Translations under genes and position numbers: made by a program | The notes under the pieces: generated by a model | Database searches by the model: none | What the model was told of the DNA's origin: nothing | What the model saw: the letters and a program-made list of their open reading frames with translations, nothing else | Part shown: in pieces, positions 1 through 64,000 of the stretch | Layout: every line of letters starts with the position of its first letter | Position numbering within the stretch: the first letter of the stretch is position 1 | Virus record (IMG/VR): IMGVR_UViG_3300034283_002790 | Span: 123,385-187,384 of that record | Direction: 5' to 3' (one strand) | DNA length: 64,000 bases | From: a virus

Positions 1-241
1 CTTGTTCTCCAAGTTGAAAAACAAAATCATACGTAGGATTCTCATCACAATAATACCCCCCTTTAATATAAAATACAAGATTACCATCAACGTTTTCCAT
101 TTTTAGAAATGCTCCAGTTGGATTGTCCGTATAAGCAATCTTATATGGATCATCAAATCCATCGGTAATAGTTTTATAAACCCACTGACCATGTAGGTTT
201 GAAATAAAGAATAAAGATAAAAGTAAAATAATTGTTTTCAT
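1..241 (-). CDS. Secreted/periplasmic protein, partial (runs off the window start); absent from the ORF track
   Basis: Manual translation MKTIILLLSLFFISNLHGQWVYKTITDGFDDPYKIAY...; open to position 1; signal peptide followed by Gln, typical of Bacteroidota SPI substrates. Confidence 0.7.
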   Translation of the reverse strand, partial: MKTIILLLSLFFISNLHGQWVYKTITDGFDDPYKIAYTDNPTGAFLKMENVDGNLVFYIKGGYYCDENPTYDFVFQLGEQ

Positions 242-292
242 ATGTTTTTAATATTTTTATTAAAATATAAAACTAAATAAATTAATTGTCAA

Positions 293-322
293 ATAAAAAA
301 CCCCACCTGTTGAAGATGGGGT
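293..322 (-). terminator. Intrinsic terminator downstream of 343..690
   Basis: Minus strand AACCCCATCT-loop-AGGTGGGGTT followed by a T tract. Confidence 0.7.
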
Positions 323-342
323 TATAATTAATATGAGTTTTA

Positions 343-690
343 TTAGAATAGTTTTTCTTTTGTTAAAAACCTACATTCAATTGTTCCATTATCCAAATTT
401 TTAAAAACCATTAACCCGTCCACATTTCTATCAAATCCTTTTTCATCTGCATTCAAATATATTGTTTGTCTTAAATGTTCTTGACCCGATTGTTTTATTC
501 TGGCCACGACACTTAATTGACCATAAAACATATCATTCTTATTTGGGGGTATTGTTCCAGGACTATATTCATATCCTTCTTTTTCCCACTGTTTCCACTT
601 TTTTGGAGTGTCGTCATCACCTTCAGTTAATAATGGTTTTACATTACCAAGAGTTGATTCTAATAATTGTTTAAATCTAAATTTATACAT
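343..690 (-). CDS. Hypothetical phage protein with an LLES...LLTE N-terminus
   Basis: 115 aa ORF; TATTTAT motif at 708-714 upstream; terminator downstream. Confidence 0.7.
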   Translation of the reverse strand: MYKFRFKQLLESTLGNVKPLLTEGDDDTPKKWKQWEKEGYEYSPGTIPPNKNDMFYGQLSVVARIKQSGQEHLRQTIYLNADEKGFDRNVDGLMVFKNLDNGTIECRFLTKEKLF

Positions 691-846
691 AATATATTTC
701 TTTAGTTATAAATACCTCCCATTTTCTAAAATTTTTCCCAAAATTTTTTTTTGAATATTGGGGTATATTAGAAATGGGGGGTCGTGTTTCCAGGGAAAAT
801 AAATTGATTTAATAATTTTTAATTTCTACATTTGTCAATATATCTT

Positions 847-1137
847 ATGGGAAAAAAGAAAATAACAATTAAAGAAAAAAAGTGGATGGATAATACCCTT
901 GTTAAATTAAAAGACACAAAACACTTTAGGTTGAAAGACACGGTCGATCCAAACTCAAATTTTATAAATTTAAATGGGGGTTATTTTAATAAGGGGAAGT
1001 ACAAAGGAATTGAAGTTAATAGATCCCCAGTTGAATATTTAAATTGGTTATTAAATAAAAGTATGATTGTTCTCAATAGGGGTGAGATTAAATTAATTAA
1101 TAAATTAATCGAAAATAAAAAACCCCTATCTTATTAG
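847..1137 (+). CDS. Hypothetical protein with a KGKYKG...YLNWLL motif (DUF3820/exonuclease X C-terminal-like)
   Basis: Motif YFNKGKYKGIEVNRSPVEYLNWLL; promoter -7 element TACATTTG at 827-834 favours the ATG at 847. Confidence 0.55.
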   Translation: MGKKKITIKEKKWMDNTLVKLKDTKHFRLKDTVDPNSNFINLNGGYFNKGKYKGIEVNRSPVEYLNWLLNKSMIVLNRGEIKLINKLIENKKPLSY

Positions 1138-1183
1138 AAATGTGGGGTCGACGACCCCATTTATGAGTTGGGGGTTGTTATAG

Positions 1184-1738
1184 TTAAAAGATACGGGTTT
1201 TATTTAATTCACCCCTACTTTTATTCTTATGATCTTCAATTAATAAAGGTTGGATATTTGTATAATGACATAATCTAATAAGGTCCTCAAAAGTTTGAAT
1301 ATTCTTCAGTGCAATTACGTGGTCAACCTCCCACTTTTTTTGTTTTTTACTATAGTTTTCCCAAGTAATTCCACCATAAAACTTACTTTCCATGTATATT
1401 CTGAATCCATCTCGATCAATTCCAAATATCTTGTCAAAGTTAATGGTTTTTTTTAATCCTTTTTTTTTACAGATCGAACGGATCCTTCTTTTTTGATATT
1501 CTATAATTCTTAGTACTGGATCACGCATTCTTTTTTCTTCCTTTTTTCTATTTAAGCATTTTTTACACTTACTACCAGTTTTTGTTTTTTCTTTATTATC
1601 GAAATAAAATTCAGTTCGACATTTTATCTCATTACATACATTACATCTTTTTGTGTCACACATGTTACTTAATATAATATTTAATATTTCGAATGTCAAT
1701 TTTTTCCCAAAAATTTTTCCAGAAATTTTTTTGACCAT
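1184..1738 (-). CDS. HNH endonuclease with N-terminal Cys/Zn motifs
   Basis: CNVC...CKKC and WEVDHVIAL...CHYTNIQPL; the true start is probably the downstream Met (MCDTKRC). Confidence 0.75.
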   Translation of the reverse strand: MVKKISGKIFGKKLTFEILNIILSNMCDTKRCNVCNEIKCRTEFYFDNKEKTKTGSKCKKCLNRKKEEKRMRDPVLRIIEYQKRRIRSICKKKGLKKTINFDKIFGIDRDGFRIYMESKFYGGITWENYSKKQKKWEVDHVIALKNIQTFEDLIRLCHYTNIQPLLIEDHKNKSRGELNKTRIF

Positions 1739-1748
1739 ATGTTACATT

Positions 1749-1962
1749 GGGGATTGAGGGGGGTTTTGACCCCCAATTTTGGTCTATATGGGGGGGATAC
1801 GGGAGGGGACTCCCCCCAGGTAGGTAGATATAGGGGGATCCCCCCGGGGTAAAAGGGGGGTATATAAGAAAAAAACTTATAGGGTCCCCCCCGGTCACTA
1901 TAAAACTTACTAACACCCCCCTGGTATAAATTGTTAATAACTTTATATTAAAAAGGGGGGGG
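1749..1962. repeat. G/C homopolymer island (low complexity, palindromic)
   Basis: More than a dozen G or C runs, many 5-8 nt long; perfect palindrome GGGGGATCCCCC at 1833-1844. Confidence 0.8.
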
Positions 1963-1968
1963 AAAATA

Positions 1969-2000
1969 TTTGTGGATGTCAAATATAGTTTGTACCTTTG
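1969..2000 (+). promoter_or_regulatory. Bacteroidota sigma-A type promoter
   Basis: TTTG (1969-1972), 20 nt spacer, TACCTTTG (1993-2000). Confidence 0.8.
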
Positions 2001-2002
2001 TA

Positions 2003-2100
2003 TTGTCGGTGATTAGATTCGAGACGGGTTCGACCAACAGTGGGGGTCGCAGAGGGTAGACTCCCACGTGCGTGGTCGGGTGAGACCACTCCAACCTACT
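2003..2100 (+). ncRNA. Candidate structured ncRNA of unknown family
   Basis: GC-rich, no ORF, directly after a consensus promoter; stems 2040-2048/2059-2067 and 2072-2077/2084-2089. Confidence 0.5.
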
Positions 2101-2138
2101 TTATAAAAATATAAATCAATGTCCCCCCAGGTTTAAAG

Positions 2139-2624
2139 TTATATTTCTGTTACTTTAACAATATGGTAATCATTATACTCAGTTTCTAAAATGTTTTCAC
2201 GAAATAGATTAGAACTATCAAATAGATCTAGTTCACCATTAGAAATGTACTCATATACTGATTGTCTAAGAACACTCTCAGTTAAAAAAGATTCAACTTC
2301 AGTTCGATAAATAACTTCTTGATTAACAACTTGATCTTCACTCATGAAAACATAATATGATTTCTTTTCAGGAATAACAATTTCACCTGTGTTCATAAAT
2401 GACTGTAATAATTCAAATAAAAACTCTCTATCTTCTCTACTCATTTTTTGTCCGGTCATGGATTCAACCATAGAGGTTATTTGTTGATCCTTATCGGACC
2501 CATATAAAAAATAGTAATCGAAATTATCTTCTAAATCAGAAAACTCTATATTATTTACTAATTGATTTAAAATTACTTTTAAACCACTTTGTGACATATT
2601 TTGTAGATTTGTATCCCCCATCAT
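2139..2624 (-). CDS. Hypothetical protein
   Basis: 161 aa ORF; TATTTAT motif at 2638-2644 upstream. Confidence 0.65.
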   Translation of the reverse strand: MMGDTNLQNMSQSGLKVILNQLVNNIEFSDLEDNFDYYFLYGSDKDQQITSMVESMTGQKMSREDREFLFELLQSFMNTGEIVIPEKKSYYVFMSEDQVVNQEVIYRTEVESFLTESVLRQSVYEYISNGELDLFDSSNLFRENILETEYNDYHIVKVTEI

Positions 2625-2695
2625 TAATTTTTAATTTATAAATATTTGTTTATTATATTTAAATTTACTATTTTTAAAATTAAAGAAAAGTTGTT

Positions 2696-2857
2696 ATGTT
2701 AATATTTAAGTTGTTACTGATCTTTATGTTCATCTATTTTCTATATAACTCTTACACCAGAGATGGGGAGGTTGAATGTAGAGAGATTAATTTTGAAAAG
2801 GATTTATTATCCATTATTATAATGATCATATTGTTTTACCTCGCTGGATGTATTTAA
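2696..2857 (+). CDS. Small membrane protein (53 aa), below the ORF-track cutoff
   Basis: Manual translation MLIFKLLLIFMFIYFLYNSYTRDGEVECREINFEKDLLSIIIMIILFYLAGCI; two hydrophobic segments. Confidence 0.5.
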   Translation: MLIFKLLLIFMFIYFLYNSYTRDGEVECREINFEKDLLSIIIMIILFYLAGCI

Positions 2858-2860
2858 GTT

Positions 2861-3037
2861 ATGATTGAGAAACTATCTGATATATTTGAAATAATTGTTT
2901 TTTGTGTGATCTCTTTTACTCTATTTTTAATTGGGGCTATGATGTGGTGTGTGTCCTATATAAGAAAAGATCCTGAGTCTAGATTATCTAAGTTTATTAA
3001 AAAACACATTCTTACAGATCAAGATCTTGAGTTATAA
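2861..3037 (+). CDS. Small membrane protein (58 aa), below the ORF-track cutoff
   Basis: Manual translation MIEKLSDIFEIIVFCVISFTLFLIGAMMWCVSYIRKDPESRLSKFIKKHILTDQDLEL; starts 3 nt after the previous stop. Confidence 0.55.
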   Translation: MIEKLSDIFEIIVFCVISFTLFLIGAMMWCVSYIRKDPESRLSKFIKKHILTDQDLEL

Positions 3038-3374
3038 CTTTTAAGTTATGATCTCGAAGTGTCATCTCCACTTTTGTCATATCATCTTTTGAGATCCCCC
3101 CATTTAAATTAAGGTATTCTATTATATCCCCCATCTCACTTTGGGTTAGAATTAAAACTTCTTGTCTTAACCGGTTAGAAACTCTTACCTGGTTGTACTC
3201 ACACCACCCACTTAATGGTCCGTTTGTATAAGTAAGTGTTATGGTACTCCCACTTTTTGTTACAGAAGTTGTGAATTTGTCTATTAAATCAATCATTTTT
3301 TTATTATAAAGATATGATTTTTTCATTTTTTCTGTAGAGTTGGGGGACACGTTAAACACGACACAATCCCCCAC
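3012..3374 (-). CDS. Hypothetical protein
   Basis: 120 aa ORF; start uncertain. Confidence 0.5.
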   Translation of the reverse strand: MGDCVVFNVSPNSTEKMKKSYLYNKKMIDLIDKFTTSVTKSGSTITLTYTNGPLSGWCEYNQVRVSNRLRQEVLILTQSEMGDIIEYLNLNGGISKDDMTKVEMTLRDHNLKVITQDLDL

Positions 3375-3387
3375 CTAAAATTAGATC

Positions 3388-3820
3388 CCACTTTAATGAT
3401 CCCACTTTTTACCACTTTTGACGTTTATAATAGTGTAAGAGTTAATTTTTCCCCCCTGGTGATAGTAATATGACCACTTTTTTACTACATACGTTTTCCA
3501 GCGAAAACTATACAGTTATGGTACAAACTCGGGGGACAGTCCTTTAGGACGTTAGAATCCCCATTTTAGATCCATTTAGTAGACAACTTAATGACTTACT
3601 TAGTAACTTCTTCAACTCATTTTTGACTAAAAAATGACATTTCATGAACACTTTTTTTAATGGTGGTAAAAAGTGGGGATTATGTTTTATATCATTCTAG
3701 TCAGGTTAAACCTGACAATACGGATATACTTTAATTCCCCCACCACTAACCACCCCAAAATATAATACCATATTGTTTATGGTTTACCAGTCTTTTGACT
3801 TTGTAATAAACCACTTTTAC
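3388..3820. repeat. Non-coding region with CCACTTT iterations and a 15-bp inverted repeat
   Basis: CCCACTTTTTACCAC at 3401-3415 and its exact reverse complement at 3663-3677; CCACTTT also near 3388, 3412, 3474 and 3811. Confidence 0.65.
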
Positions 3821-3951
3821 CATTATACCATAACTGTGTTCTTAATTTGTCATCTACTAACCGGGGGGAATTGTTTTTTAAAGGGGGGGATTACATTTCT
3901 TTAAAGTATATGTGGTAAATTGGGGGACATATTCTGAATAGATATGTAAAC

Positions 3952-3977
3952 AAAAAAAGACCCCAGTGGAGTCTTTC
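3952..3977 (-). terminator. Intrinsic terminator after the nitroreductase
   Basis: AAAGACTCC-ACT-GGGGTCTTT followed by a T tract on the minus strand. Confidence 0.75.
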
Positions 3978-3998
3978 TATTTAGATAAATTACTTTAA

Positions 3999-4631
3999 TT
4001 ATTTTCTAATAAAAAAGAGTTCATCATCTCTTCTAACCTTCTTAAGATTTGTTAAATAATCATTTTCACTATCTCTGTAACCCAAAGGTAAAACAACCGC
4101 TGATCTTAAACCATTATCCTGTAAATTTAAAATTCTATCTACTTCACTGGAATTAAAACCTTCCATAGGTGTACAGTCAATTCCTTCATATGCTGCCATT
4201 GACAGAGCAAAACCTAAACCGATGTATGCTTGTTTTTGAGCCCAGGTAATCTTTTGTTCATTGTTCATAGAAGATATTGTACCTTTAATCATGTTTGAAA
4301 ACTCATTTAATGATTCTACCGGTATTTCTCTTTGACTTGCAACCTCATTCATGTAAGTATCCACAGAACTATCTGTAATGTCATCCCAGGTAGCAAATAC
4401 AAGAACACAAGAAGAATCTACCAACTGAGTTTGACCATAACATGCTCCTTGTAGTTGTTCTTTAAGTGATTGATCTTCGACAACAATAACATGGTAAGGT
4501 GTAAGTCCATAAGAACTTGGTGCCAGTTTGGTTGCTTTTAGAATTGTATCTAATTTATCCTGAGGGATTTTTTCCCCATTCATTTTCTTTGTGGCGTATC
4601 TCCACTCTAACGCATTTAATAAGTGATCCAT
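3999..4631 (-). CDS. NAD(P)H-dependent nitroreductase (NfsB-like)
   Basis: WRYATKKM...LAPSSYGL and DCTPMEGF...LPLGYR FMN-binding motifs; start placed at MDHLL. Confidence 0.9.
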   Translation of the reverse strand: MDHLLNALEWRYATKKMNGEKIPQDKLDTILKATKLAPSSYGLTPYHVIVVEDQSLKEQLQGACYGQTQLVDSSCVLVFATWDDITDSSVDTYMNEVASQREIPVESLNEFSNMIKGTISSMNNEQKITWAQKQAYIGLGFALSMAAYEGIDCTPMEGFNSSEVDRILNLQDNGLRSAVVLPLGYRDSENDYLTNLKKVRRDDELFFIRK

Positions 4632-4674
4632 ATATATATTTTTTAAAAGTATAAACAAAATTTAATTAATAGAC

Positions 4675-4764
4675 AAGAGTATAAGATTAAATTGTGAGGT
4701 GAATTCCTTAACGAAGTGAAACGAGTGAAGGACCATGAACCGAATGATTTGATCTTATACTCTT
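4675..4764. repeat. ~90-bp hairpin element with 18-bp inverted arms
   Basis: AAGAGTATAAGATTAAAT (4675-4692) against ATTTGATCTTATACTCTT (4747-4764), one mismatch that is a G-U pair on the plus strand. Confidence 0.75.
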
Positions 4765-5242
4765 AAAAAGTATTATATCTATTTTCTAAATCTATTTCTC
4801 TAACAAGAAGACCTGAGTTATCCTCAAACCATGTTTTAAATATTGGGATCCATTTATCACCAAATAATGTTGTCAGTTCATTTATAACCCCCCTACTTAT
4901 TGATAAGGTATGCAAATATTCATACCCATCCCATTCTCCAAGATATGAGTATGCTGGTGAATCATCAATTAGAAAATCATATATACCATATTGTTCTAAT
5001 TCTACTTTATAAAAATCGTAAATGTCGCTCCAACCATAATCCGGATAAAACTGTTCTGTAAGGTATTGATAAATAAAATAATTAATTTCTTCATCATTTA
5101 GATCTATTAAACTAATTAATCTACTGACCCCATTAACAGCAAGTGATGCTTTTTTAATACCTACAGTACCAATCAATTCCCTCAAATTATTCTTAAGTGA
5201 ATTTTCCCTTAATATTCTTTTGATGGATTCTTGTAGGTTCAT
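4763..5242 (-). CDS. Leader-array protein (MNLQESIKRILRE plus helical module)
   Basis: Shared leader; start overlaps the upstream stop (ATGA). Confidence 0.8.
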   Translation of the reverse strand: MNLQESIKRILRENSLKNNLRELIGTVGIKKASLAVNGVSRLISLIDLNDEEINYFIYQYLTEQFYPDYGWSDIYDFYKVELEQYGIYDFLIDDSPAYSYLGEWDGYEYLHTLSISRGVINELTTLFGDKWIPIFKTWFEDNSGLLVREIDLENRYNTF

Positions 5243-5724
5243 ATAAGTTCAATGCGTTCTATCTTTTCTTTTATTGGTTTAAATAATAATAAGTTTCTTA
5301 CCCCACCTTCATATATCCAAACACCATCATAATTACCTTCTAACCATTCCATTACATCGTCATTCGCTTCAATTGCCGACCAACTATCAGAGTTGTAATA
5401 CAATTGTTCAGGTTCTGTTATATAATAATCATCTTCATCTTCATCGTAATATGGGTCAATCAAAGTTCCAAACTCGTCAATTATTAATTCACAATCTTTC
5501 AATAGATTGGTATCAATTAAGTTCAAATTTCTTCTTAAAAAAACTCTATAAATGTATTCCCCATATGATTTTGCTTCATTTTCACTAATTGAAAAAAATG
5601 TCCCATTAAACATTAAACCTTCTTTGTTAAATTCGTGTTTTTCTGATGTCCCGTGATAAACGATTAAATCATTTTCATTTAGTTCCTCCCTTAATATTCT
5701 TCTTATGGATTCTTGTAGGTTCAT
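5239..5724 (-). CDS. Leader-array protein with an ADP-ribosyltransferase-like (ART-PolyVal-like) domain
   Basis: LIVYHGTS...GTFFS...EAKSYGEYIYRVFL pattern typical of ART-fold domains. Confidence 0.55.
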   Translation of the reverse strand: MNLQESIRRILREELNENDLIVYHGTSEKHEFNKEGLMFNGTFFSISENEAKSYGEYIYRVFLRRNLNLIDTNLLKDCELIIDEFGTLIDPYYDEDEDDYYITEPEQLYYNSDSWSAIEANDDVMEWLEGNYDGVWIYEGGVRNLLLFKPIKEKIERIELI

Positions 5725-5740
5725 TTCTTATAAATATCTA

Positions 5741-7219
5741 TTATAAATCACTGTCATTATCTGTATTGGTCACCTGTAAATCATACACGGAATTTAACCA
5801 TTCCTTTGTAAGTTCTTTTATTTCTTTGAGAGTAAGTTCGAATTCTTGTGCTAGGATTTTCCATATTTCCTCATAACTAATTCTACATTCACTTTTTATA
5901 TCGATCAAATAGTTATAATTTATTGTAAAATGTATGAATATAATGTTATCGGGATTATACCCATAACAAATCACATCAGGATCATCATCAAACTCCCAAC
6001 TTAATTCCGTTTCTGAAAGTGGAATAATTTTTAGATCGTCAAATAAGTGTAGGTAATCCATTGGTGAATTTATGTTTAATATTTTACATAAGTTTTTAAA
6101 TCCACCTACCGCTTTTGTAGTTAATTCAACCCCTATGGATTTGATCGAGCGTAATATCGTATCTCTAAGACTGGTGTCTTCAGTTTCTTCCCTCAATACT
6201 CTTTTTATGGATTCTTGAAGATCGTCCGTTGTGTATTTTCTATTCATTAACCAGTCATACCCACCGCAAGAATTAACATATGATCTTACAATTTCAGTAT
6301 TAAATGGTACAAACAATTTAATGGTTTTGAGCAAGTTATTCATTAAATCTAATTCTTTATAGAGTATTCTTTGAGTTCTTGGCCATACTTCTGAGTTTGG
6401 TCCACCAACAAAATAAACTTTAACCAAATATGGAATTTTATCTTTATTCGAATAATAATATTGGTCATCTCTTTCTTCAGGAGTTATTATATCAACCCCA
6501 CAAAAATGTTTGCAATCAGAAACGTCATAAGAATTAATTATACCTTTAATTAAATTTTTTTGTAAATTTGTATTTCCGGACAATTTTGACTCATTTATAT
6601 ATTTAATTTCTTCTCCACACTTCTTAACATAATAAGGGGCAAACACATAAACATTTAAACCCCAGGAACTAATTGTATTATCTATTAATGCTAATACATC
6701 ACTTAGACCAGAATCATGAAGTTGGTAGTATCTAATTGGTGAAGAAGATCTAATTTCGTAGTCACCATCTTCAGAATTATATTCAACCCACATGTCACAA
6801 ATGTTATTGTTAGTGGATTTGACTCTTTGAATTAAATCATTGATTAATTTGAGAAAGTAATCTTCTTTTTTTCCTTTTGATTCATTTAATGGACTCCATT
6901 CACAATTTGGTTTTGTGTAATAACCAACAAAAATATTTCGTATAGGTAGAAATACCTCTAATTGCATTTTAACCTCATCCCGCATTTCTTGAATATAACT
7001 TCTAATTCGGTATAAATTTAAAAACTTATCATGTAGTTCTTCTTGACTAAAAACTAAATAAATGTTGTAATCAGGATCTTCAACATCAAAAGAAACTCTT
7101 ATATCGCATATACAATCTTTTTTTTTGAAGTGTTCCAACATCCTTTCGATGACCTCAATAAAAATACCTGGTTCCATTTCCTCTTTTAATATTCTTCTTA
7201 TGGATTCTTGTAGGTTCAT
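5741..7219 (-). CDS. Leader-array multidomain protein (three related Cys-containing domains, an internal leader, a C-terminal domain)
   Basis: Domains separated by PLNESK and YINESK, then an internal DLQESIKRVLREE. Confidence 0.8.
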   Translation of the reverse strand: MNLQESIRRILKEEMEPGIFIEVIERMLEHFKKKDCICDIRVSFDVEDPDYNIYLVFSQEELHDKFLNLYRIRSYIQEMRDEVKMQLEVFLPIRNIFVGYYTKPNCEWSPLNESKGKKEDYFLKLINDLIQRVKSTNNNICDMWVEYNSEDGDYEIRSSSPIRYYQLHDSGLSDVLALIDNTISSWGLNVYVFAPYYVKKCGEEIKYINESKLSGNTNLQKNLIKGIINSYDVSDCKHFCGVDIITPEERDDQYYYSNKDKIPYLVKVYFVGGPNSEVWPRTQRILYKELDLMNNLLKTIKLFVPFNTEIVRSYVNSCGGYDWLMNRKYTTDDLQESIKRVLREETEDTSLRDTILRSIKSIGVELTTKAVGGFKNLCKILNINSPMDYLHLFDDLKIIPLSETELSWEFDDDPDVICYGYNPDNIIFIHFTINYNYLIDIKSECRISYEEIWKILAQEFELTLKEIKELTKEWLNSVYDLQVTNTDNDSDL

Positions 7220-7542
7220 TTTTTCATATTTTTATAATACATTTCAAGAACGGGATTATAAACTGATATCATATGTTTTACATACAAATCAATATCTTCT
7301 TTTGGAAGTTCTTCACTTATCTCAATATTATATTTATAATAAATATAGTTCTGTAAAGTTAATTCGATTAATTTATATTTGAATTCTTCCAGGGTGTTCG
7401 TGTCATAAAAAATGTATGGAATTCCTTTTATCATCATTGTTTCAAATTTATAATGATCAATTCTTCTGTTGAAAAAGGAAGGTAATTTCTTATTTTTGTT
7501 TTCTTCCATCAGAATTCTTCTTATGTTTTCTTGTAGGTTCAT
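7216..7542 (-). CDS. Leader-array protein
   Basis: MNLQENIRRILMEE; ATGA coupling to the next gene. Confidence 0.8.
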   Translation of the reverse strand: MNLQENIRRILMEENKNKKLPSFFNRRIDHYKFETMMIKGIPYIFYDTNTLEEFKYKLIELTLQNYIYYKYNIEISEELPKEDIDLYVKHMISVYNPVLEMYYKNMKK

Positions 7543-7547
7543 TATTT

Positions 7548-7892
7548 TTAAACTGAATAAATGTAATGTATATCCCCATCAAAAATTACAACATAACCAT
7601 CTTCCTCGGACTTATCGTAGAATTCCAACCATTCCTCACTTTCAGGATTGTTTATAATTTTATTTATTGATTTTGTTAAAGTAAATTTATCTTTGAATTC
7701 TTCTTCAGAGATTTCATAATTTTCCATATCATCAATAAATTGTGCAAACTCTGATGAGTCAATCTCACCAAAACAAGTATCGTAAAATATTCCATCTTCA
7801 TCAGCATCAGTACACTTAAATTCGTAATATAGATCTTGTTTAGGGTTTGACTCTTCCCTTAATATTTTTTTTATGTTTTCTTGTAGGTTCAT
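7548..7892 (-). CDS. Leader-array protein, acidic
   Basis: MNLQENIKKILREE. Confidence 0.8.
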   Translation of the reverse strand: MNLQENIKKILREESNPKQDLYYEFKCTDADEDGIFYDTCFGEIDSSEFAQFIDDMENYEISEEEFKDKFTLTKSINKIINNPESEEWLEFYDKSEEDGYVVIFDGDIHYIYSV

Positions 7893-8224
7893 TATTTCTT
7901 TAATACATTATACATTGATGATATCCTATCTTTATATTGTTCCATTAAACCATTAAGTATCTCACCATACCACTCAACATCATTAGGTAAATAACGTTTG
8001 AGTTCAATACCGTCCATAAAATCAATTATTACCATTCTTGTAAACTCATATTCCGATAACTTACGTGAGTTTGCTTTATAGTTTCTTAAAAACATTTTTG
8101 ATATAAAATCTAATGAGTCCTTAAACTCACTTTCTAATCTTTCTGGTGATACTCTACGTAATACCAATCTCATAAAATTAGTTTCTTCCTTTAATACTCT
8201 TCTTATGTTTTCTTGTAGGTTCAT
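7892..8224 (-). CDS. Leader-array protein
   Basis: MNLQENIRRVLKEE; TAATG coupling; payload resembles 7216..7542 (RR.....E..f......F...fi). Confidence 0.8.
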   Translation of the reverse strand: MNLQENIRRVLKEETNFMRLVLRRVSPERLESEFKDSLDFISKMFLRNYKANSRKLSEYEFTRMVIIDFMDGIELKRYLPNDVEWYGEILNGLMEQYKDRISSMYNVLKK

Positions 8225-8225
8225 A

Positions 8226-16432: not shown

Positions 16433-17236
16433 TCAAATAGAAATATCATCAAGTGAATTTGCTATTTTTTGGTAAATAGGTAAATAATCTTTGGGATCTT
16501 GAGTAAAACCAACTGGGGGTTCAACTAATGAAACTTCGTAATCAGTAAATTCTTGGTAATAATCCGAAACTTGGTTTTTATAATCGGTAATGCCTTGTAA
16601 AAATCCCCAACCATAAGATCCTTGAATCACATATAGTCTGGCGTTAGGGAAGACTCTTTCAAGTTCTTCAACTAAAAGATAAATTGGGTCGTTTAAATTA
16701 AACTCAAAATAAGATCCAACAGAAATAGCAACTTTTTTGACATTTTCATAAGATCCATCTATTTTTTTTAATGACTTCATCAACCATCTAACATCGGCAT
16801 CTGACTTCCAGAGATTCTTTTCTGAAGGATCAGAACCAATCAATCTGAAAAAATCTGACTCAATCGATATATAATAAACATGAAAATCACCAATTAAAAT
16901 ATTGTCCGGGGGTTTGACATCCTGAGTCGGTTTTTTTATTACCTTCGGCTCTTGTATTGGTTTTTGTTTAACTTTGACTGGTCTTGGTACAATTTGATCA
17001 ATCTTTGGTTTTTTTTCTGGTTCATCTTTTTTTTCTTTTACCTTTTTTAGTTCAGATTTGAGTTCATCAGATGTCAACGATCCACCATTAAATAAATCAA
17101 TCAGAGATTTGACCATTCCTAGTTGTGGGGATAAAGAAAATATAGAAAATCCACCCAGATTAAATTCTTTAAGTTGATCTTTTTTAATGGATTCAACAAT
17201 AATCTTAAATTGATTTTTAGTTAATTTGAGTTTCAT
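16433..17236 (-). CDS. Protein with a degenerate SGNH-hydrolase-like C-terminal domain
   Basis: NILIGDFH (GDS changed to GDF), VAISVGS block, Pro/Lys-rich linker; TATTTAT at 17243-17249. Confidence 0.45.
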   Translation of the reverse strand: MKLKLTKNQFKIIVESIKKDQLKEFNLGGFSIFSLSPQLGMVKSLIDLFNGGSLTSDELKSELKKVKEKKDEPEKKPKIDQIVPRPVKVKQKPIQEPKVIKKPTQDVKPPDNILIGDFHVYYISIESDFFRLIGSDPSEKNLWKSDADVRWLMKSLKKIDGSYENVKKVAISVGSYFEFNLNDPIYLLVEELERVFPNARLYVIQGSYGWGFLQGITDYKNQVSDYYQEFTDYEVSLVEPPVGFTQDPKDYLPIYQKIANSLDDISI

Positions 17237-17249
17237 TCAAATATAAATA

Positions 17250-17477
17250 TCACTTAAATGGAGATTTTGATTTAGTAAGTTGACCTCTTTGTCTTTTTTT
17301 TCGTGCCTGGCAATGTGCTTTTTGAGAGAATCCTTTAGGGTTATTACAATTTATTGACTTTTTGTATTTTTTTGACCAGGTTTCTTCAATATCATTTTCA
17401 AATAATAGATCATCGAAGATATGTATGTCTAATTCTAAAAGTTTGTGTTTTTGTAATTCACTAATAATCACTTTCAT
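17250..17477 (-). CDS. Small basic protein with a WSKKYKKSINCNNPKGFSQKAHC motif
   Basis: 75 aa ORF with a Cys/His motif. Confidence 0.65.
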   Translation of the reverse strand: MKVIISELQKHKLLELDIHIFDDLLFENDIEETWSKKYKKSINCNNPKGFSQKAHCQARKKRQRGQLTKSKSPFK

Positions 17478-18283
17478 TTAAATTCAAGTTCAGATACTTT
17501 AAGAGGACTAGAAAATAGTTCTACTGTACAATAATTATTTCCTTTTTGAGAAATTAAATTACTTTCCACAGTAATTTCTCCGTCATTTGGAAAATAAAGT
17601 ATTTGATTTTGATTATTTACAAATGCTAGGTAATTTACTAAAGATGTTGAATACCCATTTTCTGGAAATGACTTCAAGGATATTTTATAGGAATCGTTTT
17701 GAGTTTTGTGACCGAATATTTTTTTAACCTGAAGAGTTAACTTACCATTTGGATTTTTGAATATTAAATCAGTACCGTCTAACATATCTTTTTTTCCTCC
17801 GGGATAGAAGTTGAATTCTGTGTCTAATTTAAAAAAACTTTTTATATCGTGAAAAACACAAAATTCTTTCTCTGTACCTAATTCAATCATAGAGAAATTA
17901 ATATTGACTAGTTCTTTTAATTTATCACCTTTCTTATTTTCGATGATGAACTTTCTGATAAAGTCCAGAAAATTATGAGTCGTTTTAACTGGAAAATTAA
18001 TATCTTTATTAAAATGTTCTAATAACTTTTCTAAAACAGCATTGTTGGTTGAAAAAAAATTCAAAACGGACCAGTCTGACTTAGGAATTTTATATTTATT
18101 GGAGTATTCAGTAAAAGAGTGAAATAATAAAACACCTTCTTTTGTTGTGTAATTTAGTTCTTTATTTGTTATCGATCCCCAATATTTAGAATTACCAAAA
18201 AGATCTTTCAGCATTCGATGAAAATTCAAGCAGAAGTTTTCATCTTGTTTAATTTTTTTTAGATTTAACATTTTTTTCTTCAA
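17474..18283 (-). CDS. Possible PD-(D/E)xK nuclease-fold protein
   Basis: GGKKDMLDGTDLIF...TLQVKK resembles the D...D...QxK catalytic arrangement. Confidence 0.4.
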   Translation of the reverse strand: MKKKMLNLKKIKQDENFCLNFHRMLKDLFGNSKYWGSITNKELNYTTKEGVLLFHSFTEYSNKYKIPKSDWSVLNFFSTNNAVLEKLLEHFNKDINFPVKTTHNFLDFIRKFIIENKKGDKLKELVNINFSMIELGTEKEFCVFHDIKSFFKLDTEFNFYPGGKKDMLDGTDLIFKNPNGKLTLQVKKIFGHKTQNDSYKISLKSFPENGYSTSLVNYLAFVNNQNQILYFPNDGEITVESNLISQKGNNYCTVELFSSPLKVSELEFK

Positions 18284-18301
18284 ATGATACGAAAAAAAAA
18301 G

Positions 18302-19012
18302 TTATAGGTCAATATACTTTAAAAATTCTTCGGTCACGTCCAGGTCACGAATAGAATAATCATTAGTTGGGTTATACCAAGTGTGTGTAATTGTAACATC
18401 AATTTTGGATTTTTCATCCGCCTGTTCAACACTGATTTCACCCCGACTACCATCATCAATTTCCCAACCTGGATAAAGATTATTTAAAAAATGATAAAAT
18501 TCTTCTTCGATATAATCAAAACTTTTACTATTAATTCCAGAAAAGTCCGGTTCAAAATTTTCAATATATCCACTATCACCGTAACCATTATAAGTTGCAG
18601 AAATTCCATTAATATCTAGATCATGAAGTGCATGGTAAAACTCTAAGTTGTCAATTTCTTTGTTAAATTCCTGTTCTTCTTCTGTCAAATAATCTTCATT
18701 GAAAGAAAATAATATTTTTCCATCTGGAAATATTTCTAATGAAACCGATCCTCTTGGGTACTCAAAATCTGAAATTGAGTTATTATAAATGATGTCTTTA
18801 ACAAATGTGCTTTCTAAAAAACTATCAGAAATCTTTTCAACAAAGTTTTCAATATGGGGAATTGTTAAATCCACATGTTTTTCAGGGGTACTTATTGATA
18901 TATTAAGGTCGTCTATTTCCCATCCCAAATCCCAATAGGCTTGAGCCGAAACAGATTCGGCACCAGAGGCTTTTATAAAATTAATTAGTAAATTAAAATT
19001 ATTCATAATCAT
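18302..19012 (-). CDS. DUF6878-like protein, copy 2
   Basis: ATYNGYGDSGYIE...GWEIDDGSRG. Confidence 0.6.
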   Translation of the reverse strand: MIMNNFNLLINFIKASGAESVSAQAYWDLGWEIDDLNISISTPEKHVDLTIPHIENFVEKISDSFLESTFVKDIIYNNSISDFEYPRGSVSLEIFPDGKILFSFNEDYLTEEEQEFNKEIDNLEFYHALHDLDINGISATYNGYGDSGYIENFEPDFSGINSKSFDYIEEEFYHFLNNLYPGWEIDDGSRGEISVEQADEKSKIDVTITHTWYNPTNDYSIRDLDVTEEFLKYIDL

Positions 19013-19737
19013 TCAAATTTATTTAAAAAGTTTTCAGGGATCTCATAACCTTCAATGATAGTCATATCTTCTTCTGTATTCCAGGTGTGATTAATATCAA
19101 CATTACATGATTCAGAATTACTATCATAAACAATTTGTACATCACCTGAACTACCTTCATTAATTTCCCAACCGCCAAAATTTTCTAAACTTTCGTAGAC
19201 AAGATCCTCAATTATTGATTTTTCTGATTCTGATAAAGTTTCCCAACTAATTTTTTTATCAGAATCAATTTCGAATTCTTCCGCATAACCAGAATCTCCA
19301 CCCCCATTATATCTACATGTGAATTCTTTAATTTTATTTTTTTTGAAAATCTCAATTACATTTTCTCTTTCTATTTCAAATTCTTGGTAATCTTCAGATT
19401 CTCCGTAGTAATATTGATGATAATCTAGATATATTTTTTCATCAATTCCATCAAATTTGAATGTGATATAACCTCTTATATAATCACCGTAAGTATCTTC
19501 AACTGAATTATCATAAATAAGTTGTTGTATTTCCTCAGATTCCGAAAGTTCGTCACATATTTTTTCCATGAAATTTATAAAATTTTCAGGAAGAATTTCT
19601 TTTGAAAGATTGCGGTCATCAAAATAAAAATCAAAATGGTCAACGGAATCATCTAAAGAATACCATGCTCTAAGATAAATGTTTTCTAGTTTTGAAACTT
19701 TTAAAAAGAAAAAAATTTGTTTTAGTTCGTTATTCAT
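19009..19737 (-). CDS. DUF6878-like protein, copy 1
   Basis: CRYNGGGDSGYAE...GGWEINEGSSG; tandem paralog; TATTTAT at 19743-19749. Confidence 0.6.
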   Translation of the reverse strand: MNNELKQIFFFLKVSKLENIYLRAWYSLDDSVDHFDFYFDDRNLSKEILPENFINFMEKICDELSESEEIQQLIYDNSVEDTYGDYIRGYITFKFDGIDEKIYLDYHQYYYGESEDYQEFEIERENVIEIFKKNKIKEFTCRYNGGGDSGYAEEFEIDSDKKISWETLSESEKSIIEDLVYESLENFGGWEINEGSSGDVQIVYDSNSESCNVDINHTWNTEEDMTIIEGYEIPENFLNKFE

Positions 19738-19751
19738 ACTTAATAAATATA

Positions 19752-20105
19752 TTAATCGGTAAATTCTAAATTCATAGTTTTAATCATCCAGATTGGTTTT
19801 TCTCTTTTTTTCAAGGCATCAACCCAATCTTTTGCACTTGGTATTTGATTTGCACAGTCTTCTCTAACATGTTGTTCTCCAATATATCTCACATAAACCA
19901 ATTTACCGTCACTATTTAAAAATGAACTTCCAAAAATTTTTTCACATTCAAAAATACCTTCTGAATGATGCCTAAACAGTCTATGATCAGAATGTCCAAT
20001 CCAACCTTTAGTTTCATCAAACCAGTTGTGGATTTTGATATAATCTTCTTCTTTACCTCCAAATTTTTTAACAGAGGATTTTGCGTGTAATTCTGGATGT
20101 GCCAT
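19752..20105 (-). CDS. DUF6915-like His-rich protein
   Basis: MAHPELHAKSS...IHNWFDETK...HRLFRHHSEGIF...GEQHVREDC; -7 element TACTTTTG at 20124-20117. Confidence 0.7.
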   Translation of the reverse strand: MAHPELHAKSSVKKFGGKEEDYIKIHNWFDETKGWIGHSDHRLFRHHSEGIFECEKIFGSSFLNSDGKLVYVRYIGEQHVREDCANQIPSAKDWVDALKKREKPIWMIKTMNLEFTD

Positions 20106-20139
20106 ATTTTTTTTTTCAAAAGTACAATATTTATTTAAT

Positions 20140-21084
20140 ATGTACAATATTATTAAAAAAATTTTACTTGAAGAAACTCAAGATTCTTTTCTTACTAAGA
20201 ACGAAGTATTATTTTTCAAATTTCTGAATATTTTTAAACAAAGTAAACAAAGTTATACAACCAGACAGGAAATATTAAATTTAATTCGGGATCAAATAGG
20301 AAATTTTGGTCTTGATTCGAAAAAAGTAGACTACTATTATGACCTATATACCGCAAATTTTAGAGAGGATGGAAGGTATGATTTAATAACTCAAGATAAT
20401 TTAAAAAAGTTTTATGATAAAACAGTTCAAAAAAGAACAACAAATACAAATGCTAAGGATCTAGTCAATAATTTAAAACCATTTAGGGGATCTAATTTAA
20501 CCGCTAACTGGGAAGATGATAACTATGGTGACTGGGGTTACGTGGTTTTATCATATGACTGGTACCCAATTTACATTTATAAATACGGTAAATGGTTTGA
20601 AGTTGAATCGAAATATTCTATGTCAACTGCAAAACATATGAGTAACGTGTACCCAAGTGTGTCAAGGGGTGACATAATTAAGTTGAGTCAAAATGACATG
20701 GTTAAATTAAGAAAAGGTTGGAAAGACTTTTCGCAGGGTTTAGAATCCAAAAAACAAGATCTGCTTAATGATATAGAAAATATGATTCAATCTGGAGAAA
20801 TTATCAAAGTAAGAACAGGTTGGTATCCAAGATTGAGAATTTCATTTAAATATGAATCAGTCAATGAAAATAATGAAACTTTGAATTTAGATGTCAGAGT
20901 AACCAATGTTGAAAAAGTTATTGGTAATTCAATTGATAGGTCCTCTGGAGACTTCTTTATGAATCAAATGGAAGGGGTTACTCGTGATACCGTAAAGGAT
21001 TATTTGAAAGAAAAAATTAACGAAATTATAAAAACCACTTTGGGATTCAAAGTTAATATTAATTTAAATATTTCATTTGAATAA
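20140..21084 (+). CDS. Hypothetical protein with a leader-like start (MYNIIKKILLEE)
   Basis: 314 aa; TATTTAT at 20128-20134. Confidence 0.75.
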   Translation: MYNIIKKILLEETQDSFLTKNEVLFFKFLNIFKQSKQSYTTRQEILNLIRDQIGNFGLDSKKVDYYYDLYTANFREDGRYDLITQDNLKKFYDKTVQKRTTNTNAKDLVNNLKPFRGSNLTANWEDDNYGDWGYVVLSYDWYPIYIYKYGKWFEVESKYSMSTAKHMSNVYPSVSRGDIIKLSQNDMVKLRKGWKDFSQGLESKKQDLLNDIENMIQSGEIIKVRTGWYPRLRISFKYESVNENNETLNLDVRVTNVEKVIGNSIDRSSGDFFMNQMEGVTRDTVKDYLKEKINEIIKTTLGFKVNINLNISFE

Positions 21085-21107
21085 AAAAAAGGGACCTGAG
21101 TCCCTTT
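21083..21107 (-). terminator. Terminator between convergent genes
   Basis: AAAGGGAC-CTGA-GTCCCTTT with a flanking A/T tract. Confidence 0.75.
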
Positions 21108-21113
21108 AGTGAA

Positions 21114-21674
21114 TTAAGAAAGATACTTTAATTTATATAGTGTCGAAAATAATAATTCTTGGACGGTATCGATCTGGTTTTGAATAAAACTATCATCACA
21201 ACAATCTCTGTTTTCTTCGATCATCTCATTTAGACTTTCTAAATATTGAATTGTTGATTTAATGGATTTGAAACTTTGAATTTTAAAACTTTTGTAACTT
21301 TTTAAAAGTCCATACTTACCCTGGTAAGATTCAATAAGTCCATCTACCAATCCATCGATTCCCTCATAATAACCTTGAAGTGCTTTGTGAGCGGCATAAG
21401 ATCCGGATCCGGTTACACCTAAATGAAATACGTGAACTTGAGTTTGTGAATGAAGTAATTTACAAACCATCTCACAAAATTGTTCTTCGGTCCCATCATT
21501 AACAGACTGAAATTCATCTTTTTGATCCTCATCATTTGATTCTTCATCGTCTGAAGACTCATCATCAAAATTATCATCTGTATCGTCATCGTCAGTATCC
21601 AAATCTTCAATGTTTTGTTCGTATAGACCACGTTTTTTTAATTGGTCTAATACTTTTTGTGTTAATTTATCCAT
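21114..21674 (-). CDS. Ferritin/Dps-like protein (DUF5856) with an acidic N-terminal tract
   Basis: LLHSQTQVHVFHL...SYAAHKALQGYYEGIDGLVDGLIESYQGKYG...TLYKLKYLS. Confidence 0.75.
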   Translation of the reverse strand: MDKLTQKVLDQLKKRGLYEQNIEDLDTDDDDTDDNFDDESSDDEESNDEDQKDEFQSVNDGTEEQFCEMVCKLLHSQTQVHVFHLGVTGSGSYAAHKALQGYYEGIDGLVDGLIESYQGKYGLLKSYKSFKIQSFKSIKSTIQYLESLNEMIEENRDCCDDSFIQNQIDTVQELLFSTLYKLKYLS

Positions 21675-21720
21675 TTTCTTTTTTTTAAATAAATATTACA
21701 AGTCCAACAATTATTCAATA

Positions 21721-22413
21721 TTAGATAAAAACAATCTCATTTGTTACCGGGTTCCAATCCAAATTCCAGGGTAAATGTGCATAAGCATATCTTTCATTCA
21801 GAACAGATGCGTTGAAGAAGTGTGTGTGACCATTATAATAATGTCCGTAACCAGTATGAATATGTCCACAAATATGAATCTTGGGTTTAATTTGTTTGAT
21901 TCTTTCTGCCAACAATTCACATCCCAAATGTTCCCCTCTACGACCTTCAACATCATCTAAGAATCCCCAAGCAGGACCGTGAGTGATCAAGATATCAATA
22001 TCTTCAGGTATCATATCCCATTTTGTTTTTAACTCCTCACCATTTTTTGGTAAGTTAAACGCCCAATTATAAAACTCAGGTTGCCAAGGGCTTCCCCAAA
22101 TTTTAACTTCAGGTCCATCACCATCTTGTATGGTAATCAATTCATCTTGAATATACTCAACGGTTTTATACCCAGTAAGTATTCCTTTGATTTTCTCTAC
22201 GTTATTTTGAAATCCCCAGTCGTGGTTACCAGCAATAAATACTTTATGATCATAACTGTTTAACCTGTCAAGCCATTTAGCAAATTCTGTTATTTCATGT
22301 TCATAACCCATGGAACTTATGTCACCCGCATGAAGTAATAAATTCCCACCCGGTAAATCATCTGTAATTCTTTTGTGGTGATTGTGTGTATCAGATATAA
22401 TTGAGATTTTCAT
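21721..22413 (-). CDS. Calcineurin-like metallophosphoesterase
   Basis: ISDTH, HAGD, IAGNHD, THGP and CGHIH motifs. Confidence 0.9.
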   Translation of the reverse strand: MKISIISDTHNHHKRITDDLPGGNLLLHAGDISSMGYEHEITEFAKWLDRLNSYDHKVFIAGNHDWGFQNNVEKIKGILTGYKTVEYIQDELITIQDGDGPEVKIWGSPWQPEFYNWAFNLPKNGEELKTKWDMIPEDIDILITHGPAWGFLDDVEGRRGEHLGCELLAERIKQIKPKIHICGHIHTGYGHYYNGHTHFFNASVLNERYAYAHLPWNLDWNPVTNEIVFI

Positions 22414-22414
22414 T

Positions 22415-22810
22415 TTAATTTATTTTTATCCATTTATTGTCGTGATTATATTTGAAAGATCCAATATGTTCTAATTTCCATTCACTAGGTGAAATAAGTG
22501 AAAGAAATATTATACCTTTTTTATTATAGTACAAATGATAAACTTTACCAATGACTGGTTCGAAACTAAACTTTGCTTTATAAACCAAATCATTCCATCT
22601 ATATTCTTCGATTAACTTCTCATACTCTTTTTTCAGTTCCAAAAATTTATCCTCAAACTGTTGATTTACAGAAATTACCCTAGGTTCTTTCCAATGTTGT
22701 ATATCATTAACAACAATTGATGGTGCCCCAACATTACTTCCGTATGGAAGAATACCTGGATTATCAGAAACGTTATCGGGTTTTTTTGATTTAATAGTTT
22801 CCTCTTCCAC
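22415..22810 (-). CDS. DUF2452-like protein
   Basis: LPYGSNVGAPSI...FEPVIGKVYHLY...FLSLISPSEW; non-ATG start in the track. Confidence 0.55.
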   Translation of the reverse strand: MEEETIKSKKPDNVSDNPGILPYGSNVGAPSIVVNDIQHWKEPRVISVNQQFEDKFLELKKEYEKLIEEYRWNDLVYKAKFSFEPVIGKVYHLYYNKKGIIFLSLISPSEWKLEHIGSFKYNHDNKWIKIN

Positions 22811-22874
22811 AGTGAATCATTGTTTTTATTCTTTCATTTTCTAAAAATGTTAAGAATTCAAATATTTTTTTCAT
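22791..22874 (-). CDS. Very small ORF (27 aa) MKKIFEFLTFLENERIKTMIHCGRGNY
   Basis: Manual translation; first ATG after the promoter at 22906-22936. Confidence 0.4.
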   Translation of the reverse strand: MKKIFEFLTFLENERIKTMIHCGRGNY

Positions 22875-22905
22875 ATCTTAATTAAAACGTAGTTAATCGT
22901 TTATA

Positions 22906-22936
22906 CAAATTTAAGAAAAAAAAATATTATTTCAAA
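22906..22936 (-). promoter_or_regulatory. Bacteroidota sigma-A type promoter
   Basis: TTTG, N19, TAAATTTG. Confidence 0.65.
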
Positions 22937-22964
22937 GAGTCACTGGGAATAAAAAACAAAATTT

Positions 22965-23849
22965 TTATAAACTAAGCAACATGTCTATCAGTTCTTGCTG
23001 TGGAAACATGTCAGACTTGTCTTTTCTTGTATTGGTATGTGTCCACATACCTTTTATTTTACCATAATATGCATCACTGTTAAATTCAAAAGCATCAACT
23101 CCTTTTGACTTTATTTCAGAAATTAATCCTTTACGAATATCAATACCGTCTCTGTTTGCAATATATAAAATAAGATCTTTCAATACTAAAATTTGTTTGT
23201 CAGAATATCGATGCCAAGTTTTATAACCTCTGAATGATTTTTTTAATTCGACTACCTGTTTAGGATCAGCCTTTTGTCCGGTGTAAGTTAAACCATTTTT
23301 GATTGGTCCAAAGTTACAAGTTTCAATACCAACAGAATTTGTGTGCATATATTGGGAACCATTTTCACCCAAATGCCATCCATAACAACCTTCAGGAAAT
23401 GCTTGAACTATTGTTCCATCGTAAGTTGTGTTTCCATTAAAAACTGATTGTCCTCCTAATACAAATTCAGTTCCAACTCTTCCTCTTGTGTCGTTGTTCC
23501 ACATGGTTATAACTTGGTATGGGTTATTACCACCTGCGGTATGATGTAAAAACAAATATTCTTTTTTGGTTGGACCTTTCAGATATTCGTCTTTATCCAT
23601 GTACTTTTGGTCAATAATTAATTTTGGGGTTGTGGTTATTGTTTCGGACAGGTCTGTGGTAATACCAAATCCCATTACATTCCAGGTTTTTTCACCAACA
23701 ACACCATCTACAGTTAATTTATTTTCTTTCTGAAATTTTTTAACCGATTCTTCAGTTTTTGGTCCAAAATCACCATCTACTGTAATTTTTAAATACCTTT
23801 GGAGGTCTTCTACCTCTTTACCTTTTGATCCTAATTTTAATACTTTCAT
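22965..23849 (-). CDS. Endolysin: peptidoglycan-binding domain plus N-acetylmuramoyl-L-alanine amidase
   Basis: LKLGSKG.EV..LQ...VDGDFGPKT...VDGVVG PG-binding repeat; LHHTAG, GIETCN and HTN...K.D amidase_2 motifs. Confidence 0.9.
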   Translation of the reverse strand: MKVLKLGSKGKEVEDLQRYLKITVDGDFGPKTEESVKKFQKENKLTVDGVVGEKTWNVMGFGITTDLSETITTTPKLIIDQKYMDKDEYLKGPTKKEYLFLHHTAGGNNPYQVITMWNNDTRGRVGTEFVLGGQSVFNGNTTYDGTIVQAFPEGCYGWHLGENGSQYMHTNSVGIETCNFGPIKNGLTYTGQKADPKQVVELKKSFRGYKTWHRYSDKQILVLKDLILYIANRDGIDIRKGLISEIKSKGVDAFEFNSDAYYGKIKGMWTHTNTRKDKSDMFPQQELIDMLLSL

Positions 23850-23879
23850 CTTATTTTTATTGATAAATATAAGAGTACA

Positions 23880-24164
23880 TTATTTTTGATCAATCCACTC
23901 CCAACCCAATAATACTTTGGTAAAAAATCTTCTCAAACCATTTGGTTTTTTTTCAAAAAAAATATTAAACCCTCTTCCAACTCGATAATAACCAATTTGT
24001 TTGGGTTTTTTTATTACATTCTGGATAACTTCTCCGGAACGCATAAACATTTCATTAATTTCATCATTTGTATCAATTACTTTAATATCTTTATCAGTTC
24101 TTTTGGGTCTACGATAAACTTTTTTCTTTTCTACTTTTTCTGTTTTAATTTCTTTTTCTTTCAT
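23880..24164 (-). CDS. Hypothetical protein
   Basis: 94 aa ORF in operon. Confidence 0.55.
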   Translation of the reverse strand: MKEKEIKTEKVEKKKVYRRPKRTDKDIKVIDTNDEINEMFMRSGEVIQNVIKKPKQIGYYRVGRGFNIFFEKKPNGLRRFFTKVLLGWEWIDQK

Positions 24165-24170
24165 TTTTTT

Positions 24171-24365
24171 TTATTTATTTTCTTTTTTATAATCCATCCA
24201 ACTAATATAAAAACCAACACCAACTAATATATTCATAATGAATGATGCAATAATCTCTTGTATATCTTGATAGACGTTCATTGTTAGATGTACATGCCCA
24301 ACCATCCAAAATGGTATGGAAAGATTACCAGAAATCCATAGTAGTAGGTATTTTATAAACTTCAT
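24171..24365 (-). CDS. Small membrane protein
   Basis: Two hydrophobic segments. Confidence 0.6.
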   Translation of the reverse strand: MKFIKYLLLWISGNLSIPFWMVGHVHLTMNVYQDIQEIIASFIMNILVGVGFYISWMDYKKENK

Positions 24366-24595
24366 ACCTTTTCTAATTGATCTTCGTTGAATATGTGAAG
24401 AAGTCCGTATTCGTCCATCTCACCTACTACTCGAACATTACCTTCTACGGTTTGAAATACTGATACGATGGTGCAAGGAAACTTATATCCTTTAACTTTA
24501 ATTGCCTTGTCTCCTACTTGGAATTTTGTTTTGTTTTGTTGTGGGAAATCACCATCTGATAATTGTGGGTCATTCCAATCGTTTTGTTGGTTCAT
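24362..24595 (-). CDS. Small hypothetical protein
   Basis: 77 aa; ATGA coupling. Confidence 0.6.
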   Translation of the reverse strand: MNQQNDWNDPQLSDGDFPQQNKTKFQVGDKAIKVKGYKFPCTIVSVFQTVEGNVRVVGEMDEYGLLHIFNEDQLEKV

Positions 24596-24599
24596 AATT

Positions 24600-25637
24600 T
24601 TAATTTGAGAGTGGTATTTTTATACTTGGGTGTGATTGGTAATTTTTAAGTGTAAAATCACTAATAACATAAGATTCTATGGATGGTCTTGACCCTTCAT
24701 AATTTGGGAACGGATTAAGAGTTGGTAACTCAAATGGTTCTCTTGTTAATTGTTCTTTCACACCATCAATTTGATTTAGGTATATGTGACAATCTCCCAT
24801 ATTTGAAATCAATTCTTCAGGAACCATATTAACTTCTTTCGCCAATATAATTAGAAGTAATCCATAAGACGCTAAATTGAATGGTGTTCCTAATGGTACG
24901 TCCTGGCTTCTGCAATTATACATTAAAGAGATTGCTCTGGTTGGGATATTCCATTGATTAATTTCAGAATGAGATAAAGTGTCAGGTCCTCCCCCATTAT
25001 AGATTTTATTAAACACTTCTTGACTGACTAATGATCTTCTTTCTTCTAAACTCAACTCTCTTGTATAAACTTGAAATCCATAATGACAAGGTGGAAGAAC
25101 GGACGCTTCTAAATCCGCAGGATTCCACGCCGAAACCATTAGTCGTCTTGAATCAGGATTTGTTTTAAGGTCGTTGATTAGGTTTGTGATTTGGTCTATT
25201 TTACCAAAACCATGTTTATCTTCTAAAGAACCTGCACTCCATTGTCTCCATTGCTTACCATAGATAGGGCCCATATCAAACATTGAATCGTGAAAGTTAT
25301 GGTTACCATCTTTTACCTTTTGTTTAACTTCTTCAAGTGTATATGGTTTAGAACAAGTTGTTTTATAATGTTTTTCCCAATCACCATCCCAAATTGTACA
25401 ATTGTTTTCCCAAAGAAATCTAATATCACTATCACCACGAAGGAACCAGAGAAGTTCGGTTACCATCGTCTTCCACGCCATTTTTTTGGTTGTTAATACA
25501 GGAAACCCTTCACTCATATTATGACGGATTGTATAACCAAAAATAGATTTGGTTCCTCCATTTCTAGTTTCTTTTTTTACTCCATTATCCAAAATGTCTT
25601 GGAGTAAATCTTGGTATTGTTTATCGAGTGAATTCAT
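24600..25637 (-). CDS. thyA: Thymidylate synthase
   Basis: ELLWFLRG, GPIYGKQWR, SRRLMVSAWN, LPPCH, RSQDVPLGTPFN, GDCHIY. Confidence 0.97.
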   Translation of the reverse strand: MNSLDKQYQDLLQDILDNGVKKETRNGGTKSIFGYTIRHNMSEGFPVLTTKKMAWKTMVTELLWFLRGDSDIRFLWENNCTIWDGDWEKHYKTTCSKPYTLEEVKQKVKDGNHNFHDSMFDMGPIYGKQWRQWSAGSLEDKHGFGKIDQITNLINDLKTNPDSRRLMVSAWNPADLEASVLPPCHYGFQVYTRELSLEERRSLVSQEVFNKIYNGGGPDTLSHSEINQWNIPTRAISLMYNCRSQDVPLGTPFNLASYGLLLIILAKEVNMVPEELISNMGDCHIYLNQIDGVKEQLTREPFELPTLNPFPNYEGSRPSIESYVISDFTLKNYQSHPSIKIPLSN

Positions 25638-25882
25638 TATTGTTCTATTTTTTTAAATCTAAAAATTGGAGTTTCTTCAACTCCGTAGTCTTGAGTATCG
25701 ACTTGATCATTCCACTCGGAAAATGGTCTTGCGTATTGTGAACCAAATGAAAGTGATTTGTAAATTACAAGTGGTTCATTAGTTTCTGTATGATTACACA
25801 TGCAAATAACTTCATATTGACCACCTTTGTAATGTTGGTATTTTTCACCGGGTTTAGGATATGTCTTATTAAGATCACTCAT
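25637..25882 (-). CDS. DUF1653 family protein
   Basis: YQHYKGGQYEVI...HTETNEPLVIYKSL...YARP. Confidence 0.8.
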   Translation of the reverse strand: MSDLNKTYPKPGEKYQHYKGGQYEVICMCNHTETNEPLVIYKSLSFGSQYARPFSEWNDQVDTQDYGVEETPIFRFKKIEQ

Positions 25883-26196
25883 TTCACTATCGCATTTGAA
25901 AGTTGATTAATCAATCCCTGTAGTTCACCAAAACTATTAAATCTAATTGATGGTTCTGTATTGAAGACCTCAACATACCAACCGTTGTTTTGTCCTTCAA
26001 AACCTGTGCAGGATATAAAACCTAAACCACTAGCAATATCCAAAAAGTAATAGTAATCATCATCTTCATCCATATAGTTTTTTTCAAAACCAAGTAATTG
26101 TATTTCTCTTTCTGTCATCTTATTCTGATTTAAAGATTTCTTTCCAATATGATTCAAATGTCTGCCAATTTTCTTCAGCAATACCTTTACCTTCAA
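25879..26196 (-). CDS. Hypothetical protein (likely start MTEREIQ)
   Basis: ORF track. Confidence 0.55.
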   Translation of the reverse strand: MKVKVLLKKIGRHLNHIGKKSLNQNKMTEREIQLLGFEKNYMDEDDDYYYFLDIASGLGFISCTGFEGQNNGWYVEVFNTEPSIRFNSFGELQGLINQLSNAIVK

Positions 26197-26338
26197 ACCT
26201 ACCTGCCTGATGGGCTGTGTTCCATGTTGTAACTATCTGCTCTTTCTCCATTTCTTTGGCTTGTTTAGACATACTTATTGATATTCCACCAACTTTTTTA
26301 TACTGCTCAACCAACCACTCTACTGCTGTTTGTTTCAT
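26120..26338 (-). CDS. MKQTAVE-family small protein
   Basis: MKQTAVEWL...QAKEMEKEQI; paralog of 26363..26908. Confidence 0.7.
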   Translation of the reverse strand: MKQTAVEWLVEQYKKVGGISISMSKQAKEMEKEQIVTTWNTAHQAGRFEGKGIAEENWQTFESYWKEIFKSE

Positions 26339-26362
26339 CTTATTTATTTTTATTTTTTTGTA

Positions 26363-26908
26363 CTACAAAATATCAATCAAATCATCTTGTGAAATATCTA
26401 TAAAATTATTTCCATCCATTAGCCAAGTTTCATTATTAAAGAGCATACAAGTTAATTTTTTTGGGTCGTTTTCTTTAAAGTAGTTATTTTCATTCATTTG
26501 CATAAAATTAAAAATTGTTGTAACTTTTTTTTCTTTTATTAACTGAATCTTATTCATAGAAATTATTGAATCGTCTAAATAATTGTATATTTTAATTTCT
26601 TCTAAAAAATCAACATCATCAAACTTTTCTTCATCATTTTTTATTAGACCCACAATATGTTTAATTAATTTATCTCTTTCTTCTTCCGTTGCTTTTGACA
26701 CCACAATTTTCACTTCATTGACATCTGATGAAATTAACGGTGTTGGTTTTTCTTTTTGAACATCTTGTTCCATACCTGCACCTGCTACAAATGAATCTTT
26801 TAGGTTTTTTTCCTCCATTGCTTTTGCTTGTTCTAAATCTTTAATTGTTAATTGACCCTCATTGCCGTAATATATTTCAATGAGAGTTTCTACTGCTGTC
26901 TGTTTCAT
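26363..26908 (-). CDS. MKQTAVE-family protein with a C-terminal extension
   Basis: MKQTAVETL...QAKAMEEKNL. Confidence 0.7.
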   Translation of the reverse strand: MKQTAVETLIEIYYGNEGQLTIKDLEQAKAMEEKNLKDSFVAGAGMEQDVQKEKPTPLISSDVNEVKIVVSKATEEERDKLIKHIVGLIKNDEEKFDDVDFLEEIKIYNYLDDSIISMNKIQLIKEKKVTTIFNFMQMNENNYFKENDPKKLTCMLFNNETWLMDGNNFIDISQDDLIDIL

Positions 26909-26919
26909 ATTATTTCTTT

Positions 26920-27258
26920 TTAATCATTCATATTGAGACCATAATCATCCAGAATAGTTCTGATTTGTTCTCTTAATTTGTCACAAATTTCGACTTCTTC
27001 ACTAGATGCTTCACCTGTTCCATTGAATTTTTGCCCATGTTTTACAGTTGATCTTAGCGTTTGATCTAAATCCCACATGGCTAATTTCCATTTGTAACCA
27101 TCCAGTGCGGTTCTTGCGTCTTGTGATTCTTCTACAGAATCAAATTCTATTATTATTTTTCCCATAATATCAAAATTACAAATTTTTATCCAAAGAATCA
27201 AGAAACTCGTTGAAATTTTTTTTGGATGGTGGTCGACCATCAATATTATGATGACCAT
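26920..27258 (-). CDS. Hypothetical protein (likely start MGKIIIEFD)
   Basis: ORF track. Confidence 0.6.
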   Translation of the reverse strand: MVIIILMVDHHPKKISTSFLILWIKICNFDIMGKIIIEFDSVEESQDARTALDGYKWKLAMWDLDQTLRSTVKHGQKFNGTGEASSEEVEICDKLREQIRTILDDYGLNMND

Positions 27259-27523
27259 TGTAGTAATTTCTTATTTTTTGAATTGTTTCATATACTTCAA
27301 TTTCTTCAAGCCCATCTCTTAAAGTGTTTTCCCAAATTGAAATTTCTTCATCGTCGTGGTAAAATCCTTCCGAACCGATATAATTATTTTTTACATTTTT
27401 ATCTTCAAACGCACCATCAGGACCCTTATTAACGTCGTCCGAAAGGTAAGGTATTTTATTTTCATTCATATTGAAATTATAATCAAAAAATTTTAATAAA
27501 TAAATAAGATGTGAAAGATCCAA
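27176..27523 (-). CDS. Hypothetical protein (likely start MNENKIP)
   Basis: ORF track. Confidence 0.55.
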   Translation of the reverse strand: MDLSHLIYLLKFFDYNFNMNENKIPYLSDDVNKGPDGAFEDKNVKNNYIGSEGFYHDDEEISIWENTLRDGLEEIEVYETIQKIRNYYNGHHNIDGRPPSKKNFNEFLDSLDKNL

Positions 27524-27740
27524 TTAAGTAACCACATGCAGAAGAAAATGACAATAAAATTCTTTGTTTCCAGTTTTTCGCATCAATCATAAATCCAACG
27601 AAAGGTAAACTTAAAAAGGGTCCTATAAATGCAAAAAACATCATACCAAATAAATTTTGATCAGAAACAAAACTTATATAAAAAGTGGATCCCAGTTCAA
27701 GTAAAAAGGCCGAAAAGGAAATTATTAGATACTTTCTCAA
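27483..27740 (-). CDS. Small multi-pass membrane protein
   Basis: Three hydrophobic segments. Confidence 0.6.
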   Translation of the reverse strand: MRKYLIISFSAFLLELGSTFYISFVSDQNLFGMMFFAFIGPFLSLPFVGFMIDAKNWKQRILLSFSSACGYLIGSFTSYLFIKIF

Positions 27741-29011
27741 CTGAATAATTTTTTTAATTTTTTATTTCTATGGAATGATAGTACAAACCGGTGAACTTCG
27801 TTTTGAATTTCAGCAAGTAGATACCCAAATTCATTTCGTGGAATGTCAACTGATGATCCATTAGTCAGGTGAATTGTTTGAGACTGGTGTTTGTCGTTTT
27901 TAGAAATAGAAATCAAATCAATACGAGATAACAAACCAAGAGATTCGAATACTTGTTTTGCAACACCCAACTGACCTTTACCACCATCAATGACAACAAG
28001 TGAAGGTAACTCTTGTTTTTCACTTAAAAGTCTTGTAAAACGACGATTCAAAACCTCATAGAAAGATGCGTAATCATCTGGACCTTCAACAGTTTTGATA
28101 TTGAACTTACGATAGTTTGACTTATCAGTTTTACCATTCTTGTAACGAACAAGAGCAGATACCTGACAATCACCGGCAGTGTGGGAATTATCAAACGCCT
28201 CAATTAATGTAGGAACATTGATTAGACCCAAAGACTCTTTGAATTGACGGGCAACATCATTATACTTTCTAACACGAAAAGGATCAAGTTTCTTTTCAAG
28301 TGAATCAACCACAGCGATTTTAGATTTGAAGTCATTTGCTTTTTCAAACTCCATAGATTCAGAAAAGTTTTTCATAGATTTTTTCAAACGACTACGAACC
28401 TTGTCAAACTCAAAAGAAAATAATTCTTTCATCTCACTTACAATCTTCTTGTAGGAGAACTTCATAATATTTGAAACACAAGGAGCATTACAACGACCAA
28501 GATGAAACTCCAAACAGGTTTTGAACTTTTCGTTTGAAATGTTTTCTTCAGTTAAGTTGTAAGAACAAGAACGAAGATCAAAAATATCATGAACCATTTC
28601 ATAGATCTCATAACAAGAGTTGGAACTTGTGGACTCCAAAAGAACCTCACCTGAAAAGTTAGAAGGATTACAAACCAAAAGTCTTGGAAAGTCCTCATCG
28701 GTCAAAGTAATAAACCAACGACGAGATCTGTCGTCTTTTGCTTTGATATTGTATTTTGGTTTCAAAGACTTGATAAGTTCATCCTCCAACAAAAGTGCTT
28801 GAGACTCATCGTTAGTACTCATGAACTCAACATCACGGATTTCATTCACAAGAAAAATAGTCTTTTGATCTTTGTGATTTTTTTGAAAGTAAGATTTTAC
28901 TCGTTTAGGTAAAAACTTTGACTTACCCACATAGATGATCTGACCTTTCTCGTTTTTGAAAAGGTAACAACCGCTTGACTGGGGAATGTTTGTGAGTTTC
29001 TCTTGAATCAT
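27737..29011 (-). CDS. uvrC: UvrC-like excinuclease lacking the C-terminal HhH domain
   Basis: GCYLFK...IIYVGKSK (GIY-YIG), Cys cluster, FEKA UVR motif, IEAFDNSH, DDYASF, VIDGGKGQL, NEVHRFVL. Confidence 0.9.
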   Translation of the reverse strand: MIQEKLTNIPQSSGCYLFKNEKGQIIYVGKSKFLPKRVKSYFQKNHKDQKTIFLVNEIRDVEFMSTNDESQALLLEDELIKSLKPKYNIKAKDDRSRRWFITLTDEDFPRLLVCNPSNFSGEVLLESTSSNSCYEIYEMVHDIFDLRSCSYNLTEENISNEKFKTCLEFHLGRCNAPCVSNIMKFSYKKIVSEMKELFSFEFDKVRSRLKKSMKNFSESMEFEKANDFKSKIAVVDSLEKKLDPFRVRKYNDVARQFKESLGLINVPTLIEAFDNSHTAGDCQVSALVRYKNGKTDKSNYRKFNIKTVEGPDDYASFYEVLNRRFTRLLSEKQELPSLVVIDGGKGQLGVAKQVFESLGLLSRIDLISISKNDKHQSQTIHLTNGSSVDIPRNEFGYLLAEIQNEVHRFVLSFHRNKKLKKLFS

Positions 29012-29015
29012 TTGA

Positions 29016-29047
29016 CAAAAATACCTATATTTAAACTATAAAACAAA
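29016..29047 (-). promoter_or_regulatory. Bacteroidota sigma-A type promoter for uvrC
   Basis: TTTG, N20, TATTTTTG. Confidence 0.65.
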
Positions 29048-29050
29048 CAA

Positions 29051-29764
29051 ATGGAAATAAAAAATTTTTTAACAATTGTTATTCCATGTAAAAATGAAAA
29101 AAGTATAATTCAAAAAACTTTGGACCTTTTGAATTATCAGTCAGATATTTGGGGAGTTAAAGTTGTAGTTTGCGACTCTTCAGATGATGGTATAACTAAA
29201 TTTGATATAATCGAAAGGTTAGAAATTAACTCAGATAAGTTTGACCTTTATTTGATGGATGGTGGATTACCTGCGGTTGCAAGAAACAACGGATTCAAAC
29301 TTGTTGAGACACCATATGTTTTATTTGTTGACTCCGATGTGTTTTTATTGGACCCAAAAATAATTAAAAGAGCATTTTTAAGAATACATAGACAAAAATT
29401 AGATTTAGTAACCACAAAGTTTAGAAGTGATAACGGTAAATACAATTATATTTACCGTTTGTTCGATTTTCTACAATTGGTGTCCAAATGGTCCACACCT
29501 TTTTGTTTGGGTGGCTTTATGATGATTAGGTCTGAAACATTTAAATCTCTTGGTGGATTTGATTCCGACATAAAAGTTGCGGAAGATTATCATTTTTCAA
29601 AACAAATTAAACCAAAAAAGTTCGGTAGAATAAATAATATTGTATTTACTCCTCCTAGAAGATTTGAGAACAAAGGTGTATTCTATATGGTCAAATTATT
29701 TTTAGGTTCTTTTTTCAATCACAAAAACAAGTCTTATTTCACTGAAGATAAAAATTACTGGTAA
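29051..29764 (+). CDS. Glycosyltransferase family 2
   Basis: TIVIPCKNE, VVVCDSSDD, ARNNG, FVDSD (DxD), GGFD...AEDY. Confidence 0.9.
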   Translation: MEIKNFLTIVIPCKNEKSIIQKTLDLLNYQSDIWGVKVVVCDSSDDGITKFDIIERLEINSDKFDLYLMDGGLPAVARNNGFKLVETPYVLFVDSDVFLLDPKIIKRAFLRIHRQKLDLVTTKFRSDNGKYNYIYRLFDFLQLVSKWSTPFCLGGFMMIRSETFKSLGGFDSDIKVAEDYHFSKQIKPKKFGRINNIVFTPPRRFENKGVFYMVKLFLGSFFNHKNKSYFTEDKNYW

Positions 29765-30114
29765 TGGAAATAACAAAAGTACCTTATAAAGAAGTTTATG
29801 AAAATTTTAAAGAAATCAAACCTGATTTATTAGATGAATATGCAACATATTATGGATGTTTCATTAAAGAAAAATTAGTTGGTATTGTTTCTTATGTAGA
29901 ACATGATTCTGTAATTTATTTATGTCACGCCTATGTTTTGGAAGATTATAGAAATAGAGGGATCTATAAATTACTCTGGAATTATAGGGATTCAAAAATT
30001 CATGAAACTAATAAAACCATTTATGCCCATTGTAATGTTGATAGTTTGAAATATTTCATAAACAACGGATTTTCGATCGAAAAAGCCCTTTTTAAAGTAG
30101 TTAAAGATAAATGA
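29764..30114 (+). CDS. GNAT family acetyltransferase
   Basis: KLVGIVS...HAYVLEDYRNRGIYKLL motif A. Confidence 0.8.
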   Translation: MEITKVPYKEVYENFKEIKPDLLDEYATYYGCFIKEKLVGIVSYVEHDSVIYLCHAYVLEDYRNRGIYKLLWNYRDSKIHETNKTIYAHCNVDSLKYFINNGFSIEKALFKVVKDK

Positions 30115-30827
30115 AAAAATGGAAAACCGTGATCATGAGTGATTTACATTTAGGATCCAGACAATCTCAAACAGATAAAATTTTGAAATTTTTTAATGAG
30201 AATGAAACTGAGAAGTTAATTTTAAACGGTGATATAATTGACGGATGGGCAATCAGAAGTGGTGGAAAATGGAATAACGATTGCACTAAAATAATTAGAA
30301 AAATTATCAAACTCTCAGAAAACAAAACACAAGTAATTTATATTCGGGGAAATCATGATGATTTTTTAAAAGATTTTATACCTTTTAAATTAAACAATAT
30401 TGAAATTGTAAGAATGTATAATCACGTTGGGATTGATTGTAGAAATTATTATTGTTTTCATGGAGATGTTTTGGATTTTGTTATAATGAAAGCCCGATGG
30501 TTGGCAGTAATTGGTGGATGGTCTTATGATTTTGTCATTCGTTTGAATACTCTTTATAATAAGATTAGAAAGTTATTGAACTTGAACTATCATTCTCTAG
30601 CAAATGATATTAAACAATCAGTTAAGGGTGCAATAAATTTTGTTTCTGATTTTGAGTCTGGTGCCAAAGGATTAACCAAGGAAAAAGGATTTGATGTCGC
30701 AGTTTGCGGACATATTCACCAACCGAAATTAGAAATTGATTACATGAATTCTGGTGATTTTTGTGAAAACTCAACTTGTTTAGTCGAGGATAAAAAAGGG
30801 AACTGGAAGATCCTCAATATTGACTAG
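30111..30827 (+). CDS. LpxH-like (UDP-2,3-diacylglucosamine diphosphatase family) metallophosphoesterase
   Basis: SDLHLG, LNGDIIDGW, RGNHD, HGD, CGHIHQP, NSGD. Confidence 0.85.
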   Translation: MKKWKTVIMSDLHLGSRQSQTDKILKFFNENETEKLILNGDIIDGWAIRSGGKWNNDCTKIIRKIIKLSENKTQVIYIRGNHDDFLKDFIPFKLNNIEIVRMYNHVGIDCRNYYCFHGDVLDFVIMKARWLAVIGGWSYDFVIRLNTLYNKIRKLLNLNYHSLANDIKQSVKGAINFVSDFESGAKGLTKEKGFDVAVCGHIHQPKLEIDYMNSGDFCENSTCLVEDKKGNWKILNID

Positions 30828-30831
30828 ACTA

Positions 30832-32064
30832 TTAAGAAAAAACTTCAGGTAAATCGTCCCAGGATGTGGTATATTTTTGTGTAAGAAACTCTTGTCTCAT
30901 GTGCCAATTTTTAACTGGATTGTTTGGTACTGATTGAGTTTCAAAAACTTCATCAAATAAAGACTTTTGTATGACATTGTCTGGAGTTAAATCATTAAAG
31001 ATTATTCCACACTTTTTATATTGTTTGTTTTGTTCACACAACTCTTTAAATGATTTATATATTTGCGACCAGATTAATTGATTATCTCGAGTTGGTGTAT
31101 TTAAAGAAATTGTTTTTGAATAATGGTACTTGTTTCCCTTATGGTAATTACCACTAACAAAAATTGTGACTTTTTTACTTAATACTTTATTTTGTTTTAA
31201 TTTTTTAGTCCCCGTTTCTATATAACTAAACATAGCCTCAGACAACTGACTAAAATCATCAACATCTTTTCCAAATGATCTGGTGGATGCAATATTTTTT
31301 TTCAACTTAGTTTTTTCTTGGATCTGAAAACAATAAAATTCTTGTAATTCTAATTTAGTTCTCACACCATTAATATTCATCAACTTTTTTACTAAGTTTT
31401 CATTAGTGTCTATGAATTGACCAATACTTTCAATACCAAGATTTTTCAATTTTTTTGTCCATTTTCTTCCAACACCCCAAACTTCGTTAATATCAATTTT
31501 GTATGAAATTGATTTAAAATTTTTCAAACTCCAGTAAGAACATATTCCATCATAGTTTGGTTGTTTTTTTGCCATGTATGAGGTCAATTTTGCCAATGTT
31601 TTATTTGGTCCAACACCAATAGACACTGGTATTCCAACCCGTCTTAGAACCTCATCCTTGATTTTTATTAAGGTTTGATTCAATTTTTTAGAAGGTATAT
31701 GAGATAGGTCTATGAATGCTTCATCAATTGAATACACTTCAATATTGGTAACAAACTCAGAAATAACTTTCATTACCCGGTCAGAAAGATCCCCATAAAG
31801 GTTATAGTTTGAAGAATAAACACAGAATTTGTGTTCTTCCATGAATTCTTTAGATTTAAAAAATGGTTCCCCCATTTTAATTCCTAAATCTTTTGCTTCT
31901 TGTGATCGGGCAATTATTGCCCCATCATTATTTGATAAAACAACTGTTGGTTTACCGACCGATTCTGGATTAAACAATCTTTCACATGAGCAATAAAAAT
32001 TATTGCAATCCACAATACCAATTACTTTTACACTTTTTTTAAGATCCATGTTATTTTCCCCCAT
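30832..32064 (-). CDS. umuC: Y-family DNA polymerase V catalytic subunit
   Basis: VDCNNFYCSCE, VVLSNNDG, SSNYNLYGDLS, YSIDEAF, IGVGPNKTLAK, C-terminal W.MRQE.L...YTT.W. Confidence 0.95.
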   Translation of the reverse strand: MGENNMDLKKSVKVIGIVDCNNFYCSCERLFNPESVGKPTVVLSNNDGAIIARSQEAKDLGIKMGEPFFKSKEFMEEHKFCVYSSNYNLYGDLSDRVMKVISEFVTNIEVYSIDEAFIDLSHIPSKKLNQTLIKIKDEVLRRVGIPVSIGVGPNKTLAKLTSYMAKKQPNYDGICSYWSLKNFKSISYKIDINEVWGVGRKWTKKLKNLGIESIGQFIDTNENLVKKLMNINGVRTKLELQEFYCFQIQEKTKLKKNIASTRSFGKDVDDFSQLSEAMFSYIETGTKKLKQNKVLSKKVTIFVSGNYHKGNKYHYSKTISLNTPTRDNQLIWSQIYKSFKELCEQNKQYKKCGIIFNDLTPDNVIQKSLFDEVFETQSVPNNPVKNWHMRQEFLTQKYTTSWDDLPEVFS

Positions 32065-32348
32065 ATATTAATTTGATCCTCATAACGTTTTATTTTAAAA
32101 ACCCCATCTTCAACAATAATAATCAAGTCACCTGTTTTTAATTTTTTATTTCTATCGATAACTAAAGTATCACCGGGTTTGATATCTTCAATGTTTGGTC
32201 CAGAATATCTGAAATAGAATGTGGAATATGAATCATCCACTATCAATTCATTTAAGTCCAATCTTTTATCAACATATGTTTCTGCTGGGGAAGAAAATCC
32301 CGTAGTTTGTGATTTGATCAATAAATAATCTTTATCAAAGATTCCCAT
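32028..32348 (-). CDS. umuD: UmuD-like S24 protein, apparently lacking the catalytic serine
   Basis: GFSSPAETYVDKRLDLNEL matches UmuD; SGDSM replaced by SGPNI; FKIKRY lysine retained. Confidence 0.75.
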   Translation of the reverse strand: MGIFDKDYLLIKSQTTGFSSPAETYVDKRLDLNELIVDDSYSTFYFRYSGPNIEDIKPGDTLVIDRNKKLKTGDLIIIVEDGVFKIKRYEDQINIWGKITWILKKV

Positions 32349-32352
32349 AAAA

Positions 32353-32781
32353 TTATTCTTCGGTTTTGTTTTCTAAATAATACTTTTCAAACACTGAGAG
32401 ACTTTTAATTCCCTGGTCTATGATTTTATCCAAAACAGAATTAACGGTTAAATTCTCAGTAAGATGTTTGTTTAACTTACTTATCAAATTTTCCGTAATT
32501 TCATTATTATTCGATAGTAACTGGTCGGTTATGTCTTTAATAGTAAATTTAATATTATACTTATTTAATACACTTTCAATTTTTTCTTTTAGTTTATCTT
32601 CAAGAAAAAAAATATCCCAGGATCTATTATCATCTCCTCCGGTATCATTTATTCCAGTCATCGTTAATACTATGGCCCATTTTGATTCTTCTGGGGTCAT
32701 TTTATCCCATAGAAGTTCCGACATTTCAGCAACTCCATGTGAATAATAATATTTTAATATTTTGTAATTTGTGTAATCCAT
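32353..32781 (-). CDS. Hypothetical protein
   Basis: 142 aa ORF. Confidence 0.65.
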   Translation of the reverse strand: MDYTNYKILKYYYSHGVAEMSELLWDKMTPEESKWAIVLTMTGINDTGGDDNRSWDIFFLEDKLKEKIESVLNKYNIKFTIKDITDQLLSNNNEITENLISKLNKHLTENLTVNSVLDKIIDQGIKSLSVFEKYYLENKTEE

Positions 32782-33185
32782 CAGAGTTTTATTTTTTTTG
32801 GTTTTCTATTTTTATTGATTAACTCTATAAATTTATTTTTACCCTCTTTGGTCACGTTTTTATGACCAAATGTTTCTGTCTGTGAATGACAATTCGGACA
32901 CAAGACTTTTAAATTATAAAAATTATTGTTTTTTCGATTTCCGTCAACATGGTCAACCTGAAATGTTAAAGGTTTTTTATTCCAATCACTTATTCCACAA
33001 CTTTCGCAAGTGTTGCCTCTGATTCGTTTAACATACTTTGACATTGCATTATTCCAGGTGGTCCCTGTTTGAAATCTTTTATCGAGATGGTGGTCTCCTT
33101 GACATCGGTTTGAACAAAACTTACCATGGGATTGACTGGGTAAGTAGGAAAATTTATTATTACATTGTAAACAAATCCCGTACAT
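32781..33185 (-). CDS. HNH endonuclease
   Basis: CESCG...FQVDHVDGNRKNN...NLKVLCPNCHSQT. Confidence 0.9.
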   Translation of the reverse strand: MYGICLQCNNKFSYLPSQSHGKFCSNRCQGDHHLDKRFQTGTTWNNAMSKYVKRIRGNTCESCGISDWNKKPLTFQVDHVDGNRKNNNFYNLKVLCPNCHSQTETFGHKNVTKEGKNKFIELINKNRKPKKIKL

Positions 33186-33196
33186 AAAATTTATTT

Positions 33197-33466
33197 TTAA
33201 AGTTCTTGAACTTTTTTCATGACATCAGTTACATCTTCTTCACTCAAGTAACCAATTACGTCACTTGTCACAGGAGTCTCATAAGTCAAAAGACCATCTT
33301 TATCTAAAACGGCCACTTCATAAAGTCCATCACGACCTCCGTATGAATGAGTGTGTGATACAACAGATACACCAAAGCCGTTGTCAAATTGCATACGACC
33401 TTTTTTACCAACCATAAATGGTTCGTCATTTAATTGTTCAAATTCTAAATCTTCAAAAGTTTTCAT
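33197..33466 (-). CDS. Conserved-type phage hypothetical protein (MKTFEDLEF...)
   Basis: FDNGFGVSVV...SYGG..GLYEVAV; the ORF-track 5' extension is the tRNA-Asp gene. Confidence 0.7.
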   Translation of the reverse strand: MKTFEDLEFEQLNDEPFMVGKKGRMQFDNGFGVSVVSHTHSYGGRDGLYEVAVLDKDGLLTYETPVTSDVIGYLSEEDVTDVMKKVQEL

Positions 33467-33490
33467 ATTTTTTAATTTTAATAAGTTTTG

Positions 33491-33563
33491 CGGTCCCGAC
33501 GGGATTCGAACCCGTATCTCGCACCGTGACAGGGTGGAATTGTAACCATTCAACCACGGGACC
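33491..33563 (-). tRNA. tRNA-Asp (GTC), CCA not encoded
   Basis: Acceptor stem GGTCCCG/CGGGACC, anticodon loop CTGTCAC, T-arm ACGGG-TTCGAAT-CCCGT; 73 nt. Confidence 0.92.
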
Positions 33564-33575
33564 AAGTTAATTTAG

Positions 33576-33642
33576 CAGTCAGGACAGGATTCGAACCTGT
33601 AATCCTCATTTACGATGCGTACTCCAATAACGCCACCTGACT
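33576..33642 (-). ncRNA. tRNA-like RNA with a truncated anticodon arm (67 nt)
   Basis: AGTCAGG/CCTGACT acceptor stem, D-arm GCGT/ACGC, T-arm ACAGG-TTCGAAT-CCTGT; only 16 nt between the D and T arms. Confidence 0.7.
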
Positions 33643-33718
33643 ATTTTCTCGTCTTTCCGAGATGTCAATACGGATATTTTGTGTACAATTCAGGACTCTC
33701 ATATTGCTTCCTTAGTTG

Positions 33719-33801
33719 AAGTCAGGATAGGATTCGAACCTACAATGAGCAACCATCTATAACAGATGGATTCAACACCATGTCTCTTTACACTCCTGAC
33801 T
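33719..33801 (-). ncRNA. tRNA-like RNA with a non-canonical interior (83 nt)
   Basis: Same AGTCAGG/CCTGACT acceptor stem and T-arm GTAGG-TTCGAAT-CCTAT; interior hairpin CCATCT-GTTAT-AGATGG; no standard anticodon arm. Confidence 0.65.
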
Positions 33802-33813
33802 AACTTTTTTTTA

Positions 33814-33845
33814 CAAATGTAAAACATATATTTAGATTAATCAAA
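33814..33845 (-). promoter_or_regulatory. Bacteroidota sigma-A type promoter for the tRNA cluster
   Basis: TTTG, N20, TACATTTG. Confidence 0.8.
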
Positions 33846-33861
33846 TTTTTTTCGTAAAAAA

Positions 33862-34098
33862 CTAATTTAAGTTTGAAAAATAAATTAGTTCTTCTTTTTT
33901 TTCCAATTTTAACAATAAAGGTTGTGTAATACTAATCATTGAGTTATGATCATTGATTTTTTCCATAATTTGTTTTTGGAAATTGTAAATTAAATTTTTG
34001 GTAGTTTGGGTGTGTTCAAATGTTTGACATGACTCGATTACTTTTTCAATCCAGTCTTGGATATTACTGAAACTCTTAATTCTTTTTTCCATTTTCAA
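33862..34098 (-). CDS. Hypothetical protein
   Basis: WIEKVIESCQT motif; 78 aa. Confidence 0.6.
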   Translation of the reverse strand: MKMEKRIKSFSNIQDWIEKVIESCQTFEHTQTTKNLIYNFQKQIMEKINDHNSMISITQPLLLKLEKKEELIYFSNLN

Positions 34099-34492
34099 TT
34101 TTTTTTCTAAGGTTTGAAGTTGAGAAATCGTGGGATCTTTTATTATAGTAGATCTCTATACCTCGTTCTAAACAAATTTGTCTTCCCGTGAAATCTTTGT
34201 TCTTATAATCTTCACCGATGATTCTCACGTCAAAATTAAATGATTTAAAAATATTTTCCAAATCTTTTTCATTTTCATATGGAATTATTTCATCCACAAA
34301 CTTACATCCTTTAAGTTGTATGAACCTTTCTAAAACAGATTGTACCGGTTTATTTTTTTCTGGTCTATCAGATGTAGGGTCAGTTTGAAACGCAACGTAT
34401 AAAAAATCACAAACCTCCTTACATTCCTGGAGCATTAAAATATGTCCAGCATGTAATAAATCAAAACAAGAGCAAGTAATTCCAATTCTCAT
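34076..34492 (-). CDS. Cytidylyltransferase (TagD/RfaE-like)
   Basis: ITCSCFDLLHAGH (HxGH), KPVQSVLER, IIGEDY, R.HDFSTS. Confidence 0.9.
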   Translation of the reverse strand: MRIGITCSCFDLLHAGHILMLQECKEVCDFLYVAFQTDPTSDRPEKNKPVQSVLERFIQLKGCKFVDEIIPYENEKDLENIFKSFNFDVRIIGEDYKNKDFTGRQICLERGIEIYYNKRSHDFSTSNLRKKIENGKKN

Positions 34493-34501
34493 AAAAATTA
34501 A

Positions 34502-34801
34502 TTAGTTTTGGTCCCCAAACATTAGTTTATATTTTCTATCAAAAACTTTTAAAATTTCAATCAATTCTTCAATATCATCAAAGTCCCATTTTTCTGTTTG
34601 AATCCAGAATTTTGGTCCTGTATGACATGTGTCGGTCGAGATTTTTAAAACATTCATTAAACTTTGTCTCTCACATAAATTTGTGGATTGTGAAAATGTT
34701 AATGAAAATCCTTCAGCAACTATTTCATAATTTTCATGGGGAGTTTCAATTACTTGTTTTTCAGGTTCTGGAACATCTATTTGTGATTGTTTTTTTTTCA
34801 T
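34502..34801 (-). CDS. Hypothetical protein
   Basis: 99 aa ORF. Confidence 0.6.
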   Translation of the reverse strand: MKKKQSQIDVPEPEKQVIETPHENYEIVAEGFSLTFSQSTNLCERQSLMNVLKISTDTCHTGPKFWIQTEKWDFDDIEELIEILKVFDRKYKLMFGDQN

Positions 34802-34804
34802 AGT

Positions 34805-35023
34805 TTAGAGTTTTACTAATAAGATACCTGGATTGATAGAATCAACTTCATAATTCATATTATAATCGTGAAGTGTATTTTTTACTAGATTTTTCATTAT
34901 TTGACTATGTCCTGTAATAATATGAACTTCTTTTTTATTTTTTTTCATAGACTCCCACAAAAATTGATCAATTTTGTTTGAGACATCCAAGTGACGAGTA
35001 CCATGCAGATCTAATGAATCCAT
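34805..35023 (-). CDS. Stand-alone Smr (small MutS-related) domain protein
   Basis: LDLHG...VHIITGHS...NPG. Confidence 0.8.
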   Translation of the reverse strand: MDSLDLHGTRHLDVSNKIDQFLWESMKKNKKEVHIITGHSQIMKNLVKNTLHDYNMNYEVDSINPGILLVKL

Positions 35024-35220
35024 TAATTTTTATTTTCCAATTTATTAATTTTTTTGGTAAGAATATTTTCATGAGTGTCAAACTTACCAAGATTATAAGT
35101 GATCGTAATTAGATCTTTGAACAAAAATTCAATAATTAACTCATTTTTATCATTGGTGTACATTTCTTGAATTTCTCCAATTCCGTTTGGGGTTAAAACT
35201 TTGACTTTAGATTTATTCAT
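35023..35220 (-). CDS. Hypothetical protein
   Basis: 65 aa; coupled to its neighbours. Confidence 0.55.
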   Translation of the reverse strand: MNKSKVKVLTPNGIGEIQEMYTNDKNELIIEFLFKDLITITYNLGKFDTHENILTKKINKLENKN

Positions 35221-35230
35221 AGATGAAGAA

Positions 35231-35536
35231 TCAGATGTAATATTTTATCTGGTTATTTTCGATTTCTATTTCGAAAATACCATCGTTTTCTAAAATTTTT
35301 TCTAACTCTTCGTTGTTGAAGGTGACTTGTTCTGGATGTAGAAAAATTTTAAATGCCCTGTTTTGTTTCAATTGATTGTTTTTAATTAAATCCAGGACCG
35401 GTTGATTTTCACAAGAAACTTTAGATGGGTATTGTCCATTAACTGTAATAATGACTTCATCGCCAAGTTTAATTTCATCACCTGAAACCACATAAGGTTT
35501 TTCATCAAGGATTATTAATTTTACTCTTTCTTTCAT
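35231..35536 (-). CDS. Hypothetical protein
   Basis: 101 aa ORF. Confidence 0.6.
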   Translation of the reverse strand: MKERVKLIILDEKPYVVSGDEIKLGDEVIITVNGQYPSKVSCENQPVLDLIKNNQLKQNRAFKIFLHPEQVTFNNEELEKILENDGIFEIEIENNQIKYYI

Positions 35537-35953
35537 AAAGTATTTTATTTAAAAATATGATAAAATAATTAAAAAAGAAGGATTAATTCAACTTAAAATT
35601 ATTTATAATTTCGAAATTTGTAGTGTCTATTTTTGAATTTGGCAAAGATCCGTAAGCATCACAATTAGTTTTTTTTGTGGTTTTACATGAAGATAACACC
35701 AACACAAAAATTATTAAAATTAATTTTTTCATATTTTTTTATTTTAATTTATCCCAGTCATCTCTACTGGTAGCAACTGTAATATTGTCAATTGTAAAAA
35801 AAACCTCATCTTTAAAGATTCTAATATTTTTAACTTTTTTCAAATCCAGTTTAATCTTCGTATAATAAGTACTTTCATTTGCAAATCTTACGTAAAGTTC
35901 TTTTTTATCCATCTGAATTAACTTAAAAAATGATTTAGTTTTTGAATTCTGTT

Positions 35954-36862
35954 TTAGAATAAAGGTGTTGATCCTGGTTCTTCAAATTGAATATTTAAAG
36001 GAATTGTTACTGGTTGATCAACAGAGGGTATACTAACATGCTTAGCCATTTGTTTTAACTCTACCTTTGAAAAAAATTTCCAATTTTCTGGACTATTTTG
36101 GATGTCAGTATAAATTAAGGACAAAATATTATGAGGAATATTTGTCTGAAATGTGTCGACTTGTCTATCTTCATTATCAAAAACTTTAAAAAGATATCGA
36201 TGTTTATTTACATCAAAAACATCAAGAAGTCCCATGATCTCATAAAAAAACCCATATTTTTCATTTGTATTTTTATTTATAACATAGATTAAAACTCCTT
36301 TTGAAGAATGGTCATAAAAATAGTCTGGAGAATTAATCATAGATGTGCACCATTTAGTTTGATATCCGTAAGTACAAGATGCTAAATAAGTCAATGGTTT
36401 GAAAACCAAATAACATGAATCTTCATAAATAATTTTTATTTCTTTCTTTGCTTTTTTTAAGTTGTCTTTGTTGAGTGCCAAATATACTTGATTTTCAACC
36501 ATTTCCCAGGAGTCGTAAGTTGAGATGTCTTTGATTTCTACAAGCCCTCTTTCCATTAATTCACAGAAAGTCATATACAATTTAATTTTTTGATATCCAA
36601 TAAAATTTTCAACGACAAGTTTATGTGTGAGAAATCCCTCAAAAGAATTTCTATCAACTAATGTATCCATTTTTTCATCATTGTCTAAACCATTTTTCCT
36701 GTATTGTTGTGTCAGGTGAAGATCATTCTGAATTAGTTCTTTAAACATTTTAACCAAAAACTGGGTGTATTTTTTTGTCTTACTAATATCATAATATTGT
36801 AACATGTCGATAAGCGACAAATCCAAATTTTTATTTTCTAATTTGACTTTTTTTAATCCCAT
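35954..36862 (-). CDS. Hypothetical protein sharing a PcfJ-like domain with 52303..54168
   Basis: DISTY...LVFKPLTYLASCTYG...KWCTS...LIYVINK. Confidence 0.65.
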   Translation of the reverse strand: MGLKKVKLENKNLDLSLIDMLQYYDISKTKKYTQFLVKMFKELIQNDLHLTQQYRKNGLDNDEKMDTLVDRNSFEGFLTHKLVVENFIGYQKIKLYMTFCELMERGLVEIKDISTYDSWEMVENQVYLALNKDNLKKAKKEIKIIYEDSCYLVFKPLTYLASCTYGYQTKWCTSMINSPDYFYDHSSKGVLIYVINKNTNEKYGFFYEIMGLLDVFDVNKHRYLFKVFDNEDRQVDTFQTNIPHNILSLIYTDIQNSPENWKFFSKVELKQMAKHVSIPSVDQPVTIPLNIQFEEPGSTPLF

Positions 36863-36867
36863 AAATT

Positions 36868-37068
36868 TTAATTTTTATTATTTTTTTTATAACTCTTCCT
36901 CAATTCTTCTTTTAAACCTCTTAACAATCCTTTTTTATATGCAATATAATCTTCTTCATATTTATATGGCCAAGCAACTAAGTATGTGTCTTTTTCACTT
37001 TTTGGATAAGTAAAAAAATCTTTTTTCAATTTCTTTTTTGTCTTTCTTGGTAATCTAAATTTTTTCAT
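36868..37068 (-). CDS. Small basic protein
   Basis: KFRLPRKTKKKLKK. Confidence 0.55.
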   Translation of the reverse strand: MKKFRLPRKTKKKLKKDFFTYPKSEKDTYLVAWPYKYEEDYIAYKKGLLRGLKEELRKSYKKNNKN

Positions 37069-37073
37069 TTTTA

Positions 37074-37607
37074 TTATTTTTTATGTTCGTCATTATCTTC
37101 TTCAGAATATTCTTTCTTCATTGACCTTGGTTCAACAAAATCCCACTTGGTATTTTCAAACTCCTGAATCCATTCACTAACATCTTCTCTTGTCCAATGT
37201 GGAGCGAAAGAAGGACGATACTTAAATGGTAAATTTTTACTTTTGTCCCACTCATCAAGTCGTTGTGTTACATCTTCAATAAGATTTTTAGTCTTAGTGT
37301 GTTTAATCCACTCCCTATAATCATCTTCTGATTTGATATACATAACATCACCATAATTGTAGAACTCCATTTCAGGAAATTCTAAATTTGGGTTATTTGT
37401 ATAAACATCAACAATTCCATTGTCGCCGTAATAAGAATCACAAAGTTCTTTTAATGAATATAAACTGGATGGTCTTTCTTCCCAAACACTACCAAACTGA
37501 CGGACAGAACAGATATACAAATATCCATCTTCATATGAATAAATAAGTCCTTCAATTTTATTTCTTAAAGAAATAAGTTCGTCCATTGTTAGTTTAGTTA
37601 AATCCAT
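37074..37607 (-). CDS. Hypothetical protein
   Basis: 177 aa ORF. Confidence 0.65.
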   Translation of the reverse strand: MDLTKLTMDELISLRNKIEGLIYSYEDGYLYICSVRQFGSVWEERPSSLYSLKELCDSYYGDNGIVDVYTNNPNLEFPEMEFYNYGDVMYIKSEDDYREWIKHTKTKNLIEDVTQRLDEWDKSKNLPFKYRPSFAPHWTREDVSEWIQEFENTKWDFVEPRSMKKEYSEEDNDEHKK

Positions 37608-37610
37608 TTT

Positions 37611-38024
37611 TTATATTTTTTCTATTGTATAATCCCACTCAAGTCTAACACAATTTTGTTTCAAACGATTGATGTGTCGGTAGTTATTAATATAACCCAT
37701 CATATTCCCACTTCCAATTGCGTTGTGTGAATGAACCACAACATCAACAACACGTTTTCCATTCATCCACTCATTAACCAACCACTTAACACAATCCATA
37801 CCGGTCTTTTCGGTGATGTTATCGTAGTTGATTGTGTAATTTGTATAAACATTTTTTTTCCATTCATCAATTGCACTAGCACCCAAGTCGTGATCCAAAG
37901 AGATAAGTTCAATATTTTCTAAACCGATCTCATTTATTTTTTCAACAAACTCGTCGTAAGATCGAACTACAATCCAATCATTATCAACCGGTGTTCTAAC
38001 GTCATCTAAATATATTTTTTTCAT
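37611..38024 (-). CDS. Cyclic-phosphate-processing receiver (cREC) domain protein
   Basis: IYLDDVRTP...SYDEF...ISLDHDLG...TGMDCVKWL...VHSHNAIG. Confidence 0.8.
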   Translation of the reverse strand: MKKIYLDDVRTPVDNDWIVVRSYDEFVEKINEIGLENIELISLDHDLGASAIDEWKKNVYTNYTINYDNITEKTGMDCVKWLVNEWMNGKRVVDVVVHSHNAIGSGNMMGYINNYRHINRLKQNCVRLEWDYTIEKI

Positions 38025-38335
38025 TTTATTTTGTTTGTGTATTTTCTAATTAACTTGAATATCTCTGCAATATCTGTAAAGTCAGATGGTGGTGAGTCAT
38101 TTCTTCCTGGAAGAAACATCACAGTAAACCCGTGATTTGCTGCAAACCTTTCAGTTACTCTTATACCACAGATTTCGTCGATATAAACCCAAGGAAAGTT
38201 TCCTGATAGTTTCACATCAATTCCAATTTTTTTTAATCTTTCAATAAACACTCCGAGTTTATCTGTACTTATTTTTGTACTGTTTCTTGTTTCCATTGTA
38301 TATGTTCCAAATTTAGTTTTTACTTCTCCCTTCAT
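38021..38335 (-). CDS. Hypothetical protein
   Basis: 104 aa; ATGA coupling. Confidence 0.6.
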   Translation of the reverse strand: MKGEVKTKFGTYTMETRNSTKISTDKLGVFIERLKKIGIDVKLSGNFPWVYIDEICGIRVTERFAANHGFTVMFLPGRNDSPPSDFTDIAEIFKLIRKYTNKIK

Positions 38336-38541
38336 GATTTAATTACTTCGTCTCTAAAATAAACATCACTAATTACCATTCCGTCAATATTCTTACCATT
38401 ACCAAGATGAATATAATTACCTTCAATTTTGGTAATCATACCATAATCTTCCACCAATCCTGTAATTCTATTAACCACCTTAACATAGTCACCTACTTTG
38501 ATGTCCCTTCCGTTTTTATCTCTTGTCATTTCTACTTCCAT
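38332..38541 (-). CDS. Small SH3/KOW-like beta-barrel protein
   Basis: DKNGRDIKVGDYVKV. Confidence 0.5.
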   Translation of the reverse strand: MEVEMTRDKNGRDIKVGDYVKVVNRITGLVEDYGMITKIEGNYIHLGNGKNIDGMVISDVYFRDEVIKS

Positions 38542-38698
38542 AACACTCCAATTTTTTATCAGTTACATTCCACAAATCTTTTTTTCCTTCCGTCATATGA
38601 CAGTTGTGTTTCTTTCCGGTTCTTTTACCGAACTCCACAATCATATCGTTATGACGATTACGAATAAGATGGGGACATTCTTTGCAAGGTTTTTTCAC
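38516..38698 (-). CDS. Small Cys-rich (Zn-binding-like) protein
   Basis: PCKECP...HNCH...C. Confidence 0.6.
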   Translation of the reverse strand: MKKPCKECPHLIRNRHNDMIVEFGKRTGKKHNCHMTEGKKDLWNVTDKKLECYGSRNDKR

Positions 38699-38702
38699 CC
38701 TA

Positions 38703-38734
38703 CAAAGTTAAGAAATGTTTTTTAATAAAACAAA
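38703..38734 (-). promoter_or_regulatory. Bacteroidota sigma-A type promoter
   Basis: TTTG, N20, TAACTTTG. Confidence 0.75.
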
Positions 38735-39100
38735 TTATTTTTTGATTGGTACGGTGTCTACAATCTCAAGAGTTACAGGAATAATTCCTCTACTAATAAA
38801 GTTAAGTTGTTTTGCAGTACCATAAGATAAATCAATAATAAAGTTAGATGACTTTGGTAGTCTGTCGTTAATTTTTACAAATCTAACGGAATCATTAATA
38901 AGGTTTGTAACTTTAACAATGGTTCCAAATTTAAATGTCTTGTGTGCTGCGGTTAGACTGTCTTTATGAAATCTTTCTCCAGATGCCGTTAATCTACCTG
39001 TGTAGTTTTTACCGTAATAAGATGCGGTTCCTGTGTATATTTTTTTAGATCCGGTAAGACTAAAAAATAAAAATGATAATAATATAACTAGTTTTCCCAT
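38735..39100 (-). CDS. rlpA: RlpA-family (DPBB) lytic transglycosylase
   Basis: GTASYYG...TASGERF...LTAAHKT..FGT.VKVTNL...VKINDR...IIDLS. Confidence 0.9.
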   Translation of the reverse strand: MGKLVILLSFLFFSLTGSKKIYTGTASYYGKNYTGRLTASGERFHKDSLTAAHKTFKFGTIVKVTNLINDSVRFVKINDRLPKSSNFIIDLSYGTAKQLNFISRGIIPVTLEIVDTVPIKK

Positions 39101-39322
39101 TTATATATTATAAAGTAAATACAATAAAAGTAAAGTTTTACCTATTTCTTTTGTATTCATATTAATTCTAATTCTTTTTCATAAAAATACGGACAACACC
39201 ACCTTGGATTGTCGCACATTAATTTTACCATATATCCACTATAACAACCAACTTCTATTACGGTTGCCATTCCAGATAATTTAGTTTTTACTCTGTCTCC
39301 GACTTTAAGATTTTTGAACTCG

Positions 39323-39925
39323 TCACTCATTTTTCAAATATTTAATTATTTTTTCTTTAATACCACATTGTTTGATTCCTTCACTTGATTTTGGCGTTAG
39401 AACAAAATTAGATAGACCAGGATTTTTATCTGATTCACCATCTGAAAAGTATTTTGATAAAAACTCAGAACTCATATTCAAATCGTCAACAGCAACCCAA
39501 TGAGTCACCTCAGGATGATTTTCTAACCAATGATTAATTTCCATACTTCTTTCTAATTCTAAATCGGCACGAAATCTAAATGCATTCCATTCTTTTGGAA
39601 AAATGTCTTGGAATATATCAGTGACGGCAACGGGTCGTTTAATAATACCTTGACTGATGTAGTAGTCACCAAGTTCCTCTAAGGTCGCGTGAAGTCTCCA
39701 ATCAGAACTTACCACAATCTCACATCCCGTTTGTTCAATAATTTCATTAAGGATCTTAATCGCTTTTTTATCAAAGTCATCAAATCTTACAGATACAGGA
39801 GCGTCTTTTTTCTCATTACTACTGTCAGGATTTGCACTTCGGTATTTCGCCCATTTCTTTGTTCGTCCACCCCAATTGTTTGAGAGACATATGACCCCAT
39901 CATGATCTAAAAATATTACTTTCAT
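39323..39925 (-). CDS. HAD-superfamily phosphatase of the Swiss-Army-Knife RNA-repair type
   Basis: KVIFLDHDGV, VVSSDWR, WVAVDD. Confidence 0.8.
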   Translation of the reverse strand: MKVIFLDHDGVICLSNNWGGRTKKWAKYRSANPDSSNEKKDAPVSVRFDDFDKKAIKILNEIIEQTGCEIVVSSDWRLHATLEELGDYYISQGIIKRPVAVTDIFQDIFPKEWNAFRFRADLELERSMEINHWLENHPEVTHWVAVDDLNMSSEFLSKYFSDGESDKNPGLSNFVLTPKSSEGIKQCGIKEKIIKYLKNE

Positions 39926-40479
39926 ATGACCCTTTTCAAATTCTTAATAATATTGTTTTTGGCTTTAAAAAAATTAGATTTAGAGGTTCCTTCGGAAATT
40001 CCTAACTCTTGAGCAATTTCTTTATGGGATTTTTCCTCGATTACAAATTTTTCAAATGAAATTTTTTGAGAATATGACAACATTTCGACAGCAATCATTA
40101 ACTGGTCTTTAGTAAACTTATCTTTGAATAAAAAATCTTCTTCATTATCAAGTTCAGTTTGGGAAAACTGGTCATGATACAAAGGATTATACTCGATTTT
40201 TCCATTATTTTTTGGTGATCTGAAATAATCTATTATTGTATTTTTTACAATTGTTTTGATCCAGGTAAAAATTATCAAATCTTTGGTTTTTTCACATGTT
40301 GTTGAGCATTTTAAAGTTTCCATTTTAATAAATGCCTTTAAAAAACCTTCCTGACAGAGATCTTTACCAAGATCGTAATCAAGTTTCATATCATTACAGA
40401 TTAATCTGTGGACTGTATCAAAAAATTTGTATACATCATCATAATTAACTTCAAGTGTTTTTTCTTTGATAGTGTTCAT
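39922..40479 (-). CDS. Phage-encoded ECF-type sigma-70 factor
   Basis: KDLCQEGFLKAF...WIKTIVKNTIIDYFR (region 2); SHKEIAQELGISEGTSKS (region 4). Confidence 0.9.
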   Translation of the reverse strand: MNTIKEKTLEVNYDDVYKFFDTVHRLICNDMKLDYDLGKDLCQEGFLKAFIKMETLKCSTTCEKTKDLIIFTWIKTIVKNTIIDYFRSPKNNGKIEYNPLYHDQFSQTELDNEEDFLFKDKFTKDQLMIAVEMLSYSQKISFEKFVIEEKSHKEIAQELGISEGTSKSNFFKAKNNIIKNLKRVI

Positions 40480-40496
40480 AAATTAAAAATTGGTTA

Positions 40497-40527
40497 CAAA
40501 TGTAATTAAATTTTTTTATAAAACAAA
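40497..40527 (-). promoter_or_regulatory. Bacteroidota sigma-A type promoter for the sigma factor gene
   Basis: TTTG, N19, TACATTTG. Confidence 0.75.
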
Positions 40528-40550
40528 AAAAAGGGAAAATAAATTTTCCC
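40525..40550 (-). terminator. Intrinsic terminator abutting the sigma-gene promoter
   Basis: GGGAAAAT/ATTTTCCC stem plus a T tract on the minus strand. Confidence 0.55.
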
Positions 40551-40607
40551 GATTTTAGGTCGACCTTTGGGTCCGACTCCACCACCTTGTTTAATAAAAC
40601 AAGGAAA

Positions 40608-41102
40608 CTAACTAAAGTCTGTCGATGATGATATCCTCAGATTATCAATATAAATGTCGTGATATCTATAACTATCTAACCATGAAACTTTACTGGACGG
40701 ATTCTCTTCATAATAAGTTTGAGTGTCCCACCCATCATCTTTACACCAATCAAGTGCCATTTCAATAAATTCATTAGGATCAATTTCTTCACCATATTCA
40801 TTAATGATACGACCAGATTTGATAAAATCGAACAGTTCTTCTTTATTTGTGTAATATTTTTTATCGTGAAAGTTCCATAAAAACTTCCAACCCATACTTC
40901 TTTTACCTAAATGAATTTCAAGACCATCAATAAACTCATCCCATGGGGTTACATATTCTAAAGTATTAGAGTTTTTATCAATCGAAAATCTTTTGAAGAT
41001 AGACTCTGCAGTTACATTAATTTGACGTATTCTAGTTAATAATAAATTTTTTTTAACCTCCATATCCTTCACCGAAGGGATTCTGTAAAAATTAGTACCC
41101 AT
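40608..41102 (-). CDS. Hypothetical protein
   Basis: MGTNFY...IHLGKRSMGWKFLW. Confidence 0.7.
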   Translation of the reverse strand: MGTNFYRIPSVKDMEVKKNLLLTRIRQINVTAESIFKRFSIDKNSNTLEYVTPWDEFIDGLEIHLGKRSMGWKFLWNFHDKKYYTNKEELFDFIKSGRIINEYGEEIDPNEFIEMALDWCKDDGWDTQTYYEENPSSKVSWLDSYRYHDIYIDNLRISSSTDFS

Positions 41103-41104
41103 AA

Positions 41105-41563
41105 TTATATTTTTTCAATCCACAAATAATAGTTAGTAAAATTTGTATTTCCAGGAGTAATACAATGAAAAGGCACTCCAGGTATATTTCCATAATTGAT
41201 CATAGATTCTGTAACTGTGCCAGAGATATCTCCCCATAAAAAAGAATATATACTCAAATTCAAAGTTGACATAGTGGGATAAAGATGATATGAATTTGTG
41301 TACCCTAAATAGTCATAGGTGTTGTGATTTATAAAATGAATGGTATCGTTAACATCAATTAGGGTTCCAAATTCACCAACCCTGTACTTTCTTAGAATCC
41401 AGGTTTGATTTGAAATTGATGGTCCATCTCCAACTACCGTTGAATCGTTGTAATCGATTGGGTAACCGTAAGGTGGAGGTGTTGGTTGGGGATTATTTTT
41501 TTGACAAGCAAATAAAATAAAACCAATTAAAATTAAGATTAAACTATTTTTCATTGTTTTCAA
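41105..41563 (-). CDS. Predicted lipoprotein
   Basis: Signal peptide with lipobox ILFAC. Confidence 0.7.
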   Translation of the reverse strand: MKTMKNSLILILIGFILFACQKNNPQPTPPPYGYPIDYNDSTVVGDGPSISNQTWILRKYRVGEFGTLIDVNDTIHFINHNTYDYLGYTNSYHLYPTMSTLNLSIYSFLWGDISGTVTESMINYGNIPGVPFHCITPGNTNFTNYYLWIEKI

Positions 41564-41870
41564 TTGTTACAAATGCTTCTATTTTACTTCTTACTTGATC
41601 TTTGGTTGATATCATCTCCGTAGATGTTAAAACAACAGAATCTTTTAATATAATATACGGGATATGGATCAAAAAAGTTTCCCCATTGAAATAAGATAAA
41701 TCACTTTGTAGTTCTAAAGATGCGTTTACTAACTTCAGAAACAACTTGAATTGCACTCTATCAACAAATGAATCGTTAAGTAATTCTCCCATTTGTTGAT
41801 TGATGATCCTGATTTTAAAACATTCTTTTTTCATAAATAAAATTATCAGTTTGTTTGTAATTAAGAACAA
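41544..41870 (-). CDS. Hypothetical protein (likely start MKKECFK); host-type promoter at 41868-41898
   Basis: TTTG, N19, TACCTTTG overlaps the track start. Confidence 0.6.
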   Translation of the reverse strand: MFLITNKLIILFMKKECFKIRIINQQMGELLNDSFVDRVQFKLFLKLVNASLELQSDLSYFNGETFLIHIPYIILKDSVVLTSTEMISTKDQVRSKIEAFVTIENNEK

Positions 41871-41900
41871 AGGTATAAATAATTCTTTGATTCACAAAAT

Positions 41901-42302
41901 TTAATTTAATTTTTTTATAATTTTGTAGAGTTGGTCATTTTTTTCAAGTGGTAAATCATCAAATGAAAAATAATTACAAACCAAATGTTCATCACCATCT
42001 TTCGCATTTCTAAGATCCGGATTAATTTCATCATCAGAATCATAAAAGTAAACATACATCAGACCTTTCATTTCATCTTCATTATTTGTGTGTTCAATAA
42101 AACCAACCAAATTCAATCTACCATCAATTTTGTAATTGGTCTCTTCGAAAAATTCTCTTCTAGCACACTCTTCTGGAGTTTCGTTATCTTCCATGTGACC
42201 ACCAGGTACGGACCAGACTCCAGGAAGATTACCCTCGTAATTTCTTTTACATAGTAGATATTTGTCTTCATTTCTAACAATAATCCCTGAGTATCTTTTC
42301 AT
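41901..42302 (-). CDS. NUDIX hydrolase
   Basis: PGGHMEDNETPEECARREFFEETN Nudix box. Confidence 0.92.
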   Translation of the reverse strand: MKRYSGIIVRNEDKYLLCKRNYEGNLPGVWSVPGGHMEDNETPEECARREFFEETNYKIDGRLNLVGFIEHTNNEDEMKGLMYVYFYDSDDEINPDLRNAKDGDEHLVCNYFSFDDLPLEKNDQLYKIIKKLN

Positions 42303-42330
42303 TTAATATTATTTTTTTATATTTATAAGT

Positions 42331-42708
42331 ATGGAAGTAATAATAAATAATAATTCTTACAATGTCAAATGCATGATGACAGACAAGGACATTAAAGAAG
42401 GTATGCAACTCAAGAAATTCGATTCAACTTTTGATGGTATGATGTTTATGATGGGTTATGGTAATCACAGTTTTTGGATGTATAATTGTGTGATACCATT
42501 GGACATAATCTATATTAGCCATTCATCTAATTCAAGTAATAGACATGTTATTTCAAAAATTTACTCAAATTGTCCTCCATGTCGAGAAGAAAATCCAAGT
42601 GAATGTATAAATTATCCTGGTACCGGGGATATTGTTTTAGAAATACCTGGTGGTGACTGTTTAAAATACGACATTAGAGTTGGTGATTCTGTCTTGATTG
42701 AAGAATAA
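42331..42708 (+). CDS. DUF192 family protein
   Basis: EGMQ...GMMF...FWMYNCVIPLDIIYI...VLEIPGG; TATTTAT at 42320-42326. Confidence 0.8.
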   Translation: MEVIINNNSYNVKCMMTDKDIKEGMQLKKFDSTFDGMMFMMGYGNHSFWMYNCVIPLDIIYISHSSNSSNRHVISKIYSNCPPCREENPSECINYPGTGDIVLEIPGGDCLKYDIRVGDSVLIEE

Positions 42709-43104
42709 TCAACCGAAAGTTGATATAAGTTGAGCCAATTTGTAACCGGCAAATGCTCCTGCGGCTGCTGATCCTGGTAAAACTATAAATTTTCCAAGTA
42801 GGGTCTCATATTTTTGTCTATTCACAATGTAAGAAATGAAAATGTAGTATAGTATAAAATTAAATAGTACCAGTAAGTCCATTTCTTTCGAAGCGAACAC
42901 GACAATTGAATTCCCTAGAAATCCCCAGGAGAAATTTATAAGAGTTTCTCTCATCAACTCTTTGGGTGTTGTTAAAGCATCCCAGATAGTTATCTCTTTA
43001 TTGATTCCGGTTTTTTTCTTCAATTGTTTCGATGTGGTGTTGGAGGTACCATAATGCCTTTCTGAGGTCTTCAAGTTCTTTGTCTTTTCCTTTTTTTCCT
43101 GCAC
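42709..43104 (-). CDS. Small membrane protein (start uncertain)
   Basis: Hydrophobic C-terminal two thirds. Confidence 0.5.
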   Translation of the reverse strand: MQEKKEKTKNLKTSERHYGTSNTTSKQLKKKTGINKEITIWDALTTPKELMRETLINFSWGFLGNSIVVFASKEMDLLVLFNFILYYIFISYIVNRQKYETLLGKFIVLPGSAAAGAFAGYKLAQLISTFG

Positions 43105-43240
43105 GTGATATATATTTTACTGTGTTTCCTAAACTAAATCCTAAATCCCAAGCATCAATAACTTTGATTGCCTCGTATTCATTATTTTTACCAGATTGAT
43201 AGTGATCAGGGTGATTGACCATCTCTTTTTCTTCAAACAT
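42998..43240 (-). CDS. DUF3310 (T7 gp1.7-like nucleotide kinase-associated domain)
   Basis: VNHPDHY...EAIKVI...FSLGNTVKYISRAGKK...EDLRKALWYL. Confidence 0.85.
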   Translation of the reverse strand: MFEEKEMVNHPDHYQSGKNNEYEAIKVIDAWDLGFSLGNTVKYISRAGKKGKDKELEDLRKALWYLQHHIETIEEKNRNQ

Positions 43241-43410
43241 TCTACTATTTTAATTTTTCTTCTTTGGTTTTTTTACTTTTTTTAACCGTTTTTTTTTCTT
43301 CATTTACAGAATCATCTTCAATCAAAATTTTAATAATTTCTGGAAATAGTTGATCAGCCCCAACACCCAAATTCACTTCAATAATTTTTTTATTTTTCAT
43401 TTTTTGTATT

Positions 43411-44199
43411 TTAATCAATTGATATATTTAAATTATCTTCTTTTTGTTTTTCAAAAAGGATGGTCTGTAAAATGTAAGACATCACCTTTCTTTTGAATAT
43501 TGGTAACAAAGTTTCCTCAATTGGTAAAACTCCTTTAGATTTCATTTCAAAAATTGGTGAATCTTTTTTTAATTTTGGGTTTTTTTCAAAAATATTAAGA
43601 AAAATTTTTGGTATGGTCAAATCGTTAGTAAGGTCCTTGAACAATAATTTTGTTGTGGTTTTGGTTTCGGTTGATGTTTTGCTTACTTTTTTAATGTTAT
43701 ATTTCCAGATGTAAATCATGTTTGTTTCTAAATTCCTATAAAAAAAGAATCCGTCGTTGGATCTGATAAATTTTTTATTTTTTTTCAATTTAACATCCAC
43801 TGAGTCAAAAATAGCACTCCAAATAGATTTTGCAATTTCGAAATATTCTGTGATCATTGGTGAGGAATATTGTAAAATTTTGTTAAGTTCGGAAAATTCA
43901 ACTGGTGTAAGATCTGGTAAATTCTTAATTTTCAAATCCTTTAAAAGAAGTTCGTCATCTATTGATGTGAATTTTTTATCGGTATAAATAATTTTTCTTT
44001 GTTTATATAATGTTTGAATATTAATTAGATGTAATGATAGTTCTATAAATCCAGGATAAAGTTCAAGATTATCCAATTTCTCCCCCATTTTTTGAAAGTA
44101 AGAAAGTAATTTATATTCTTTGTGTTCAGAATCTATTGGTTTTTCAAACATCCAATCTGTAGGTAATAAAAAATCGATTTTTCCTTGTTTTGACATCAC
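43411..44199 (-). CDS. Hypothetical protein
   Basis: 262 aa ORF. Confidence 0.7.
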   Translation of the reverse strand: MMSKQGKIDFLLPTDWMFEKPIDSEHKEYKLLSYFQKMGEKLDNLELYPGFIELSLHLINIQTLYKQRKIIYTDKKFTSIDDELLLKDLKIKNLPDLTPVEFSELNKILQYSSPMITEYFEIAKSIWSAIFDSVDVKLKKNKKFIRSNDGFFFYRNLETNMIYIWKYNIKKVSKTSTETKTTTKLLFKDLTNDLTIPKIFLNIFEKNPKLKKDSPIFEMKSKGVLPIEETLLPIFKRKVMSYILQTILFEKQKEDNLNISID

Positions 44200-44240
44200 T
44201 TCCTAAAATATAACTAAAATAATTTATATTTTAAAGCATT

Positions 44241-45716
44241 TTAATCAGAAACTCTTATTACAATATATGTCTCTCCGTCGACATTATATTCAAAATAATA
44301 ATTATCCAAAGAAAGAACATGATAGTCTTTATCTGCGGCATAATCTCTTGCCATATCATCAAATTCTAAAAAATATGACAAATCAGAATAACCCCAAAGG
44401 TCTCGATCTTTTAAAGTTTGGATGGGGTTGTCATCAATTTTGTCTAATTCCTGGTCAACTATATCAGACAAATCCGATTCATCGATTGGACCTTCCGGAT
44501 TAAGTTCTATTTCTTGAATTTCAGAATTTAATTTATCAATATGATATCCAATTAGATTAAGTCTTTTACTTCTGTCGTCATCTTCATAATATTCTATGTC
44601 TTTTAGATCCGGAGCAGGAATTTTATCAACTTCTGAATTATTAATATAAATTTTGAAGAATGGGTCAAAAACAACTTTGAATTTTATGTTATTTCCGTCA
44701 ATATATTCTAAACCTTTTTTGCCAAAATTTTCTAAAAGTTTTAATTCTGGTTTAGCACCTTTTGTAATTAATGATTCCTCGATTTCAAGAAAAAATATTT
44801 CATCATTTAATTCATCGATCCTTTGAAGTTGATATGGGTCGAGTTCATATTTCAATTCCCATTCCCCTGGGTATTCTCTTATTTCATCTTCAATTTGATC
44901 TCTTAAATTTTGTTTAATAGAATCCACATCTAAATAACGTAAAATTAATGATTCATCTAATGACATCAAATTATCTCTTAGGTAACCTTCCCAATACTCT
45001 TTAAGTTCATCATGAAATTCATCATCGGTCCCAACTTTATATTCTTCTCCGTAAAAATTTTTGTTTGTACACTTCACCGTAAGAATTGAATAAATTCCGG
45101 ACACAATCATAAAGTCATAAATGTCCCCCCCAACTGATAACGATATTTCTTTTAATTCTTGAGATAGTTCACGTATAAGTTCAGCGGATGGGTCTATCTG
45201 ATTTTTAAAAATTTTTCTGATTTCTTTTATTCTCAACTTTTGATCATCCGAATATTCCTTAAACTTTCCTGATGAAAGAAAATAGTTGTAAATTGCCGTC
45301 AATCCATTTAACTCATTTGTTTCGTAAAAATCATCTATTAACAAAGTATTATTTAACCTATTAATCGATGATGTTTCTTGTTCTTCTTGTGCTCTTTTTT
45401 CAAGCATTTTTTTTTGATATGGTGTATTTGAGTAATAAAAACCACCATCTATTTCGGTTCCATCAATGTTTTCTAATTCACTATCAGTTGCCATAAGTGA
45501 ACCTTCTATGTGAAGATCATTTAGTTTTTTTACTGGAAGTGATTGAATTCGTAAACTGCCGCTGATTATAATTTTTTTATTTTTGAAAGGTGCTAAGTTT
45601 TGGACAAAATCACTTCGATAGTTCATTGAACTTAGAATTGTAAGATACTGTTCAGGGCTGAGTATAACTTCTTCTTTTTCTTCTTTAAGTATTTTTTTAA
45701 AATTATAAAACATCAA
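44241..45716 (-). CDS. Large acidic protein, paralog of 13101..14525, with a KKILKEE leader-like start
   Basis: Alignable by eye over both termini; TATTTAT-like motif upstream near 45727-45733. Confidence 0.75.
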   Translation of the reverse strand: MMFYNFKKILKEEKEEVILSPEQYLTILSSMNYRSDFVQNLAPFKNKKIIISGSLRIQSLPVKKLNDLHIEGSLMATDSELENIDGTEIDGGFYYSNTPYQKKMLEKRAQEEQETSSINRLNNTLLIDDFYETNELNGLTAIYNYFLSSGKFKEYSDDQKLRIKEIRKIFKNQIDPSAELIRELSQELKEISLSVGGDIYDFMIVSGIYSILTVKCTNKNFYGEEYKVGTDDEFHDELKEYWEGYLRDNLMSLDESLILRYLDVDSIKQNLRDQIEDEIREYPGEWELKYELDPYQLQRIDELNDEIFFLEIEESLITKGAKPELKLLENFGKKGLEYIDGNNIKFKVVFDPFFKIYINNSEVDKIPAPDLKDIEYYEDDDRSKRLNLIGYHIDKLNSEIQEIELNPEGPIDESDLSDIVDQELDKIDDNPIQTLKDRDLWGYSDLSYFLEFDDMARDYAADKDYHVLSLDNYYFEYNVDGETYIVIRVSD

Positions 45717-45800
45717 ATTTTTTTATATAAATACTTTTTTCTTTACAATTATATTTTCAATGCGATATTTATGGTAAATAAACTAATAAAAAAAATTATC

Positions 45801-45953
45801 ATGGGTTGCGGATGTAAAAACAAAAACGGAGCATCAACAAATAATGTAGCAAGCACGCAACAACCTCAACAACAACAACCTCAACCAGTTGTACAAAATA
45901 CTTCGGTTCAGGAAAATGTTAAGAAGGTTGTTGAAAAATACTACAAAAAATAA
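45801..45953 (+). CDS. Small MGCGCK protein with a Gln-rich linker
   Basis: MGCGCKNK...QQPQQQQPQP; GATATTTAT upstream, strong terminator downstream. Confidence 0.7.
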   Translation: MGCGCKNKNGASTNNVASTQQPQQQQPQPVVQNTSVQENVKKVVEKYYKK

Positions 45954-45977
45954 TTGATGTTAAAGAAAGTCTTAACT

Positions 45978-46004
45978 AAAGGGTGAATTTTTCACCCTTT
46001 TTTT
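45978..46004 (+). terminator. Intrinsic terminator
   Basis: AAAGGGTGAA/TTCACCCTTT followed by a T tract. Confidence 0.85.
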
Positions 46005-46017
46005 GTATTTATTAATA

Positions 46018-47133
46018 ATGAATATAGAGCAATTAATTGAATATTTCAATGATGGGGAATATGAGACTTATATTAAACCCATTTTCGGATCTGTAAAAGA
46101 ATTTTTTAGATTTGTTGTTTCAAAAAATTTATTTCATTTAATAGAATTAAATGGGATTCCTAGTGAAAGTTTTGACGATGACATTTGGGAATTCTTGATT
46201 GATAATAATTTAATAGAAGAATCACAGTATGATGATGTTCCAGAAGAATTTAAAAACCATTTTTTATTATATGAATTGAGTCATAACTACGAATGGGCTA
46301 TGGAGTATATTACAAATAATCTTATTACTGATGTAGATAATAGACCTGACGGTTTTTATCTTCATTTAAGAGATAGAGAAGAATTAAAAATTCTTTTTTG
46401 TGAGGATCGAAATGGTGGGGCTAGATACGTTGCTGAAAAAGTTTTAAGTGAAGATGGTTTAGGTCATGATTGGTATTTCGATGACAGTGTTCATCCACAT
46501 CAAGTTGTTGATGAATTAGATGACTCAAACATTACAGCACTTAAAGATATTATTTTCAAAGAAATCGGAGATGTAGAATTATCTTCAGAGGATTATGACT
46601 CTGACTTTTTTTCTGAACTTTCTGAAGAACAAGGAACTGATGGTTATTTTAGAATAAGATCCGAAGACTTGAATGGTTTAGTTAGTGATGAAGACGCTTT
46701 TAATGAATTATGTAAAAATGATTTGGATGAGTTAGGTTCTAATTTAAAAAGTTTATATTGGTCAGCAGAAAATAGTGCTTATGAGGATGAGGTGTATGAT
46801 CTTGTCTATGATGGTTTAGACGAATACTTTGAAGGTAGAATTGATGATGTTCCAAGAGAGGTTACTAGAACTGACGGCTCTAAAATAACAAGATACGACA
46901 GTTACATTAAAATTAGGGATTTTCAAACCATAATTGAAACATTTTTAGAAAATAATAAAGGTGGTACTTACAATGATTCTTTTTTGGATTATTTTGGTAG
47001 TTTAACCGAATTAATGAAAGAAATGATATATCAGGATGATATTGAGTGTATTGATTTTAGAGTTCCTGAATATCCCGACTGGGACAGAACAGGAAAGAAT
47101 ATTAACGAATATTTCGATGATTATATTTATTAA
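46018..47133 (+). CDS. Acidic hypothetical protein, paralog of 47137..48111
   Basis: MNIEQLIEYFN against MNIDTLIEEFN; TATTTAT at 46006-46012. Confidence 0.75.
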   Translation: MNIEQLIEYFNDGEYETYIKPIFGSVKEFFRFVVSKNLFHLIELNGIPSESFDDDIWEFLIDNNLIEESQYDDVPEEFKNHFLLYELSHNYEWAMEYITNNLITDVDNRPDGFYLHLRDREELKILFCEDRNGGARYVAEKVLSEDGLGHDWYFDDSVHPHQVVDELDDSNITALKDIIFKEIGDVELSSEDYDSDFFSELSEEQGTDGYFRIRSEDLNGLVSDEDAFNELCKNDLDELGSNLKSLYWSAENSAYEDEVYDLVYDGLDEYFEGRIDDVPREVTRTDGSKITRYDSYIKIRDFQTIIETFLENNKGGTYNDSFLDYFGSLTELMKEMIYQDDIECIDFRVPEYPDWDRTGKNINEYFDDYIY

Positions 47134-47136
47134 ATA

Positions 47137-48111
47137 ATGAATATTGACACACTTATTGAAGAATTTAATGCCACTGAATATGACAAACTTTATTTAATTT
47201 TTAAAAATGTTGATAACTTTTTTAATTTTGTTGAGTCTAAGGGGAAACTTTCCAAAATTGGGTTATACCCTTTGTGGTTTTCTTTAAGTGATTATGAAGA
47301 GTACAAATTTAATAATTACTGTTTAAGAATTTTAGAACAAGCGGGGATTAATTATTTTGAGGAACATGTTTACGGTGTATTAGTTATTGGAGATGATGCT
47401 TATTTCAATATTTTTGGTGGTGATCTTAAAAAATTGATTGAATTTTTTCCTCATCAACCAGAATATGATTTTATTAAAAGTTTGTATGAAACTGAAGAAT
47501 TTTTGGATGAGGGTTCAATAAACTTCTTTTATGATGTTTATAAAAATTTGAATCAGGAAAACAAAAATTATTTCAAAAATTTTATTTTAGAATACTGGTC
47601 AGACGTAAATCTAGAGTTAGATGATTTTGTGATTAACACCGGAGAAATTGAGAATTACCTTACTCAAGATGAAAAAACATTTAGTATTTTAGATAACATT
47701 GACGAAATACTCAGAAATGAAAGTATTTTTACTGCAGTTCTTTTTACGGACGATTTTGTGGAAGTAGAATCAACCCTTTACAATTTATATAACGAGTCCT
47801 ATAGACTTGCTAGAAAACATAAAGGTGAAAAATTAATTTTATATTCTTTGAGAAATGTTTTTTATCCGAAGATATATCATTATCAAGGTGATGAATACCT
47901 CAAAATTAAAGATTTTTATTCTATTCTAGAAAATTATTTTAACTGTATGTCGGATTATAGAGAATCAATCTATAACGACAGTATGTTCGAAAACATAATA
48001 TTGAATTTAATATCCTACGGTTGTCTTCCAGAAATTGACTTTGACCCTGAAGAACCAGATTCAAAAGATATTTCAATAGTGATGAATGATTTATTTGACT
48101 CATATATTTAA
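47137..48111 (+). CDS. Acidic hypothetical protein (tandem paralog)
   Basis: Shared N-terminus and C-terminal IDF..PE.PD motif; TATTTAT at 47124-47130. Confidence 0.75.
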   Translation: MNIDTLIEEFNATEYDKLYLIFKNVDNFFNFVESKGKLSKIGLYPLWFSLSDYEEYKFNNYCLRILEQAGINYFEEHVYGVLVIGDDAYFNIFGGDLKKLIEFFPHQPEYDFIKSLYETEEFLDEGSINFFYDVYKNLNQENKNYFKNFILEYWSDVNLELDDFVINTGEIENYLTQDEKTFSILDNIDEILRNESIFTAVLFTDDFVEVESTLYNLYNESYRLARKHKGEKLILYSLRNVFYPKIYHYQGDEYLKIKDFYSILENYFNCMSDYRESIYNDSMFENIILNLISYGCLPEIDFDPEEPDSKDISIVMNDLFDSYI

Positions 48112-48161
48112 TTTACTATTTATCTATTCAAAAAAAAATCATATCAATTATAAAAAAAGAT

Positions 48162-48848
48162 ATGAAAAAATTTGAAAAAACTTCTCGTTATTATGTTGTA
48201 AATCTATTTGCCGATTTTATATTAACCAAAATTGGAATTGATTATTTATCCAAAATTGAGGTAATCGACTTTAATTCTTTTTTCTTAATAAATGGTGTGA
48301 CAAACTCAACAGTTAAATTAGACATGGGATCAGTTAGAGATGAATTTTGTGAAATTTTTTCAGAATATTTAGATTCTTATTTTGAAAAAACTTTTAATGT
48401 AGTTGATTTACTAAGTTATGATCAGAAAATAGAAGTAAATAATTTTTTCCAAGTACAAATAGAAAAACCAATTTATCAAGAATTTTGTTCAGATGGTTTT
48501 GATCTTTCATTTAAATCCTCTTTTCCTCATGGATTTAGTTATGACACTGGACGATTAATTTATTACTATTATTTGTATATTTTTAATCAAATATCTTCCA
48601 CCATAAATTCAAATCAAATGAAAATCGAACTTAAAAATAAAGAAGAAGACCTTGGATTGGAGATTCAAACAAAATCAATGTATGAAACCGACACCATAGA
48701 AAATTTAATATTGGATGTGTTTGATTTTGACCTAAAAGTATTTAGAGAAAAATTAGAAAATTACAATATACTTGAGGACATTATAAGTCCGGACGTAAAC
48801 AAACCTTATTTAGTTCAGGATCGTCTTGTGGATATTATTATTTTTTAA
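48162..48848 (+). CDS. Hypothetical protein (possibly a degenerate S-adenosylmethionine-synthetase-like fold)
   Basis: 228 aa ORF; VNLFADFIL...FPHGFSY.TGR only weakly suggestive. Confidence 0.55.
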   Translation: MKKFEKTSRYYVVNLFADFILTKIGIDYLSKIEVIDFNSFFLINGVTNSTVKLDMGSVRDEFCEIFSEYLDSYFEKTFNVVDLLSYDQKIEVNNFFQVQIEKPIYQEFCSDGFDLSFKSSFPHGFSYDTGRLIYYYYLYIFNQISSTINSNQMKIELKNKEEDLGLEIQTKSMYETDTIENLILDVFDFDLKVFREKLENYNILEDIISPDVNKPYLVQDRLVDIIIF

Positions 48849-49132
48849 TAGTTGAGGAAATCCTTAATGATTTGTACTCCATCCTGGATTTCATTGAAAT
48901 CTCTTTCTGGAGCAAAAAGATGAGTATTAGAATTTTCACTCTCATAATCCTCAATCAACATAAATGAAGGTACAAATTCATTACCAGTAGCGTCCACAAA
49001 CATTTGATACTCGTCTTCATGTTCATGAATATCTCTATCAACATAAGGAATATTTTCTTTATCCAACATTTCTTTCATCATGTGACAAAAAGGACAAGAT
49101 TTCATCGAAAAAATTACAACTAACTTATCCAT
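48845..49132 (-). CDS. Glutaredoxin
   Basis: CPFC motif, FVP. Confidence 0.9.
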   Translation of the reverse strand: MDKLVVIFSMKSCPFCHMMKEMLDKENIPYVDRDIHEHEDEYQMFVDATGNEFVPSFMLIEDYESENSNTHLFAPERDFNEIQDGVQIIKDFLNY

Positions 49133-49439
49133 TAATTAATTCTTTAACCATTTCGTTTATTTGACCCTCATTCAATAATCCAACTTTTGTTTCAACAATT
49201 TGTCCAGAATTGAAAACTTTAACGGTGGGTATACTTCTGATCCCTAAAGTTACCGCAATTTCACGGTTGTGATCGATGTTAAGTGTATACATTTGTACAT
49301 TTGATGTGTTTTCTTTCGATACTTTTTCAAATATTGGTTTCATCATACGACAAGGTCCACACCACTCGGCCCAAAATTCAACAATAACTTTTTCACCTTT
49401 ATTGATTTTTTGTTGTAAATCTACACTACTAATTTCCAT
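49125..49439 (-). CDS. trxA: Thioredoxin
   Basis: FWAEWCGPCRMM, IRSIPT. Confidence 0.93.
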   Translation of the reverse strand: MEISSVDLQQKINKGEKVIVEFWAEWCGPCRMMKPIFEKVSKENTSNVQMYTLNIDHNREIAVTLGIRSIPTVKVFNSGQIVETKVGLLNEGQINEMVKELING

Positions 49440-49815
49440 TTTTTTTCATTTTTTTTAGGTTTAACAAAAAGAACTGTACATCATTCTTTTTTTCGATGGG
49501 AAAATATATCCTACAAAAAAAAGATTTTATTACAATTTCTGATCTACATAAATATATAAATATATTATCGTCGAAAGTAAATATTGATTCTAAATAACAG
49601 ATTTCACCTTGATTTTCTAAACTAGAGATCATGAAGGGTTTAAATTTTGATTTACCCTCTAAATCCTGAGGGGTTAATCCAATATCAGTGGATAACTCAA
49701 TATAAGAATACAAATAATCTTTTTCGTGAGTTAACAAATCCAGTAAACGTTCTTCTTGTTTGAATTTTTCCATATTATAAAGGGGGACCAACCGATCCCC
49801 CTGATTAAGAATCAA
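49429..49815 (-). CDS. Hypothetical protein (likely start MEKFKQ)
   Basis: ORF track. Confidence 0.55.
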   Translation of the reverse strand: MILNQGDRLVPLYNMEKFKQEERLLDLLTHEKDYLYSYIELSTDIGLTPQDLEGKSKFKPFMISSLENQGEICYLESIFTFDDNIFIYLCRSEIVIKSFFCRIYFPIEKKNDVQFFLLNLKKMKKNGN

Positions 49816-49825
49816 TTTATAAATA

Positions 49826-50584
49826 TCAAAGAATTAATTCTGCCGCTTCCCACAATTTTGTGTTTATAGAATTACTCGCAACGATGTTATTGATTTCTCT
49901 TGCAGATCTGACCTTTCCTTTAGGTGAAGAATAAGACACACCACCTCGAATCATTTTTTCTTGTACTACATTAAAAACTTTCCATAAATCATCTCCTTGA
50001 TCTTCAATTCTACGTGGTTGTAAAATCTCTTCATGACTGATATTCAATGGTATCAATCCATTAGACCATCGGATTTTAATCGCCTCTTCAACAAAATTAA
50101 TTTTCTCTTGATCGGTTAAAACTTTTTCCATCATGCGTCCAACAGAATTTTCAATCATTGGGAGTTTTTTTGAGAAAGAATCTGCGAGTTGTTTAACATC
50201 ATCAAAAGAAAAACTTTTGTGTCTCAATGTAAATCTTTCTCCAACGCTTGTTGGTACAGTAAGACCATTAGAGCAGACTAACCGGAACAGTCCGGCACCC
50301 ATAGAAAAAGAACAAGTACCATTGTGAGAGTTACGGACAACCGCTTCAAGTAACGAATCTCCAACTTTGGGTAATTGACTATTCCTGAATTTAATTTCAT
50401 GAATTGAGTGTAAACCTTTACCGGATTGACGAACTGATCCAACTTTCCAACCTTCTCTATCGAAGTATTCTAAAATTTGATCTGTGGGTACGAAAGTATA
50501 CCTATTTGTCATTTTATTTGACGGGGATGATGCAAAAACTGCGGGAGCCAAACTTTTGATAGTTTCTTTTGAATAAACGTTCAT
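49826..50584 (-). CDS. DUF932/DUF945 family phage-plasmid protein
   Basis: RYTFVPT...VRNSHNGTCSF...GLFRLVCSNGL...DLWKVFNVVQE; host-type promoter at 50612-50643 (N20). Confidence 0.88.
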   Translation of the reverse strand: MNVYSKETIKSLAPAVFASSPSNKMTNRYTFVPTDQILEYFDREGWKVGSVRQSGKGLHSIHEIKFRNSQLPKVGDSLLEAVVRNSHNGTCSFSMGAGLFRLVCSNGLTVPTSVGERFTLRHKSFSFDDVKQLADSFSKKLPMIENSVGRMMEKVLTDQEKINFVEEAIKIRWSNGLIPLNISHEEILQPRRIEDQGDDLWKVFNVVQEKMIRGGVSYSSPKGKVRSAREINNIVASNSINTKLWEAAELIL

Positions 50585-50645
50585 AAAATAAATAATTAAT
50601 TAATAATGATACAAAGGTAAAAAATAATTTTTAATAAACCAAAAT

Positions 50646-51101
50646 TTATTGAGGATAATTATCTTCATGTGTAAAACCAGACGAATCTACTTCTGGTCCG
50701 TTGTCGATTAATACCTCAACTTTAATCTCACCATCAACAAATCTAGATACAGAACAAAATTCAAGTTCAACGTCTTCTTGAATACTTTCTTTAAACTCGT
50801 TATATTGTTCTTCATTTTCAAACACCCCACATTGAGTTGCAATTGAATGGTAAACTTTTAACCGGTAAGACCCAAAAGGATTTTTCAATTCCGAAACTTC
50901 CATAATAAGATTATCAAACTTATAGTTGTCAGTGCCATCTTTTGTTACAAGTTTACCCTCATTATCTCTTTTGTATGATTGTGAATAGTGATAACCACAA
51001 TTATTGCAGTTAATATATTCTTCACCTGTTTTATAATAAAAATCAGAAAATGCCTCTTGTTTACAATTTGGACATTCGATATAATCAATTACGCTTCCCA
51101 T
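50646..51101 (-). CDS. Zn-ribbon hypothetical protein
   Basis: CPNC...CNNCG. Confidence 0.65.
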   Translation of the reverse strand: MGSVIDYIECPNCKQEAFSDFYYKTGEEYINCNNCGYHYSQSYKRDNEGKLVTKDGTDNYKFDNLIMEVSELKNPFGSYRLKVYHSIATQCGVFENEEQYNEFKESIQEDVELEFCSVSRFVDGEIKVEVLIDNGPEVDSSGFTHEDNYPQ

Positions 51102-51102
51102 A

Positions 51103-51432
51103 TTATTTTGTTATTATATATTTTTTACCTTGTTTTTCTAACTTACCAACATAGTCGTTTTTATAATCAATTCCTGACCAAAAACCACTACCATCACTCC
51201 AAAGACCACGTTTATTATTTTTATAAACTTCTTCACCGAATGTAATATATTCGGGTTGATCGTGTTCAAGTAAAGATGCTGATCTTGTCATTTCACGTTT
51301 TTCTTGTACTGTGTAATTTCCAGACCAATCTTGTCTACACAAGAAAGTTGCTTCTCCAACTATAACCTCTTGTCCATCAAGAGTTGCCTTCTTATCTAAT
51401 TTTTTCTTATATGTGTATATGTAAGATCCCAT
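51103..51432 (-). CDS. Hypothetical protein
   Basis: 109 aa ORF. Confidence 0.65.
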   Translation of the reverse strand: MGSYIYTYKKKLDKKATLDGQEVIVGEATFLCRQDWSGNYTVQEKREMTRSASLLEHDQPEYITFGEEVYKNNKRGLWSDGSGFWSGIDYKNDYVGKLEKQGKKYIITK

Positions 51433-51446
51433 ATTTAAAAATTTTA

Positions 51447-51466
51447 TCCCCCCAATTAAGGGGGGA
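51447..51466. terminator. GC hairpin between genes
   Basis: TCCCCCC-AATTAA-GGGGGGA. Confidence 0.5.
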
Positions 51467-51478
51467 ATTATTAATTAA

Positions 51479-51937
51479 TTAATTTTGAGTAAACGCTTTA
51501 TCAGCCCAAGTTTTTGCCCCCATCCGGGTCCAAATATTCATGTCACACATATCAGGGAATGATTCTCTCATAGTCCCTACAGTTAATGTTTCCAAGAATC
51601 CTTTATCTATTGAAAACCACTTACCACCTTTAGTAGTATAAACATTCATCCAATGACCAAACTCATTTTTCATTTGGATGTTAACTAATGAGTTTTTATT
51701 ATATCCACTAATAACACTAGAAGGTCTTCCTTTAGTGTCGTGGATGTTAATAAATCCCGCCCTACATTTTCCTGCAATACGGAATTCATATTCTTGGTTC
51801 TGATATTTAAGATGATTAGTAACAAGTACCTTATGTACCTTGTTTTTAACGATTGTACTAAAAGATCCGTAGAATACGTCACCAGCCATAGTTCCTTCAT
51901 TAACTGTGATAATTGTGTTGGTTTTTGTAGTTGTCAT
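51479..51937 (-). CDS. Hypothetical early protein
   Basis: 152 aa; host-type promoter at 51964-51994 (TTTG, N19, TACCTTTG). Confidence 0.7.
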   Translation of the reverse strand: MTTTKTNTIITVNEGTMAGDVFYGSFSTIVKNKVHKVLVTNHLKYQNQEYEFRIAGKCRAGFINIHDTKGRPSSVISGYNKNSLVNIQMKNEFGHWMNVYTTKGGKWFSIDKGFLETLTVGTMRESFPDMCDMNIWTRMGAKTWADKAFTQN

Positions 51938-52015
51938 AATTGTTTATGTTTTTAATTACACTACAAAGGTAATACTATTTTTTAAACCGCCAAACAATTG
52001 ATAAAAAAAAAATAT

Positions 52016-52297
52016 TTAATTTAGATTTATGTCTCCCCACTTAGATTTTTGAATGTAAGTAATTGCTTCATTTTTAATCAGTTCGGGAATTTTTAATTCC
52101 AAAATAATTTCCATAATCTGTGTTTTGGTGATTACATGATCACCGTCAGTCTCGGAATTTTTCAAACACTGATCTTTAAGTTTTTGATAAAAAAGGTCTT
52201 TTTGTAAATTCCCAATCAGTTGTATTAAATCATTAGGATTTGACTCAAAAAAATTTATTAGTTGTGCTATATAAATTTCACAATCAATTTTTGACAT
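52016..52297 (-). CDS. Hypothetical protein
   Basis: 93 aa ORF. Confidence 0.6.
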   Translation of the reverse strand: MSKIDCEIYIAQLINFFESNPNDLIQLIGNLQKDLFYQKLKDQCLKNSETDGDHVITKTQIMEIILELKIPELIKNEAITYIQKSKWGDINLN

Positions 52298-52302
52298 AGT
52301 TA

Positions 52303-54168
52303 TTATTTTTTAACACTAAACTGACAATTTTTGGTCATTTCTTCTGGAAAATCAACCTCAACAAAACCTCCAGAACCTTTTTTGAGATATTTTTGAGCAC
52401 TTTGAGGGATTTCACATGTAGCATCTATATTGACGTACTGTAAACATGTACAATTGACAATCGAATCTGGTAACCTATTTAATTGGGGATTATCATTTAG
52501 ATTCAAAAAAGAAATATTTTCTAGTTGACCTAAACTTTCTGGTAATGATTTTATATAATTACTTGCGGTGAAAACTTGCAAAGACTTCAATCGTGAAAGT
52601 GATTCTGGGATATCGTAAGCAATTACTTGGTCTGTTGGGTTATTGAAAGCAAGGAAAGAAACATTTTCCGGAATGGTTTCAAAAAAATCTTCAAATTCGT
52701 AAAGTGCAATATATTTTGAAGCAACATCTTTAGGGTAAATTACTTGAATTACCCCTGTATCATTAGTTTGTCCCGGTAATTGTGATTTAAAGGTAGGTTT
52801 CAATTCATTTTTAACTGCTTCCATCATAGGTGTTTTCAGAAGTGCAATGTCTGCTTGAGATAAATCATTCAAACTTTTTCTTTTCAATTCGTCAAGTTTT
52901 CTACCAGAATAATATTTCAAAATCCCTTCTTTTGAATTATTTATCATATCCGGAGTTAAATCATAACCTAGAGAAACATATTTTCTTTGTAATTCTGTTG
53001 GTAAATTTTTAAATATCTCTGGTTTACTTGTTAGATCAGGGCTTCTGATTTCCATCCAAAGTTCAGCCTTATCAACCCCACCCAACTCTTCAACAGCATC
53101 TGAATTTACACTTACATTTTTATAATACCTCATAGTTTCTTGTTCATCATCACTCAATGGGTCCGCAACAAATAAATGTTCTTTGTCCGCAATTTTTGGT
53201 ATTTTAGAAGAAATAGTTGACCAAGACTCATTTCTATGACCGGAAAATCCTCCAGACATATTTTTTCCATCCGCCAATCTTTTTTGTCCATAAGGTGTGA
53301 CTAAAATTACTGATGCAAAATCAACATCAGAGTAATCTTTATCTTTATCTATAACAAAGTAAATGGTAAGGTTATCTCCTAATCGATAGTTGTAATAAAG
53401 GTTCGAACCTCCTGTTCTAGAAATACACCATGGTCTACCGTGTGCAAGTCTGATACATTGTTCTTTTCCACTAGGTTTGAAAATTAATAAATTATCTTGG
53501 TCATATACTGTTTCAATGTCCTCGAAATCATCTTTTTTTCCCGTCGAAAGACTTATTCCCCCAAGTGAATCCACTACACCTTCAAGTTGGTTAAAATTCA
53601 TAAATAACAAATAAGGGGTATCTAGTGGTAATTGATCGTAATTATCTAAAAAGGTTCCTATATAAAATAATAACTGTTCTGGGGTTACTTCAGGATATTC
53701 ACTTTTGAATTTAGCGGTTGCCGCTTTGGTCAATAATGTTGTGAAATTCTTTCGAAGAAAATCCTCTAATTGTAAATAACTGTAAGACATAACATCTCTT
53801 TGATTACCTGGTATCAATGGAAAAATCTCATAAAACTTTTTAAGTGCTTTTTTAACAAGTTCTTTATCTACTTGTTTTGCATTTTCTTTTTGAAATTGAC
53901 CGAAGACTTTTTTTTCTTCTTTTTTCATCTCTTTTGTGAGAATCAAATTTTTAAGATCGGAGTAGTTGTATTTGGTAATATCTCTTTTATCTGCAGGTAA
54001 ACCATCCTTATATTTATCGAACGCTTGGATGATTTGTTTTTGAGTGTCAACAGGATCTTTGGTTTGGTTTTCAAACTTTTTGATCAATTGATCAATAACT
54101 TTTGGGGATAATGCTTCATTGACCATTTGGTTTTGAACCACTTTAGATAAAATATTTACTAATTTCAT
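52303..54168 (-). CDS. Multidomain protein: three helical repeats, PcfJ-like domain, C-terminal leucine-rich repeats
   Basis: IPESLSRLKSL...IKSLPESLGQLENISFLNLNDNPQLNRLPDSIVNCTCL; LIFKP...WCISR; TATTTAT at 54183-54189. Confidence 0.8.
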   Translation of the reverse strand: MKLVNILSKVVQNQMVNEALSPKVIDQLIKKFENQTKDPVDTQKQIIQAFDKYKDGLPADKRDITKYNYSDLKNLILTKEMKKEEKKVFGQFQKENAKQVDKELVKKALKKFYEIFPLIPGNQRDVMSYSYLQLEDFLRKNFTTLLTKAATAKFKSEYPEVTPEQLLFYIGTFLDNYDQLPLDTPYLLFMNFNQLEGVVDSLGGISLSTGKKDDFEDIETVYDQDNLLIFKPSGKEQCIRLAHGRPWCISRTGGSNLYYNYRLGDNLTIYFVIDKDKDYSDVDFASVILVTPYGQKRLADGKNMSGGFSGHRNESWSTISSKIPKIADKEHLFVADPLSDDEQETMRYYKNVSVNSDAVEELGGVDKAELWMEIRSPDLTSKPEIFKNLPTELQRKYVSLGYDLTPDMINNSKEGILKYYSGRKLDELKRKSLNDLSQADIALLKTPMMEAVKNELKPTFKSQLPGQTNDTGVIQVIYPKDVASKYIALYEFEDFFETIPENVSFLAFNNPTDQVIAYDIPESLSRLKSLQVFTASNYIKSLPESLGQLENISFLNLNDNPQLNRLPDSIVNCTCLQYVNIDATCEIPQSAQKYLKKGSGGFVEVDFPEEMTKNCQFSVKK

Positions 54169-54208
54169 TTTTGTTTTTTTTTATAAATATTACAATCAGT
54201 GGAAAGTA

Positions 54209-55117
54209 TTAAATAAAACTATGTAAAAATAAATCTAACTGGTCGCCATGTTTTGGGGGACCTGGTAAATCTTTACCATAATTCATAATTAATATTTCCT
54301 CCCCCAAATTTTGTTTTACTCCACTTTTAGCAGAAGCAGCCTTAGCAAATTCTTTACATTCCCAATTATACTCATAAAATGGAAACCATTTTTGGAGGAG
54401 TGGAAAATCATAATAACTTAAACTAAATTTTCCAGAAATACTTTTTAAACAAACTGCAAGTCTTTCATGATCATCTCTATCAAAATCATGGTTTGAATAA
54501 TAATCTTCTGTCTTCCAATATGGTGGGTCAACGTAAAAATAAGTTTTTTTTGAGTCATATTTTTCAATAACAGTTTGGAAATCTAAATTTTCAACAAAAG
54601 TAATTTTATCAAAATGTTCTCTGTATTTAGCATCTTTCAACTTATCTAAAAATATTAAAACTTTACAACGGTACTTACCTTTATAATCCATATAATGGGA
54701 TGTCTCCGGTTTTGATCCAGAAAATATTTGAGTTAAAACATATACGTACTTGGATGCTATAACAAATTTATTTTCTTCAGTTATTTCTAAATTATCAACG
54801 AATATTTCTCTTTGATATTCAAGAAACATTTCTTCATAAAGACTTGGGGTATCATCCACACCAAGTTGTTGACAAGGGTATTTAGACAGTTCTTCCCACA
54901 ATAAGTCATAGTCTTTACAACATTTGAATAAATTAGAATTCAAACCGTTAAAATCATTGTATACAACAGTTTTTAAATTTGGATAGTTTTCTAAATCCAT
55001 TTTGAAGAAGACCCAGAACATACCGCTAAAGGGTTCGACATATGTTTCTATATCTTTTGGAATAAATGGAATAATCCATTTACTTATTCTTGCTTTACCT
55101 CCGATATATGATATCAT
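54209..55117 (-). CDS. dam: DNA adenine methyltransferase (Dam/D12 class)
   Basis: SYIGGKAR, YVEPFSG, VYND, YVDPPY; target sequence not determinable. Confidence 0.88.
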   Translation of the reverse strand: MISYIGGKARISKWIIPFIPKDIETYVEPFSGMFWVFFKMDLENYPNLKTVVYNDFNGLNSNLFKCCKDYDLLWEELSKYPCQQLGVDDTPSLYEEMFLEYQREIFVDNLEITEENKFVIASKYVYVLTQIFSGSKPETSHYMDYKGKYRCKVLIFLDKLKDAKYREHFDKITFVENLDFQTVIEKYDSKKTYFYVDPPYWKTEDYYSNHDFDRDDHERLAVCLKSISGKFSLSYYDFPLLQKWFPFYEYNWECKEFAKAASAKSGVKQNLGEEILIMNYGKDLPGPPKHGDQLDLFLHSFI

Positions 55118-55187
55118 TATTTTTTTTTTAAAAACTTAAGATTTTTTTATTTATAAGTCAAATCAATCTGTATATAATTATAGTATT

Positions 55188-55352
55188 ATGGAAAATAAAA
55201 AGTCAACAAAGGTAGGATGTCAAGCATGTAACTCATCAAAAAAAATACAAAGAACAAGAAATTTTGTCTTTATTGGGGGTACAATAGTCTTGGGGTTATG
55301 TTTATATGGAGTATTTAAATTAATCACAGAAATTATTTTGTTTTTCTCTTAA
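55188..55352 (+). CDS. Small CxxC plus transmembrane protein (54 aa), below the ORF-track cutoff
   Basis: Manual translation MENKKSTKVGCQACNSSKKIQRTRNFVFIGGTIVLGLCLYGVFKLITEIILFFS. Confidence 0.6.
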   Translation: MENKKSTKVGCQACNSSKKIQRTRNFVFIGGTIVLGLCLYGVFKLITEIILFFS

Positions 55353-56283
55353 ACTTAAAATATTGGTTTATAATTAAATCACCATTTTGATATCCTTTAT
55401 TTTTTATTCTTAATGGTGTTGATGTATCCAAATCAACTGGAAGTTTAATGTTTAAGGATCCAGATGGATGGGGAACATTGAAATTACCATTTTCCAAATC
55501 TTCAAGATTTAAAAACGCATTGTACACCAAATGTTGATGTACTTTTTCAAAATTGTTTTCTTGTTGTAAATGGACTCTAACAACAAGATTTCCATAAATA
55601 CCATCTCGATAATCACCCAGACCCTGAAGTCTCAGGAATTGTCCGTTATCTACCCCCTGGGGTAATGTAATATCAATTGTTTTTTCTTTAATTTGGGTTC
55701 CGATACCAAAACATTGATTACAAGCATTCACAATCTTTTTTCCAGTTCCATTACAAACCCCACAAGTTTGATTTATAATTTGTGCCATAAATCCATTCTG
55801 TATTTGTCTAGTAACAAATCCTTGACCTCTACACCCGTCGCAAACCATCTTTTCCCCACCGGATCCATTACACCCCCCACACTTCTCTTTATAGTTATAT
55901 GTGACTTGTTTCTTCTTACCTAAAAAAGATTCGATAGCACCAATTGGTAAATCGATTATTGTGTCATGGACTCTTTTTTGATTAAACTGTTGTCCGAATT
56001 GTTGAGAAAACATTTGAGAAAAAAGATCGTCTGATGAAAACTTTCTTTTCATATCATACTCTCGTCTTTTACCATCGTTACTCAATGTATCGTATGCCAA
56101 TGAAATTTTTTTGAAGAGTTCTTCATCTCCTCCTTTATCTGGGTGATTTTCTTTTGCCAATTTTCGATAGGCACGTTTAATTTCCTCAGAATTAGATTGT
56201 TCATTGACACCTAATATATCATAGTAAGACTCAGTACTCATTATTAAATTATTTATAATTAATAATAGTATCTTATTTTTCAA
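55333..56283 (-). CDS. dnaJ: DnaJ (type I) co-chaperone
   Basis: YYDILGV...HPDKGG J-domain; four CxxCxGxG repeats; C-terminal domain. Confidence 0.93.
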   Translation of the reverse strand: MKNKILLLIINNLIMSTESYYDILGVNEQSNSEEIKRAYRKLAKENHPDKGGDEELFKKISLAYDTLSNDGKRREYDMKRKFSSDDLFSQMFSQQFGQQFNQKRVHDTIIDLPIGAIESFLGKKKQVTYNYKEKCGGCNGSGGEKMVCDGCRGQGFVTRQIQNGFMAQIINQTCGVCNGTGKKIVNACNQCFGIGTQIKEKTIDITLPQGVDNGQFLRLQGLGDYRDGIYGNLVVRVHLQQENNFEKVHQHLVYNAFLNLEDLENGNFNVPHPSGSLNIKLPVDLDTSTPLRIKNKGYQNGDLIINQYFKFKRKTK

Positions 56284-56309
56284 TAAAAGTAAAGGAAGGA
56301 CAATTAATA

Positions 56310-56948
56310 ATGGGAAAATATCAAATTGTATTATTTAAAAACAAAAAAAAATTAAAGATTCTCAAAAGTTATGAATCAGAAGATAATGCTCTGAAATTCT
56401 ATGAAGAACAAGTAAAATCAAACCAAGATGTAAATTTTGATGTACAGTTTGTAAATGGAAAACCCTGTATGTATGAAATCGGTTTCCTTGTTAAAAACAA
56501 CATTGATAAATTCTTTTTTAAAAAAGATGAATATGGTCGGCAAATCAAAATGGAACTTTTAATCAACGATTATGTACTCACTAAAATTGATAACTTAAAA
56601 AAAGAAGAATTAATTTATGACTTACAAAAAAAGAAAAGAATCCAGTTCAAAACCTTGATATATGAGTATTTGAAAAAAGATGGTTTGAAGATTGTTTCTC
56701 TAATTAATAACAAATTGATTATTCAAAAAGAAAATGAATTTTTCTTTTTCTCACTTAAAAATGAATTGGACTCTAAAAGACTAATTGATTGTCTATCAGA
56801 ATACTTTATAAAGAATGGTAGGTCTGATAGTATTTTTGTTTACGATAGTTCGAAGTTACAAAAGAGATACATTTATCAAATGTTGAAAAATAACAATATT
56901 GATTTAAACTCCTTTTATAGAAGATTTACCACCTATAACAGAAATTAA
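56310..56948 (+). CDS. Hypothetical protein
   Basis: 212 aa ORF. Confidence 0.65.
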   Translation: MGKYQIVLFKNKKKLKILKSYESEDNALKFYEEQVKSNQDVNFDVQFVNGKPCMYEIGFLVKNNIDKFFFKKDEYGRQIKMELLINDYVLTKIDNLKKEELIYDLQKKKRIQFKTLIYEYLKKDGLKIVSLINNKLIIQKENEFFFFSLKNELDSKRLIDCLSEYFIKNGRSDSIFVYDSSKLQKRYIYQMLKNNNIDLNSFYRRFTTYNRN

Positions 56949-57224
56949 TTTCTGCCAAATTGTTAGTTTGGGTACTTCAACTATAACTTCTGGTTTTTGA
57001 TATGCTTCATTCATAAAAACTATTTCAACACCTTCAGATTGAATTTTAAACTGGTCTGATCTTTTTTCATTTTTTTGAATGCTTGATCGAACATATTCAT
57101 ATTCTATGAAAGGAAGTTCAACAACTATTATTGATTTTGAGTTCGGAAAGGATTCCTTAATTGATGCCGCAGTTTCAATTATTTTTTCTAACGACCTATC
57201 AATACCCTCGAGATTCTTTTCCAT
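56904..57224 (-). CDS. Hypothetical protein
   Basis: 106 aa ORF in operon. Confidence 0.6.
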   Translation of the reverse strand: MEKNLEGIDRSLEKIIETAASIKESFPNSKSIIVVELPFIEYEYVRSSIQKNEKRSDQFKIQSEGVEIVFMNEAYQKPEVIVEVPKLTIWQKLISVIGGKSSIKGV

Positions 57225-57388
57225 AATGATAATTTTTCTTTTTTTGGTAATATTTCTTCTTTTGAATTATTTTTAATCATTTTAATAAAGTCTAATTTCT
57301 CTTTATTAAGTTCAACTTTATCTTTACTTAACTCACTTCTTAACCACTCCTGTATCTTCTCTAGACGGCTCGACTTCTGGTTCTGCAT
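57188..57388 (-). CDS. Small hypothetical protein
   Basis: 66 aa; LSLWKRI tail similar to LTIWQKL of its neighbour. Confidence 0.55.
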   Translation of the reverse strand: MQNQKSSRLEKIQEWLRSELSKDKVELNKEKLDFIKMIKNNSKEEILPKKEKLSLWKRISRVLIGR

Positions 57389-57773
57389 TTTCTAATTCTA
57401 ACTTAATATCATTTATTTCGAATTTAAGACCTTGTAGGTTTTGTAAATTTTCTTTTTCAAAAAAGTTTTTCAACTCGTTAACTTTGTTTTGAAACAATTT
57501 TTCTTTCTCTTCCAATTCTCTATTGAAATCAATAACATTTTTTATATTAAAAATTAAATTGGTGATTTCTGATTCAACCATTTTTGCAACAAAAGAAATG
57601 GATCTCATTTCTACCGAATTATTTTCAAATTCCACAATTTGTTCTTCTTTGACAAATTTTTTAGGTAACTTCCAGGTTTTGGGAATCTCAAGATCAAAAC
57701 TAAGATAATCTTTCAATTTTCTAATTGACTTGAAATATGGTTCTAGGACTAGTAATTCTTTGTAAAAACTCAT
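57333..57773 (-). CDS. Hypothetical protein
   Basis: 146 aa ORF. Confidence 0.65.
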   Translation of the reverse strand: MSFYKELLVLEPYFKSIRKLKDYLSFDLEIPKTWKLPKKFVKEEQIVEFENNSVEMRSISFVAKMVESEITNLIFNIKNVIDFNRELEEKEKLFQNKVNELKNFFEKENLQNLQGLKFEINDIKLELENAEPEVEPSREDTGVVKK

Positions 57774-58063
57774 TTTGATTCTATTAAAAATGTTATTGAA
57801 TATGAAATTGACAAAACAATTAAAACAATTTCAAGTGTGGTATACTCTATTTTTTTTGGGTTTGTACTCAACAGTGATATTAAAAAAATAATAAAATATC
57901 TCGATAACATCACTGTTGATGTTACAAACAAAAATAAAAAAACAGTTTGTAAATTAACCATTCTTTTTGGATTGTAGAATTTCAGTTCTAAGTGTTTGTA
58001 AAAGTGCTTTGATATCCTGACTTGTTTTTCTTGCTCTTGTTCCCGCACTTTTATTTCCGGCAT
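57770..58063 (-). CDS. Membrane protein
   Basis: Two hydrophobic helices. Confidence 0.55.
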   Translation of the reverse strand: MPEIKVREQEQEKQVRISKHFYKHLELKFYNPKRMVNLQTVFLFLFVTSTVMLSRYFIIFLISLLSTNPKKIEYTTLEIVLIVLSISYSITFLIESK

Positions 58064-58188
58064 AAAATTTAGTTGTATCTACAGTAAGTTGCTCAACTAA
58101 GGTTTTAATTTGTTCTAAAGTATCCATTTTGAATTTTTTAAATGTTTATTTTTATATAAGATAACTCTTATTTTATCAGGTGTAAAGA

Positions 58189-58659
58189 CTATATATTAAG
58201 ATTTCTATCTAGATTTTTATATATTGTCGATATCATGTCCAAATCAGATTTTGTAAATGGTCTATTTATATCGAAGGTTTCGTTGAAAAAAATTTCAATT
58301 GATTCTTTAATTTTTTTTTCTTTTTGTTCATAAAATATTTGATCAAAGAAATCTTTAAAGTACTCAAAATGGTCCCCCTCGTGATTAAATTTTATTTCCT
58401 CCTTTTCAAAGTTTTCGATTGTTTTGTTCCAACACCATAAAAAATGTTTCGAATTATCCTCATGATCCATTACGGTTTTAGTTTCGTTTGGTTGAGAATC
58501 TTCATCTCCAAGATAAGTTTCTTTTATAATATGGTATAAAGTCAAACTAAAATCAGAAAATAATTCGAGTTTTTCGGGAATTATATTGTTTGCACGAAAC
58601 CAGACATCTACATCCTCTGGATTTACAGGTTTCGTAACGTAATTAAAAAAATTATCCAT
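58189..58659 (-). CDS. Hypothetical protein
   Basis: 156 aa ORF. Confidence 0.7.
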   Translation of the reverse strand: MDNFFNYVTKPVNPEDVDVWFRANNIIPEKLELFSDFSLTLYHIIKETYLGDEDSQPNETKTVMDHEDNSKHFLWCWNKTIENFEKEEIKFNHEGDHFEYFKDFFDQIFYEQKEKKIKESIEIFFNETFDINRPFTKSDLDMISTIYKNLDRNLNI

Positions 58660-58708
58660 AAACGTTTACCATTTATGGATAATATAAACTAATAATATGA
58701 TTTGTAAA

Positions 58709-60196
58709 TTATTGTGTTTTGCGGTCGTAAGAAATTAAATTTTTCATTCTATCAAATTCTTCGAAAAGTTTTTGTGTTTCTTTTTCAGCAACATTTTCCA
58801 ACTTAATATTGACTCCAGTTCCAGAATTTTCTCCAGTTCCATCAGTGACAGGTTGTTTTGATTTTCTGTATGCGGTTTCTTTTGCTTTATGAAATTTCTT
58901 GGCCTGTTGTTTTTTCACTAATTTTTGTCCTAACTCAGTTTCTTCAGCATTTGCCCATTCAGGATTGTTGCCAGTTCTTGAAGAACCTTTGATGTTATCT
59001 GAAACCCAATTTTGATCGTAAGTAATTTCTTCCGGTACAAGATCTTCCATTCCCGGTCTCATATAATCATCTAAAAACTCATTACCATCTTTAGACATCA
59101 CATAAGCCTTTTTACTCATCTTTTCTAATTGACCATTTCCTTTAGGAAAATGTTTTGGGTTTGTTTCATATCCACCCTTTGATCCCAATTTATTGTATTC
59201 TCTCATCCTTTTGGTTGTATCATTCATTGCCTCCTTGTTTTCTTTACCAGAACCTTTGAATGACTTCTCATATGCCGTATATCCTGGAGGTGTTTGACCT
59301 TTTTTAAATTTTTCTTCTGTAACTAAATTTTCAATAAAGTGAATAAGTTCACTTTCAGTAAATCTCACCACACTTTCTTTAACCGGATAAGTTTTTCCAT
59401 CAAACTCAAAATTTTTATCACCCTTTTTTTCCGCTTGTTTTTTAGCGTAAACAAAGGCGTTTCCTTCTTTCATATCATCTTCCTCAACTTTTATTTCATA
59501 TATTGTATCAGAACCTCTTGATCCACATTCTTTACATTCGCTTTCACCACGTTCTTTTTTTGCCTTTGGTTTTTCATCCACATCTGGATTAGGGTCTGTG
59601 TGTCTAGGTTTTTTGGTTCTATCTTTTTCTCTTTCTTTTTCACCCGGTCTTTTGGTTTTTTCTCTTTCCTTTGTTTGGTCACCTCCACTATGGAGTATTT
59701 CAAAATCCAATTCATCAATCACATCATCATCGTTTTGATCTAAATGTTTTTTTTGTTTGTATGATAACTTTTCGTCCATTCTTCTCATTCGTCTAACGTC
59801 TTCATCACCTAACATTGAATGTTCGCCTGACTTTCTATCTTTAAAAATAAAATGGGGTTTGGGTTTTACTCTACCTCCCATATCTGGATAATCCACTCTT
59901 TGAAGAAACTCCACATCATCTTCTTCAAACTTTTTGATTCTGTTTGGGTTTCGATAATTTTTTCCTACTTCTAATTCCTTAGGGTCAATATCTTCCATTG
60001 TTTCTCTACCCGAATATCCACACTCCATACATTCATTTTCGTACATTTGACCACCACACTCATTACACATTTCTCCTTTTCCTTCAACATAGTCAAATTT
60101 ACCTTTGAGTTTATTCAAAATGCGTTCTGCCTTTTCATCAAGACTTTCTTTTAAAAGTTCATTTCTTCGTCTTGAAATATAATCTCGTCTATTCAT
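58709..60196 (-). CDS. Highly charged modular protein, probably virion-associated
   Basis: CNECG/CMECG/CKECG motifs, EGNAF...FEFDGKTYPV motif, repeated [LIV]xE[SE] sites, EEFDRMKNLISY tail; TATTTAT at 60211-60217. Confidence 0.65.
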   Translation of the reverse strand: MNRRDYISRRRNELLKESLDEKAERILNKLKGKFDYVEGKGEMCNECGGQMYENECMECGYSGRETMEDIDPKELEVGKNYRNPNRIKKFEEDDVEFLQRVDYPDMGGRVKPKPHFIFKDRKSGEHSMLGDEDVRRMRRMDEKLSYKQKKHLDQNDDDVIDELDFEILHSGGDQTKEREKTKRPGEKEREKDRTKKPRHTDPNPDVDEKPKAKKERGESECKECGSRGSDTIYEIKVEEDDMKEGNAFVYAKKQAEKKGDKNFEFDGKTYPVKESVVRFTESELIHFIENLVTEEKFKKGQTPPGYTAYEKSFKGSGKENKEAMNDTTKRMREYNKLGSKGGYETNPKHFPKGNGQLEKMSKKAYVMSKDGNEFLDDYMRPGMEDLVPEEITYDQNWVSDNIKGSSRTGNNPEWANAEETELGQKLVKKQQAKKFHKAKETAYRKSKQPVTDGTGENSGTGVNIKLENVAEKETQKLFEEFDRMKNLISYDRKTQ

Positions 60197-60217
60197 TTTA
60201 GTTTTTATTAATAAATA

Positions 60218-60892
60218 TCATGGGTTTATTCTTTTTTTAATATTTTGGGAAATAATCTCCTTTATCAACTGAGTTGGTAGATCATACTTTTTGGAAACTT
60301 TTTCAATTACTTTCTTCAAGGTTTCATTTTCAAATAGTTTTAAACTTGATATGTCTCCTTGATTACAATATGGGAATTTTTTACACTTACTTTTAACTTG
60401 TACAAAACTTCCTCCGGGAATTTGTGTTTTTTTCCAGGATCTGCCTTTTCCCTTCGGAGTATTACCTTTCATTTTAATATCTTGAAAACTATTTGCATCA
60501 TAAGGTCCTGTAGAAGATGATGAAGTTGCTTCGGTAGCCTCAATTTTTTTTGTTTTGTCACAAATACATTCAGACTCTACTTTATCACACCCACCACAAT
60601 TTTTTTCTTCTCTTACCTCTTTTACTTTTGGTTTTTTATACTCACTTCTAGCGACATCATCTTTTGCAAACAAACTGAATGCGGGTCCCGTATAACCATA
60701 TCCACCACCAGTGGCAGATGCCTCTTTAGGTTCTTCTTTTTTAGATTTTTTTTTATTTTCCAAATTCAAATTTTGTCTGACTTTAGATAATTCAGTTCCA
60801 GTCACCCCAGCATCAAGTGCTTGTTTATTAAACTGACTTTTGAACATATCAATAATATTGTTTTTCATGAACTTCTGAATTTGTTTTCCCAA
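60218..60892 (-). CDS. Charged modular protein, probably virion-associated
   Basis: EASATGG / EATSSSS motifs, KCKKFPYCNQGD. Confidence 0.65.
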   Translation of the reverse strand: MGKQIQKFMKNNIIDMFKSQFNKQALDAGVTGTELSKVRQNLNLENKKKSKKEEPKEASATGGGYGYTGPAFSLFAKDDVARSEYKKPKVKEVREEKNCGGCDKVESECICDKTKKIEATEATSSSSTGPYDANSFQDIKMKGNTPKGKGRSWKKTQIPGGSFVQVKSKCKKFPYCNQGDISSLKLFENETLKKVIEKVSKKYDLPTQLIKEIISQNIKKRINP

Positions 60893-61110
60893 AAACTTCT
60901 TTGTTGGTACATTATGGTGTAAAACTCCCTGAAGGATTTTATAATTAAATCCTTTATATCTTTTTCTAATTTCCCTCTATGTAGTTCTTTGGATACTCTA
61001 TCTATTAATTTATCCTCAAATTGTTTGACAGTGTTAGATGATAAAAAATCTTTGATTTCTTTTCTAATTAAAACTTCAATTTCTTTTTTTTCGCCCTGTG
61101 ATAGTGCCAT
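60865..61110 (-). CDS. Hypothetical protein
   Basis: 81 aa ORF. Confidence 0.65.
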   Translation of the reverse strand: MALSQGEKKEIEVLIRKEIKDFLSSNTVKQFEDKLIDRVSKELHRGKLEKDIKDLIIKSFREFYTIMYQQRSFWENKFRSS

Positions 61111-61532
61111 TATTTAATCAATGTAATATAAGTTAATGGTACTATTATAATTGCAGAAACTATATTATATACCGTATTTCTTAGTTTCATTTTTTTGACT
61201 TCTTTTTTAAGATCATTGTTTTCTTCCTCAACGATTTTAAATTTTTCATCACCTAAAATTATAAGTTCTTTATTCAAAGAATCTAAATTGTTCAATGACT
61301 TATTCACATTTTGTAAAACCGATATTTTATTGTTAAGTTCAATAATTTCTTTTTTATTCAATTTATCCAACTCTTTGATTCTATCATAATCATTTAAATC
61401 CAAAAGAATTTTTTGTGCTACACTATAAGGTATACAAAATTCTGTAGTGTCTTTTTTTGTATTATTTGATGTTTGCGAAAACGATGGGAATACAAAAAGT
61501 AAAAAAATATTTATTATAAAAAAGGTTTTCAT
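61110..61532 (-). CDS. Signal peptide, coiled coil and C-terminal TM protein (spanin-like)
   Basis: Hydrophobic termini around heptad repeats. Confidence 0.5.
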   Translation of the reverse strand: MKTFFIINIFLLFVFPSFSQTSNNTKKDTTEFCIPYSVAQKILLDLNDYDRIKELDKLNKKEIIELNNKISVLQNVNKSLNNLDSLNKELIILGDEKFKIVEEENNDLKKEVKKMKLRNTVYNIVSAIIIVPLTYITLIK

Positions 61533-61602
61533 TAATAATAAATATCAATTAATCAATAAAATTTGAGTTTTTCATAAAACACTTTCTAATGGTATAAAAT
61601 AA

Positions 61603-62652
61603 TTATTTGATTGACGCTTGATTTCTTTTTTTAAGATACTCATCAAATTCATCATTATACGTTTTTTGAGATAAGGTATCGTCGTTGGAAAATGGTTTTA
61701 GAAAATTAATCCTTCTATTCTGTTTTTTTGCCTTTTCTATTTCCCCATCAATGTGATTTCCGTTTTGGTCATCATACCCATAATAATATTTTTCGATTTC
61801 TCTCATTTTTTTTGTGTACTTGGGATAAAATCCTCCATAATGGTTTTTATTATCAAATGGATTTAAAATTTTTCCTTTTGGGTCATATCCAAATGATTTT
61901 TTGACCAATGGTGGATTGTACTCCGGATATTCAATTGTATTTGTCGGTTCAGGTATTGTGGAAACGACCGGTTGAGGTTTTGGTGTTGGTGTTGGTGTGG
62001 GTGAGGGTATTGGAGTTGTGGTGGTTGTTACGGAAGAAAATTCTGTTACTGGAGTTTCAAGACAAGCAAGAATTGGTTTAGTTATTTTTAGAAGTGGATA
62101 GTAAGACCCTTCACAAATCCATATACACATTCCACTCAATCTCAAACCTTTTTTTTTCAAGTCGTTTTTATAAGAAGAAAGTTTTATACCATTCCCACAT
62201 GCTGATGGGTTTTGATTTATGATATCAAAATTTTTATAATATACTCCATTATATAATCTCGGAGTGCCCTGTACAACTTTTTCTTTTCCACTTGGGAGTC
62301 CAACCTCTAAAAAATCTTGTGTTCCGCATGGTGCCGGAAAATTAGCGGGAGTCCACCCACTTTTTTTAGCCCATTCATTATCAACCTTCGCATAATGAAG
62401 ACCCTTTCGGTTATGTTCTTTTGAGATCTGATAAATTTTTTGTTCTTTTTCAAATTCTTCTTGAGAATAAACAATCACTGACGCTTTAGGTGTTTTTACA
62501 CATGTTTTAGTGGTACAATCTCTATAAAACCCTTTTTCACAACCATCTTTTTCTAAAACTTTGTTTGTTGTCTGTTCCGAAATTACCTTACCTCTTTGAT
62601 AATCAAAAAGATATTTCATGTAATTTAATTCCTCATTAACTATGTTTTTCAT
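61603..62652 (-). CDS. Modular protein with a Thr/Pro-rich linker
   Basis: NEELNYMKYLFDY...ISEQ start; Cys-rich domain; TTTTTPIPSPTPTPTPKPQP. Confidence 0.65.
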   Translation of the reverse strand: MKNIVNEELNYMKYLFDYQRGKVISEQTTNKVLEKDGCEKGFYRDCTTKTCVKTPKASVIVYSQEEFEKEQKIYQISKEHNRKGLHYAKVDNEWAKKSGWTPANFPAPCGTQDFLEVGLPSGKEKVVQGTPRLYNGVYYKNFDIINQNPSACGNGIKLSSYKNDLKKKGLRLSGMCIWICEGSYYPLLKITKPILACLETPVTEFSSVTTTTTPIPSPTPTPTPKPQPVVSTIPEPTNTIEYPEYNPPLVKKSFGYDPKGKILNPFDNKNHYGGFYPKYTKKMREIEKYYYGYDDQNGNHIDGEIEKAKKQNRRINFLKPFSNDDTLSQKTYNDEFDEYLKKRNQASIK

Positions 62653-62661
62653 TTTTTTTAA

Positions 62662-63015
62662 TCAAAAATTATATCTTTTTTTAAAAATACTATCAATTTG
62701 TTTTGGATTCGCTTTAATTATTTCCTCCTGTTTAATTGTGTAATAATTATTTATTTCTTTTTTTTCTATTTTAATGTTTTCAATTTTTTTATCTATTAAA
62801 GAAATTTTACTATTATACAAATTGATAGAATCATTCAGGTTTTTTTGTATAAGTTTTATTTGATCCATTTTTTGGTTAAGTTGATCTAATTTATACTGAT
62901 TCAACTCTGATCTATTATTTGATGGTGAAAAAATTTTTACAAGTAATATAGTCAGAATAATTGATAATATTATAATTGTGATTATTTGCCAGTTTTTTAG
63001 AAAAAAAGTTTTCAT
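62662..63015 (-). CDS. N-terminal TM plus coiled-coil protein (inner spanin-like)
   Basis: One TM helix, then a long heptad pattern. Confidence 0.5.
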   Translation of the reverse strand: MKTFFLKNWQIITIIILSIILTILLVKIFSPSNNRSELNQYKLDQLNQKMDQIKLIQKNLNDSINLYNSKISLIDKKIENIKIEKKEINNYYTIKQEEIIKANPKQIDSIFKKRYNF

Positions 63016-63644
63016 TGGTCCATAGTTTTTTTTCTCGTTGACAAAATTTTACCCCATTTAGATTTAAATTTGTCATAATAAACTTTTAATTTATTTAACA
63101 TTTCTAAAAAGTCATCATCAACTTTGGACATTGTTCCATTGATGTAAACGCCATTTGTTTCCCCAATAGAAAAGAAAAATTCTATGTCTAACTCCGTAAT
63201 TTTACCTGACCACTCAACGTTATTAGTATAAAGGTTTAATTTATTGAAATCGACAATGTCAGCAACTTCTTCCTGAAACTCATTTCTACTTTCTTGAAAA
63301 GCGGCCTTCTCATCCGTCGTAAGTTGTATTTCATCATTTGTTTTCCCATGAATAGTCATCAAACCTCCAGAAATCCTAAAAGTTTTTGATTTATCGGCCC
63401 TTAGTTGTTTTTCTTCATCATCATTTTCATCATCCGCAGTTTCATATTCAATTTTACTTTCAATACTTTTAAGTGGATCAATTTTTTGATCCAAACGATC
63501 ATCATCAATAACACTTTCTTCGTTTTCTTCTTTTAGAAGACCATAGAAACTTCTAATGGTATTATAATCCTCTTTTAAAATATCTTTATTTAACATAGTT
63601 CTTGAATTTTCAAGTAACTTTTTGATTTCTTCGTACCTACTCAT
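63012..63644 (-). CDS. Hypothetical protein
   Basis: 210 aa; MSRYEEIKKLLE...LKED...LKEE. Confidence 0.7.
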   Translation of the reverse strand: MSRYEEIKKLLENSRTMLNKDILKEDYNTIRSFYGLLKEENEESVIDDDRLDQKIDPLKSIESKIEYETADDENDDEEKQLRADKSKTFRISGGLMTIHGKTNDEIQLTTDEKAAFQESRNEFQEEVADIVDFNKLNLYTNNVEWSGKITELDIEFFFSIGETNGVYINGTMSKVDDDFLEMLNKLKVYYDKFKSKWGKILSTRKKTMDQ

Positions 63645-64000
63645 TTTTTTATTTTTTTTTCAAATTCTTCGAAGTTAAAATGAGGTGATAGATCTGTTGA
63701 GGTCTCCTCATAATTACTTCTAGTTAAAATCCCATAGAATTTATCCGGGTGTTCTATTTTGGTATTATGTCCTATGACTTGTTTTTCTATATTTAATTTT
63801 TTAATAAGAAATTTACATAAACAAACGGAATTATGTATTTGTGTTTCAGTATATAAGTCCCAAAAAACTCTATCTCTCCATTTTTTATTATAAACCTCTC
63901 CATTATAAATATCACCAACCCAATTTATATACGACATTTTGAGAGGTACCTTTTCTAACCACCCAAGATTTTCAAATGAAACTATAATTGATTGTTTATC
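63641..64000 (-). CDS. Amidase_2-like protein, partial (5' end beyond the window)
   Basis: Frame open to 64000 (DKQSIIVSFENLGWLEK...); YTETQI..LC..L...IGH...RSN...TDLSP.F. Confidence 0.65.
   Translation of the reverse strand, partial: DKQSIIVSFENLGWLEKVPLKMSYINWVGDIYNGEVYNKKWRDRVFWDLYTETQIHNSVCLCKFLIKKLNIEKQVIGHNTKIEHPDKFYGILTRSNYEETSTDLSPHFNFEEFEKKIKK

What the first reader, a model, noticed from the sequence alone, without database searches (positions are those of the whole stretch)
33576..33801. Two tRNA-like RNAs with an identical acceptor stem and canonical T-arm but aberrant lower halves
Seen: both elements have AGTCAGG/CCTGACT acceptor stems and an (A/G)(C/T)AGG-TTCGAAT-CCT(G/A)T T-arm. 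The 67-nt element has a normal D-arm but a collapsed anticodon arm. The 83-nt element has a 3-bp D-like stem and a different hairpin (CCATCT-GTTAT-AGATGG). They are co-oriented with a genuine tRNA-Asp behind a consensus host promoter. Established: RNase P, RNase Z and CCA-adding enzyme recognise the acceptor/T-arm half. Inference: intact top halves with free lower halves suggest functional tRNA mimics (decoys for anticodon nucleases or uncharged-tRNA sensors, or processing signals) rather than random decay.
Basis: partly seen in the sequence, partly recalled or inferred. Interest (0 to 1): 0.72.

Follow-up and report, generated by a model that had tools for sequence, protein, structure and literature searches.

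The report
Anticodon-less tRNA-shaped phage RNA genes
Two small genes in an uncultured large phage encode RNAs that keep the upper half of a tRNA but have no anticodon arm; both belong to conserved RNA families found almost only in viruses, so they are real non-decoding RNAs rather than decayed tRNAs, and their job is unknown.

Summary
On the minus strand lie an 83-nt element (33801..33719), a 67-nt element (33642..33576) and a genuine tRNA-Asp(GTC). Both elements share the AGUCAGG/CCUGACU acceptor stem and a canonical T arm. Neither can decode.

- The 67-nt RNA has a 3-bp, 4-nt-loop stub where the anticodon arm should be.
- The 83-nt RNA has no anticodon or variable arm. It has an enlarged D domain with two hairpins.

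Both are conserved families, not local decay. Pattern scans of IMG/VR found the same frame in at least 120 contigs with dozens of unrelated interiors. The 83-nt type occurs in more than 100 contigs and always sits inside a tRNA frame. Its covariation is strong: 14 of 20 pairs change on both sides, and 0 of 500 shuffles reach this. The stub type recurs in four or more lineages with compensatory stems.

The frame is almost absent from 185,579 prokaryotic species genomes (3 short MAG contigs). It gave no match in 50,697 GenBank phage records, and Rfam has no family for it.

My best reading is that these are tRNA-Leu-derived RNAs matured by the tRNA pathway and working through their upper half. 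Function is untested. The anticodon-nuclease decoy idea is not supported. This scan has flagged the same superfamily on other DNA. The closest published analogues are T5 RNA1/RNA2 and T4 species 1 RNA.

The parts
33814..33845 (-). Bacteroidota-type promoter: -33 TTTG (33845..33842), 20-nt spacer, -7 box TACATTTG (33821..33814). It ends 12 nt upstream of el.2.
   Evidence: Read from the sequence. The same promoter precedes the el.2 homologue in L051. TAnnTTTG lies within 60 nt upstream of 18 of 157 family members against 4.5% of background windows, mostly 10-15 nt from the mature 5' end.
33719..33801 (-). el.2, an 83-nt tRNA-shaped RNA with no anticodon or variable arm. Acceptor 33801-33795 pairs with 33726-33720. 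H1, the D-stem analogue, is AGU 33794-33792 paired with GCU 33750-33748. GUAAA follows H1. Hairpin A, 33786-33772, is a tandem G.A plus GACA-UGG-UGUU; it is the D-loop analogue and carries GG. Hairpin B is 33769-33753. The T arm is 33743-33727. The discriminator is U at 33719.
   Evidence: Rfam tRNA 21.2 bits, full length. Homologues in 66 and 113 IMG/VR contigs. In alignment A1, 91.5% of cells pair, 14 of 20 pairs change on both sides, and 0 of 500 shuffles reach this. The first two H1 pairs are 98% paired.
33643..33718 (-). Conserved 76-nt inter-tRNA element: stem CAAUAUG/CGUAUUG plus hairpin CUCG-GAAAGA-CGAG. It would be released by 3' processing of el.2 and RNase P cleavage at el.1.
   Evidence: Near-identical copies in 10 IMG/VR contigs, always flanked by a tRNA-Ile or a tRNA-frame gene, although the flanking genes differ. 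Fold. No Rfam match.
33576..33642 (-). el.1, a 67-nt 'stub' tRNA-shaped RNA. Acceptor 33642-33636 pairs with 33583-33577. D arm 33633-33617 carries GG. Stub hairpin UCG-UAAA-UGA, 33615-33606, replaces the anticodon arm. The variable region is GGAUU. The T arm is 33600-33584. The discriminator is G at 33576.
   Evidence: Rfam tRNA 39.6 bits with the anticodon arm collapsed. Stub-class relatives have covarying stubs: CCU-AACA-AGG, CCG-GUAA-CGG and AGAA-UA-UUCU. Further frames of 61-70 nt were found.
33490..33563 (-). Genuine tRNA-Asp(GTC), co-oriented, 12 nt downstream of el.1 and about 20 nt upstream of the next ORF.
   Evidence: ARAGORN. Rfam 59.9 bits.

Best explanation
El.1 and el.2 are two functional, non-decoding, tRNA-shaped RNA genes. 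They belong to a tRNA-Leu-derived superfamily found almost only in viruses.

How I think they are made: they are transcribed from the Bacteroidota-type promoter as one precursor, in the order el.2, 76-nt element, el.1, tRNA-Asp, downstream mRNA. The host tRNA maturation machinery then cuts them out: RNase P at the 5' end, endo- or exonuclease at the 3' end, then CCA addition. The products accumulate as stable small RNAs.

How I think they work: the working part is the upper body, meaning the acceptor/T-arm helix plus the D/T-loop elbow. They act as tRNA look-alikes for a factor that reads neither anticodon nor discriminator.

Shown: the anatomy, conservation, covariation, the near-restriction to viral contigs, and the inability to decode.

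Inferred: transcription, processing, stability, and the mode of action.
For: 1. Both have perfect 7-bp acceptor stems and canonical T arms. El.1 has a normal GG-bearing D arm. None of this is chance.

2. Neither can decode. El.1 has a 10-nt stub. Hairpin B of el.2 ranges from 4 to 14 nt between its closing CC/GG pairs and has no conserved loop. Across 127 members sharing the frame, ARAGORN called 58, with about 38 different and often malformed 'anticodons'.

3. Selection acts on RNA structure. In A1 all six acceptor pairs tested, three T-arm pairs and four hairpin-A pairs change on both sides. 91.5% of cells pair against 29-44% when partners are slid, and 0 of 500 shuffles reach the observed values. 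Frequent G.U pairs fit the minus strand as the RNA strand.

4. The el.2 module, searched with no constraint on T arm or acceptor, gave 91 distinct sequences. All sit inside a tRNA frame, with more than 20 different compensated acceptor helices.

5. The stub class recurs with four different compensated stubs and three acceptor types, and further short frames of 61-70 nt exist.

7. The conserved features are the acceptor helix, T arm, elbow GG (208 of 234) and C74 (299 of 300). From established knowledge, these are the determinants read by RNase P, 3' processing and the CCA-adding enzyme. N73 varies (A, G or U) and the interior varies freely.

8. The genes sit in a tRNA operon behind a promoter. 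Close relatives show them gained, lost or re-filled as units.
Against: No partner is identified. No protein is consistently linked: the best neighbour cluster covers 11 of 121 loci.

The conserved features fit a pure processing signal or a stability scaffold equally well.

The dominance of the exact AGUCAGG stem may reflect recent spread or recombination rather than a sequence-specific partner. El.2-type members work with many other acceptor sequences.

Single-sequence folding is not exceptional: z = -1.4 for el.1 and -2.5 for el.2.
Confidence: 0.5

Rival explanations
1. Natural tRNA scaffolds. The tRNA frame only provides processing and stability, and the working part is whatever sits in place of the anticodon and variable arms. 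On this reading el.2 carries a structured module and el.1 is an emptied frame.
For: One frame carries dozens of unrelated interiors, for total lengths of 67-142 nt: 228 distinct interiors in 175 loci. At the same locus the window has a stub while L136 has a 44-nt insert with its own T-arm-like hairpin. The layout resembles engineered tRNA scaffolds that replace the anticodon arm (my own knowledge, not checked here).
Against: The stub class has no cargo yet is conserved in several lineages, including 14 contigs with one identical sequence. The el.2 module never occurs outside a tRNA frame, and its conserved parts are the D-stem and D-loop analogues that build the elbow. The only arm-like part, hairpin B, is unconstrained.
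Confidence: 0.2
2. Processing punctuation. The tRNA-like folds exist only to direct RNase P and 3' cleavage of a polycistronic precursor. This releases the conserved 76-nt element and sets the 5' end of downstream mRNAs. The excised tRNA-like pieces have no role of their own.
For: Only maturation determinants are conserved. The 76-nt element is always bracketed by tRNA or tRNA-frame genes. Few members are followed by a terminator-like site (22 of 265). Many are followed closely by a co-directional ORF, at a median of 74.5 nt.
Against: El.2 is the first element after the promoter, so nothing upstream needs releasing. A genuine tRNA-Asp lies next door and could punctuate alone. In L205 and L207 an ordinary tRNA-Ile does this job next to the 76-nt element. 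Dense co-directional ORFs are the norm in phages, so one search has no real control.
Confidence: 0.15
3. Dedicated aminoacyl carriers. The RNAs are charged (leucine for most family members) by a host synthetase that ignores the anticodon. They then donate the amino acid to a non-ribosomal reaction without entering translation.
For: The frame looks derived from class II tRNA-Leu. Its D arm is GGCGGAAUUGGUAGACGC. A73 occurs in 264 of 300 members. The nearest canonical tRNAs in these loci are phage tRNA-Leu(UAA) with acceptor GGUCGGG. Bacterial LeuRS needs A73 and the tertiary core, and deleting the whole anticodon arm costs only 2.5-fold in affinity (PMC2377443). Phage Mom uses Gly-tRNA as a donor (PMC13219725).
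Against: The window's copies have G73 (el.1) and U73 (el.2). El.1 also has U, not A, at position 14. In A. aeolicus LeuRS, A73G, A73U and A14U cut leucylation 143-, 45- and 40-fold (PMC2377443). N73 switches between close relatives (G in the window, A in L079). No FemAB-type transferase was found in the 187-kb record, which is about 64% complete.
Confidence: 0.07
4. Decaying tRNA pseudogenes left over from a phage tRNA cluster.
For: Default ARAGORN does not call them. El.2 scores below Rfam's gathering score. The local cluster is mosaic among relatives.
Against: Helices are perfect and covary across many contigs. The same aberrant architectures recur in more than 100 contigs. The flanks are unalignable while the elements stay nearly identical.
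Confidence: 0.05

Closest known systems
Phage T5 RNA1 and RNA2 (NC_005859 misc_RNA T5s03 and T5s06, annotated 'tRNA-like stable RNA with unknown functions')
   Same: They lie inside a phage tRNA gene cluster. They have a tRNA-like acceptor and T arm with a non-decoding interior. T5 RNA1 has a Leu-type D arm (GCCGGAAUUGGUAGACGG) and, like el.2, gives a full-length sub-threshold Rfam tRNA match (24 bits against 21.2). T5 RNA2 has the same T arm, GCAGG-UUCGAAU-CCUGU.
   Different: The acceptor stems differ, the interiors are much longer (125-144 nt) and there is no detectable sequence homology. Neither el.1 nor el.2 gave a blastn match in 50,697 phage records. The T5 RNAs are annotated as stable RNAs; nothing is known about expression here.
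Phage T4 species 1 and species 2 RNAs (rnaC, rnaD; NC_000866 70908-71171)
   Same: Small stable RNAs of unknown function encoded at the end of the T4 tRNA cluster. rnaC ends in a canonical T arm, CCGGG-UUCGAAU-CCCGG.
   Different: They are 119-139 nt long, have no Rfam tRNA match at E<=1 and share no frame with el.1 or el.2.
Class II tRNA-Leu, including anticodon-arm deletion variants used in LeuRS studies
   Same: Most of the superfamily, and largely el.1, have a Leu-type D arm and T arm. Most of the superfamily has A73. Canonical phage tRNA-Leu(UAA) in these loci has the closest frame. LeuRS tolerates loss of the anticodon arm (PMC2377443).
   Different: El.1 and el.2 have no anticodon and no long variable arm. 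They have G73 and U73. El.1 has U14. El.2 lacks the U8-N9 linker and has a rebuilt D domain.
mascRNA / menRNA (Rfam RF01684), tmRNA tRNA-like domain, bacterial Y-RNA-like YrlA (RF02553)
   Same: These are tRNA look-alikes that keep the acceptor/T-arm half and lack a working anticodon. mascRNA is made by RNase P and RNase Z and gets CCA (my own knowledge).
   Different: No Rfam match of el.1 or el.2 to these families at E<=10. No tmRNA was called. There is no G3.U70, the ends are at the acceptor (unlike YrlA), and the setting is a phage of bacteria rather than a eukaryote.

Membership tests
Canonical tRNA (Rfam RF00005) | Score at or above the curated gathering score of 29 bits | tested here: inconclusive
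   El.1 scores 39.6 bits and passes. El.2 scores 21.2 bits and fails.
Canonical tRNA (Rfam RF00005) | Anticodon arm with a 5-bp stem and a 7-nt loop carrying U33 and an anticodon | tested here: not met
   El.1 has a 3-bp stem and a 4-nt loop. El.2 has a 6-bp stem and a 5-nt loop in a hairpin whose length and loop vary freely in relatives. Default ARAGORN calls neither.
Anticodon-less tRNA-Leu-shaped phage RNA superfamily (AGUCAGG frame; unpublished, seen in IMG/VR) | 7-bp acceptor AGUCAGG/CCUGACU, or a compensated variant, plus a canonical T arm | tested here: met
   Both elements match the pattern exactly, as do at least 120 IMG/VR contigs.
Anticodon-less tRNA-Leu-shaped phage RNA superfamily (AGUCAGG frame; unpublished, seen in IMG/VR) | Leu-type D arm with G18G19 and discriminator A73 | tested here: not met
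   El.1 has a normal GG-bearing D arm but U14 and G73. El.2 has a rebuilt D domain and U73. The family majority is A73, 264 of 300.
Anticodon-less tRNA-Leu-shaped phage RNA superfamily (AGUCAGG frame; unpublished, seen in IMG/VR) | Non-decoding interior, with a distribution almost confined to viral contigs | tested here: met
   Three short MAG contigs in 185,579 species genomes.
Phage tRNA-like stable RNAs (T4 rnaC/rnaD, T5 RNA1/RNA2) | Encoded within a phage tRNA cluster, with tRNA-like ends | tested here: met
   El.2, el.1 and tRNA-Asp are co-oriented within 312 nt.
Phage tRNA-like stable RNAs (T4 rnaC/rnaD, T5 RNA1/RNA2) | Accumulates as a discrete stable RNA processed by RNase P | not testable with these tools
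Phage tRNA-like stable RNAs (T4 rnaC/rnaD, T5 RNA1/RNA2) | Sequence homology to the T4 or T5 RNAs | tested here: not met
   No blastn match in the phage collection. Only the T-arm sequence is shared with T5 RNA2.
tmRNA tRNA-like domain | G3.U70 alanine identity and an attached mRNA-like domain | tested here: not met
   The pair is U3-A70. ARAGORN's tmRNA search found nothing.

The most novel reading that the evidence does not exclude
Phages of uncultured aquatic or Bacteroidota-type hosts carry a large class of anticodon-less tRNA-shaped RNAs, found almost only in viruses. These RNAs would act through the acceptor/T-arm/elbow half. Two possible modes are a sponge for a host tRNA-binding defence or processing factor that ignores the anticodon, and a dedicated carrier outside translation. 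The 67-nt stub form seen here would be the minimal active unit.
Probability: 0.25. Interest if true: 0.85.

Novelty: new variant of a known kind. Interest (0 to 1): 0.62.

Why it matters
Phage tRNA clusters have been known for about 50 years to contain 'tRNA-like stable RNAs' of unknown function (T4 species 1 and 2, T5 RNA1 and RNA2).

This locus shows such RNAs are not oddities of two model phages. They form a large, conserved, structurally constrained superfamily that is almost confined to viruses and is missing from Rfam and from the papers I could search.

The window adds two useful forms:
- a minimal 67-nt member that is essentially a tRNA without an anticodon arm, which argues that the upper body alone matters;
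- a well-populated subfamily (el.2 type) with a rebuilt D domain, good enough to seed a covariance model.

It also exposes a conserved 76-nt RNA-like element that is always bracketed by tRNA-type genes.

If the function is counter-defence or hijacking of tRNA-handling enzymes, this would be a new layer of phage-host conflict. Even if not, these genes are systematically mis-annotated or missed by tRNA finders.

Tried and rejected
- **Intron-containing or split tRNA spanning both elements.** ARAGORN with -i gives a 'tRNA-Asn(att)' with a 143-nt intron at position 28-29. This is a forced, implausible fold and I rejected it.
- **Decoding tRNA.** Rejected.
- **Linked protein partner.** All-against-all BLAST of 1,225 ORFs within 4 kb of members found no cluster in more than 11 of 121 loci. 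The top clusters are HNH endonuclease, DUF932, a metallophosphatase and unknowns.
- **tRNA-handling enzymes in the phage record.** RtcB, CCA-adding enzyme (PolyA_pol), T4 Rnl1 and FemAB were not found. The record is about 64% complete, and the Rnl1 search had no positive control.
- **Sigma-70 promoter.** TTGACA-17-AATAGT inside the 76-nt element would start transcription inside el.1's acceptor stem. I read it as chance.
- **Small ORF.** A 30-codon ORF starts at an AUG in the 76-nt element and ends in el.1's stub loop. The AUG is ACG in most relatives, so it is not a conserved ORF.
- **Host or cultured relatives.** No blastn match of el.1 or el.2 in 50,697 GenBank phage records. Protein searches with two neighbouring ORFs gave only distant, uninformative hits.
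- **Lead from earlier notes that phage SPP1 carries members.** Not confirmed by the Rfam tRNA model at E<=1 or by a search for a T loop plus a 7/7-paired acceptor.
- **Literature.** Four searches found no description of the family. The 2026 preprint on bacterial tRNA mimics covers other Rfam families, and those do not match here.
- **Neighbour context as a test of the punctuation idea.** One search has no adequate control, so I gave it little weight.

Full report
**What is there.** The window is the right-hand 64 kb of a 187-kb IMG/VR virus record with 30% G+C and an estimated completeness of 64%. All features lie on the minus strand, in this order:
- a Bacteroidota-type promoter: TTTG 33845..33842, 20 nt, TACATTTG 33821..33814;
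- el.2, 33801..33719, 83 nt;
- a 76-nt segment, 33718..33643;
- el.1, 33642..33576, 67 nt;
- tRNA-Asp(GTC), 33563..33490;
- about 20 nt later, an ORF of PHROG family 4074.

Both elements start AGUCAGG and end CCUGACU plus one base. Both have a 5-bp T stem around UUCGAAU. The combined pattern occurs twice against 0.00 expected.

Rfam's tRNA model aligns el.1 end to end at 39.6 bits but has to delete the anticodon arm. It aligns el.2 at 21.2 bits, below threshold. Default ARAGORN calls only tRNA-Asp.

**Neither element can decode.** El.1 has the 10-nt hairpin UCG-UAAA-UGA between a normal D arm and the variable region. In el.2 the only arm-like hairpin is CCAUCU-GUUAU-AGAUGG. In relatives this hairpin is replaced by anything from CC-UUUA-GG to CCUUUACCAUCAUUAAGG.

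**The frame is a large family found almost only in viruses.** I scanned IMG/VR for AGTCAGG, 35-60 nt, GGTTCGAATCC, NNN, CCTGACT. The interiors differ wildly in length (66-88 nt within the pattern, up to about 140 nt with a looser one) and in sequence: 228 distinct interiors in 175 loci.
- Features the pattern did not force are nevertheless conserved. U8 is followed by a Leu-type D arm with GG in 208 of 234 members. The T stem is ACAGG/CCUGU. N73 is A in 264 of 300 members, G in 22 and U in 14. C74 is present in 299 of 300.
- ARAGORN called 58 of 127 members, assigning about 38 different 'anticodons', many with 6- or 8-nt loops and mismatched stems. That is incompatible with one acceptor identity, so the calls are spurious.
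- The same pattern hit only three short MAG contigs among 185,579 bacterial and archaeal species genomes.
- El.1 and el.2 gave no blastn match in 50,697 GenBank phage records.
- Rfam 15 has no family for them.
- Four literature searches found no description.

**El.2 type.** I searched with its interior only.
- The pattern GTAAWGNG..GGTTRC..T loop, with the acceptor unconstrained, gave 66 contigs.
- The pattern GTAATGAGG..CCRARTCC..GGTTGC, with neither T arm nor acceptor constrained, gave 113 contigs and 91 distinct sequences. Every one sits inside a tRNA frame. 38 of 88 have exactly AGUCAGG/CCUGACU. The rest use more than 20 other compensated helices, for example GGCUAGG/CCUAGUC, UGUCAGG/CCUGACA and GGGGUGG/CCACCCC.
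- On the 48-sequence alignment A1, 91.5% of cells pair, against 29-44% when partners are slid. 14 of 20 pairs change on both sides, including all six acceptor pairs tested. No shuffle of 500 reaches any observed measure.

The fold these data support has the following parts, in order:
- the acceptor stem;
- directly abutting it, a short helix H1 (AGU/GCU here; its first two pairs are 98% paired);
- the conserved GUAAWG;
- hairpin A, which is a tandem G.A plus GACA-UGG-UGUU; the G.A pairs become Watson-Crick pairs in another subgroup;
- AAUCC;
- hairpin B, which is unconstrained apart from its closing CC/GG pairs;
- UU, then the H1 return strand;
- four nucleotides, then the T arm.

Comparison with the Leu-type frame (GGCGGAAUUGG against GGCGUAAUG-) suggests two things. 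H1 is the D stem. The GG that normally docks on the T loop now sits on hairpin A. The anticodon and variable arms are simply gone. This homology is my inference from the alignment.

**El.1 type.** A scan for a D loop followed within 14-24 nt by GATTRYN and the T loop gave 36 contigs. Besides a few ordinary tRNAs (Arg-ACG, Lys-UUU, Asp-GUC, each with its own acceptor, a useful internal control), it returned the stub class:
- the window plus L079 (three contigs): UCG-UAAA-UGA;
- a second lineage with CCU-AACA-AGG, including one identical sequence in 14 contigs;
- L175: CCG-GUAA-CGG, acceptor UGGACUG;
- L195: AGAA-UA-UUCU, acceptor UCCCUGU.

A length-limited search found more frames of 61-70 nt. 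The stub is therefore a recurring, compensated form and not a private deletion.

**Mosaic relatives.** L136 has el.2 and the 76-nt segment almost base for base. At the el.1 position it carries the same frame with a 44-nt insert that contains a second T-arm-like hairpin. L124 has el.2 followed directly by the PHROG-4074 ORF, with no el.1 and no tRNA-Asp. L051 shares the promoter and el.2 only. L074, and the contig behind L165 and L196, carry both an el.1-type and an el.2-type gene, as the window does.

The 76-nt 'spacer' is itself conserved in 10 contigs. It is always bracketed by a tRNA-Ile(GAU) or a tRNA-frame gene, although which gene varies.

The same phage has a third frame-type gene outside the window (G000:C1:67084-67195). 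Its acceptor is AAUCGAA and it has a hairpin in the D loop.

**Origin and charging.** Among canonical tRNAs in these loci, the closest frames are phage tRNA-Leu(UAA) with acceptor GGUCGGG, a Leu D arm and A73-C74. Bacterial LeuRS reads A73 and the tertiary core. Loss of the whole anticodon arm costs only 2.5-fold in affinity (PMC2377443). Most family members could therefore in principle be leucylated.

The window's copies argue against charging as the common function. El.1 has G73 and U14, and el.2 has U73. The changes A73G, A73U and A14U lower leucylation 143-, 45- and 40-fold in that study. The discriminator also flips between close relatives.

**Mechanism.** What selection keeps is the acceptor helix, T arm, elbow and C74. 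From established knowledge of RNase P, RNase Z or exonucleases and the CCA-adding enzyme, this is the set of maturation determinants. What selection does not keep is everything needed for decoding or for a fixed amino-acid identity.

I therefore commit to this reading: the RNAs are matured like tRNAs, are stable, do not decode, and act through the upper body. My confidence is 0.5.

The rivals are natural tRNA scaffolds for variable modules (0.2), pure processing punctuation (0.15), aminoacyl carriers (0.07) and pseudogenes (0.05). No linked protein was found. RtcB, CCA-adding enzyme, Rnl1 and FemAB were not found in the record. Nearby genes include a cytidylyltransferase-like protein, Smr, cREC_REC and an HNH endonuclease. 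These are suggestive of RNA-conflict biology but prove nothing.

**Comparison and novelty.** The nearest published things are T5 RNA1 and RNA2 and T4 species 1 and 2 RNAs. They have the same setting and the same idea, but no homology, and their function is unknown. I class the finding as a new variant of that known kind.

Earlier notes of this scan describe the same superfamily on other genomes, so the family is not new to the scan. What this locus adds is the minimal stub form, the el.2-type architecture with statistics, and the conserved 76-nt element.

**Limits.**
- There are no expression data.
- Several conserved motifs in the el.2 alignments were forced by the search patterns. The acceptor, T-stem and hairpin-A covariation were not forced.
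- Host assignment rests only on the promoter type.

Noticed in passing
window 33643-33718 (minus): The 76 nt between el.2 and el.1 is a conserved RNA-like element: stem CAAUAYG/CGUAUUG plus hairpin CUCG-GAAAGA-CGAG. Near-identical copies occur in 10 IMG/VR contigs. It is always bracketed by a tRNA-Ile(GAU) or a tRNA-frame gene, although the neighbours differ. It has no Rfam match.
   Followed up: partly
G000:C1:67084-67195 (minus), outside the window: A third non-decoding tRNA-frame gene in the same phage. It is 112 nt and scores 27.2 bits on Rfam tRNA. Its acceptor is AAUCGAA/UUCGAUU, it has a Leu-type D arm with a hairpin inserted in the D loop, and its discriminator is A73. The only canonical tRNAs in the record are Arg(TCT) and Asp(GTC).
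   Followed up: partly
L136:2400-2900 (minus): A close relative carries, at the el.1 position, the same frame with a 44-nt insert that includes a second T-arm-like hairpin (UGGG-UUCAAGU-CCCA). Its tRNA-Asp is a clearly different sequence, so the cluster is mosaic.
   Followed up: partly
window 34076-34492, 34805-35023, 37611-38024 (all minus): A cytidylyltransferase-like protein, a stand-alone Smr domain protein and a cREC_REC (cyclic-phosphate processing receiver) protein lie within 4.5 kb of the tRNA cluster. No RtcB, CCA-adding enzyme or T4-type RNA ligase was found in the record.
   Followed up: partly
window 32781-33185 (minus): An HNH endonuclease gene lies about 300 nt downstream of tRNA-Asp. 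HNH genes were among the commonest neighbours of family members (9 loci). This fits homing-driven shuffling of tRNA-region cassettes, as in T4 and T5.
   Followed up: no
window 30832-32064 (minus): A 410-aa ORF resembles UmuC / Y-family error-prone DNA polymerase genes of temperate enterobacterial phages (33-37% identity).
   Followed up: no
window 33606-33700 (minus): A 30-codon ORF starts at an AUG in the 76-nt element and stops at the UAA in el.1's stub loop. The AUG is ACG in most relatives, so it is probably not a gene.
   Followed up: yes
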